Assembly (NCBI RefSeq): GCF_042660085.1 | Contig: NZ_JBHSTI010000008.1 | Span: 1,569,876-1,601,875, forward strand | DNA: 32,000 nt | Reading direction: 5' to 3' | Origin: Longivirga aurantiaca | Lineage (GTDB): Bacteria; Actinomycetota; Actinomycetes; S36-B12; CAIYMF01 | In this document: positions 1 through 32,000 of the stretch, piece after piece | Numbering within the stretch: the stretch's first letter is position 1 | Layout: every line of letters begins with the position of its first letter | Program-made: the position numbers and the translations under genes | Notes under the pieces: generated by a model | Told to the model about the DNA's origin: nothing | The model's input: only the letters and a program-made list of their open reading frames with translations | The model's database searches: none

Positions 1-801
1 GAGCGGCCGGGCTGGGAGTGCTTCGGCGGTCCGGGCCTGCCGTCGAAGAGCCGGAACGTGATGGACGGCCTCGACGCGGCACCCTGGCTCGCGGGCTGGG
101 CACCCGGCGGTCGGGAGAACCTGTTCGCGGACGAGGTCGGCGTACCCCTGTCGGCCGGGAGCCAGGTCGTCATCCAGATGCACTACAACCTGCGCGTGGC
201 CACCGGCGATGCCGCGGCCGACAACACGCAGGTGCGGCTGCGGACGTCGTCCCGCACCGACCTCGAGCCGCTGCGCACGACGCTCCTGCCGGCGCCGGTC
301 GAGCTCCCGTGCGCCGAGGGCCAGTCCGGCCCGCTGTGCTCGCGCGGCAGCTCCGTCGCGGACGTCGTACGCCGGTTCGGCCAGGGATCGATGCGCACGA
401 TCGGCGGCCTGCAGCTGCTGTGCGACGGCGACCCGTTCGCACCGAAGGCCGGGGCCACCCAGAGCTGCGTGCGGAAGGTCAGGGCACCCGAGACGGTGCG
501 CGCGGCAGCGGGCCACATGCACCTGCTCGGCAAGAGCATCACGATCGTCGCCAACGAGGGCACCAGCCGCGAGCGCACGCTGCTCGACATCCCGGTGTGG
601 GACTTCGACGACCAGTCCGCGCGCCCGCTCGACACCCCGGTGGCGCTGAAGCCGGGCGACACGATCACGGTGACGTGCACGCACGACGCCGCGCTGCGCG
701 ACCAGCTGCCCTCCCTGCAGGACGTGCCGGACCGCTACGTGGTCTGGGGCGAGGGCACCACCGACGAGATGTGCCTCGGCATCCTGCTGGTCACGGACTG
801 A
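1..801 (+). CDS. Copper type II ascorbate-dependent monooxygenase-like protein (PHM/DBH family), C-terminal part; 5' end lies outside the window
   Basis: The frame is open from nt 1, with no stop before the listed Met at 58. GC3 bias is strong. Motifs VVIQMHYN, GHMHLLGKS (HxH) and TTDEMCLG (Met ligand) sit where the CuH/CuM ligands occur in peptidylglycine-monooxygenase-type enzymes. Confidence 0.6.
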   Translation, partial: ERPGWECFGGPGLPSKSRNVMDGLDAAPWLAGWAPGGRENLFADEVGVPLSAGSQVVIQMHYNLRVATGDAAADNTQVRLRTSSRTDLEPLRTTLLPAPVELPCAEGQSGPLCSRGSSVADVVRRFGQGSMRTIGGLQLLCDGDPFAPKAGATQSCVRKVRAPETVRAAAGHMHLLGKSITIVANEGTSRERTLLDIPVWDFDDQSARPLDTPVALKPGDTITVTCTHDAALRDQLPSLQDVPDRYVVWGEGTTDEMCLGILLVTD

Positions 802-826
802 GCACGGGGGAGTCGGCAGTCCGCCA

Positions 827-849
827 GAACGCTAGAGGGTCTAGCGTTC
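827..849. promoter_or_regulatory. Perfect 10-bp inverted repeat GAACGCTAGA-GGG-TCTAGCGTTC; candidate operator for the MFS gene, or a terminator hairpin for the upstream gene
   Basis: Read directly. The arms are exact reverse complements with a 3-nt spacer. The repeat lies 26 nt after the upstream stop (801) and 4 nt before the GTG start at 854. It is lower in GC than its surroundings and has no T-tract. Confidence 0.5.
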
Positions 850-853
850 AGGT

Positions 854-2521
854 GTGACCGACCAGGGGACGACGACGAGCGCGCCGACCACCGACGCACC
901 TCGCACGAGCTGGGTGCCGATGCTGTTCATCGGCCTCGGCACGGCGATGTTCATCATGGACGCGACGATCGTCAACGTCTCGCTCCCGTCCATCATCCGC
1001 GACCTCGGGATCTCCTCGGTCGACGCCGAGTGGGTCAACGCGGTCTACGCGCTCGTCTTCGCGGCGCTCCTGATCATCGCCGGCCGGGTGGGGGACCGGG
1101 TCGGCCGTCGCCTGGTCTTCATCATCGGCGCCATCGTGTTCGGCGTCGCCAGCGTCATCGCCGCCCGCACCGGCGACGGCACGGCCCTCATCGCCGCCCG
1201 CGCGCTCCAGGGTGTCGGCGGCGCGATGATGTCGCCCGCCTCGCTGTCGCTGGTGAACTCGATCTACGTCGGCCGCGCGCGGCTGGTCGCGTTCGCGATC
1301 TACGGCTCGATCATCGGAGGCATGGCGGCGATCGGGCCGCTGCTCGGCGGCTGGCTCACCGAGAACCACTCCTGGCGCTGGGCGTTCTACATCAACGTCC
1401 CGATCGTCATCCTCATCGTCGTCGGGTCGCTGCTGAAGGTGCCGGAGAGCAAGGACGAGCACATCGAGAAGGGCTTCGACCTCCTCGGCGCGGCCCTGTC
1501 CGCCGTCGGCATCGGCGCCCTCGTCTTCGGCCTCATCGAGGGCCGCAACTACGGCTGGATCCGCACGACGCGCGAGATGACGTTCGCGAACATCACCATC
1601 CCCGAGGGCTCCATCTCGCCCGTGCTGTGGGCCTTCCTGGTCTCGCTCGTGGGCATCCTCCTGCTGCTCCTCGTCGAGAGCCGGCGCTCCCGCGCGGGAA
1701 AGGTCGTGCTCCTCGACCTCCGGCTCTTCCGCATCACGACCTTCAGCCTGGGCAGCTTCGCCGGCCTCATCGTGAGCCTGGGGGAGTTCGGGATCCTGTT
1801 CTCGCTCCCGCTCTTCCTGCAGAGCGTCCTCGGCTACACGGCCTTCGGAGCGGGCGCGATGCTCGCGACACTGGCGATCGGCGCGTTCCTCGCGGGTCCG
1901 ACGTCCGCGCAGATGGCGCAACGGCGGTCGCCGCGCTTCGTCGCCCGCCTCGGCATGGGGCTCGAGGCGATCGCCATCCTCGGGCTCGGGCTCACGCTGT
2001 CGACCACGGTCAGCAGCTGGGTGATCGCGTTCTGGCTCGTCGTGTACGGCGTCGGCGTGGGCTACGCGAGCGCACAGCTCACGAGCCTGATCCTCGCCGA
2101 CGTACCGCGGCGCCAGAGCGGCCAAGCCTCCGGCACGCAGAGCACCGCCCGGCAGATCGGCTCCGCCCTGGGCACGGCCGTGCTCGGCACCGTCCTGTTC
2201 GTGACGCTGTCCGCACAGACCGAGACCAACCTCGCGGCAGTGCCCGGTCTCGACGACACCCAGCGCCAGCAGATCGCCGACGTGGTCGAGCAGTCCGCGG
2301 GCACCGCGATCCCCGGTCTCGCCGAGCAGCCCGGGGGAGAGGCTGTCGCATCGGCGGCTGGCGAGGCGTTCGCGACGGCCATCAGCCTCACCGCCTACAC
2401 CGCGGCCGGCTTCGTCTTCCTCGGCCTGCTGGCCACCCTCGGCCTGCCCGCGAGCGGCGCGCGTCGCGAGGACGACGAACCCGACCCGCACGAGCCGGCG
2501 TCCGACACCGTGGCCGCCTGA
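854..2521 (+). CDS. MFS transporter, DHA2 (EmrB/QacA-like, 14-TMS) drug/H+ antiporter family
   Basis: 555 aa. The N-terminus LFIGLGTAMFIMDATIVNVSLPSIIRDLG and the motif GRVGDRVGRRLVF are typical of DHA2 MFS proteins. There are many hydrophobic segments and high GC3. Confidence 0.85.
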   Translation: MTDQGTTTSAPTTDAPRTSWVPMLFIGLGTAMFIMDATIVNVSLPSIIRDLGISSVDAEWVNAVYALVFAALLIIAGRVGDRVGRRLVFIIGAIVFGVASVIAARTGDGTALIAARALQGVGGAMMSPASLSLVNSIYVGRARLVAFAIYGSIIGGMAAIGPLLGGWLTENHSWRWAFYINVPIVILIVVGSLLKVPESKDEHIEKGFDLLGAALSAVGIGALVFGLIEGRNYGWIRTTREMTFANITIPEGSISPVLWAFLVSLVGILLLLLVESRRSRAGKVVLLDLRLFRITTFSLGSFAGLIVSLGEFGILFSLPLFLQSVLGYTAFGAGAMLATLAIGAFLAGPTSAQMAQRRSPRFVARLGMGLEAIAILGLGLTLSTTVSSWVIAFWLVVYGVGVGYASAQLTSLILADVPRRQSGQASGTQSTARQIGSALGTAVLGTVLFVTLSAQTETNLAAVPGLDDTQRQQIADVVEQSAGTAIPGLAEQPGGEAVASAAGEAFATAISLTAYTAAGFVFLGLLATLGLPASGARREDDEPDPHEPASDTVAA

Positions 2522-2536
2522 GCGAGCGCGCGCTGG

Positions 2537-2781
2537 GTGCCTCCACGCTCGGCGTCCGGGCTGGCGGCCCTGGCGCTGCGGACCCTCGTGCTGTGGGGCC
2601 CGTGGGTGCTCGCAGGGTTCGTCGCCAGCAGCTCGACCTCGAGCACCGCGCTGGTCGTGGCCGCCGTCGTGCTGTCGCCGCTGTGGATCGCGGTCGTCGT
2701 CGTGCTGACGCTGCGCGACACCGGACGTCGTGCGCCGCACGAACGCGCGTCCGGCACCCGGACCGTATGCGCGAGCCCTAG
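2537..2781 (+). pseudogene. RDD-family-like membrane protein fragment (C-terminal two TM segments only) with no in-frame stop
   Basis: High GC3 from 2537 to about 2770. The translation ends ...LRDTGRRAPHERASGTRTV, which resembles the C-terminal HDRLAGTxVV signature of RDD domains. The N-terminal part of the domain is absent. The frame then runs without a stop through the AT-rich island to 3268. A TAG (2779-2781) is available only after a 1-nt shift. Confidence 0.3.
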
Positions 2782-2833
2782 GAGAGGGGACGGTCCTTCT
2801 TCCGTGGGCCACCCGTCACGGGGCTCCGTTCGG

Positions 2834-2866
2834 ATTACATTACATAATGCTCATTATCGGATAATG
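2834..2866 (+). promoter_or_regulatory. AT-rich island with tandem ATTACATTACAT, the palindrome TTATC-G-GATAA, and a CATTAT -10-like hexamer 6 nt upstream of an ATG
   Basis: Sequence attacattacataatgctcattatcggataatg, in an otherwise very GC-rich context. CATTAT (2852-2857) is placed as expected for a leaderless or short-leader transcript starting at ATG 2864. Confidence 0.4.
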
Positions 2867-3257
2867 CCCAGGAGCACGGAGGGGCGCCGCGGTCGTCCAC
2901 TGCCTCGACGAGCACCGGGTCGCGGCGTTCTACGCCTCCCTGGGCGGGCTGCTGGAGGTCGAGTCGTCGGACGGCGACGTCGTGACCCTGGAGTCCGAGC
3001 ACCTGCAGGTGTCGTCCGTGCGCGTGCCGACGCATGCCGCCGCGGCGATCCCGCTGGCCGATCCGGTGGATCGACGCGCGGACACCCCGCTGAGGCTCGT
3101 GCTGCCGGGGCCGCACCTCGCGGCCGCCCGGGCCGCAGCCTCCGGCCTCGGAGGCTCCGCCGACCCCGTCGAGCGCCAGTGGCGCCGGCGCGGCGGACGG
3201 CGCGTGGACGCCGTCGACCCCGAACGGATCGTCGTCAGCCGGCGCGAGCCGCTCTGA
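2864..3257 (+). pseudogene. VOC/glyoxalase-like small protein, apparently frameshifted near the G-run at 2881-2884
   Basis: The high-GC3 frame (open from 2865; ...AAVVHCLDEHRVAAFYASLGGLLEVE...VDAVDPERIVVSRREPL) has no start codon until GTG 2982. ATG 2864 is in the neighbouring frame. Removing one G from GGGG (2881-2884) gives an intact ORF of about 130 aa, MPRSTEGAAVVHCLDEHRVAAFY... Confidence 0.4.
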
Positions 3258-3302
3258 GGGCGTCCTGACGAATCGAACGTAATCGAACACGGGGCAGGGG
3301 AG

Positions 3303-3725
3303 TCAGCCCGCGTGCACCTGGTGGCCGGCGCCGCGCAGGGCCTCCACCGCCTTCTCCAGCGCCGCGGCGTGCACCAGCACGTAGTCGGTGTCGTACGTCG
3401 ACACCACGAACACGCTGACGTCGACGTCGGCCAGCGGCTGCGTGAGCCCCGCCATCACCCCGACCATCGAGAAATCGAGCGGTCCCGCCACCTCGAGCGC
3501 CCGCCAGTCGGGCTCGACCCGCACGTGCTCCCCTGTCGGCGCCTCGTCCTCGGGGCACACGATCGACAGCTCGGAGTCGGTGCGGGTGACCGACCAGAAG
3601 CGCGCGCCGGGCTCCGGGACGGGCCACGGCGAGCCGGAGGGCAGCTTGCAGACGGACAGGCGGTCGTCGAGCACTCGGAGGTCCACGACCCCATCCTGCC
3701 GCGCGCTCCCCCTGCGCTGGCTCAA
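3303..3725 (-). CDS. ACT domain-containing protein (ACT_7 / CASTOR-type)
   Basis: 140-aa ORF containing ...LRVLDDRLSVCKLP...FWSVTRTDSELSIVCPE...GPLDFSMVGVMAGLTQPLADVDVSVFVVSTYDTDYVLV, the pattern typical of small stand-alone ACT_7 proteins. An alternative GTG start at 3686 is plausible. Confidence 0.7.
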   Translation of the reverse strand: MSQRRGSARQDGVVDLRVLDDRLSVCKLPSGSPWPVPEPGARFWSVTRTDSELSIVCPEDEAPTGEHVRVEPDWRALEVAGPLDFSMVGVMAGLTQPLADVDVSVFVVSTYDTDYVLVHAAALEKAVEALRGAGHQVHAG

Positions 3726-3799
3726 CTCCCGGACACGGCTTCGGCGAGTCCGGGACGCGCGGCCCTCCGGTCCACCATCATCTGCCCCGGAGGTCGCCC

Positions 3800-5164
3800 A
3801 TGTCCGCAGTCAGCACGGCGTCGCAGATCGACCCGGTCGAGCGTCGTCGGGAGCAACGGGGTTGGTACTGGTACGACTTCGCCAACTCGGCGTTCGTCAC
3901 CACCACGGCCACCGTCCTCGCGGGCCCGTACATCACCTCGGTCGCCAAGACCGCGGCGTGCGGCACGTCCGAGGGCGACTGCGACGTGCCGCTCACCGTC
4001 CTCGGGCTGTCGGTGAGCCCGGGCGCCCTCTACTTCTACGCCATCACGATCACGACGATCCTGTCGGCGTTCATCCTCCCGGTGGTGGGCGCGTTCGCCG
4101 ACCGCAGCGGCACCAAGAAGCGGCTGCTCGCCGGATTCGCCTGGGCCGGCTCGTTCTTCGCCGCCCTGCTGTTCTTCGTCAGCGGCGGCAACTGGCTGCT
4201 CGGCGTGCTGGCGATGATGGGCGCCTCGTTGTGCCTCGGTGCCAGCCTCGTGGTCTACGACGCGATCCTCATCGAGATCGCTACGCCCGACGAGCGCGAC
4301 GGCGTCTCCAGCCGGGGCTGGGCGCTCGGGTACGTCGGCGGCGCCCTGCTGCTCGTGATCAACCTCGCGCTGCTCACCGTGATGAAGGACGACCAGGGGC
4401 TCGCCGCCCGCATCTGCATGCTCACCGCAGCCGCCTGGTGGGCGGGCTTCACGTTCGTGCCCTTCGTCCGCCTGCGCAACCGGCCTCCGGTGAACGTCGA
4501 GAAGCTCGACGGCGGTGCGCTCGGCCGCAGCTTCGGCCAGCTCTGGCACACGCTGCAGCACGCCCGCGCGTACCCGATGACGCTGCTGTTCCTCGTGGCC
4601 TACCTGTTCTTCAACGACGGCGTGCAGACGGTCATCTACGCCTCGTCCGTGTACGGCAGCGAGGAGCTCGGCTTCGAGACCGACGTCCTGTTCATCGCGA
4701 TCCTGACCGTGCAGATCGTCGCGATCTTCGGCGCGCTGCTCCTCGGCCGTCTGGCCGGGAGGTTCGGCGCCAAGCGCGTCGTGCTCGGCAGCCTCGTGGC
4801 GTGGATGTTCGTCATCGCCGGCGGCTACCTCGTCCCGGAGAACGCGATGGTGCCGTTCATCCTGCTGGCGGCGTCGATCGGCCTCGTGCTGGGAGGCACC
4901 CAGGCGCTGTCGCGCTCGCTGTTCTCCCAGCTGATCCCACGCGGCCGGGAGGCGGAGTACTTCTCGCTCTACCAGGCGATGGAGCGCGGCACGTCGTGGC
5001 TCGGCACCCTCGCCTTCGGGCTCGCGTTCACGATCTTCGGGTCGTACCGCATCGCGATCGTGCTGCTGGTGGTGTTCTTCGTGGTCGGCGGGATCCTGCT
5101 GAGCCGCGTGGACGTCAAGCGCGGTATCCGCGAAGCGGGCAACGAGATGCCCGCGGTCGTCTGA
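3800..5164 (+). CDS. MFS transporter, UMF1 / ATG22-like family
   Basis: 454 aa. The N-terminus EQRGWYWYDFANSAFVTTTATVLAGPYI is characteristic of UMF1-family MFS proteins. About 12 TM segments. GGAGG sits 6 nt upstream of the ATG. Confidence 0.85.
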   Translation: MSAVSTASQIDPVERRREQRGWYWYDFANSAFVTTTATVLAGPYITSVAKTAACGTSEGDCDVPLTVLGLSVSPGALYFYAITITTILSAFILPVVGAFADRSGTKKRLLAGFAWAGSFFAALLFFVSGGNWLLGVLAMMGASLCLGASLVVYDAILIEIATPDERDGVSSRGWALGYVGGALLLVINLALLTVMKDDQGLAARICMLTAAAWWAGFTFVPFVRLRNRPPVNVEKLDGGALGRSFGQLWHTLQHARAYPMTLLFLVAYLFFNDGVQTVIYASSVYGSEELGFETDVLFIAILTVQIVAIFGALLLGRLAGRFGAKRVVLGSLVAWMFVIAGGYLVPENAMVPFILLAASIGLVLGGTQALSRSLFSQLIPRGREAEYFSLYQAMERGTSWLGTLAFGLAFTIFGSYRIAIVLLVVFFVVGGILLSRVDVKRGIREAGNEMPAVV

Positions 5165-5175
5165 CCGACCTGGCA

Positions 5176-5562
5176 CTACTCCCCCGCGCGCCGCAGCGCG
5201 TACGCCGTCAGGCCCTCGGCCACGAGTCCTGACGCGCCGAACGCCGCGAGCCACAGGGCCTTGCGACGGCTGCCCCCGGCCATGCCGTCCGGCGTGGGCC
5301 GGGCGGCCTCGGCGAGGAACGCGAGCGCGTCGCCGCCGTCCGACACCGCCATCGCGGCCACCCAGCCCGACGTCGGTGCGCCGGACCGGTGGGCGGCCAG
5401 GGTGCCCAGGCCGAGCGCGAGCTCGCGCGCGCCCACCAGGCGGGTCTCCCCCGGCCTGGTCGCGCACAGAGCGGCGAGGCCGAGGCGTACGACGCCCAGC
5501 ACCGGGACCGACCGCCGCAGGCCCGTCTCCCACGACTGCGCCGCGGGGGTGATGTCGGTCAT
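5176..5562 (-). CDS. Hypothetical small membrane protein (128 aa)
   Basis: The internal ATG at 5562 is preceded by GGTGGGGTGAAGG. The coding-like part starts at MTDITPAAQSWETGLRR. There are hydrophobic stretches. The longer 187-aa ORF upstream is Arg/Pro/Gly-rich and looks non-coding. Confidence 0.5.
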   Translation of the reverse strand: MTDITPAAQSWETGLRRSVPVLGVVRLGLAALCATRPGETRLVGARELALGLGTLAAHRSGAPTSGWVAAMAVSDGGDALAFLAEAARPTPDGMAGGSRRKALWLAAFGASGLVAEGLTAYALRRAGE

Positions 5563-5731
5563 GCCTTCACCCCACCACGCCCCGGGCGCCGCCGCACCAC
5601 GGGCCCGGCGACCCGGCGGGGCAGGGCGCTGACCTGCACCTTCGCTCGATGGGCCCTCCCCCGGCCACCGAGCTCCACCGGGCCTCCGTGAGCGGTCGAT
5701 AACCGGACGGATGGTTGGAGAACGGATCCTG

Positions 5732-5759
5732 GGGAACACCAGGCGCGTCCATGCACGTT
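5732..5759 (+). promoter_or_regulatory. Candidate ECF sigma (SigH/SigE/SigR-type) promoter GGGAACA-N17-CGTT upstream of rbpA
   Basis: gGGAACAccaggcgcgtccatgcaCGTTgag was read directly, 58 nt upstream of the rbpA ATG. The GGAAC...GTT architecture is the known consensus for this ECF group, and rbpA is SigR-controlled in Streptomyces coelicolor. Confidence 0.35.
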
Positions 5760-5816
5760 GAGAGCAACAAGACCGGTCCCCCCGACCGGCGCCCGAACAC
5801 GACGACAGGATCCGAC

Positions 5817-6170
5817 ATGAGCGACGGCGCCCTCCGCGGCACGCGCCTCGGTGCGACGAGCTACGAGAACGACGACCACGTCGAGCTCGCTCCGCGCCAG
5901 GTCGTGCACTACGACTGCCCCAACGGGCACACGACGTCCATGCCCTTCAGCACCGAGGCCGAGGTCCCGGCGCTCTGGGAGTGCCACACCTGCGGTGCCG
6001 AGGCCCTCAACCGTGACGGTGAGCGCCCCGAGGCCAAGTACGTGAAGCCGGCCCGCACCCACTGGGACATGCTGCTCGAGCGCCGCACGCTCGAGGACCT
6101 CGAGGTCCTGCTCCAGGAGCGCCTCGAGCTGCTCCGCGAGACGCGCACCCCGAGCCGCAAGTCCGCCTGA
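5817..6170 (+). CDS. rbpA: RNA polymerase-binding protein RbpA
   Basis: 117 aa starting MSDGALRGTRLGATSYENDDHVELAPRQVVHYDCPNGHTTSMPFSTEAEVPALWECHTCG...HWDMLLERRTLEDLEVLLQERLELLR. This shows the RbpA core Zn-ribbon-like region and the C-terminal sigma-interaction helix. The 151-aa ORF listed from 5715 has a non-coding-looking N-terminus. Confidence 0.9.
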   Translation: MSDGALRGTRLGATSYENDDHVELAPRQVVHYDCPNGHTTSMPFSTEAEVPALWECHTCGAEALNRDGERPEAKYVKPARTHWDMLLERRTLEDLEVLLQERLELLRETRTPSRKSA

Positions 6171-6194
6171 CCACGCGATCCTCTCCCCCTCCAC

Positions 6195-6227
6195 GACGAG
6201 CCCGGTGCCACTGGCACCGGGCTCGTC
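6195..6227. terminator. Perfect 33-nt palindrome; probable bidirectional intrinsic terminator between convergent rbpA and fxsA
   Basis: gacgagcccggtgccactggcaccgggctcgtc. Every position pairs with its mirror, giving a stem of about 14-15 bp and a loop of 3-5 nt. It lies 25 nt after the rbpA stop and 17 nt after the fxsA stop. Confidence 0.7.
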
Positions 6228-6243
6228 TGGTGGTCGGAGGGCG

Positions 6244-6771
6244 CTACCGCGCCGGCGGGTCGTCGTCGCGGACGATCTCGCCCGCCACGATCTCGCCACG
6301 GACCGGGCGCACCTCGTCCTCGCGCACGACCGTGCCGGTGACCGTGGTGGTGGTCTGCTGGAAGACGACGCCCGCCGCGGTGGCGCGACGCCGGACCGAC
6401 CTCGAGATGGTGCGCCGCACGAACGTGCGCAGCGGCGGGATCAGCAGCAGGAGCCCGAGCGCGCTCGTGATGAGGCCCGGCACCGCGATCATCGCGCCCG
6501 CGAGGAAGACCAGGCCCGCGTCGCCGACCTCACGCCCCACCTGCTCGGCGCTGGCCTGTCCGGGCATGACCGTGACGCCGTCGGCCTGCACCGGGCGCAG
6601 CGACCGCGCGGCGGCGAAGCCGGCGCGCCGCATGACGGCCGAGCCGAGGATCACGAGCACGGCGACGGCGAGCAGCACCCCCGCCCAGCCGATGATCCCG
6701 GCGAGCCAGGACGCGACGAACCACTCGGCGACGACGTAGACGACGAGTCCGGCGAGGAAGAGCAGGCCCAT
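6244..6771 (-). CDS. fxsA: FxsA family cytoplasmic membrane protein
   Basis: 175 aa. The N-terminus LFLAGLVVYVVAEWFVASWLAGIIGWAGVLLAVAVLVILGSAVMRRAG and the motif GLLLLIPPLRTFVRR are typical of FxsA. Confidence 0.8.
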   Translation of the reverse strand: MGLLFLAGLVVYVVAEWFVASWLAGIIGWAGVLLAVAVLVILGSAVMRRAGFAAARSLRPVQADGVTVMPGQASAEQVGREVGDAGLVFLAGAMIAVPGLITSALGLLLLIPPLRTFVRRTISRSVRRRATAAGVVFQQTTTTVTGTVVREDEVRPVRGEIVAGEIVRDDDPPAR

Positions 6772-6775
6772 ACCT

Positions 6776-7570
6776 CTACCAACCGCCGTGGTCGGGTGAC
6801 TTCTTCCCGGCGAGGAGTCGCTTGGCCTTCTGCGTCTTGTCCTGCACTCCCCAGACGGTGACCCGCCAGAGGGCCTCGGACACGATGCGCTGGTCCATCT
6901 TGGAGTCGCCGAGCTCGCGCTCGACGAACTCGATCGGCACCTCGGCCACGCGCAGCCCGGCCTGCACCGCGCGTCGGGCGAGGTCGACCTGGAAGCAGTA
7001 GCCCTTGCTCTCGACGCCGGACAGGTCGAGCGTGCGCAGGGTCGCGGCGCGGAACGCGCGGTAGCCGCCCGTGGCGTCCTTCAGCGGCACGCCCAGCATG
7101 ATGCGGGTGTAGACGTTGCCGCCGCGGCTGAGGACCTCGCGCGACTTCGGCCAGTTCACGACCGAGCCGCCCTTGACGTAGCGGGATCCGAGCACGAGGT
7201 CGGCGGTGCGCAGCTTCTCGAGCAGCCGGTGCAGCTGCTCCGGCTGGTGCGAGCCGTCCGCGTCCATCTCGATGACGACGTCGTACCCGTGCTCGAGCGC
7301 CCAGTCGAAGCCGGCGAGGTACGCCGCCCCGAGACCCTGCTTGCCGGCGCGGTGCATCACCTGGATGCGGTCGTCCTCGGCCGCGAGCCGGTCGGCGATG
7401 TCGCCGGTGCCGTCCGGGCTGTTGTCGTCGGCCACGAGCACGTGAACCTCGGGCAGCGCCGTGCGGACCCGGGCGACGATGCGCTCGAGGTTCTCCTTCT
7501 CGTTGTACGTCGGGATCACCACGACGATGCGACCGAGGTCGGCGAACTGCGGCGGGGTGGGCTCGCTCAC
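6776..7570 (-). CDS. ppm1: Polyprenol-monophosphomannose synthase (GT2; dolichol-phosphate mannosyltransferase-like)
   Basis: 264 aa with VVIPTYNEKENL...VADDNSPDGT...IEMDADGSH GT2 motifs. Its GTG start overlaps the lnt stop (GTGA at 7567-7570). In M. tuberculosis the Lnt and Ppm1 domains are fused in one protein. Confidence 0.85.
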   Translation of the reverse strand: MSEPTPPQFADLGRIVVVIPTYNEKENLERIVARVRTALPEVHVLVADDNSPDGTGDIADRLAAEDDRIQVMHRAGKQGLGAAYLAGFDWALEHGYDVVIEMDADGSHQPEQLHRLLEKLRTADLVLGSRYVKGGSVVNWPKSREVLSRGGNVYTRIMLGVPLKDATGGYRAFRAATLRTLDLSGVESKGYCFQVDLARRAVQAGLRVAEVPIEFVERELGDSKMDQRIVSEALWRVTVWGVQDKTQKAKRLLAGKKSPDHGGW

Positions 7571-9252
7571 GCGCTGGGCTCCTTGCTGGGCTGGGGCTCC
7601 TCCGAGCCTACGTCCCGGCGGCGTCGAAGACCGAACACGGCGAGGATCCAGAGCACCACGGCGGCCGCGGCCGCCAGCAGCTCGGGCACCGCCCCCGCGC
7701 TGTCCGCGATGGTGAGGTCGTCGCGCAGCGGGACGGTGTCGACCAGGTAGCCGGCCTGCAGCTCGCCGATCGAGCCGGCGAGGGTGCCGTCAGGGCGCAC
7801 GATCGCCGAGATGCCGCTCGTGGACGCGATGAGCACCGCCCGGCCGTGCTCCACCGCGCGCAGCCGCGACATCCCGAGCTGCTGCTGCGGCTGGCCGGTG
7901 AGGTTGTAGGTCGCGTTGTTGGTCTGCACCGCGAGGATCCGGGCCCCCTGGCCCTCCAGGTCGCCCTTCACCCCGACCCCCTGCACGGCTGCACGCCCGA
8001 GCTCGTCGTAGGCCACCTCGAAGCAGATGAGGTTGCCGAGCCGGGCCGGACCCACCTGCAGTACCCCGGTGGAGTCACCGGGCGCGAAGTCGCGCGGGAT
8101 CCGGTCGAAGCGACCGATGAGCTTCGCGAGCACGGCCCGGCCGGGGATCCACTCGCCGAACGGCACGGGGTGCTGCTTCACGTAGAAGTCCGACGGGCCG
8201 GGCGTGCCCGACGAGGTGGGCAGCCACACGATGCCGGTGTTCCAGATGTACGTCGGGTCGTCCGGCTTCTCGACGACCGCGCCCACCAGCACCGGCACGT
8301 CGATCGCGTCGACCGCCGACTGGATCCGCGCGGCTGCGGCGGGATCGCGCAGCGGGTCGATGTCGGTGGAGTTCTCGGGCCAGATCACCAGGTCGGGCTG
8401 CGGGGCGCGGCCGGCGGCCACGTCGGCGGCGAGCCGCTCGGTCTCCGCGACGTGGTTCTTCAGCACCTGCTCGCGCTCGCCCTGGAAGTCGAGGCCGGGC
8501 TCGGGCACGTTGCCCTGGATCACCGCAGCGACCACCTCCGACGGCTGCCCGTCGGTGGCCTGCCCCTCGGTCGGCAGCGGCACGAGACCGCCGGCGGTGC
8601 AGATGACGGCGACGGCGACGAGGGTGCCGACCGCGAGCCGCGGCTCGCGCCAGCGCAGCACGACGAACGCCAGCAGCGCCCCGACGAGGGCGATCGCGAA
8701 CGTCACCAGCGGAGCCCCCGCCAGGGCGGCGTACGGCGTGAGCGTGGTGTCGGTCTGCCCGTACGCCAGGCGGCCCCACGGGAACCCGCCGAGCGGGACG
8801 CGGTCGCGGATGGCCTCGGAGAGCACCCACATGAGCGGGACCACGAGCGGCCAGGCGCGCAGGCGCGAGGTGGCGGCGACCCCCGCGGCGGTGAGGGCGA
8901 TGAACAGCGCGAAGGCACCGCCGAGCAGGAGCCAGGCATCGGTGCCGACCACCCGCATCCAGGCGAGGTGCGGCAGCAGGAACGCGGCGCCGGCGAGGTA
9001 GCCCAGCCAGAACCCGCGGCGGGCGCGGACGCCGTGCCACGAGAGCGTCATGAGCGCGAGCGCCGGTGGTGCGAGGTAGACGATGTCGTACGGCGGGAAG
9101 GAGAGCACCAGCAGCAGCCCGCCGAGGATCGATCCAGCCGCGCGGAGCATGGTCTCGCGGGCCACCGGGCCACGGGAGGGCCGAGGCTCCACGCCGTCCA
9201 CGCCGGGGACCTCGTCGAGCCCCTCGCGAGCGTCGTCACCCGTCACGGACAC
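7567..9252 (-). CDS. lnt: Apolipoprotein N-acyltransferase
   Basis: 561 aa. The N-terminus is multi-TM and the C-terminus is a nitrilase/CN-hydrolase domain (VIWPENS..., NLICFEVAY... with the catalytic Cys context). It is coupled to ppm1. Confidence 0.85.
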   Translation of the reverse strand: MSVTGDDAREGLDEVPGVDGVEPRPSRGPVARETMLRAAGSILGGLLLVLSFPPYDIVYLAPPALALMTLSWHGVRARRGFWLGYLAGAAFLLPHLAWMRVVGTDAWLLLGGAFALFIALTAAGVAATSRLRAWPLVVPLMWVLSEAIRDRVPLGGFPWGRLAYGQTDTTLTPYAALAGAPLVTFAIALVGALLAFVVLRWREPRLAVGTLVAVAVICTAGGLVPLPTEGQATDGQPSEVVAAVIQGNVPEPGLDFQGEREQVLKNHVAETERLAADVAAGRAPQPDLVIWPENSTDIDPLRDPAAAARIQSAVDAIDVPVLVGAVVEKPDDPTYIWNTGIVWLPTSSGTPGPSDFYVKQHPVPFGEWIPGRAVLAKLIGRFDRIPRDFAPGDSTGVLQVGPARLGNLICFEVAYDELGRAAVQGVGVKGDLEGQGARILAVQTNNATYNLTGQPQQQLGMSRLRAVEHGRAVLIASTSGISAIVRPDGTLAGSIGELQAGYLVDTVPLRDDLTIADSAGAVPELLAAAAAVVLWILAVFGLRRRRDVGSEEPQPSKEPSA

Positions 9253-9286
9253 GCCCTGACATTACGTGATGGTTCGGGCCGCCCCG

Positions 9287-9910
9287 CTACTGCTCGAAGC
9301 GCGAGGGGTCGCCGGCGCCGTAGCGCAGGATCTCGGGCTCGGGCGTGGAGAGGTCGACGATGGTCGTCGGCTCCATCCCGCAGTCGCCGGAGTCGACCAC
9401 GGCGTCCACGAGGTGGTCGAGGCGCTCCTTGATCTCCCAGCCCTGGGTCATCGGCTCCGCGTCACCGGGCAGGAAGAGCGTGCTCGACAGGAGGGGCTCC
9501 CCCAGCTCGGCGATGATCGCCTCGGTCACGGTGTGCTTCGGGATGCGTACGCCCACCGTGTGCTTCTTCGGGTGCAGCATCCGGCGCGGCACCTCGCGGG
9601 TCGCCGGAAGGATGAAGGTGTAGCTGCCGGGGGTCGCGGCCTTCACGGAGCGGAACATCGCGTTGCTGACCTGCACGTAGTGCCCGAGCTGGGCGAAGTC
9701 GGCGCACACCAGGGTGAAGTGGTGCTTGTCGTCGAGGTGCCGGATCTCCTTGATGCGCTGCAGCCCGGCGGCGTTGCCGACCATGCAGCCCAGCGCGTAG
9801 CAGGAGTCGGTGGGGTACGCGATCAGCCCGCCGTCGCGCAGCAGCTGCACGATCTGGCCGAGCGAGCGCGGCTGCGGGTTGTCCGGGTGCACGTCGAAGT
9901 AGCGGGCCAC
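9287..9910 (-). CDS. yciO: YciO-family protein (TsaC/YrdC/Sua5 paralogue)
   Basis: 207 aa. MARYFDVHPDNPQPRSLGQIVQLLRDGGLIAYPTDSCYALGC...TPGSYTFILPATREVPRR...TVGVRIP is closely collinear with E. coli YciO (FFYIHPDNPQQR...VYPTDSGYALGC...TPGNYTFIL...EVPRR). Confidence 0.8.
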   Translation of the reverse strand: MARYFDVHPDNPQPRSLGQIVQLLRDGGLIAYPTDSCYALGCMVGNAAGLQRIKEIRHLDDKHHFTLVCADFAQLGHYVQVSNAMFRSVKAATPGSYTFILPATREVPRRMLHPKKHTVGVRIPKHTVTEAIIAELGEPLLSSTLFLPGDAEPMTQGWEIKERLDHLVDAVVDSGDCGMEPTTIVDLSTPEPEILRYGAGDPSRFEQ

Positions 9911-9971
9911 CGGACGACAGTACGTCGGTGGCGCCCGTGCTTTCGCGGCAACGCCCAGGTCGAGGGCAGCG

Positions 9972-10382
9972 TCACCCGCGCTGCAGCAACGACAGAGGGA
10001 CCGGAGGGATGGTCTCGACCTTGCCGCGCAGGATCTTCACGAGCGAGAAGATCGACGTGTAGAGCCCCCAGGCGTACGCCGCGAGCACGACGGCCGAGAT
10101 GATCGTGCCGGGCAGGATCTTGCTGACCGACAGGTAGAAGCCGAGCACGAACAGCCCGGCGTACACGAGCTGCACCAGCAGCGAGAGCCGGAACCAGTGC
10201 AGGGCGAACGGCCGGTCGCGCAGGAACAGGCGGAGGAACAGCGGGCCGATCACCGGGGCCGGCCACATGCAGCCGGCGCAGGCGATGGCGAACGCCGTGT
10301 CGCCGCCGGTCGGGTGGGTCAGCCGGTCCTCCGGCGGTGCGTCCTCGGGCCAGGCCAGCGAGTCGTCGTGGTTGCTGCTCAC
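9972..10382 (-). CDS. Small integral membrane protein (136 aa), possibly DUF4870/Tic20-like
   Basis: The GTG start at 10382 overlaps the upstream stop (GTGA). The coding-like part runs VSSNHDDSLAWPEDAPP...GPLFLRLFLRDRPFALHWFRLSLLVQLVYAGLFVLGFYL... and has 3 predicted TM segments. The family assignment is tentative. Confidence 0.55.
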   Translation of the reverse strand: MSSNHDDSLAWPEDAPPEDRLTHPTGGDTAFAIACAGCMWPAPVIGPLFLRLFLRDRPFALHWFRLSLLVQLVYAGLFVLGFYLSVSKILPGTIISAVVLAAYAWGLYTSIFSLVKILRGKVETIPPVPLSLLQRG

Positions 10383-10825
10383 CCGCCCACCGTACGTGCT
10401 GCCCGGCTGCCGGCACTCGCGCAGGCCACCATCAGCGCCACGACGACGGGCACCATGAACAGCCCGACCGACAGGAGCGCGAGCACGGTGAACACTCCCA
10501 GCAGCGCCGTGAGCGCCCAGGCGCCGGCGCGCTGTCCCCTGCCCCCGACGCCTAGGAGGAGCCCCACGAGGAGCGTGACGGCGAGAGGGATGGCCAGGAC
10601 GAGCACCGCGGTCCAGCCGTTGACCTGCACCAGGGTCGCCGTCCCCGTGATCTCCTCCGTGCCGCCCGACCCGTCCACGGTGGCCGACGAGCTCGAGTAG
10701 CCGTAGAGCGGCAGAGTGAAGGCCGCGAGCACGAGCAGCACCGACCACACCAGCGCGAGCACGAGCGCGACCCGGGCGGTGAACGGGAGCGACCGCTCGC
10801 GCACGAGCGGCTGGGTGTCGGCCAT
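10379..10825 (-). CDS. Hypothetical integral membrane protein (148 aa, about 4 TM)
   Basis: ATG 10825 is preceded by GGAGGA 10 nt upstream. High GC3. Hydrophobic segments are separated by a Ser/Thr/Gly loop. It starts 39 nt after the kal-like stop. Confidence 0.55.
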   Translation of the reverse strand: MADTQPLVRERSLPFTARVALVLALVWSVLLVLAAFTLPLYGYSSSSATVDGSGGTEEITGTATLVQVNGWTAVLVLAIPLAVTLLVGLLLGVGGRGQRAGAWALTALLGVFTVLALLSVGLFMVPVVVALMVACASAGSRAARTVGG

Positions 10826-10864
10826 GCGCCGATGGTCCTCCGCTTCGTGCCCCGCGTCGAGGTG

Positions 10865-11260
10865 TCAGCCGGGGACGACGACCGTGCCGGTCGCCGTCGT
10901 CGCCACGATGGGCTCGTCGAGCACGGTGGCAGCCGACGCCGACACGGCCGGGGTCGCGCGGCAGACCACCCGCGCCTCGAACGCCACCGTGCGCGACCGG
11001 CGGCCGACACGCGTCACGGTGGCGGTGGCCTCGAGGACGTCGCCCCCCATGACCGGCGCATGGAACGTGACGACCTCGTAGGCGGCGAACAGGCCCTCGT
11101 CGCCGTCGGTGCGGATGCCCAGCTCGGTGGCGACGTCGCCGAACATGCCGAGCACGTAGGCGCCGTCGACGAGGTTGCCCCCGTAGTGCGCGTGCGAGTA
11201 GGGCACGTAGCGGCGGTGGGTCACGGAGACGCCGAGGCGCGGGTCGTCGGTCACGGTCAA
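10865..11260 (-). CDS. kal: Hotdog-fold protein resembling 3-aminobutyryl-CoA ammonia-lyase (Kal)
   Basis: About 131 aa. The motif [56 protein letters not shown] matches my recollection of the conserved Kal core ([10 protein letters not shown]...FGDVATEL...DGDEGLF). A TTG start at 11260 would overlap the kamE stop (TTGA); an alternative GTG lies at 11254. Confidence 0.6.
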
Positions 11261-12021
11261 CCAGCCTTCTTCCGGGTCGAGGGTGCGGGGACGAGCGACG
11301 ACACGAGGTACGAGGCGACCTCGCCCGGGGTCGTGCCCTTGCCGAAGATGCGGTCGACGCCGAGCTCGGCCGTCATCGACTCGTCGAAGCGCGGGCCGCC
11401 GACGACGAGCAGCGGCCGCTTGTCGCGCGGGAACGCCTCGCGGAAGGCGGCGCTCATCTCGCGGGTGTTGGTGAGGTGCGCGTCCCGCTGCGTGACCACC
11501 TGGGACACGAGCACGGCATCGGCCTTCGCGAGCCGCGACGCCTCGACGAGGTCGGGCACCGAGACCTGGGCGCCGAGGTTCACGACCGTGATCTCGGAGT
11601 AGTACTCGAGGCCCTTCTCGCCCGCGAAGCCCTTGATGTTGAGGATCGCGTCGATGCCCACGGTGTGCGCGTCGGTGCCGATGCACGCGCCCACCACGAC
11701 GAGCGGCCGGTGCAGTCCCTTCTTGATCGCGGCGTTGATCTCCTTGGGCGACAGCAACGGGTAGTCGCGCTCGACCACCTGCACCTCGCGCACGTCGACC
11801 AGGTGCTGCACCGCGCCGTACACGACGAAGAAGGTGAAGTCGGGCCCCATCGCCTTGGCGTGCACGACCATGGCCGGGTCCATGCCCATCTTCTTGGCGA
11901 GCAGCAGAGCGGCTCCCTCGGCACGCTTGTCGTGCGGCAGCGGCAGGGTGAAGGACATCTGCACCATGCCGTCGCCCGTGGTGTCGCCGTACGGACGCAC
12001 GATGTGCTTGCTCGCCCTCAT
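11257..12021 (-). CDS. kamE: Lysine 5,6-aminomutase beta subunit (B12/PLP-binding)
   Basis: 254 aa. [22 protein letters not shown]...FTFFVVYG...[27 protein letters not shown]...[12 protein letters not shown] is collinear with Clostridium sticklandii KamE, including the DxHxxG cobalamin motif (DAHTVG). The ATG overlaps the kamD stop (ATGA). Confidence 0.9.
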
Positions 12022-13613
12022 CGGGTCGCCCCCTCCTCGAGCAGGTCCGACGCCGGGTTCACGTAGTCGGGCGCCTTCCTCACCACGCCGTCGAGACCGC
12101 GTCCGGCGTCGGCCGGGCGCTTCATGAGCCCGAAGGTGCCGTCGGCGATCGCGTTGAGCAGCGTGTCGTCGACGATGTCGTCGAGGAGGTCGACCGCCTC
12201 GCCGAGCACCTGTCGGGCTCGTCGGGCGATGAAGCCGTCCGGCGCCGGGCGGAAGTCCTCGCGCAGGTTGCCGGCCGCGTTGAAGACGTAGCGCACGTTC
12301 TGGAGCGCGAGGTCGCGGTCGGACAGCCACGGGGTGACGACGGCCTCGGTCATCATGCCGACGAGCAGGATCCCCTGGCCGGTGAGCGCCCCGGCGAGGT
12401 TGAAGAAGCCGTCGAGCAGGTAGCCGCGGAAGACGTCGCCCGTCATGTGCTTGGTGGGCGGCATCCACTTGAGCGGGGCCTCGGGGAACAGCGCGCGGGC
12501 GAGCATCGCGTGCGCGAGCTCGAGCCGGAACGAGTCGGGGATCTCGGGCACGATCTCGAACGCGTGCCCGAGGCCGAGCTGCCAGTCCTGCAGCCCCGCC
12601 TCCTTGGCGAAGAACTCGTTGAGCAGCTGGCTCACGGTCACCGTGTGCGCGGCGTCCACGGCGTCGGCCGTCGTGAGGTAGTTGTCCTCGCCCGTGTTGA
12701 TGATGATGCCGGCGCGCGCGTGCACCTGGCGGCTGAACCTCTGGTCGACGAACGTGCGCACCGGGTTGATGTCGCGGAAGAGGATCCCGTACATCGAGTC
12801 GTTGAGCATCATGTCGAGCCGCTCGAGACCTGCGAGCGCTGCGATCTCGGGCATGCAGAGGCCGCTTGCGTAGTTCGTGAGGCGCACGTAGCGGCCGAGC
12901 TCCTTGCTCGTCTCGTCCAGCGCCGCGCGCATCAGCCGGAAGTTCGCCTGGGTCGCGTAGGTGCCGGCGTACCCCTCGCGGGTCGGGCCCTCGGGCACGT
13001 AGTCGAGCAACGACTGCCCGGTGGAACGGATCACCGCGATGACGTCCGCACCCTCGCGGGCCGCCGCCTGCGCCTGCGGCATGTCCTCGTAGATGTCGCC
13101 CGTGGCCACGATGAGGTAGATCCACGGCGAGGGCGGGTCTCCGTACGTGCCGATCATCCTGTCGCGGGCTGCGCGCTGGGCGTCGACCCGGCGGACGCCG
13201 GCCGCGATCTGCGCGCGGGCCTTGCGCGCGGCGGTGGAAGCGGCCTTCCCCTCCGGCAGGCGGAACTGCACCGAGCCGGCAGCGGCCTTCTGCGCCACCG
13301 TGAGCAGGTCGTCGCCGGTGCGGATCATGGCGTCCCACACGGGGATCGCGACACCGGTCTCGAGGCCGACCTGCTCGCGGACGACGTCGACGAGGCGGTT
13401 GACCCACGGGATGCCCTCGACGTCGGCGCCCTCGAGCCCTGCGAGGCGCAGGGTGGCACGCTCGACGGACACGGTGGTGTGCTGCTTGGCGAGCTTCACG
13501 ACCGGTGCGCCGGCCTTGCGCGCCAGCGACCGGGCCTTGCGGATGGTGACGGGATCGAGGTCGAGCATCCGCCTCGGGTCGTTGGCTGCTGTGACGTACG
13601 GACTGCGGCTCAC
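12018..13613 (-). CDS. kamD: Lysine 5,6-aminomutase alpha subunit
   Basis: 531 aa from GTG 13613. [20 protein letters not shown]...[68 protein letters not shown]...[14 protein letters not shown] is highly collinear with KamD of C. sticklandii. An alternative ATG (MLDLDP) lies 15 codons downstream. Confidence 0.9.
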
Positions 13614-15160
13614 GCCGCCACCTCCTCGAGTGCGCCGGCGTCGTGCAGCACCGAGCCGCGCAGCACTGTGCGCAGGCAGGTGGGCGTGAAGCCGGTGGTC
13701 AGGTCGGGCCAGCCGTGCTCGTCGGTCGTCGCGACGGCCCAGATCGCGTATGTCGCGGGCGCTCCGACGGCGATGACGCCGGACTCCCGGTCGCCGACCG
13801 AGTCGTGGCCCGCACGCGTGTGCGCGTCGAACGCGCTCGCGACATCGATCCGCTGCGACTCCGTGCGGTGCAGGACCGCGCCCCGCACACCGCCCCAGGG
13901 GTCGAACGGCGTGACCGGCGAGTCGCTGCCGAGCACGAGCGGCACCCCGGCGCGCTGCAGGTCGCCGTACGGGTTGAGGCCGGGGCCACGAGCGGGCCCG
14001 AGGCGGTCGACGTACATGCCGTCGGTGCCGCCCCAGAACGCGTCGAACGCGGGCTGCACCGAGGCGATGACCCCATGCTCGGCGAGGACGGCGACGGCCT
14101 CGCCGTCGCACATCTCGGCATGCTCGAGCCGGTGCCGCAGAGCTCGGACAGCGTCCCGCCCGACCGCTGCCGCGGCCGCCCGCAGGCCTGCCACGACGGC
14201 GTCCATCGCGCCGTCGCCGATCACGTGGAAGCCCGCCTGCACGCCCTCGCGCGAGCACTGCACCAGGTGGTCGGCGATGCTCGCCGCGTCGATGTAGAGG
14301 GCGCCGTGCGTGTGCTCGTCGTGGTACTCGGTGCGCAGGCAGGCCGTGCGCGAGCCGATCGCACCGTCGATGGACAGGTCGCCGGCCGCGCCGTGAGCGC
14401 CGAGTCGGCGCATGACGTCGAGGCCGCCCGTGGAGGCGAGCTGGCCCCAGTAGACGACGACCTCGGGGAGCGTCTCGGCGCGCGCGAGCGCGAGGAGCGA
14501 CGCGGCGTCGTCCTCCCCCGAGATGTCCGGCCCGGCCATCTCGTGCACGGCTGCGATCCCCTGCGCCGCAGCCGATCGCAGCGCGAGCCTCTGCACCTCG
14601 CTGGTCTGCGATCCGGTCACCGTGGCGAGCGCGGTGCCCCGGATCGCGTTGTGCGCCTCGCGGCGCACCCAGCCGTCCGCAGACCAGCCCTCGAGGCGCT
14701 CGGCCCCGGGGGTCGACGCCAGCATCGCGCCGCTGACCAGAGCCGAGTGGACATCGACGCGCGACAGGTAGACCAACGAGCCGTACGACGCGCGGTCGAG
14801 CTCGGACGCGGTCGGCAGCTCGCGGACGGGCCAGGTGGTCTCGTCCCAGCCGTGGCCGAGGATCGTGCGGCCGCGCAGCTGCTGCGTGCGGGCGGCGACG
14901 AGGTCGAGGAGGTCGGTCTTGGACCGCGCACCTGTGAGGTCGAGGCCGGCCAGCATGAGGCCGGTGTCGGTGGTGTGCACGTGACCGTCGACGAACGCAG
15001 GCATGAGGTGGGCGCCGTCGAGCTCGATGCGACGGTCGACCGCCGGCGCCGCGCCGCGCGAACCGATCCACGCTAGGACGCCGTCGCGGACGACCACGTC
15101 GAGGTCGCGAACCGCACCTTCGTGCAGCACCCGACCGCCCGCCAGGAGCGTGCTCGTCAC
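13610..15160 (-). CDS. Amidohydrolase-superfamily metal-dependent hydrolase (Amidohydro_3, YtcJ-like)
   Basis: 516 aa from GTG 15160. It has the N-terminal beta-sandwich plus the HxH motif (AFVDGHVHTTDTG), later GFHVIGDGA, RLEHAEM and LGSDSPV metal/catalytic motifs. Both ends overlap neighbours by GTGA. Confidence 0.8.
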   Translation of the reverse strand: MTSTLLAGGRVLHEGAVRDLDVVVRDGVLAWIGSRGAAPAVDRRIELDGAHLMPAFVDGHVHTTDTGLMLAGLDLTGARSKTDLLDLVAARTQQLRGRTILGHGWDETTWPVRELPTASELDRASYGSLVYLSRVDVHSALVSGAMLASTPGAERLEGWSADGWVRREAHNAIRGTALATVTGSQTSEVQRLALRSAAAQGIAAVHEMAGPDISGEDDAASLLALARAETLPEVVVYWGQLASTGGLDVMRRLGAHGAAGDLSIDGAIGSRTACLRTEYHDEHTHGALYIDAASIADHLVQCSREGVQAGFHVIGDGAMDAVVAGLRAAAAAVGRDAVRALRHRLEHAEMCDGEAVAVLAEHGVIASVQPAFDAFWGGTDGMYVDRLGPARGPGLNPYGDLQRAGVPLVLGSDSPVTPFDPWGGVRGAVLHRTESQRIDVASAFDAHTRAGHDSVGDRESGVIAVGAPATYAIWAVATTDEHGWPDLTTGFTPTCLRTVLRGSVLHDAGALEEVAA

Positions 15161-16233
15161 AGGTGACCCTCCGCCGCGAGCCGCTCGTTGAACAGGGTCT
15201 GGATCCCCGGCTCGGTCCGCAGCAGGTCGAACGCCATCTCGGCGTGACCCGGGGTGAAGCCGTTGCCGATCAGCATGGTCACGTCGGCGGCGAGGCCCTC
15301 CGCGCCGAGCGCCGCCGTGGCGAACGACGTCGCCATCGAGAAGAAGATGATCGTGCCGCCGTCGCCGCACGACAGGATCGCGCCGTGCTCGCAGCCGGGG
15401 ACGTCGACGCACACCACCACGACGTCGGCGACGTCGCCCAGCGCGTTCTCGATCGCGTCCGACAACCCGACCGGGTCGCGCGCGTCGGCGAGGGCCACGT
15501 TGTCGGCGAGGCCGAGCCGCTCGAGGGTCTCGGCCTCGCGCATCACCGGGACCACGCCGACCGTGCGGGCCGCACCGGCACGGCGGGCGGCAGCCAGGGA
15601 CAGCGAGCCGCTCTTGCCCGCTCCTCCGACGACGGCGACGGTCGGGGCCTTGCCGGCCTCGACGTAGCGGCGGACGACGCGGGCGGTGAGCGCCGGCGCG
15701 CCGCAGACGTCCATCACCATCATCGCCAGCCGGCCCGGCAGGTCCGTGGGCACCTTGGCGAGGATCGTGCGGTCGAACAGGATCGCGTGGCCGTCGCACG
15801 GGATCTGCTCGCCCGTGCCGTCCCAGTCGCGCAGGTCGTCGTCGATCTGCAGCGGGGTGAGCGTGAGCGACACGAGCGTGGTGATCTGGTCGCCGACGGA
15901 GATCTCGTGGTGGTGGCTCTGCGGCCCGACGGCCTCGACGACGCCGACGAGCATGCCGCCCGACCCGGTGACCGGGTTGTGCATCTTGCCGCGGGTCCGC
16001 ACGATCTCGAGCACCTCGGCGCGCACGGCGTCGCCGTCGCCGAAGTGCTTGTCGGACAGCTGCCGGAAGCTCGCGGCGTCGAGGTTGAGGCGCTGGACCC
16101 GGACGCGGATCTCCCCGGGGTGTAGGTCGGGGCTGGGGTCGAGGCGCCACGCAGCCTGCGGCAGCACGCCGCTCGGCTCGAGGACGCGGTGCAGACCGAC
16201 CGGGCTCACCGGATGACGGGGGCTCACGCGCAC
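15157..16233 (-). CDS. kdd: L-erythro-3,5-diaminohexanoate dehydrogenase
   Basis: About 358 aa. GLHRVLEPSGVLPQAAWRLD...IRVRVQRLNLDAASFRQL...KMHNPVTGSGGMLVG...VVGGAGKSG matches the Kdd N-terminal signature (HRVIEPKGSLPQ...) and the Rossmann motif. GTG starts at 16233 or 16227 are preceded by GGGAAGGA. The longer ORF reaching 16284 is Arg-rich. Confidence 0.85.
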   Translation of the reverse strand: MRVSPRHPVSPVGLHRVLEPSGVLPQAAWRLDPSPDLHPGEIRVRVQRLNLDAASFRQLSDKHFGDGDAVRAEVLEIVRTRGKMHNPVTGSGGMLVGVVEAVGPQSHHHEISVGDQITTLVSLTLTPLQIDDDLRDWDGTGEQIPCDGHAILFDRTILAKVPTDLPGRLAMMVMDVCGAPALTARVVRRYVEAGKAPTVAVVGGAGKSGSLSLAAARRAGAARTVGVVPVMREAETLERLGLADNVALADARDPVGLSDAIENALGDVADVVVVCVDVPGCEHGAILSCGDGGTIIFFSMATSFATAALGAEGLAADVTMLIGNGFTPGHAEMAFDLLRTEPGIQTLFNERLAAEGHL

Positions 16234-16450
16234 TGATCCTTCCCTGCGGCGACGCCGCTGTCTCGGGACGCGCCAGGAAGGCACTCCATGCCGGAAGTAA
16301 CGGGACGATCTCGCCCGTGATCACACTACGGGCGCAAATCCTTGCGTCGGATGATGCCAGATCCGGACGATGTCCCGTATCCTCGCGCCAGGATCACGCG
16401 CGTGTCCGGTCGACGGCCGGCCGCGCGTTCGCGACGCACCGGAGGATGAC

Positions 16451-17893
16451 GTGACCGAGACCCTCGCCAACGCCGTGGCCGCGGCGGACGGGCTCGCCCT
16501 GCCGCAGCCCTACGTCTACCGCCACAACCCTCTGGTCGAGCCCGACTGGCGCCGCTTCCCGGGATGGAAGGACGTCACGGACGACGAGTGGCGCTCCGCC
16601 CAGTGGCAGCGCAGCCACTGCGTGAAGAACGTCGCCCAGCTGCGCGGGGTGGTCGGCGACCTGCTCGACGAGCGGTTCTACGCCGACCTCGAGGCCGACA
16701 TCACCGATGCCGCCACGATGTCGATGCTCGTCCCGCCGCAGATGGTCAACACCATGGCGCCCACCGTGTCGCCCGCCGGCCCCGGCTCGCTCACCGAGGC
16801 GTGGTACGCCGACCCGGTGCGCCGCTACATGCTGCCGGTGCTGAGCGATCGGCGTACCGACTGGACGTCGCACCCGCACGCCACACGTGACTCGCTGCAC
16901 GAGCACGAGATGTGGGCGGTCGAGGGCCTCACGCACCGCTACCCCACCAAGGTGCTCGCCGAGCTGCTCACCACGTGCCCGCAGTACTGCGGCCACTGCA
17001 CGCGCATGGACCTCGTGGGCAACTCCACCCCGCAGGTCGAGAAGCTGAAGTTCGTCGCCAAGCCCGACACCCGCCTCGCCGACATGCTCGACTACCTGCG
17101 CCGCTCCCCCGGCGTGCGCGACGTGGTCGTCTCCGGCGGCGACGTCGCCAACATGCCGTGGGCGCGTCTCGAGCAGTTCGTCTCCGCCTTGCTCGAGATC
17201 GAGAACGTGCGCGACATCCGCCTGGCGTCCAAGGCGTTCGCGGCGCTTCCGCAGCACTGGCTGCAGGACGACGTCCGCGCCGGCATGGAGCGCGTGGCGA
17301 CGACCGCACGCAAGCGCGGGGTGGGCCTCGCCATCCACACGCACGTGAACTCCGCCAACACCGTCACGCCGCTCGTCGCCGAGGCGACGCGCGCGATGCT
17401 CGAGGTCGGCGTCCGCGACGTCCGCAACCAGGGCGTGCTCATGCGCGGGGTCAACGACTCCGTCGACAAGCTGCTCGACCTCTGCTTCGGCCTGCTCGAT
17501 GGCGCCGGGATCATGCCGTACTACTTCTACATGTGCGACATGATCCCCAACGCCGAGCACTGGCGGCTCGCGGTGTGGGAGGCACAGGCGCTGCAGCACG
17601 GGATCATGGGCTACCTGCCCGGGTTCGCGACGCCGCGCATCGTCTGCGACGTGCCGTACGTCGGCAAGCGCTGGGTCCACCAGGTGCACGAGTACGACCG
17701 CGAGCGCGGGATCACCTACTGGACGAAGAACTACCGCACCGGCATCGAAACCGCCGACTCGGCAGCCCTCGAGCGGACGTACGAGTACTACGACCCGATC
17801 CACACGCTGCCCGAGGCCGGCCAGGACTGGTGGCGCCTGCACGCGGCCGACTCGGTCGCCGCTGCCGACGCCAGCCGCGAGGTCCACTCCTGA
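16451..17893 (+). CDS. kamA: Lysine 2,3-aminomutase (radical SAM, KamA family)
   Basis: 480 aa from GTG 16451 (GGAGGA 4 nt upstream). The CPQYCGHC radical-SAM cluster motif is at 16976-16999, followed by VVSGGD, PYYFYMCD and VCDVPYVGK. Both acidic residues corresponding to the lysine epsilon-amino binding Asp residues of Clostridium LAM are retained (17537-17539 and 17648-17650). Confidence 0.9.
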   Translation: MTETLANAVAAADGLALPQPYVYRHNPLVEPDWRRFPGWKDVTDDEWRSAQWQRSHCVKNVAQLRGVVGDLLDERFYADLEADITDAATMSMLVPPQMVNTMAPTVSPAGPGSLTEAWYADPVRRYMLPVLSDRRTDWTSHPHATRDSLHEHEMWAVEGLTHRYPTKVLAELLTTCPQYCGHCTRMDLVGNSTPQVEKLKFVAKPDTRLADMLDYLRRSPGVRDVVVSGGDVANMPWARLEQFVSALLEIENVRDIRLASKAFAALPQHWLQDDVRAGMERVATTARKRGVGLAIHTHVNSANTVTPLVAEATRAMLEVGVRDVRNQGVLMRGVNDSVDKLLDLCFGLLDGAGIMPYYFYMCDMIPNAEHWRLAVWEAQALQHGIMGYLPGFATPRIVCDVPYVGKRWVHQVHEYDRERGITYWTKNYRTGIETADSAALERTYEYYDPIHTLPEAGQDWWRLHAADSVAAADASREVHS

Positions 17894-17897
17894 CCCA

Positions 17898-17951
17898 CCG
17901 ATTCGGTAGTGCAAACTCGCGCTCTACTGCGACTTTCCACTACCGAATCGG
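17898..17951. repeat. Hairpin repeat copy A: perfect 14-bp stem (ccgattcggtagtg / cactaccgaatcgg) with a 26-nt loop
   Basis: Read directly. It starts 5 nt after the kamA stop. The stop codon and last codons of the convergent DUF559 gene lie inside it. It is homologous to copy B (34/40 identical over the loop plus right arm). Confidence 0.75.
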
Positions 17952-18889
17952 GCTTCCGCGGCTGTCCTGATCCGCGCGAACTGGGAGACGATCCTGACCT
18001 CGTCGCAGACGAGCACCTGGGCCGGCACATGCAGCACCTGATGTCCGAGCGCCACGGCGGCCGCGTCCTTCGCGAGGTCGGCGGCGCGGCGGGCGGGATC
18101 GTCGTGCGTGGGCCCGTCGACCTCGATGAGCAGCAGTGAGCCGTCGGGCAGATCGACCGCCAGGTCGTAGCGGCGTACGCCTTCGGGCGTCTGTAGAACG
18201 TGCTGACGACGGAAGGACGTGAGGCCCGCACGACGCAGCAGCGCGCCGACGGTCACCTCGGTCAACGCGTCGGCGCCGTCCGCCGCGTGCTCAGCCGCTT
18301 CCCGGATCGTGTCGACGAAGCGCACCTTCGTCAGTCGCGCGAGGCAGTCCACAACACCCTCTGGCGTGACGATGCCCTGCTGGACCGCGGCGAGGACGAG
18401 ACCCGCCGCGCGCCTTCGACCACGTTGCCGCGAGGCGGCATCGATCGTGGCGCGCGCGGTGGTCACGCAAGCAAGGCCTCCGACCGTGGTGAGGTCGATC
18501 GTGTCGAGATGGCGTGTGTGGTGGACCCGGACACCTGGGAGCGGTGATACCACCACGCCGTGCGGGACGAGGATCTCGACGTCCGCGGTACTCCAGCGGG
18601 TGAAGCCTCTCAGCTCGAGAGCAGTCAGGGCATCGAGCGCCGCGCGCTCACCGGCATGGAGCAGCGCTGCGTGCCCCATCTGCTCGACGGAGAGCGCTCC
18701 GGTCATGAGTGCCAGGACTCGCGGACCGACCGGCTGCCATCGCTGGGCCCTGACCTGGCTGCGAGCATGATCATGGCTCACACCCAATGCCAGCAGCTGG
18801 TCCCGATGAACGAGCCCGGCTTGTGACTCGGCGAGCTCGAGGAGCCCAGGGACAAGGGCGAGTGGCTGAGTACGACCCGTCATGGGCAC
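17924..18889 (-). CDS. DUF559 (Vsr-like endonuclease fold) domain protein with an AbiEi_4-like N-terminal domain
   Basis: 321 aa. The N-terminus ...GLVHRDQLLALGVSHDHARSQVRAQRWQPVGPRV..., the C-terminus ...FRRQHVLQTPEGVRRYDLAVDLPDGSLLLIEVDGPTHDDPARRAADLAKDAAAVALGHQVLHV, and the overall architecture are typical of the multi-copy actinobacterial DUF559 family. Confidence 0.7.
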   Translation of the reverse strand: MPMTGRTQPLALVPGLLELAESQAGLVHRDQLLALGVSHDHARSQVRAQRWQPVGPRVLALMTGALSVEQMGHAALLHAGERAALDALTALELRGFTRWSTADVEILVPHGVVVSPLPGVRVHHTRHLDTIDLTTVGGLACVTTARATIDAASRQRGRRRAAGLVLAAVQQGIVTPEGVVDCLARLTKVRFVDTIREAAEHAADGADALTEVTVGALLRRAGLTSFRRQHVLQTPEGVRRYDLAVDLPDGSLLLIEVDGPTHDDPARRAADLAKDAAAVALGHQVLHVPAQVLVCDEVRIVSQFARIRTAAEARFGSGKSQ

Positions 18890-18970
18890 AGGCTGGGCAG
18901 GCGACGACGGACCGAGCCCTCGGTCGCTGGTCCAGCTGGGGATACCACGCCGTGATGCCGTCCCTGTGGG

Positions 18971-19024
18971 CCGACTTGGTGGTGGAATCTCGCGCTCTGC
19001 TGCGACTTCCCACTACCAAATCAG
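18971..19024. repeat. Hairpin repeat copy B, in the same orientation as copy A
   Basis: ccgacttggtggtgg-aatctcgcgctctgctgcgacttc-ccactaccaaatcag. The core stem is 10 bp including one G-T (G-U) pair, with a 24-nt loop. Its minus-strand 5' end contains the lrp stop codon TGA. Confidence 0.75.
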
Positions 19025-19461
19025 AGGGCGGGCGGGCGGTTCTCGTACGGCGTGGAGAGTACGACGCTCGTGCGCGTGGAGACGTTGGCCTTGGCGCGGA
19101 TCTCAGCCAGCAGCAGCTCGAGGTCGGCGGGGCTGCCCACCCGCACCTTGAGCACGTACGACTCGTCACCCGCGACCGAGTGGCAGGCCTCGATGGCGCT
19201 GACAGCCTCGAGCCGATGCGGCGCGTCGTCCGGCGCAGCGGGGTCGATGGGCTTGATCGAGATGAGGGCGGTGAGCGGGAGCCCGAGCTGGTCGTGGTCG
19301 ACCACGATCGTGTAGCCCTTGATGACCCCGCGCTGCTCGAGGCGGCGAACCCGCTGGTGGACGGCGGACGTCGAGAGCCCCGTGGCCTTGCCGAGGTCGG
19401 TGTACGACATGCGGCCGTCGCCCGCCAGCAGGCGCACGATCGCCTGGTCGATCTCCTCCAC
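19021..19461 (-). CDS. Lrp/AsnC family transcriptional regulator
   Basis: VEEIDQAIVRLLAGDGRMSYTDLGKATGLSTSAVHQRVRRLEQRGVIKGYTIVVD... gives the HTH_AsnC domain, followed by a RAM/AsnC_trans_reg C-terminal domain. I prefer the GTG start at 19461; the ORF extends to ATG 19512. Confidence 0.8.
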   Translation of the reverse strand: MEEIDQAIVRLLAGDGRMSYTDLGKATGLSTSAVHQRVRRLEQRGVIKGYTIVVDHDQLGLPLTALISIKPIDPAAPDDAPHRLEAVSAIEACHSVAGDESYVLKVRVGSPADLELLLAEIRAKANVSTRTSVVLSTPYENRPPAL

Positions 19462-19592
19462 GAACGCACAGCCCTTCGTCCCGACCGGCCCGCACGACCG
19501 GATCTCCGGCACAACCTACCGAGAGGCGCACGGATGTCCCGCCCGATACCCGGATCGTGACCACTACCGGCGGGTAGCGAGAGGGGCCCGCC

Positions 19593-20750
19593 TCAGGAGG
19601 TGAGCGACCGCCCGATGACCATGCGCTGGACCTGGTTGGTGCCCTCGACGATCTGCAGCACCTTGGCCTCGCGCATGTAGCGCTCGACCGGGAAGTCCTC
19701 GACGTAGCCGTAGCCCCCGAACACCTGCACGGCATCCGTCGTCACCTTCATGGCGACGTCGGTCGCGAAGAGCTTGGCCTTGGCCGCCTCGACCGAGAAC
19801 GGCATTCCGCGGTCCTTGCGACGCGCGGCCTCGAGCACGAGCGCGCGGGCGGCCGACACCTGCGTCGCCATGTCGGCGAGCATGAACGCGATCCCCTGGA
19901 ACTCGCCGATGGCCCGGCCGAACTGGCGCCGCTCCTTCGCGTACGCCGAGGCCGCGTCGACCGCGGCCTGCGCGAGCCCGACGGCGCACGCGGCGATGCC
20001 GAGGCGGCCGGAGTCGAGCGCGGCGAGCGCGATCTTGAAGCCCTGGCCCTCCACGCCGACCAGCTGCGACGCCGGCACCCTCGCGGAGTCGAGCAGCACC
20101 TGCGCGGTGCGCGACGCCTTGGCACCCATCTTGCGCTCGGGCGGCGCGCTGGACAGACCGGCCGTGTCGGCCGACGCGACGAGGCAGGAGATGCCGCGGG
20201 CGCCGTCGTCCGAGGTGCGCACCATGAGGTTGTAGAAGTCCGCCACTCCCCCGTGCGTGATCCACGCCTTGGTCCCGTCGACGACGTAGTCGTCGCCGTC
20301 GCGCACCGCTCGGGTCACGAGCGCGGCGGCGTCCGAGCCCGACGACGGCTCCGACAGGCAGTAGGCACCGAGCTGGTCGCCGCCGAGCATGCCCGGCAGC
20401 CACCGCGCCTTCTGCTCGTCGGTGCCGTACTCCGCCACCGGGAAGCAGGCGAGCGAGTGCACCGACACCGAGATCGCGACCGACAGCCAGGCGCCGGCGA
20501 GCTCCTCGAGCACCTGCAGGTAGACCTCGTACGGCTGGCCTCCGCCACCGATCTCCTCGGCGTACGGCAGCGACAGCAGCCCTGCGGCACCGAGCACCCG
20601 CAGCTCGTCGCGGAAGAACGTGCCGTCGTGCTCGTACTGCGCCACCTTCGGTGCGAGCTCGGCGTCGGCGATCTCGCGGACGAGGTCGAGCAGCGCGACC
20701 GACTCCTCCGTCGGGAGCATGCGGGACGCCGGCGTCACGGACAGCGCCAT
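19593..20750 (-). CDS. Acyl-CoA dehydrogenase (short-chain/butyryl-CoA dehydrogenase-like)
   Basis: 385 aa with ...GAYCLSEPSSGSDAAAL...GTKAWITHGG...QFGRAIGEFQGIAFMLADMA...VQVFGGYGYVEDFPVERYMREAKVLQIVEGTNQVQR, the canonical ACAD motifs including the C-terminal catalytic Glu context. Confidence 0.9.
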   Translation of the reverse strand: MALSVTPASRMLPTEESVALLDLVREIADAELAPKVAQYEHDGTFFRDELRVLGAAGLLSLPYAEEIGGGGQPYEVYLQVLEELAGAWLSVAISVSVHSLACFPVAEYGTDEQKARWLPGMLGGDQLGAYCLSEPSSGSDAAALVTRAVRDGDDYVVDGTKAWITHGGVADFYNLMVRTSDDGARGISCLVASADTAGLSSAPPERKMGAKASRTAQVLLDSARVPASQLVGVEGQGFKIALAALDSGRLGIAACAVGLAQAAVDAASAYAKERRQFGRAIGEFQGIAFMLADMATQVSAARALVLEAARRKDRGMPFSVEAAKAKLFATDVAMKVTTDAVQVFGGYGYVEDFPVERYMREAKVLQIVEGTNQVQRMVIGRSLTS

Positions 20751-21866
20751 CTAGACCACCACCAGCTCGCGCGGGCTGTGGTTGACCCGCTCGCCCGCCG
20801 ACTCGCCGCACACGACGATGTCCTCGATGCGCGCTCCGTGCTGCCCGGGCAGGTAGATGCCGGGCTCGATCGAGAACGCCATGCCCGGCTCGAGCAGCTC
20901 GGTGTTGCCCGTGACGATGTACGGCTCCTCGTGCGTCTCGAGGCCGATGCCGTGGCCGGTGCGGTGCACGAAGTACTCGCCGTACCCCGCGGCCTCGATC
21001 ACCGAGCGCGCGGCGGCGTCGACCGACTCGCACGTGACCCCGGGGCGCACGTGCTCGCACGCCGCGATCTGAGCCTCGAGCAGCACCTCGTAGTACGACG
21101 CGAACTCGGCCGGCGGTTCGCCCACGGAGTAGGTGCGCGTCTCGTCGGAGCAGTAGCCGTCGGGCATGGTGCCGCCGATGTCGACGACGACCGGCTCGCC
21201 TGCCTGGATCACGCGGTCGGACAGCTCGTGGTGGGGGCTGGCGCCGTTCGGGCCGCTGCCCACGATGACGAAGTCGACCGACACATGGCCCTCGGCGAGG
21301 ATCGCGTCGGCGATGTCCTTGCCCACCTCGCGCTCGGTGCGCCCCGCCCGCAGCCACTGCGGCACCTGCGCGTGGACGCGGTCGATGGCCGCGCCCGCGC
21401 GACGCAGCGCCTCGACCTCGTCCGGCGTCTTGCGCATGCGGAGCTCGCGGAGCACCGTGCCCGCCAGCATCTGGTCGACGCCCGGCATGGCCGCGCGCAG
21501 GCGCAGCACCTTCTCGGCCCACATGTGGTTGTCGAGTGCCGCACGCCCGCGCTCGGGCAGCAGCGAGCCGACGAGCATGAACGGGTCGTCGGTCTCCTGC
21601 CAGGTGAGGATGTCGATGCCGAGGTCTCCGATCGGGCTCGCCAGCGCGGCCGGCTTCTCGAGGAACGGCACCACGATCGTGGGGTCGCCCTCGGCCCGGA
21701 GCACGAGGCAGGTGAGCCGCTCGAGCGGGATCGCGTCGTACCCGGTGAGGTAGCGCAGGTCCGGCCCAGGGCTCACGAGAAGGGCGTCGACCTCCTGCGC
21801 CGCGGTGGCCCGCTGGGCCCGGGCGAGACGGTCGGCGAGGTCGGTGATCGGCGGGTGGTTGCTCAC
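20751..21866 (-). CDS. pepE: M24 family metallopeptidase (Xaa-Pro dipeptidase, PepE-like)
   Basis: 371 aa from GTG 21866. It has a creatinase-like N-domain and a pita-bread C-domain (VVVDIGG...GYCSDETRT...HRTGHGIGLETHEEP...FSIEPGIY...ARIEDIV metal ligands). Its position divergent from the 5'-3' exonuclease matches Rv2089c/Rv2090 in M. tuberculosis. Confidence 0.8.
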   Translation of the reverse strand: MSNHPPITDLADRLARAQRATAAQEVDALLVSPGPDLRYLTGYDAIPLERLTCLVLRAEGDPTIVVPFLEKPAALASPIGDLGIDILTWQETDDPFMLVGSLLPERGRAALDNHMWAEKVLRLRAAMPGVDQMLAGTVLRELRMRKTPDEVEALRRAGAAIDRVHAQVPQWLRAGRTEREVGKDIADAILAEGHVSVDFVIVGSGPNGASPHHELSDRVIQAGEPVVVDIGGTMPDGYCSDETRTYSVGEPPAEFASYYEVLLEAQIAACEHVRPGVTCESVDAAARSVIEAAGYGEYFVHRTGHGIGLETHEEPYIVTGNTELLEPGMAFSIEPGIYLPGQHGARIEDIVVCGESAGERVNHSPRELVVV

Positions 21867-21912
21867 GACGGCGACCCTACGCCGAGCGCGCTGCCCTGAC
21901 AGACTTCGGCGC

Positions 21913-22272
21913 ATGTGGGTCACCCCTGATGGCGTCCAGCACGTGCTGGCGCTCCCCGAGCCGGCCGAGGTGCTCACGCCCCGGGCGCTCACGTCGTACG
22001 CCGCCCTCGTCGCCTCGACGCCGCGCGAGGACCTCGAGCTCGCGCTGGACGACCGGCTCCTGGCCCTGGCCGATCACGGCTTCGAGCCCGACCCGGGCGG
22101 CCTGTTCGTGGAGCGTGCACCGGCCGAAGGGCTCCTCGACGGCGACCTCGGCAGCCTCGGCGGGCTCGACGCAGCCCTCGCCTCGATCGACCCGCGCTGG
22201 CAGGTGGACCTGCTCTACGCCCTGCACGCCCTGCTGGCCCTGCCCGCCGACGGGACGGAGAACCCGCGATGA
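21913..22272 (+). CDS. Hypothetical protein (119 aa), translationally coupled to the 5'-3' exonuclease
   Basis: ATG 21913. High GC3. Acidic and Leu-rich sequence. ATGA overlap with the next gene at 22269-22272. I recognise no family. Confidence 0.5.
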   Translation: MWVTPDGVQHVLALPEPAEVLTPRALTSYAALVASTPREDLELALDDRLLALADHGFEPDPGGLFVERAPAEGLLDGDLGSLGGLDAALASIDPRWQVDLLYALHALLALPADGTENPR

Positions 22273-23201
22273 CCGATCGCAGCCCCAAGCTGATGCTGCT
22301 GGACTCCGCGTCCCTGTACTTCCGCGCCTACTACGGCGTGAAGGAGGACGTCGTCTCCCCCGACGGCATCCCCGTGAACGCCGTCCGCGGGTTCCTCGAC
22401 TCGATCACGCGTCTCGTCTCCGACCACTCGCCCACGCACGTCGTCGCCTGCTGGGACGACGACTGGCGACCCACGTTCCGCACCGACGCGATCCCGTCCT
22501 ACAAGGCCCACCGCGTGGCCGACCCCGCGGCGAACGCCGAGGAGGTGCCCGACACCCTCGAGCCGCAGGTGCCGGTGATCGCCGACGTGCTCGCCGCGCT
22601 CGGCATCGCCCGCATAGGAGCGCCGGGCTACGAGGCAGACGACGTGATCGGCACCCTGGCGGTGCACGCGACCATGCCCGTGGACGTCGTGACCGGCGAC
22701 CGCGACCTGTTCCAGCTCGTCGACGACGACCGCGGCGTACGGATCATCTACACGGCGAAGGGCGGCGTCGGACGTCCCGACCTCGTCACCGAGGGCTTCG
22801 TCGAGGCGAAGTACGGCATCCCGGGTCGGTCGTACGCCGACTTCGCGGCGCTGCGCGGCGACCCGTCCGACGGCCTGCCCGGCGTGCCCGGGGTCGGCGA
22901 GAAGACCGCGGCGCAGCTGATCACGACGTACGGGTCGCTCGCCGCCGTGATCGCGGCCGCCGACGCCGGCGACCCGGCGGTACGCGCGACGGTGCACGCC
23001 AAGATCGTCGCGGCCGCGGACTATCTCGCGGTCGCGCCGCTCGTGGTGCAGGTCGCGACCGACGTACCGGTACCCGAGCACGATGCGACGCTGCACGCGG
23101 AGCCGGCCGACCCCGACGGCCTCTCCTACCTCACCGAGCGCTGGGGCCTCACGAGCTCTGTCGATCGTCTCCTGAAGGCCCTGCGACGCAACGCGTCCTG
23201 A
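22269..23201 (+). CDS. 5'-3' exonuclease (stand-alone Pol I N-terminal / FEN-like nuclease)
   Basis: 310 aa with LMLLDSASLYFRAYYG..., AWDDDWRPTFR, GYEADDVIGTLA, VTGDRDLFQLV, and H3TH GDPSDGLPGVPGVGEKTAAQL motifs. Confidence 0.85.
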   Translation: MTDRSPKLMLLDSASLYFRAYYGVKEDVVSPDGIPVNAVRGFLDSITRLVSDHSPTHVVACWDDDWRPTFRTDAIPSYKAHRVADPAANAEEVPDTLEPQVPVIADVLAALGIARIGAPGYEADDVIGTLAVHATMPVDVVTGDRDLFQLVDDDRGVRIIYTAKGGVGRPDLVTEGFVEAKYGIPGRSYADFAALRGDPSDGLPGVPGVGEKTAAQLITTYGSLAAVIAAADAGDPAVRATVHAKIVAAADYLAVAPLVVQVATDVPVPEHDATLHAEPADPDGLSYLTERWGLTSSVDRLLKALRRNAS

Positions 23202-23205
23202 TCGT

Positions 23206-23868
23206 TCAGGACGCGGAGGCCGACGGCGACGGCGAGCCGCTCTCGCCCACGACCTCGGTGAGCCCGGCCGCCGCCATGTACAGCACGGACAGGCGCTGGG
23301 CAGCCTCGGTGCCGGCGGACCACACGAGGATCATGTCGGTGTTGGTGAGGAAGCCCACCGCGGTGATCTGCGACTTCCGCGCCTGCTCGACCTGGGCGAC
23401 GGGGACGCCGTTGAGGGTGCCGGTGACCGCCTCCTTGCCGCCGAAGCCGCCCACCATGAAGGTCAGCAGCTGCGCCTTGGCGGTGACCGGCACGTCGTCG
23501 CGGAACCGCCAGACCTGGACGCCGCCCACCTCCTGGCCGCCGAACATCAGCTGCCGGGCGATCGCGCCGGAGAACACGCGGGACACCGACGGGTTGGCCC
23601 CCTGCGACTGCACCTGGCCGTCCTGGCCGTCCGCGGTGACGTAGGCGAAGTCGGGGAGCGTCGCGAGGGCCGACTCGGGGAGGATCTCGAAGGTGTCGAC
23701 CGCCGTGCCGGACGGTGACGCGGACGGGCTGGTGGTCGGCTCGGGCGACGTCGAGGCCGACGTCGAGGAGGCGGTTGCCGACGGCTCGCCGGCGGCGCTG
23801 CCGCTGCATCCGGCGGTCAGGAGCGCAGCAGCCAGGACGACGCCGGTCACGGCGGTGGGACGGAGCAC
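23206..23868 (-). CDS. Hypothetical lipoprotein
   Basis: 220 aa. Signal peptide with the lipobox LLTAGC, followed by a Ser/Thr/Pro-rich linker. GAGGAGG lies 7 nt upstream of the GTG start. Confidence 0.6.
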   Translation of the reverse strand: MLRPTAVTGVVLAAALLTAGCSGSAAGEPSATASSTSASTSPEPTTSPSASPSGTAVDTFEILPESALATLPDFAYVTADGQDGQVQSQGANPSVSRVFSGAIARQLMFGGQEVGGVQVWRFRDDVPVTAKAQLLTFMVGGFGGKEAVTGTLNGVPVAQVEQARKSQITAVGFLTNTDMILVWSAGTEAAQRLSVLYMAAAGLTEVVGESGSPSPSASAS

Positions 23869-23941
23869 GGACGGACCTCCTCAGGGTCCTGTCACGCTAC
23901 CCCGGCTCTGCGGGATCCCTGGAATCGGCGTCACAGCATGG

Positions 23942-24487
23942 TCACGGCCGCTCGTGCGCGAGCAGGGCCCAGATCGCGAGGTCGCCCCATTCGCCCCGGA
24001 ACCACGACTCCTCGCGCAGGTGGGCCTCCTGGCGCATGCCCAGGGCGGCGGCGAGCCGGGCCGACCGGTGGTTGCGAGGGTCGAGCTGGGCCCACACGCG
24101 ATGGGCCCCGAGCAGGTCGAAGGCGACGTCGACCAGCGCCGCAGCCGACTCGCGCGCGAAGCCGAGCCCCTGGACGTCCGGGTGGAAGATCCAGCCGATC
24201 TCCGCCTGCGCGTTCTCCAGCGAGCTCCACTTCAGCGTGAGGTCGCCCACGACCCGGCCCTCGTGCTCGACCGCGAGGTGCACGACGTCGCCGTCGGCCT
24301 CGACCCGGGTGCGTCCCGCGCGCTCGGTCACGAGCTCGGCGATGCGCTCGCGCGGCTGCGGGTCGAACATCAGGTAGCGCGTGACGTCGTCGAGGCTGCG
24401 GTAGGCGTGGATGTCGTCGACGTCGCCGGGTGCCCAGGCCCGCAGGAGCAGGCGCTCGGTCACGACGGGCAGGGGGACGGCGGTCAC
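23942..24487 (-). CDS. GNAT family N-acetyltransferase (RimJ/RimL-like)
   Basis: 181 aa. TERLLLRAWAPGDVDDIHAY...IGWIFHPDVQGLGFARESAAALVDVAF...HRVWAQLDPRNHRSARLAAALGMRQEAHLRE is the typical Acetyltransf_3 pattern. Confidence 0.8.
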   Translation of the reverse strand: MTAVPLPVVTERLLLRAWAPGDVDDIHAYRSLDDVTRYLMFDPQPRERIAELVTERAGRTRVEADGDVVHLAVEHEGRVVGDLTLKWSSLENAQAEIGWIFHPDVQGLGFARESAAALVDVAFDLLGAHRVWAQLDPRNHRSARLAAALGMRQEAHLREESWFRGEWGDLAIWALLAHERP

Positions 24488-24523
24488 GTGCTGAGCCTCC
24501 CACCCGCACCCGGCGTCGACCGG

Positions 24524-25519
24524 TCAGACGGGCAGCGCGTCGACCGCGTACGACGCGGAGCCCGTGTCGCCGTCGATCCCGGTGACCACCTCGAGCACGA
24601 GCACGAGGCGCGCGCCGGCGGCGCCGCCCAGCTCGGCCGCGACGTCCGCCGGAAGGTCCGCTGCGTAGACCGTCGGCCCGTAGTCGTCGGTGCAGGCCGT
24701 GGCGGGCGGCACGGTGGCGTCGACGTCGACCACCGCGGTCACGACCGCCGGCTGCCGGCCGGTCGCAAGCGTCGTGCCGACGATGCGCAACGAGGTGGGG
24801 ACGTCGGGGCACGATCCCGAGCCCCAGAGCCCGAGGTAGACCTGGGAGCCGCCGGCGGCGGTCACCACCATGGCCTGGGCGTTGCCCTGACCGGGCTGGG
24901 GGAAATCCGCGGGGAACGAGGCGCCGGCCGGAGGGTCGGCCACGGCCCAGGTCGAGGACGCATCCGGCGCCGGGAGGTCCTCGGAGGCCGTGGCGAACGT
25001 GACCGAGTAGCCGTGCTCGTCGTCGGCGGCGTTCTCGATCTGGTCGATCCAGATGCGCAGCGGCACCCCCCGCCGGTCGTACGTCACCGTGCTCGACGCG
25101 GCGTCGGCACTCCCGGCCACGACCCCGTGCAGGTCCTCGACCGTGCGCGGGAAGCCCTCGAGCAGCGTGGGCGCGACCGCGCCGCCGGAGTTGTCGGTGC
25201 TGGTGGCGGTCTCCTCGACCACCTTCCCGTCCTTGACGACCACGGTGAGGGAGATGCCCGGGCAGAAGCACTGCTGGACGATCGTCAGCTGGTACTCCCC
25301 CGTGCTGGCGGGCGAGGAGGACCAGGCGGCCCGGGCCGCGTCGAGCGTGGTGACGGTCGCCGGGGCGCTGGGCACGGGCGAGGTGGGGCTGCCCGAGCCT
25401 CCTGGCCCCGCCACCTGGGTGCCGCAGCCCGCGAGCACGAGCGCCCCGGCCAGGAGCGCAGGCACGGCGGCGCGACGCAGCCCTGGTCGACGCAGTGCCG
25501 TGAGCGGTGATCGGGTCAT
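24524..25519 (-). CDS. Hypothetical lipoprotein (N-terminal CFC-motif domain, possibly DUF6174-like)
   Basis: 331 aa from ATG 25519 (GGAGGA upstream). Signal peptide with the lipobox LVLAGC. The segment YQLTIVQQCFCPGISLTVVVKDGKVV is reminiscent of DUF6174. The longer 406-aa ORF has an Arg-rich N-terminus. Confidence 0.6.
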   Translation of the reverse strand: MTRSPLTALRRPGLRRAAVPALLAGALVLAGCGTQVAGPGGSGSPTSPVPSAPATVTTLDAARAAWSSSPASTGEYQLTIVQQCFCPGISLTVVVKDGKVVEETATSTDNSGGAVAPTLLEGFPRTVEDLHGVVAGSADAASSTVTYDRRGVPLRIWIDQIENAADDEHGYSVTFATASEDLPAPDASSTWAVADPPAGASFPADFPQPGQGNAQAMVVTAAGGSQVYLGLWGSGSCPDVPTSLRIVGTTLATGRQPAVVTAVVDVDATVPPATACTDDYGPTVYAADLPADVAAELGGAAGARLVLVLEVVTGIDGDTGSASYAVDALPV

Positions 25520-25596
25520 GGCTGGTCCTCCACGTGATCCGCAGGGCACGGGGCCCGTCAGCGCTGTGACGCCGCTCACGGGAGCGCGGTTCCGTC

Positions 25597-28347
25597 TCAG
25601 ACCGAGGAGAACGAGACCACGCCGCGCTTGACCGCGTCCACGGCCTCGCGGGCGGTGCGTGCGAGGTGGTTGCCGTCGGGGGTGTTGTGCGACCCTGCGG
25701 CGTCGGCGATCTGCCCCAGGAGGTCGGCGAGCTGCTTGCACCACCGCACGAAGTCGCCCGCCTGCAGCTCGGTGTCGCGCAGCACCGACTCGAGCCGGTG
25801 CCCGCTCGCCCAGCGGTACGCCGCCCAGGCGAAGCCCAGGTCGGGCTCGCGCAGGAACTGCACGTGCTCCTCCGCCTCGAGCTTGCTCAGCTCGCTCCAG
25901 AGCTTCACCGTCTCGGCGATGACGTCGCGGGCCGCGCCCTCAGGCAGCCTCGGCGGGATGGCGTCGTCCGGCTGGCGCGCCTCGAACACCAGCACCGACG
26001 CGCACGCGGCGAGCTCGGCGGCGGTGAGGCCGTTCCACAGGCCCTGCCGCAGGCACTCGGCGGCCACCAGGTCCATGTCGTTATAGAGGCGCTGGAGCAT
26101 CCGCCCGGCGTCGGTCACCTGGGCCGTGTCGTCGGCCGCAGTGAGGTAGCCGAGCTCGGTGAGGATCGCGCAGACCCGGTCGAACTGCCGCGCGATCGAG
26201 TTGGTGCGGCTCTCAACCCGGCGCTCGAGGCCGCGCGTCTCGCGCAGCAGCCGGTGGTAGCGCTCGGCCCACCGCGCGTGCGCCTCGCGCTCGTCGCACC
26301 CGTGGCACGGGTGCTGCCGGATCTGCCGGCGGAGCTCGAGCACCTGCGAGTCCTCGCCCTGGTCGCCCTTGGGCTTGCGCGGCTTGTCCACCCGGATGTC
26401 GCCGACGAGGTCCTTGAGCTTGGCGGCGAGGTCGCGGCGCGAGTTGGCCGACCGCGGGTTGAAGAGCTTGGGGATGCGCATGCTCTCCAGGGGCTCGACG
26501 GGCGCAGGGAAGTCCAGCACCGAGAGCCGCTTCACCTGCCGGTCGAGGGTGAGCACGGTGGGTCGCGGCTCGTCCTTGTCGGTGAGGCCCGGGTCGAGCA
26601 CGACCGCCACACCGGAGCGTCGCCCGGCCGGCACCATGATCACGTCGCCGGGCTTGAGCCTGGCCAGCGCAGCCCCCGCCGCGGCACGTCGACGCACGGC
26701 GCCGTCGCGCGTCAGCTCCTTCTCGCGGTCGGTGAGCCGGCGGCGCAGCTCGGCGTACTCCGCGAAGTCGCCGAGATGGCACTCCATCGCGTCGTGGTAG
26801 CCGTCGAGCGCCTCCTCCTGCTTGCGCACCTGCTTGGCGAGCCCGACGACCGCGCGGTCGGCCTGGAACTGCGCGAACGACGTCTCGAGCAGCTCGCGCG
26901 CAGCGTGGTGGCCGAAGGATCCGACGAGGTTGACGGCCATGTTGTACGACGGCTTGAACGACGAGCGCAGAGGGTAGGTGCGCGTCGAGGCCAGACCGGC
27001 GAGGGCGCTCGGGTCGAAACCCTGGTGCCACACGACGACGGCGTTGCCCTCGACGTCGATGCCACGACGACCGGCGCGGCCGGTGAGCTGGGTGTACTCC
27101 CCCGGCGTCACGTCGGCGTGCGTCTCGCCGTTCCACTTCACGAGCTTCTCGAGCACCACGCTCTTGGCGGGCATGTTGATGCCGAGGGCGAGGGTCTCGG
27201 TCGCGAAGACCATCTTCACGAGCCCCTTCTGGAAGAGGTCCTCGACCGTCTCCTTGAAGGTGGGCAGCATGCCCGCGTGGTGGGCGGCGAAGCCGCGCTC
27301 GAGCCCGTCGAGCCACTCGAGGTAGCCCAGCACCATGAGGTCTTCCTGCGGGAGGTCGGCGCAGCGGTGCTCGACGATGCCGCGGATCTGCAGGCGCTCG
27401 TCGTTGCTGGTGAGCCGCAGGCCCGCAGCGAGGCACTGCTCGACCGCGGCCGCGCAGCCGACCCGGCTGAAGATGAACGTGATCGCCGGCAGCAGCCGCT
27501 CCCGGTTGAGGCGCTCCACCATCTCGGGCCGGAGCGGCATCAGCGCGCTGCGGTTGCGCTTGCCGCCGCGACCCGGACGACCCGCGGATCCGTCCCGGGC
27601 CATCTTCTGCACCCGCTCGTCCTCGCGGGCCATGCGCACGAGCTCGGGGTTGACCCGCGTCTGGTCGTCGTCGACGAAGAGGTCGTAGAGCCGGTCGCCC
27701 GCCATGACGTGCTGCCAGAGCGGCACGGGCCGGTGCTCCTCCACCACGATCTGCGTCTCGCCGCGGACGGTGGACAGCCACTCTCCGAACTCCTCGGCGT
27801 TGCTCACGGTCGCCGAGAGAGCGACCACCGCCACGTGCTCGGGCAGGTGGATGATCACCTCCTCCCAGACCGCGCCGCGGAAGCGGTCGGCGAGGTAGTG
27901 CACCTCATCCATCACCACGTACGACAGGCCGCCGAGGGTGTGCGAGCCGGCGTAGATCATGTTGCGGAGGACCTCGGTCGTCATGACGACGACAGGTGCC
28001 TCTCCGTTGACCGAGTTGTCCCCGGTGAGCAGCCCGACCTTGGCGGCGCCGTACCGCGCGACGAGGTCGTGGTACTTCTGGTTCGACAGGGCCTTGATCG
28101 GGGCCGTGTAGAAGCACTTGGTGCCCGAGCGCAGGGCCAGGTGGACGGCGAACTCGCCGACGATGGTCTTGCCGGCGCCGGTCGGCGCGGCCACGAGGAC
28201 CCCTGACCCGTCCTCGAGCGCCCGGCAGGCGTCGATCTGGAACTGGTCGAGCTCGAAGTCGTAGAGGCCCCGGAACTCGTGCAGAGCGGACTTCTCGTCC
28301 TCCGCCCGCTGGCGGGAGGCGACGTAGCGCTCGGCGGGCGAGTCCAT
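25597..28347 (-). CDS. helY: ATP-dependent RNA helicase HelY (Ski2-like DExH-box helicase)
   Basis: 916 aa with AAPTGAGKT (motif I), MDEVHY (DEVH), SATVSN, HHAGMLP, TETLALGINMPA and the C-terminal DSHCT-like region. Its position next to tatC matches Rv2092c/Rv2093c. Confidence 0.9.
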   Translation of the reverse strand: MDSPAERYVASRQRAEDEKSALHEFRGLYDFELDQFQIDACRALEDGSGVLVAAPTGAGKTIVGEFAVHLALRSGTKCFYTAPIKALSNQKYHDLVARYGAAKVGLLTGDNSVNGEAPVVVMTTEVLRNMIYAGSHTLGGLSYVVMDEVHYLADRFRGAVWEEVIIHLPEHVAVVALSATVSNAEEFGEWLSTVRGETQIVVEEHRPVPLWQHVMAGDRLYDLFVDDDQTRVNPELVRMAREDERVQKMARDGSAGRPGRGGKRNRSALMPLRPEMVERLNRERLLPAITFIFSRVGCAAAVEQCLAAGLRLTSNDERLQIRGIVEHRCADLPQEDLMVLGYLEWLDGLERGFAAHHAGMLPTFKETVEDLFQKGLVKMVFATETLALGINMPAKSVVLEKLVKWNGETHADVTPGEYTQLTGRAGRRGIDVEGNAVVVWHQGFDPSALAGLASTRTYPLRSSFKPSYNMAVNLVGSFGHHAARELLETSFAQFQADRAVVGLAKQVRKQEEALDGYHDAMECHLGDFAEYAELRRRLTDREKELTRDGAVRRRAAAGAALARLKPGDVIMVPAGRRSGVAVVLDPGLTDKDEPRPTVLTLDRQVKRLSVLDFPAPVEPLESMRIPKLFNPRSANSRRDLAAKLKDLVGDIRVDKPRKPKGDQGEDSQVLELRRQIRQHPCHGCDEREAHARWAERYHRLLRETRGLERRVESRTNSIARQFDRVCAILTELGYLTAADDTAQVTDAGRMLQRLYNDMDLVAAECLRQGLWNGLTAAELAACASVLVFEARQPDDAIPPRLPEGAARDVIAETVKLWSELSKLEAEEHVQFLREPDLGFAWAAYRWASGHRLESVLRDTELQAGDFVRWCKQLADLLGQIADAAGSHNTPDGNHLARTAREAVDAVKRGVVSFSSV

Positions 28348-28398
28348 ACCGCAAACCTATGTCGTGCCGGGCCGGAACGCGGTTCGGCGCTCCGCCCG

Positions 28399-29316
28399 TC
28401 AGCGCACGAGGAGGGCGACCGCCCCCGGCGCGACGCCCACCTCGACCGGCAGCGGACCGATGCGCTCGCCGTCGGCGTACGCCACCTGCCCCGGCGCCTC
28501 GAGCCGCACGGTCACGCCGGTGTGCTCGTGCACCTCGGGCCGGGACACGTGGGTGCCCTTGTAGACCGTCGGGAACACCCGCAGGAACGTGGCCGTGGGG
28601 AGCTCGTCGAGGAAGGTCACCGAGAGCAGGCCGTCGTCCGGGAGCGCGCCGGGGCACACCTTCATCCCGCCGCCGTACTGCGTCCCGTTGCCGACGGCGA
28701 CGAGCATGCCCTTGCCCTCGTACCGGTGCTCGCCGGGCAGGCCCTCGTCGACCACCATGACGTACGGCACGGGCTTGAACGACCGGAGCTCGGCCAGGAT
28801 CGCGCGCAGGTAGCGGGCCTGCCCGGTGGGCCAGGTCATGCGGTTGGCGCGCTCGTTGACCATCGAGTCGAACCCGCTCGAGAGCACCGCGAGGAACCAG
28901 CGGTCCACGCCGTCGGCCGTGATCGCCCGCCCCGCGTCCACCGCCCGGGAGGTGCCCGCCTGCAGGCAGTCGGCCACGAGGTCGGCCGCCGCGACCGGAT
29001 CGGTCGGGACGCCGAAGAGCGTGGCCGAGTCGTTGCCGGTGCCCAAGGGGAGGATGCCCATCGGCACCCCGGTGCCTGCGACCACCTGCAGCACGAGGTG
29101 CACGGTGCCGTCTCCCCCGCACGCCACGACAGCCGCCGTGGGCTCGGCCTCGATGGCCTCGCGGAGGCTGCTCATCGCGTGCTCGGCATCCACGCCCTGG
29201 ATGTGCACCACCTCGAAGCCGCGATCGCGGAGCCTCGCCTCCGCGGCGGGCGCACCCGAGGACGCCCGCCCCTTGCCCGAGGTCGGGTTGACGAGCATCA
29301 GGATGCGTGGGGCCAC
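28399..29316 (-). CDS. Diacylglycerol kinase family lipid kinase
   Basis: ILMLVNPTSGKG..., ACGGDGTVHLVLQ and LPLGTGNDSA are DAGK_cat motifs. The start is uncertain: GTG 29316, ATG 29298, or further upstream. The longest ORF (to 29454) would overlap tatC by 83 nt. Confidence 0.75.
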   Translation of the reverse strand: MAPRILMLVNPTSGKGRASSGAPAAEARLRDRGFEVVHIQGVDAEHAMSSLREAIEAEPTAAVVACGGDGTVHLVLQVVAGTGVPMGILPLGTGNDSATLFGVPTDPVAAADLVADCLQAGTSRAVDAGRAITADGVDRWFLAVLSSGFDSMVNERANRMTWPTGQARYLRAILAELRSFKPVPYVMVVDEGLPGEHRYEGKGMLVAVGNGTQYGGGMKVCPGALPDDGLLSVTFLDELPTATFLRVFPTVYKGTHVSRPEVHEHTGVTVRLEAPGQVAYADGERIGPLPVEVGVAPGAVALLVR

Positions 29317-29371
29317 GGCGCCGGACTCTATCCCGGCCGCGTCCCCGCGCACAGGCTCGCCGGAGGCGGCC

Positions 29372-30295
29372 CTACAGCAGGTCGTCGTCGAGCGGGCTGG
29401 GCCGCAGGTCGGAGGGATCGACGACGGGCTCCTCGAGGGCCGAGACCTCGTCATCGGCCCACTCGCCGAGGCCGAGGCGCTTGTCGCGACGGCGGCGGCG
29501 CAGGTCGTTGAGCGCGGTGATGCCCACGGCGACGATCACGACGCCGAGGAAGGGCGTCGCGACGAGCAGCATGGTGATCGGGTCGGGCGTGGGGGTCGCG
29601 ACGGCGGCGAAGGTGAGGCAGCCGATCAGCAGCCAGCGCCAGTTGCGCACGAGCGTGCCCGAGCGCAGCAGGCCGGCGAAGTTGAGCATCACGAAGATCA
29701 GCGGGATCAGCATCCCGATCCCGAAGAACACCAGGATCTGGATGATGAACGTGAGGTACTCGTTGATGTTGATGATGTTCGCGACGTTCTCGGGCGTGAA
29801 GCCCAGGAACACCTCGAGCAGCTGGGTCATCGACTGGTACGCCACCCAGGCGCCGAAGAGGAAGAGCGGGGTCGCGGCGGCGACGAAGCCGTACGCCCAC
29901 TTCTTCTCGTTGCCCTTCAGGCCTGGCGCGAGGAACCGCCAGAGCTGGTAGAGCCAGATCGGCAGGGACAGCACGAGGCCGGACACCATGACGATCTTGA
30001 GCTGGACGGTGAAGGCCTCGGTGACGCCGTTGATCGCGAGGACCACGGTCTTGCCCTGCGCCTCGGCCGACTGGACGACGAGGTCGAAGGGCGCCCGCAC
30101 GATGTCGAGGATCTGGTCGTAGAAGATCCACGCCACGATCGACCCGGCGATGATGCCGAGGACTGCCCGGAACAGCCGGGCCTGGAACTCGCGCAGGTGC
30201 TCGAAGAGGGTCATCGCCCCCTCGGGGTTGCGCGTGCGGCGACGCCGACGCCCGGTGCCGGAGCCCGCTTCCGGGCTCACCTCACCTGCGACCAC
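29372..30295 (-). CDS. tatC: Twin-arginine translocase subunit TatC
   Basis: 307 aa. NPEGAMTLFEHLREFQARLFRAVLGIIAG..., 6 TM segments. The N-terminal Arg-rich extension resembles that of mycobacterial TatC. Confidence 0.9.
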   Translation of the reverse strand: MVAGEVSPEAGSGTGRRRRRTRNPEGAMTLFEHLREFQARLFRAVLGIIAGSIVAWIFYDQILDIVRAPFDLVVQSAEAQGKTVVLAINGVTEAFTVQLKIVMVSGLVLSLPIWLYQLWRFLAPGLKGNEKKWAYGFVAAATPLFLFGAWVAYQSMTQLLEVFLGFTPENVANIININEYLTFIIQILVFFGIGMLIPLIFVMLNFAGLLRSGTLVRNWRWLLIGCLTFAAVATPTPDPITMLLVATPFLGVVIVAVGITALNDLRRRRRDKRLGLGEWADDEVSALEEPVVDPSDLRPSPLDDDLL

Positions 30296-30323
30296 GACGT
30301 CCTGCTCGGCCGGGCTGCGCGCG

Positions 30324-30668
30324 TCAGGCGCGCGGGGCGCCGTCAGCCGGCGGGGTCACCGGCTGCGCGAGGATCTGCTCGCCCGTGACCGGGTCGACCA
30401 GGTAGCGGGGCGCCTCGGGCTGGGCGGGAGCGGCCGGCACGGCGGGTGCGGCGGGTGCGGGCGGTGCGGCCTGGACGGCCGGCGCTGCCGGGGCGATGTC
30501 GTCGTCGGCACCGGACTTGAAATCGTTCTTGAGGCCGTCGGTCTCGGCCTTGAAGATGCGCAGCGAGCGTCCGACGCCGCGCGCGAGGTCGGGCAGGCGC
30601 TTGGCACCGAACAGCAGCAGGACGATCAGGAGGACGATCCAGAACGCCGGCTTCTCGAAGATCGCCAC
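30324..30668 (-). CDS. tatA: Twin-arginine translocase subunit TatA/E with a long Pro/Ala-rich C-terminal tail
   Basis: 114 aa. [34 protein letters not shown] is the TatA TM segment plus amphipathic helix. GTG start with GAGG 7 nt upstream. Confidence 0.85.
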
Positions 30669-30811
30669 GACACAGCCTCACTCGTTGCGGGGACGCACCG
30701 GACGACCCGGTGCGGGCGGACCCACGATAACCCGAGCGCCCGCTCCGGGCCGAGCAGGCCTGGGGCGGGCGCAGGGAGTGTCCCGGGAGCTCTCACGCGG
30801 AGAGCGGTGCC

Positions 30812-31156
30812 TCAGGAGGCGGTACGGGCGGTGAGCTCGGCCATGAGGTCGTCGGTGGTCTCGAGCCAGAGCGCCAGGTCGAGCAGGTCGTCGTACCCGA
30901 TCGGGGCGCCGCCGTGGTGCTCGCGGGCCTCGGCCGGCACCGGCACGCGCTCGATCTCGACGCCGGCGGTCGACAGCAGCCGCACGACCTCGGCGTCCGC
31001 GGCCTTCTCGACGTCCTCGTGGCACTGGGGGCAGCCGAACGTGTAGGTGCGGCGGCTCAGGTCGTCCTCGATCGCCTCGACGACGCGGACGTGCACCTGG
31101 CGCGGGGTGAGGTCGACGTCACCGCACATCGGACAGGTCGCCTTGATGGTGGCCAT
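30812..31156 (-). CDS. Hypothetical CxxC...CxxC zinc-ribbon protein (114 aa)
   Basis: MATIKATCPMCGDVDL...YTFGCPQCHEDVEK gives four Cys in two CPxC knuckles. The C-terminus is acidic. GGGAGGAGG precedes the ATG. High GC3. Confidence 0.55.
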   Translation of the reverse strand: MATIKATCPMCGDVDLTPRQVHVRVVEAIEDDLSRRTYTFGCPQCHEDVEKAADAEVVRLLSTAGVEIERVPVPAEAREHHGGAPIGYDDLLDLALWLETTDDLMAELTARTAS

Positions 31157-31276
31157 CGGAGCCTCCTCCCGGTCTCTCAGCCCTCGGGTGTGGCTGACAG
31201 ATCTGGATTCGGCACGCTGACCGGGCAGGCTTGAGCCCGAACGGGGAGATTTCCGCGCGCGGCGGCTACGAACGGG

Positions 31277-32000
31277 TCACGCCCGGTAGGCGGCGAGCGC
31301 CTCCGCGGCCTCCGCGCGCACCCGCTCGACCACGTCCGGGCGGTCCACCACCTGCACGGAGGGCCCCGAACGGAGCAGCAGGCGCACGAGCCAGCGCTCG
31401 TCGGCCACGGGGAGCACGACCTGGAGCCGGCCGTCGGCGAGCTCCTGCACGGAGTCCACGGGGAACTCCTCGGCGATCCAGCGCACGCTGCGGTCGAGCA
31501 CGAGGGTGACCGATCCGCCCTGGGGGCGCAGCACGCCCGCGCCCAGGTCGAGGGGTACGGCGTCCGCGGGCACGTCGGCCGCGTCTCCGAGCACCTCCGC
31601 AGCCACGATCCGGTCGAGCCGGAACGTGCGCATGGCCTCCGCGCGGTGGCACCAGCCCTCGAGGTAGACCCGGCCGTCGAGCGCGACGATGCGCAGCGGG
31701 TCGACGTCGCGCTCGGTGCGGTCGTCGAGGGCCCCGACGTACGTGATGTGCAGGCGGCGGCCGTCCTCGAGCGCGGCCCGGACCGCGGCATCGACCTCGG
31801 GCGCGACCGTGGCGTCGACCTGGACGACGACGCCCTCGGCCGCGGCACTGGCCTCGCCCGCAGCGGCCTCGAGCTTGGCCTGGGCCGAGGCGATGGCGTC
31901 GCGGTCGTGCGGGCCGGGCACCGCGGCCAGGAGGCGCAGCGCCACGAGGAGCGAGGCCGCCTCGTCCGCGGAGAACCGCAGGGGGCGCCCGATGGTCTGC
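31277..32000 (-). CDS. pafC: WYL-domain transcriptional regulator, PafC-like; 5' end lies outside the window
   Basis: The frame is open to the window edge. ...LHITYVGALDDRTERDVDPLRIVALDGRVYLEGWCHRAEAMRTFRLDRIV is a WYL domain followed by a WCX-like C-terminus. Its position upstream of tatA-tatC-helY matches the mycobacterial pafABC-tatAC-helY order. Confidence 0.65.
   Translation of the reverse strand, partial: QTIGRPLRFSADEAASLLVALRLLAAVPGPHDRDAIASAQAKLEAAAGEASAAAEGVVVQVDATVAPEVDAAVRAALEDGRRLHITYVGALDDRTERDVDPLRIVALDGRVYLEGWCHRAEAMRTFRLDRIVAAEVLGDAADVPADAVPLDLGAGVLRPQGGSVTLVLDRSVRWIAEEFPVDSVQELADGRLQVVLPVADERWLVRLLLRSGPSVQVVDRPDVVERVRAEAAEALAAYRA

Follow-up and report, generated by a model that had tools for sequence, protein, structure and literature searches.

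An actinobacterial form of the lysine fermentation gene cluster that keeps five enzyme genes and lacks kce

In Fusobacterium, Acetoanaerobium (Clostridium) sticklandii and Porphyromonas, the clustered genes for lysine fermentation are kamA, kamDE, kdd, kce, kal, atoAD and bcd-etf. A variant of this pathway is found in Candidatus Cloacimonas, where a 3-aminobutyryl-CoA aminotransferase (Kat) stands in for kal and kce is kept (Perret et al. 2011, PMC3149608), which provides a precedent for a lineage-specific form without one canonical gene. The locus described here is the reverse case, with kal retained and kce absent. The window (the whole 32,000-nucleotide stretch of DNA that was analysed) encodes homologues of KamA, KamD, KamE, Kdd and Kal, and the locus is best read as a new actinobacterial form of the known lysine pathway, with five enzyme genes kept and kce never found in the cluster. 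A further point of comparison is the stand-alone kdd-kce-kal module of two GC-rich metagenome contigs (L171 and L172), which shares with the window its Kdd and Kal homologues and a GC-rich host; kce belongs to this module but kamA and kamDE do not, whereas in the window kamA and kamDE are present without kce.

Genes in the window were called by GC3 frame analysis together with HMM scans (Pfam/NCBIfam). A first-pass annotation had placed kamA on the plus strand, divergent from a minus-strand run that starts with kdd, an amidohydrolase gene, kamD, kamE and a kal-like gene and ends with two genes for small membrane proteins, and both this layout and its limits (9972-17893) were reproduced exactly (Table 1). 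Along the run that begins with kdd and ends with kal, stop and start codons overlap by 4 nt at each of the four gene boundaries, which points to translational coupling. The gene order, with kdd-(amidohydrolase)-kamDE-kal divergent from kamA, differs from the kal-kce-kdd-kamA-...-kamDE arrangement of the anaerobes. The actinobacterial loci also lack kce, atoAD and etf in cis, most of them lack the two reactivase-like genes that lie between kamA and kamD in anaerobes, and they add an Lrp regulator as well as an amidohydrolase that the anaerobe clusters do not have. Nonetheless, the two types of cluster presumably share their chemistry up to 3-keto-5-aminohexanoate (KAH), and again from 3-aminobutyryl-CoA onward.

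Table 1. Features of the locus, numbered from the first nucleotide of the window
Feature	Coordinates	Strand	Basis
Small multi-pass membrane protein, 136 aa	9972-10382	-	hydropathy
Small multi-pass membrane protein, 148 aa	10379-10825	-	hydropathy, 3-4 hydrophobic segments
kal, hotdog protein, 3-aminobutyryl-CoA ammonia-lyase family	10865-11260	-	NF052388, 188 bits, cutoff 160
kamE, lysine 5,6-aminomutase beta (B12-binding) subunit	11257-12021	-	NF052385, 347 bits, cutoff 280; PF16554 + PF02310
kamD, alpha subunit of lysine 5,6-aminomutase	12018-13613	-	NF052384, 707 bits, cutoff 600
YtcJ-type metal-dependent amidohydrolase, 516 aa	13610-15160	-	PF07969 (Amidohydro_3), 229 bits
kdd, L-erythro-3,5-diaminohexanoate dehydrogenase	15157-16233	-	NF052381, 258 bits, cutoff 200
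Divergent kamA/kdd control region with conserved imperfect palindrome	16234-16450	.	intergenic alignment
kamA, KamA-family radical SAM/PLP aminomutase	16451-17893 (alternative start 16370)	+	TIGR00238, TIGR03820, 2A5H alignment
DUF559/AbiEi-like-looking ORF, lower GC3	17924-18889	-	translation judged by eye
Lrp/AsnC-family regulator	19021-19512	-	PF13404 + PF01037
Short-chain-type acyl-CoA dehydrogenase	19593-20750	-	four ACAD Pfam domains

With respect to enzyme identity, the products of kdd, kamD, kamE and kal all score above their NCBIfam equivalog cutoffs, and their identity to the anaerobe counterparts is 42-58%, with Kdd (about 42%) and Kal (about 58%) at the two ends of this range. KamD matches PDB entry 8T0V with an E-value of 9e-165, and PF26370 (KDD_N) is present in the Kdd orthologues. 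The closest PDB entry for Kal is the beta-alanyl-CoA ammonia lyase 4MTU (E 1e-20), a match that, together with the NF052388 score, bears out the earlier description of the hotdog protein as Kal-like; an objection that it is not Kal-like would fail on these matches.

KamA is the exception, as it falls under every NCBIfam cutoff (150 bits against 199 for TIGR00238, and 149 against 525 for TIGR03820) and shares only about 28% identity with KamA of the canonical clusters. Alignment to 2A5H shows that the CxxxCxxC motif, Arg134, Asp293 and Asp330 are kept, as is the PLP-site Lys, offset by one residue. Asp293 and Asp330 of 2A5H bind the epsilon-amino group of lysine, and on the strength of these few positions the protein is probably a divergent member of the family with lysine 2,3-aminomutase activity. 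Translation from the GTG at 16451, which is preceded by a GGAGGA motif, gives a product of 480 aa, the length of the KamA orthologues, and the alternative ATG at 16370 would give 507 aa.

The divergence of KamA, the absence of Kce, Ato and Etf in cis and the presence of an amidohydrolase without an assigned role might together be taken to mean that the cluster does not convert lysine to crotonyl-CoA at all, and instead makes or degrades another beta-amino compound (for instance an osmolyte, or a building block of natural products), with the Kal-like and KamA-like enzymes acting on different substrates. We regard this as improbable given the equivalog-level scores and the identities of KamD, KamE, Kdd and Kal, the retention in KamA of the lysine-specifying aspartates, and surroundings that consist of housekeeping genes and an Lrp-type regulator, not biosynthetic genes.

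In terms of the missing cleavage step, HMMs built from 35 Kce, 17 AtoD and 18 AtoA sequences were searched, with filters off, against the window and 90 related actinobacterial loci (1.69 Mb), translated stop to stop in six frames, and gave no match to any of the three (best E = 1.2). The earlier statement that no reading frame of the window resembles Kce or AtoAD therefore holds, and kce is genuinely missing across the lineage, not just from the window. Consistent with this result, the Pfam/NCBIfam scans found neither BKACE (PF05853) nor a CoA-transferase among the called genes of the window, and PF05853 was not found among the called genes of six relative contexts fetched through amidohydrolase homologues. 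None of the 90 loci has a cluster-linked thiolase or CoA-transferase, the acyl-CoA dehydrogenase of the window stands without Etf, which was not found in cis, and no actinobacterial replicon carrying kamD was found in PLSDB. The first-pass annotation frames the question correctly as a choice between a kce encoded elsewhere and a route not yet described.

In anaerobe-type loci, kce occurs together with kal in 24 of 25 cases and is the immediate neighbour of kdd in 34 of 35. The retention of kal in nearly all of the actinobacterial loci (75 judged) suggests that these organisms form a beta-aminoacyl-CoA. Paralogues of the BKACE family are known from Actinomycetota (on a Streptomyces plasmid) and from other GC-rich organisms (in GC-rich representatives). 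Nevertheless, a true Kce unlinked to kal would be unusual, since two of the four GC-rich Kce-like genes that could be placed (those of L171 and L173) still adjoin kal.

The cluster occupies one fixed chromosomal slot, in which the block Lrp-kamA / kdd-(amidohydrolase)-kamD-kamE-kal is flanked by helY and a 5'-3' exonuclease gene on one side and by lnt, ppm1 and rbpA on the other; this placement was seen in all six contexts fetched through the amidohydrolase homologues and in the 80 best-matching species-level genomes recovered, all of which are Actinomycetota. The hosts include cultured genera such as Kribbella, Nocardioides, Catellatospora, Lentzea and Carbonactinospora, which are aerobes. 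The first-pass annotation asked whether a kce-less, amidohydrolase-containing layout recurs; kce is missing from all of these loci, but there are two layouts, since of 75 clusters that are intact in other respects 27 have no amidohydrolase.

Where present, the amidohydrolase gene always sits between kdd and kamD. Its HxH, His, His and Asp metal ligands (His60, His62, His312, His347 and Asp413) are invariant across 53 sequences, and its AF2 model (pLDDT 96) is a (beta/alpha)8 barrel for which Foldseek returned the uncharacterised YtcJ-type proteins 3ICJ and 3IGH as best structural matches (E 2e-29, TM about 0.7). Fold and ligands are shared with these YtcJ-type amidohydrolases (COG1574/PF07969), whereas the window enzyme is only 22-24% identical to the two structures, has an operon-specific context and carries an invariant Asp261 in alignment with their bridging Lys, so that a bridging lysine is not found. 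In these Pyrococcus homologues the bridging Lys comes from strand 4 and is carboxylated. Among the loci examined, the subfamily was met only inside this operon, an observation that hints at a role more integral than "accessory".

A non-orthologous replacement for Kce could in principle be sought in this enzyme, which would then act on KAH through hydrolysis or through an exchange of the Claisen type with acetyl-CoA and so define a new Kce-independent branch. Such a role would suit its position and overlapping stop and start codons, its confinement to the operon, the metal-dependent (beta/alpha)8 architecture that it has in common with Kce, and the unusual Asp at the bridging-lysine position of a protein with no characterised close relative. 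However, the 27 clusters without it still have kal and all the other genes, and the KamD tree requires at least 13 independent gain or loss events, with the gene missing even from a close relative (L067) whose KamD is 90% identical to that of the window. On account of this patchy distribution the amidohydrolase is unlikely to be a Kce substitute, and the proposal appears weaker still in view of a fold and ligand set typical of classical C-N hydrolases and of a profile comparison with Kce that returned a probability of 0.1%. To our knowledge, no member of the amidohydrolase superfamily catalyses a CoA-dependent C-C exchange, and overall we give this explanation little credence. Our guess is that the enzyme hydrolyses a C-N bond in some amide related to the pathway, either to salvage it or to feed it in, for which the delta-lactam that can form from a 5-amino acid (such as 3,5-diaminohexanoate or KAH) or an N-acylated (beta-)lysine might be conceivable substrates.

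Taken together, these observations lead us to lean, with modest confidence, toward a conserved, Lrp-associated catabolic operon of Actinomycetota that converts L-lysine to crotonyl-CoA via beta-lysine and draws its cleavage step from outside the cluster. With flux in the catabolic direction, which we infer from the enzyme set, KamA (radical SAM/PLP) would turn L-lysine into beta-lysine, KamDE (B12/PLP) would shift the 6-amino group to yield 3,5-diaminohexanoate, and Kdd would oxidise this product to KAH. Cleavage of KAH to 3-aminobutyryl-CoA, for which the cluster holds no gene, would most probably be supplied in trans, whether by a BKACE-family paralogue at another locus or by the action on KAH of a 3-oxoacid CoA-transferase of general metabolism and a thiolase. 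Kal would then deaminate 3-aminobutyryl-CoA to crotonyl-CoA, which would enter ordinary beta-oxidation.

A more specific version of the cleavage step dispenses with BKACE altogether and relies on general metabolism, in that a 3-oxoacid CoA-transferase or ligase would activate KAH, a thiolase would split 3-keto-5-aminohexanoyl-CoA into acetyl-CoA and 3-aminobutyryl-CoA, and the amidohydrolase would reopen the delta-lactam into which the activated 5-amino acid tends to close. Actinomycetota are rich in beta-oxidation enzymes, Kal is kept even though no CoA-handling enzyme lies inside the cluster, lactam salvage suits an amidohydrolase that is tied to the operon yet dispensable, and a short-chain acyl-CoA dehydrogenase is linked in one subset of loci. 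The scheme is nonetheless drawn purely from chemical reasoning, none of the 90 loci has a linked thiolase or transferase, and we know of no thiolase described as acting on a 5-amino-3-oxoacyl-CoA, so that we consider it doubtful. Similarly tentative is a route that takes lysine to acetyl-CoA without Kce and in which the amidohydrolase helps to process KAH or its lactam, and other enzymes cover the lineages that lack it; we think this unlikely, and were it true, the route would represent an enzyme activity and a pathway branch so far undescribed.

Turning to regulation under the favored reading of a lysine catabolic operon, alignment of the kamA/kdd intergenic region from eight relatives revealed an imperfect palindrome, GCGCAA-ATCC-TTGCGT, at 16332-16347, which is a candidate operator, possibly of the neighbouring Lrp; no Rfam family or sigma-70 consensus site was detected in this region. 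An Lrp gene lies beside kamA in 56 of the 75 judged loci, and the neighbouring Lrp/AsnC protein is likely the regulator of the cluster, probably acting on both divergent promoters. The Lrp and acyl-CoA dehydrogenase genes (19021-20750) lie just beyond the interval of the first-pass annotation. The dehydrogenase scores under all NCBIfam equivalog cutoffs and is linked in 12 of 75 loci, exclusively in a Nanopelagicales-like and Carbonactinospora subset.

The two small membrane-protein genes are variable accessory genes. Neither product has a Pfam or NCBIfam match; the 148-aa gene is limited to L001, L004 and L056, and the 136-aa gene to the closest relatives, among which the L004 orthologue shows a weak MamF_MmsF match. 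The ORF inserted between Lrp and kamA, which has no Pfam match, is not part of the pathway and is missing from L006, L007 and L009, where Lrp directly abuts kamA.

The first-pass annotation had described a kamA gene divergent from a minus-strand run of kdd, an amidohydrolase gene, kamD, kamE, kal and two small membrane protein genes. This gene list and its coordinates proved correct when the gene set of the window (~72% GC) was resolved by third-codon-position GC and scanned with NCBIfam and Pfam models. The genes from kdd to kal share 4-nt start/stop overlaps at all four junctions (GTGA, GTGA, ATGA and TTGA), and this run is therefore predicted to be a translationally coupled operon. An imperfect palindrome conserved in the kamA-kdd intergenic region is a candidate operator, and neither a riboswitch nor a consensus promoter or meaningful terminator was found at the cluster. 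The cluster is flanked on both sides by actinobacterial backbone genes. On one side these encode RbpA, FxsA, a Ppm1-like GT2, Lnt and TsaC. On the other lie an Lrp/AsnC regulator, a short-chain-type acyl-CoA dehydrogenase and a PepE/PepQ-like M24 peptidase, followed by 5'-3' exonuclease, HelY, DAG kinase and TatC/TatA.

Features of the lysine cluster and other features of the window
Feature	Position	Strand	Remarks
Partial ORF	1-801	+	copper type II monooxygenase C-terminal domain; at window start
Weak small ORFs only	2521-3300		separates two MFS transporter genes
Small multi-pass membrane protein	9972-10382	-	
Small multi-pass membrane protein	10379-10825	-	
kal	10865-11260	-	KAL above NCBIfam curated equivalog cutoff
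kamE	11257-12021	-	above NCBIfam curated equivalog cutoff
kamD	12018-13613	-	above NCBIfam curated equivalog cutoff
Amidohydro_3 protein	13610-15160	-	
kdd	15157-16233	-	KDD above NCBIfam curated equivalog cutoff
Imperfect palindrome (candidate operator)	16332-16347		
kamA (KamA-family radical-SAM)	16451-17893	+	likely GTG start after GGAGGA; 480 aa, same as orthologues
321-aa ORF	17924-18889	-	between Lrp gene and kamA; GC3 below that of neighbours; DUF559/AbiEi-like by eye
Short-chain-type acyl-CoA dehydrogenase	19593-20750	-	unaccompanied by Etf genes

With respect to the encoded enzymes, the hotdog protein is indeed Kal-like. Besides scoring above the equivalog cutoff, it has beta-alanyl-CoA ammonia lyase as its nearest solved relative and shares 58% identity with canonical-cluster Kal, so the objection that it might be something other than Kal fails. 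KamA is the outlier of the set, being ~28% identical to its canonical-cluster counterpart and under all family cutoffs. Judged against the C. subterminale enzyme, it nonetheless keeps the Fe-S cysteines, Arg134, the lysine-specifying Asp293 and Asp330, and a lysine at the PLP site.

The activity missing from this set is that of Kce, the 3-keto-5-aminohexanoate (KAH) cleavage enzyme. Among the genes called in the window, Pfam and NCBIfam models detected no BKACE (PF05853) and no CoA-transferase. Kce seeds were taken from canonical metagenome loci, for which 80 anaerobe-type kamD loci with the layout kal-kce-kdd-kamA-...-kamDE-(atoDA) were fetched, and HMMs were built from 35 Kce, 17 AtoD and 18 AtoA sequences of these loci. 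Searched with these models, all filters being off, the six-frame (stop-to-stop) translations of the window and of 90 related actinobacterial loci (1.69 Mb) yielded nothing better than E = 1.2, which bears out the original claim that Kce and the acetoacetate CoA-transferase AtoAD are absent here. Among anaerobe-type loci, kce is found in 35 of the 46 holding kdd and kamD, abutting kdd in 34, and it stands alongside kal in 24/25. The usual tight coupling of kal and kce is also shown by a GC-rich 434-aa KAL-KCE fusion protein in the representative library (P0386), consistent with the NCBIfam model NF052389. A search for KAL homologues, aimed at such fusions, gave only close relatives (81-95% identity).

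Two candidates for a hidden kce were rejected. The 321-aa ORF next to kamA is without a Pfam match and its translation is DUF559-like in appearance; it is missing from three related actinobacterial loci (L006, L007 and L009), and some Nocardioides loci carry an unrelated DUF559-like ORF at the matching spot. Protein cluster 14 (~270 aa), considered as a BKACE, resembles by eye a glycerophosphodiester phosphodiesterase, and the six-frame Kce search was empty in every locus. Clustering of all called proteins from the actinobacterial loci yielded no further conserved enzyme that might replace Kce; the additional families met most often belong to the backbone (by eye a phosphodiesterase, a MurA-like protein, DAG kinase and DUF559), and a subset of loci has a mutase reactivase of the MutL type or an M20 peptidase.

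The absence of kce from the cluster extends well beyond Longivirga. Homologues of the amidohydrolase with 52-93% identity all occur in matching genomic context, in hosts that include Carbonactinospora thermoautotrophica (CP171739.1), Vallicoccus soli (GCA_003594885) and freshwater 'Nanopelagicales' MAGs. An Lrp gene adjoins kamA in each of the six contexts inspected; there, kamA diverges from kdd-amidohydrolase-kamD-kamE-kal, with helY/exonuclease on one side of the block and lnt/ppm1/rbpA on the other. A KamD alignment scanned against one genome per species matched at least 599 places, of which the best 80 are all from Actinomycetota and all have the same core. These 80 include Kribbella, Nocardioides, Marmoricola, Terrabacter, Phycicoccus, Ornithinimicrobium, Catellatospora, Paractinoplanes, Hamadaea, Lentzea and many MAGs, and MAG MFD02832.bin.1.159 stands nearest to the window among them (KamD 97% identical). 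Named species with the cluster are Kribbella antiqua, Nocardioides baculatus, Catellatospora aurea and Lentzea alba. The kce-less layout is confirmed as lineage-wide and position-conserved, and it comes in two forms. The amidohydrolase, which the first-pass annotation had treated as part of the layout, is present in 48 and absent from 27 of the 75 loci whose upstream sequence was long enough for a decision; the kce-less state and the Kal assignment stand, and the amidohydrolase-containing arrangement is one form of two.

This distribution bears directly on whether the amidohydrolase replaces Kce. Wherever present, its gene is placed between kdd and kamD. Most of the 27 loci that lack it have the kdd stop directly against the kamD start and keep kamA, kdd, kamDE and kal, and the kdd-kamD gaps of these loci contain no amidohydrolase remnants. 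On the KamD tree the two states interleave, requiring at least 13 changes, and one actinobacterial locus (L067) is without the gene although its KamD is 90% identical to that of the window. This pattern fits an operon-tied but dispensable enzyme, not one that alone performs an essential step; replacement of Kce by the amidohydrolase is disfavoured by this patchiness. The protein is a YtcJ-type enzyme (PF07969) with a confident AF2 model (pLDDT 96) of a (beta/alpha)8 metal hydrolase, in which His60, His62, His312, His347 and Asp413 are invariant, as is Asp261 at the position of the bridging lysine in Pyrococcus homologues. Its close structural relatives are only two uncharacterised YtcJ-type proteins, further matches being generic C-N hydrolases, and no relationship to Kce was detectable (hhalign probability 0.1%). 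In an anaerobe-type canonical cluster (L113, 652-3511), the genes directly upstream of kal-kce-kdd encode an M20 peptidase and a YtcJ-type amidohydrolase distantly related to that of the window (21% identity), and an M20 peptidase follows kal in two actinobacterial loci (L006 and L067). Association of hydrolases with the lysine pathway may be a recurrent feature.

Indirect searches were also made for a kce encoded in trans. BKACE paralogues annotated by PGAP are widespread, including on a Streptomyces plasmid, and the Kce profile matched 566 of 1.84 billion representatives at E <= 1e-30. Among four GC-rich high-scoring representatives with readable context, two are kal-linked (a kdd-kce-kal trio in L171 and kal-kce in L173), and the other two are an orphan and a paralogue whose context is unrelated; none of the four was attributable to Actinomycetota. 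The PLSDB plasmid collection held no actinobacterial replicon with kamD. The stand-alone trio, with a kdd of ~254 aa, occurs on two GC-rich metagenome contigs (L171, 9240-11277; L172, 8964-10998) behind genes for a TetR regulator and an amino-acid ABC transporter; neither kamA nor kamDE lies within 10 kb of it, and it may be a module for direct 3,5-diaminohexanoate use.

Taken together, the simplest interpretation is a catabolic operon associated with Lrp that would take lysine to crotonyl-CoA. KAH cleavage would be provided in trans, either by a BKACE paralogue encoded apart from the cluster or by a CoA-transferase and a thiolase of general metabolism, and the amidohydrolase would be an accessory enzyme that hydrolyses a C-N bond in an amide or lactam related to the pathway. 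The clearest hint that cleavage with transfer of CoA, as by Kce, still takes place is the retention of kal without a CoA-handling enzyme in cis. We consider a real Kce-independent route in carriers of the cluster unlikely. If this proposal works, lysine could be converted to acetyl-CoA without an oxygen-dependent enzyme, but with a need for radical-SAM and B12 enzymes.

The beta-lysine/3,5-diaminohexanoate route is regarded as a butyrate-forming fermentation of anaerobes. The literature searched contained no description of an actinobacterial or aerobic 3,5-diaminohexanoate route, and the sole pathway variant found described has kal replaced (PMC3149608), whereas the present cluster keeps kal and lacks kce. 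Vital et al. 2014 (PMC3994512) reported the lysine pathway in 'several members of Actinobacteria', with one missing gene per pathway allowed; this is compatible with a kce-less cluster and does not describe it. Because kce is systematically absent from the cluster, genome-based pathway calls of this kind would list carriers among lysine fermenters or producers of butyrate, probably wrongly. The kce-less actinobacterial cluster is a trimmed, Lrp-linked version of the route, and its place in the chromosome is fixed across many Actinomycetota of soil and fresh water, cultured genera among them. It points to one orphan enzyme, the operon-linked amidohydrolase, and one missing activity, KAH cleavage, both testable in culturable strains.

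Individual loci show further variation. The acyl-CoA dehydrogenase is cluster-linked in only 12/75 loci, a Nanopelagicales-like and Carbonactinospora subset, and the proposed route would already yield crotonyl-CoA. One actinobacterial MAG locus (L010, 11600-19100) has kamD in two fragments, with ~6 kb of foreign genes (an ECF sigma factor, an acyltransferase and an 824-aa ORF) between the amidohydrolase gene and the first fragment, and this cluster appears inactivated. In the closest relative, a long-read MAG (L056, 8446-11592), the amidohydrolase and KamD are both in broken pieces, probably because of indels in the assembly, not because the genes are pseudogenes. A MutL-type (PF13941) mutase-reactivase-like gene, which the window is without, follows kal in L007/L008 (14358-15866) and 7 other loci, its carriers being Carbonactinospora and some other amidohydrolase-positive loci.

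Follow-up and report, generated by a model that had tools for sequence, protein, structure and literature searches.

A gene for a YtcJ-like amidohydrolase lies between kdd and kamD in a lysine degradation (kam) operon of Longivirga aurantiaca, within the 32,000-nucleotide stretch of DNA that we analyzed (the window). The described lysine fermentation pathway holds no amidohydrolase, a statement of an earlier note on this DNA that still stands, and the locus raises the question of what such an enzyme does there and whether the pathway depends on it.

Structure of the kam locus

Kdd, KamD, KamE, and Kal were assigned by scores above NCBIfam equivalog cut-offs, and their genes all lie on the minus strand: kdd, encoding L-erythro-3,5-diaminohexanoate dehydrogenase (15157 to 16284, true start probably near 16233; NF052381, 258 bits, cut-off of 200); kamD, encoding the lysine 5,6-aminomutase alpha subunit (12018 to 13613; NF052384, 707 bits, cut-off of 600); kamE, encoding the B12-binding beta subunit (11257 to 12021; NF052385, 347 bits, cut-off of 280); and kal, encoding a hotdog-fold 3-aminobutyryl-CoA ammonia lyase (10865 to 11260; NF052388, 188 bits, cut-off of 160). 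kamE overlaps the kamD stop (ATGA), and kal overlaps the kamE stop (TTGA). Divergent from kdd is a gene for a KamA-type radical-SAM lysine 2,3-aminomutase of the long actinobacterial form (16370 to 17893, plus strand); its best NCBIfam matches, the KamA family and lysine 2,3-aminomutase, were both under the cut-off, and the CPQYCGHC motif is present. Neighborhood comparison showed that the Lrp/AsnC regulator gene (lrp; 19021 to 19515, minus strand) is a conserved neighbor of the amidohydrolase gene, with or without kam genes.

The amidohydrolase gene occupies 13610 to 15160 of the minus strand, with a GTG start at 15160 to 15158, 516 codons, and a TGA stop at 13612 to 13610. The frame stays open further upstream, to 16324; the GTG at 15160 agrees with the N termini of 31 orthologs (offset of 0 for most). 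At both ends the gene shares a GTGA with its neighbor, its start overlapping the kdd stop (15157 to 15160) and its stop overlapping the kamD start (13610 to 13613), and Shine-Dalgarno-like purine-rich stretches (GGAGGG and GAGGAGG) lie 7 to 8 nt ahead of the amidohydrolase and kamD starts. Because 4-nt overlaps are frequent in high-GC operons, those of the amidohydrolase show translational coupling and in themselves nothing unusual. A promoter and terminator scan of the locus, where the DNA is 72% G+C, was uninformative.

The amidohydrolase is an ortholog of epsilon-lysine acylases

The 516-amino-acid protein (P0001) matched the Pfam family Amidohydro_3 (PF07969; 229 bits, E value of 1.8e-67). 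Its metal ligands are H60/H62, H312, H347, and D413, all of them invariant or almost invariant across 32 orthologs. The earlier note had reported the length of the protein, its intact ligands, and both GTGA overlaps, all of which were confirmed on the sequence; structure modeling, which it had proposed as a check, bore out the YtcJ-like fold. The AlphaFold2 model had a pLDDT of 95.9, and the top Foldseek matches were 3ICJ and 3IGH (E value of 4e-30, TM of 0.69 to 0.75), also the closest structures in a sequence search of the PDB (E value of 2e-21). Neither search gave a clue to the substrate; apart from these uncharacterized Pyrococcus hydrolases, they returned only distantly related triazine and imidazolone enzymes and peptidases. 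NCBIfam was likewise uninformative, with only weak, sub-threshold matches to dihydroorotase, hydantoinase, and other such N-terminal motifs.

Characterized enzymes offered a closer comparison. The Streptomyces epsilon-lysine acylases SmELA, ScELA, SamELA, and SgELA (EC 3.5.1.17, MEROPS M38) release free L-lysine from N-epsilon-acyl-L-lysine; SgELA is specific for N-epsilon-acetyl-L-lysine (11 U/mg), SmELA and ScELA carry out both hydrolysis and synthesis of N-epsilon-acyl-L-lysines, and all of these enzymes are YtcJ-like amidohydrolases (PMC10699109, PMC11511702). Expression of the Streptomyces orthologs in E. coli yields inclusion bodies. Residues 3 to 506 of P0001 aligned with residues 15 to 543 of SgELA over the full length at 48% identity (E value of 8e-143), with SgELA ligands H76, H78, H330, H365, and D431 falling on the P0001 ligands at the same spacing. 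The position of the carboxylated lysine of other M38 enzymes is occupied in P0001 by Asp261, in the motif GDL(S/F)xDG; absence of this lysine is a hallmark of epsilon-lysine acylases (PMC11511702). When SgELA was searched against this genome, the amidohydrolase was the best match (E value of 3e-135), followed by a paralog at 9e-31. Conversely, the best matches of P0001 in two Streptomyces-like genomes were 86% and 79% identical to SgELA, and both genes were placed in the same lrp-X-ppm1 block (X being the amidohydrolase gene). By sequence and gene order, P0001 is thus a reciprocal-best, syntenic ortholog of the characterized Streptomyces acylases, and we refer to it below as the acylase. The earlier suggestion of a front-end deacylase that frees lysine is supported in its general form by this orthology to N-epsilon-acyl-L-lysine deacylases.

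Distribution of the acylase and KamD

Co-occurrence was scored in 301 genomes of the host's class. The acylase and KamD were both present in 71 genomes, KamD only in 30, the acylase only in 89, and neither in 111. The acylase was present in 70% of KamD-positive and 44.5% of KamD-negative genomes, an odds ratio of ~3 on raw counts without phylogenetic correction. For Kce-like BKACE proteins the corresponding counts were 98, 3, 3, and 197. The search of genome contigs with a KamD alignment returned actinobacterial-type loci only, and the kam operons compared here are of that type.

Close relatives gave the same picture. In six genomes of the same genus (G002, G003, G013, G019, G022, and G023) kdd directly adjoins kamD and the acylase is missing, and it is gone from 29 of 70 named kam loci. 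All 30 KamD-positive genomes without the acylase have kdd abutting kamD and no copy elsewhere, and two loci (L009 and L045) retain decayed acylase remnants in situ. Kribbella, Micromonospora, and Rhodococcus rhodnii are examples with the kdd-acylase-kamD arrangement, and Nocardioides baculatus is one without the acylase. The earlier note had named kam operons of close relatives that lack the gene, with pathway function unchanged, as an observation that would count against its view of an integral operon member; operons without the gene do exist in such relatives. That view holds for expression architecture, given the overlaps at both ends and a kdd-X-kamD order kept in Actinomycetes and another class of the phylum (at least two classes). 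It fails if integral means obligatory, with 30 of 101 KamD-positive genomes lacking the gene and 89 genomes having it without kam: on co-occurrence and on the operons of close relatives, the acylase is not an obligate member of the Kam pathway. Start/stop overlaps, however tight, are no proof that a gene is indispensable.

The same distribution bears on whether the acylase is merely a historical passenger, a kam-independent housekeeping acylase or similar hydrolase of an ancient lrp-X-lnt-ppm1 block that inherited its position and whose product is irrelevant to the pathway. Wherever found, the acylase was in this block, always beside lnt/ppm1, and 89 of 160 acylase-bearing genomes lacked KamD, including all 20 of a Streptomyces-like family (f31) and mycobacteria-like genomes. 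Given that 30% of kam operons have lost the gene or carry a decayed copy, and that those 89 kam-less genomes keep it, its co-location could be history without metabolic coupling. Within the genus it is also the least conserved of the locus proteins (60 to 64% identity, versus 81 to 90% for KamD), and Kce, a true partner, is by contrast found in 98 of 101 KamD-positive genomes. We nevertheless consider a passenger the less likely reading: the exact entry substrate of the pathway is not the product expected of a chance arrival, the overlapped place within the operon has been kept across two classes though clean deletions clearly occur, and the acylase is retained more often where kam genes are present. 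As an origin of the arrangement, an ancestral kamA/kdd-X-kamDE-kal cluster that underwent several losses would be more parsimonious than insertion of kam genes on both flanks of a resident gene, though the direction is not proven either way.

Genes near the acylase in other genomes were considered as possible lysine-linked partners and rejected. Family f22 carries insertions between kamD and the acylase, on the opposite strand, that encode NUDIX, a large secreted protein, a sigma factor, and an acyltransferase of the PlsC type, none of them related to lysine. In kam-less genomes, the neighbors were an ABC transporter, a molybdenum hydroxylase, cobN, and PNPOx-like and FxsA genes.

Unlikely roles within the pathway: Kce replacement and internal hydrolysis

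kce is missing from the operon itself, and the earlier note had offered the amidohydrolase as its replacement, which would cleave 3-keto-5-aminohexanoate; enzymes of both types are metal-dependent TIM barrels. This proposal is refuted. A BKACE gene whose best NCBIfam match is Kce lies in the same genome, unlinked to the kam operon (G000:C2:283132-283932), such genes accompany KamD almost without exception (see above), and kam operons without the acylase retain Kal and Kce. We therefore give replacement practically no credence; the actinobacterial operon is not short of the Kce step, Kce being unlinked yet coinherited.

The position between kdd and kamD might instead point to a hydrolase inside the pathway, with a salvage or repair activity on N-epsilon-acetyl-beta-lysine or on a lactam or cyclized by-product of 3,5-diaminohexanoate or 3-keto-5-aminohexanoate. 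Cyclic amidases do occur in the amidohydrolase superfamily, and an epsilon-acyl-beta-lysine would match the known substrates except for its distal amino group. Such substrates need the Kam enzymes, however, and the acylase is conserved with intact ligands in genomes that have none. No alignment column sets kam-embedded apart from kam-less orthologs, the two groups interleave by taxon in the ortholog tree, and the characterized orthologs act on alpha-lysine derivatives. These data make a pathway-internal substrate quite improbable.

Proposed role as an optional front end

The reading that we favor, with a probability of roughly 0.6, is that the acylase is an N-epsilon-acyl-L-lysine amidohydrolase serving as an optional front end that supplies lysine to the Kam operon. 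Its product, L-lysine, would be the substrate of KamA, a biochemical fit with the operon that supports a front-end deacylase. Cotranslated with kdd, kamDE, and kal, the metal-dependent enzyme (EC 3.5.1.17) would cut the epsilon-amide of N-epsilon-acetyl-L-lysine from degraded acetylated proteins, of fatty-acyl lysines, and possibly of isopeptides, yielding a carboxylate and free L-lysine. KamA, from the divergent gene, would convert L-lysine to beta-lysine, which KamDE, Kdd, the unlinked Kce, and Kal would take to crotonyl-CoA, acetoacetate, and ammonia. As an accessory, the acylase would broaden the lysine sources, be dispensable with free lysine at hand, and be useful alone for lysine salvage. 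The gene, its overlaps, its ligands, its orthology, and its genome distribution were established directly; we infer the substrate of P0001 and the feeding of KamA by L-lysine in vivo. No acyl-lysine transporter was identified near the acylase gene.

More tentatively, the Kam operon across Actinomycetota might be primarily a route for catabolism of N-epsilon-acylated lysine, with the embedded acylase as its dedicated entry enzyme; its sources would be free acetyl-lysine released in protein turnover, isopeptides or acyl-lysine lipids, or acetyl-beta-lysine. If so, this would be an undescribed acyl-lysine utilization pathway with Kce supplied in trans, and, as far as we found, EC 3.5.1.17 would for the first time be placed in a physiological pathway in bacteria.

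The kind of enzyme is already known; for its kam operon context we found no description, and a literature search on MSMEG_3861/SCO142x and on diaminohexanoate dehydrogenase with amidohydrolase found no paper linking the gene to kam. Work on epsilon-lysine acylases has almost exclusively concerned their use as biocatalysts in the production of lauroyl-lysine surfactants, and the literature found gives neither a solved structure nor a biological role, including for the Streptomyces enzymes (PMC10699109, PMC11511702). That an ortholog is translationally coupled within an operon for lysine degradation, across many families of actinobacteria and in a second class, suggests a testable role, lysine release from N-epsilon-acyl-lysine for catabolism, and would extend the textbook lysine fermentation scheme by an optional entry step.

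Comparison with known systems

The nearest solved structures by sequence and fold, the uncharacterized Pyrococcus metal-dependent hydrolases 3ICJ and 3IGH, are only 22 to 24% identical to P0001. Where P0001 has Asp261, 3ICJ has a lysine in the motif VKLFVDG, which we take to be the carboxylated metal-bridging residue.

A mycobacteria-like genome has the order cobN ... fxsA-X-lnt-ppm1, in which X and P0001 share 42% identity. In Mycobacterium tuberculosis, the uncharacterized Rv2052c adjoins ppm1 (Rv2051c) and has been modeled on 3IGH; it is a probable ortholog of P0001. The only literature found on it is a 3IGH-based model annotated as a "putative endodeoxyribonuclease" (PMC8562490), a label that acylase orthology makes doubtful. 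A function is thereby suggested for a widespread, uncharacterized actinobacterial gene.

The Streptomyces acylases share with P0001 the Pfam family, length class, ligands and their spacing, the Asp that replaces the carboxylated lysine, and the lrp-X-lnt/ppm1 block. They differ in context: start/stop overlaps tie P0001 into a kam operon, whereas the Streptomyces-like family has no KamD in any of its 20 sampled genomes. They are also >75% identical among themselves and only 48% identical to P0001, which may therefore have another acyl or amino-acid specificity. With the operon for classical lysine fermentation in Fusobacterium and Clostridium (kamA, kamDE, kdd, kce, and kal), the locus shares KamA-type, KamDE, Kdd, and Kal proteins that score as family members; here, in contrast, kce is unlinked, the acylase lies between kdd and kamD, and the hosts are high-GC Actinomycetota.

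Organization of the amidohydrolase locus

The window consists of actinobacterial DNA (72% G+C), and its proteins have their nearest relatives in "Candidatus Nanopelagicales" metagenome-assembled genomes. As the earlier note had it, the amidohydrolase P0001 is encoded by a 516-codon frame on the minus strand (13610-15160), with a GTG start at 15160 that overlaps the kdd stop (GTGA, 15160-15157) and an end at 13610 that overlaps the kamD start (GTGA, 13613-13610). The same gene chain continues with kamD/kamE (ATGA) and kamE/kal (TTGA) overlaps. P0001 has an Amidohydro_3 domain (Pfam, 229 bits), and Kdd, KamD, KamE, and Kal exceed the equivalog cut-offs of NCBIfam.

Divergent from kdd is a KamA-type radical-SAM gene (16370-17893; 507 aa, long form), found beside kdd in every operon examined in class Actinomycetes; its product scores 149 bits against an NCBIfam lysine 2,3-aminomutase cut-off of 525. 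Two small membrane ORFs 3′ of kal (9972-10825) are present only in the nearest relatives (L010 and L096) and fall outside the conserved cluster.

P0001 is an ortholog of epsilon-lysine acylases by sequence comparison

The epsilon-lysine acylases (EC 3.5.1.17) of Streptomyces mobaraensis, S. coelicolor, S. ambofaciens, and S. griseus are YtcJ-like amidohydrolases (Haeger et al. 2023, PMC10699109). SgELA acts specifically on N-epsilon-acetyl-L-lysine; SmELA and ScELA both hydrolyze and synthesize N-epsilon-acyl-L-lysines (PMC10699109). Compared with the SgELA sequence from the supplement of that paper, P0001 was 48% identical over the full length (E value of 8e-143); within the window's genome it was the best match of SgELA (3e-135), ahead of the next paralog (9e-31). 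SgELA was 86% and 79% identical to syntenic lrp-X-ppm1 genes (X, the acylase gene) in two Streptomyces-like genomes and 52 to 60% identical to kam-embedded copies in other families. The metal ligands that the earlier note had read as intact each align to an SgELA ligand (H76, H78, H330, H365, and D431, corresponding to P0001 H60, H62, H312, H347, and D413), and Asp261 aligns to the carboxylated lysine of related enzymes, a replacement that distinguishes epsilon-lysine acylases (2024 review, PMC11511702). These comparisons showed P0001 to be orthologous to the Streptomyces enzymes.

The AlphaFold2 model of P0001 was confident (pLDDT of 95.9). Its nearest solved structures are uncharacterized Pyrococcus hydrolases, consistent with the statement in the literature that no epsilon-lysine acylase structure has been published. 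SgELA H177, the assigned oxyanion-hole histidine (PMC10699109), aligns to P0001 Ser160; His138 and His170, invariant in a 66-sequence alignment, are better candidates.

Kce is encoded elsewhere in the genome

A single BKACE gene lies on another contig (G000:C2:283132-283932; L001:1480-2334), outside the window. Among 301 class genomes, each at least 90% complete, Kce and KamD each occurred in 101, with 98 carrying both, 3 KamD only, 3 Kce only, and 197 neither (phylogeny ignored). This is the pattern of a true but unlinked pathway partner, and it disposes of the earlier proposal that the amidohydrolase replaces Kce. The best NCBIfam match of the BKACE protein is 3-keto-5-aminohexanoate cleavage enzyme, at 265 bits, below the curated cut-off of 382 despite the co-occurrence with KamD; thus, the actinobacterial Kce clade is probably underannotated.

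The acylase gene and the kam pathway are separable in both directions

KamD was present in 24/24 same-genus genomes and the amidohydrolase in only 15. In six of these genomes (G002, G003, G013, G019, G022, and G023), kdd abuts kamD without the acylase gene, and the remaining kam genes are intact (75 to 91% identity). Conversely, kam-less order-level relatives retain the amidohydrolase (37 to 52% identity) at an unchanged site, pepM24-(ACAD)-(lrp)-X-lnt-ppm1; lrp-X-(lnt)-ppm1 is likewise kept in Streptomyces-like, mycobacteria-like, and other kam-less families, and at the same locus, the kam operons of several families lack X. Class-wide, 71 genomes had both acylase and KamD, 30 KamD only, 89 acylase only, and 111 neither, giving acylase retention of 70% with KamD versus 44.5% without (phylogeny ignored).

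Where both genes occur, they are adjacent or at most ~8 kb apart. X lies between kdd and kamD in 41 of the 70 named loci that carry this pair (among them those of Kribbella, Micromonospora, Catellatospora, Actinoplanes, Rhodococcus rhodnii, and Lentzea) and not in 29 (among them those of Nocardioides baculatus, N. ferulae, N. glacieisoli, and Terrabacter). In two lineages, kdd and kamD are intact but the acylase gene between them has decayed to a remnant: L009:5742-6830 (G032) carries an internal deletion that preserves the frame, and H312, H347, and D413 are replaced; L045:10759-12362 (G140) is frameshifted and has lost the HxH motif. Within the phylum sampled, Actinomycetota, the kdd-X-kamD order and family hallmark motifs also occur in f86 and in f54, a family of another class; the arrangement is ancient. 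The description of the gene as an integral operon member thus holds for its position, its overlaps, and this wider conservation but not for the 30 of 101 KamD-positive genomes that lack it.

Several loci depart from this layout. In the closest relative (L096, G018), whose KamD shares 97% identity with that of the window, the alignments of acylase and of kamD are both broken up, suggesting frame disruptions in these two adjacent genes through assembly errors or early decay. In L029, L031, and L120 (f22 type), the operon is split, with acylase and kamD 3.6 to 8 kb apart around opposite-strand NUDIX, PlsC-like acyltransferase, and large secreted repeat protein genes and, once, a sigma factor gene. 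L120 (JAJAYQ010000133.1) is labeled "Spirochaetaceae bacterium," yet its operon is of the actinobacterial type (KamD 78% identical to the window's), and the contig is probably a binning contaminant. In L053 to L063 (f54), kamA is codirectional with kdd-acylase-kamDE-kal and lrp is divergent, unlike the Actinomycetes operon, where kamA is divergent.

A proposed accessory entry step

L-Lysine is the substrate of KamA. Since the characterized orthologs release L-lysine, the simplest reading is that the acylase would act as an accessory entry step, converting N-epsilon-acyl-L-lysine to a carboxylate and L-lysine, which would then pass through KamA, KamDE, Kdd, Kce (provided in trans), and Kal; the substrate of P0001 and its coupling in vivo are inferred. 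The front-end, lysine-releasing deacylase that was one of two hypotheses in the earlier note is in line with this. An entry step would account for the conserved placement inside the operon, for translational coupling, and for the acylase being retained more often where kam is present. The acylase may persist alone because lysine salvage is possible without Kam, and Kam because free lysine is usable without the acylase. The main rival explanation is that co-location reflects inherited history, with no metabolic coupling. A pathway-internal role is unlikely, because the active site also stays intact in genomes that have no Kam intermediates. In the tree, kam-embedded and kam-less copies were interspersed according to taxon, and no alignment column separated them.

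Relation to known enzymes

Our literature search found no paper on the physiological role of the acylase or on its place inside the kam operon; the kind of enzyme is already known. A mycobacteria-like genome has the order cobN ... fxsA-X-lnt-ppm1, and in M. tuberculosis Rv2052c adjoins ppm1. Rv2052c has been modeled on the 3IGH template and annotated "putative endodeoxyribonuclease" (PMC8562490). Together, the synteny and this model make Rv2052c the probable ortholog of P0001, and synteny and acylase orthology suggest that Rv2052c belongs to the epsilon-lysine acylase family of amidohydrolases.
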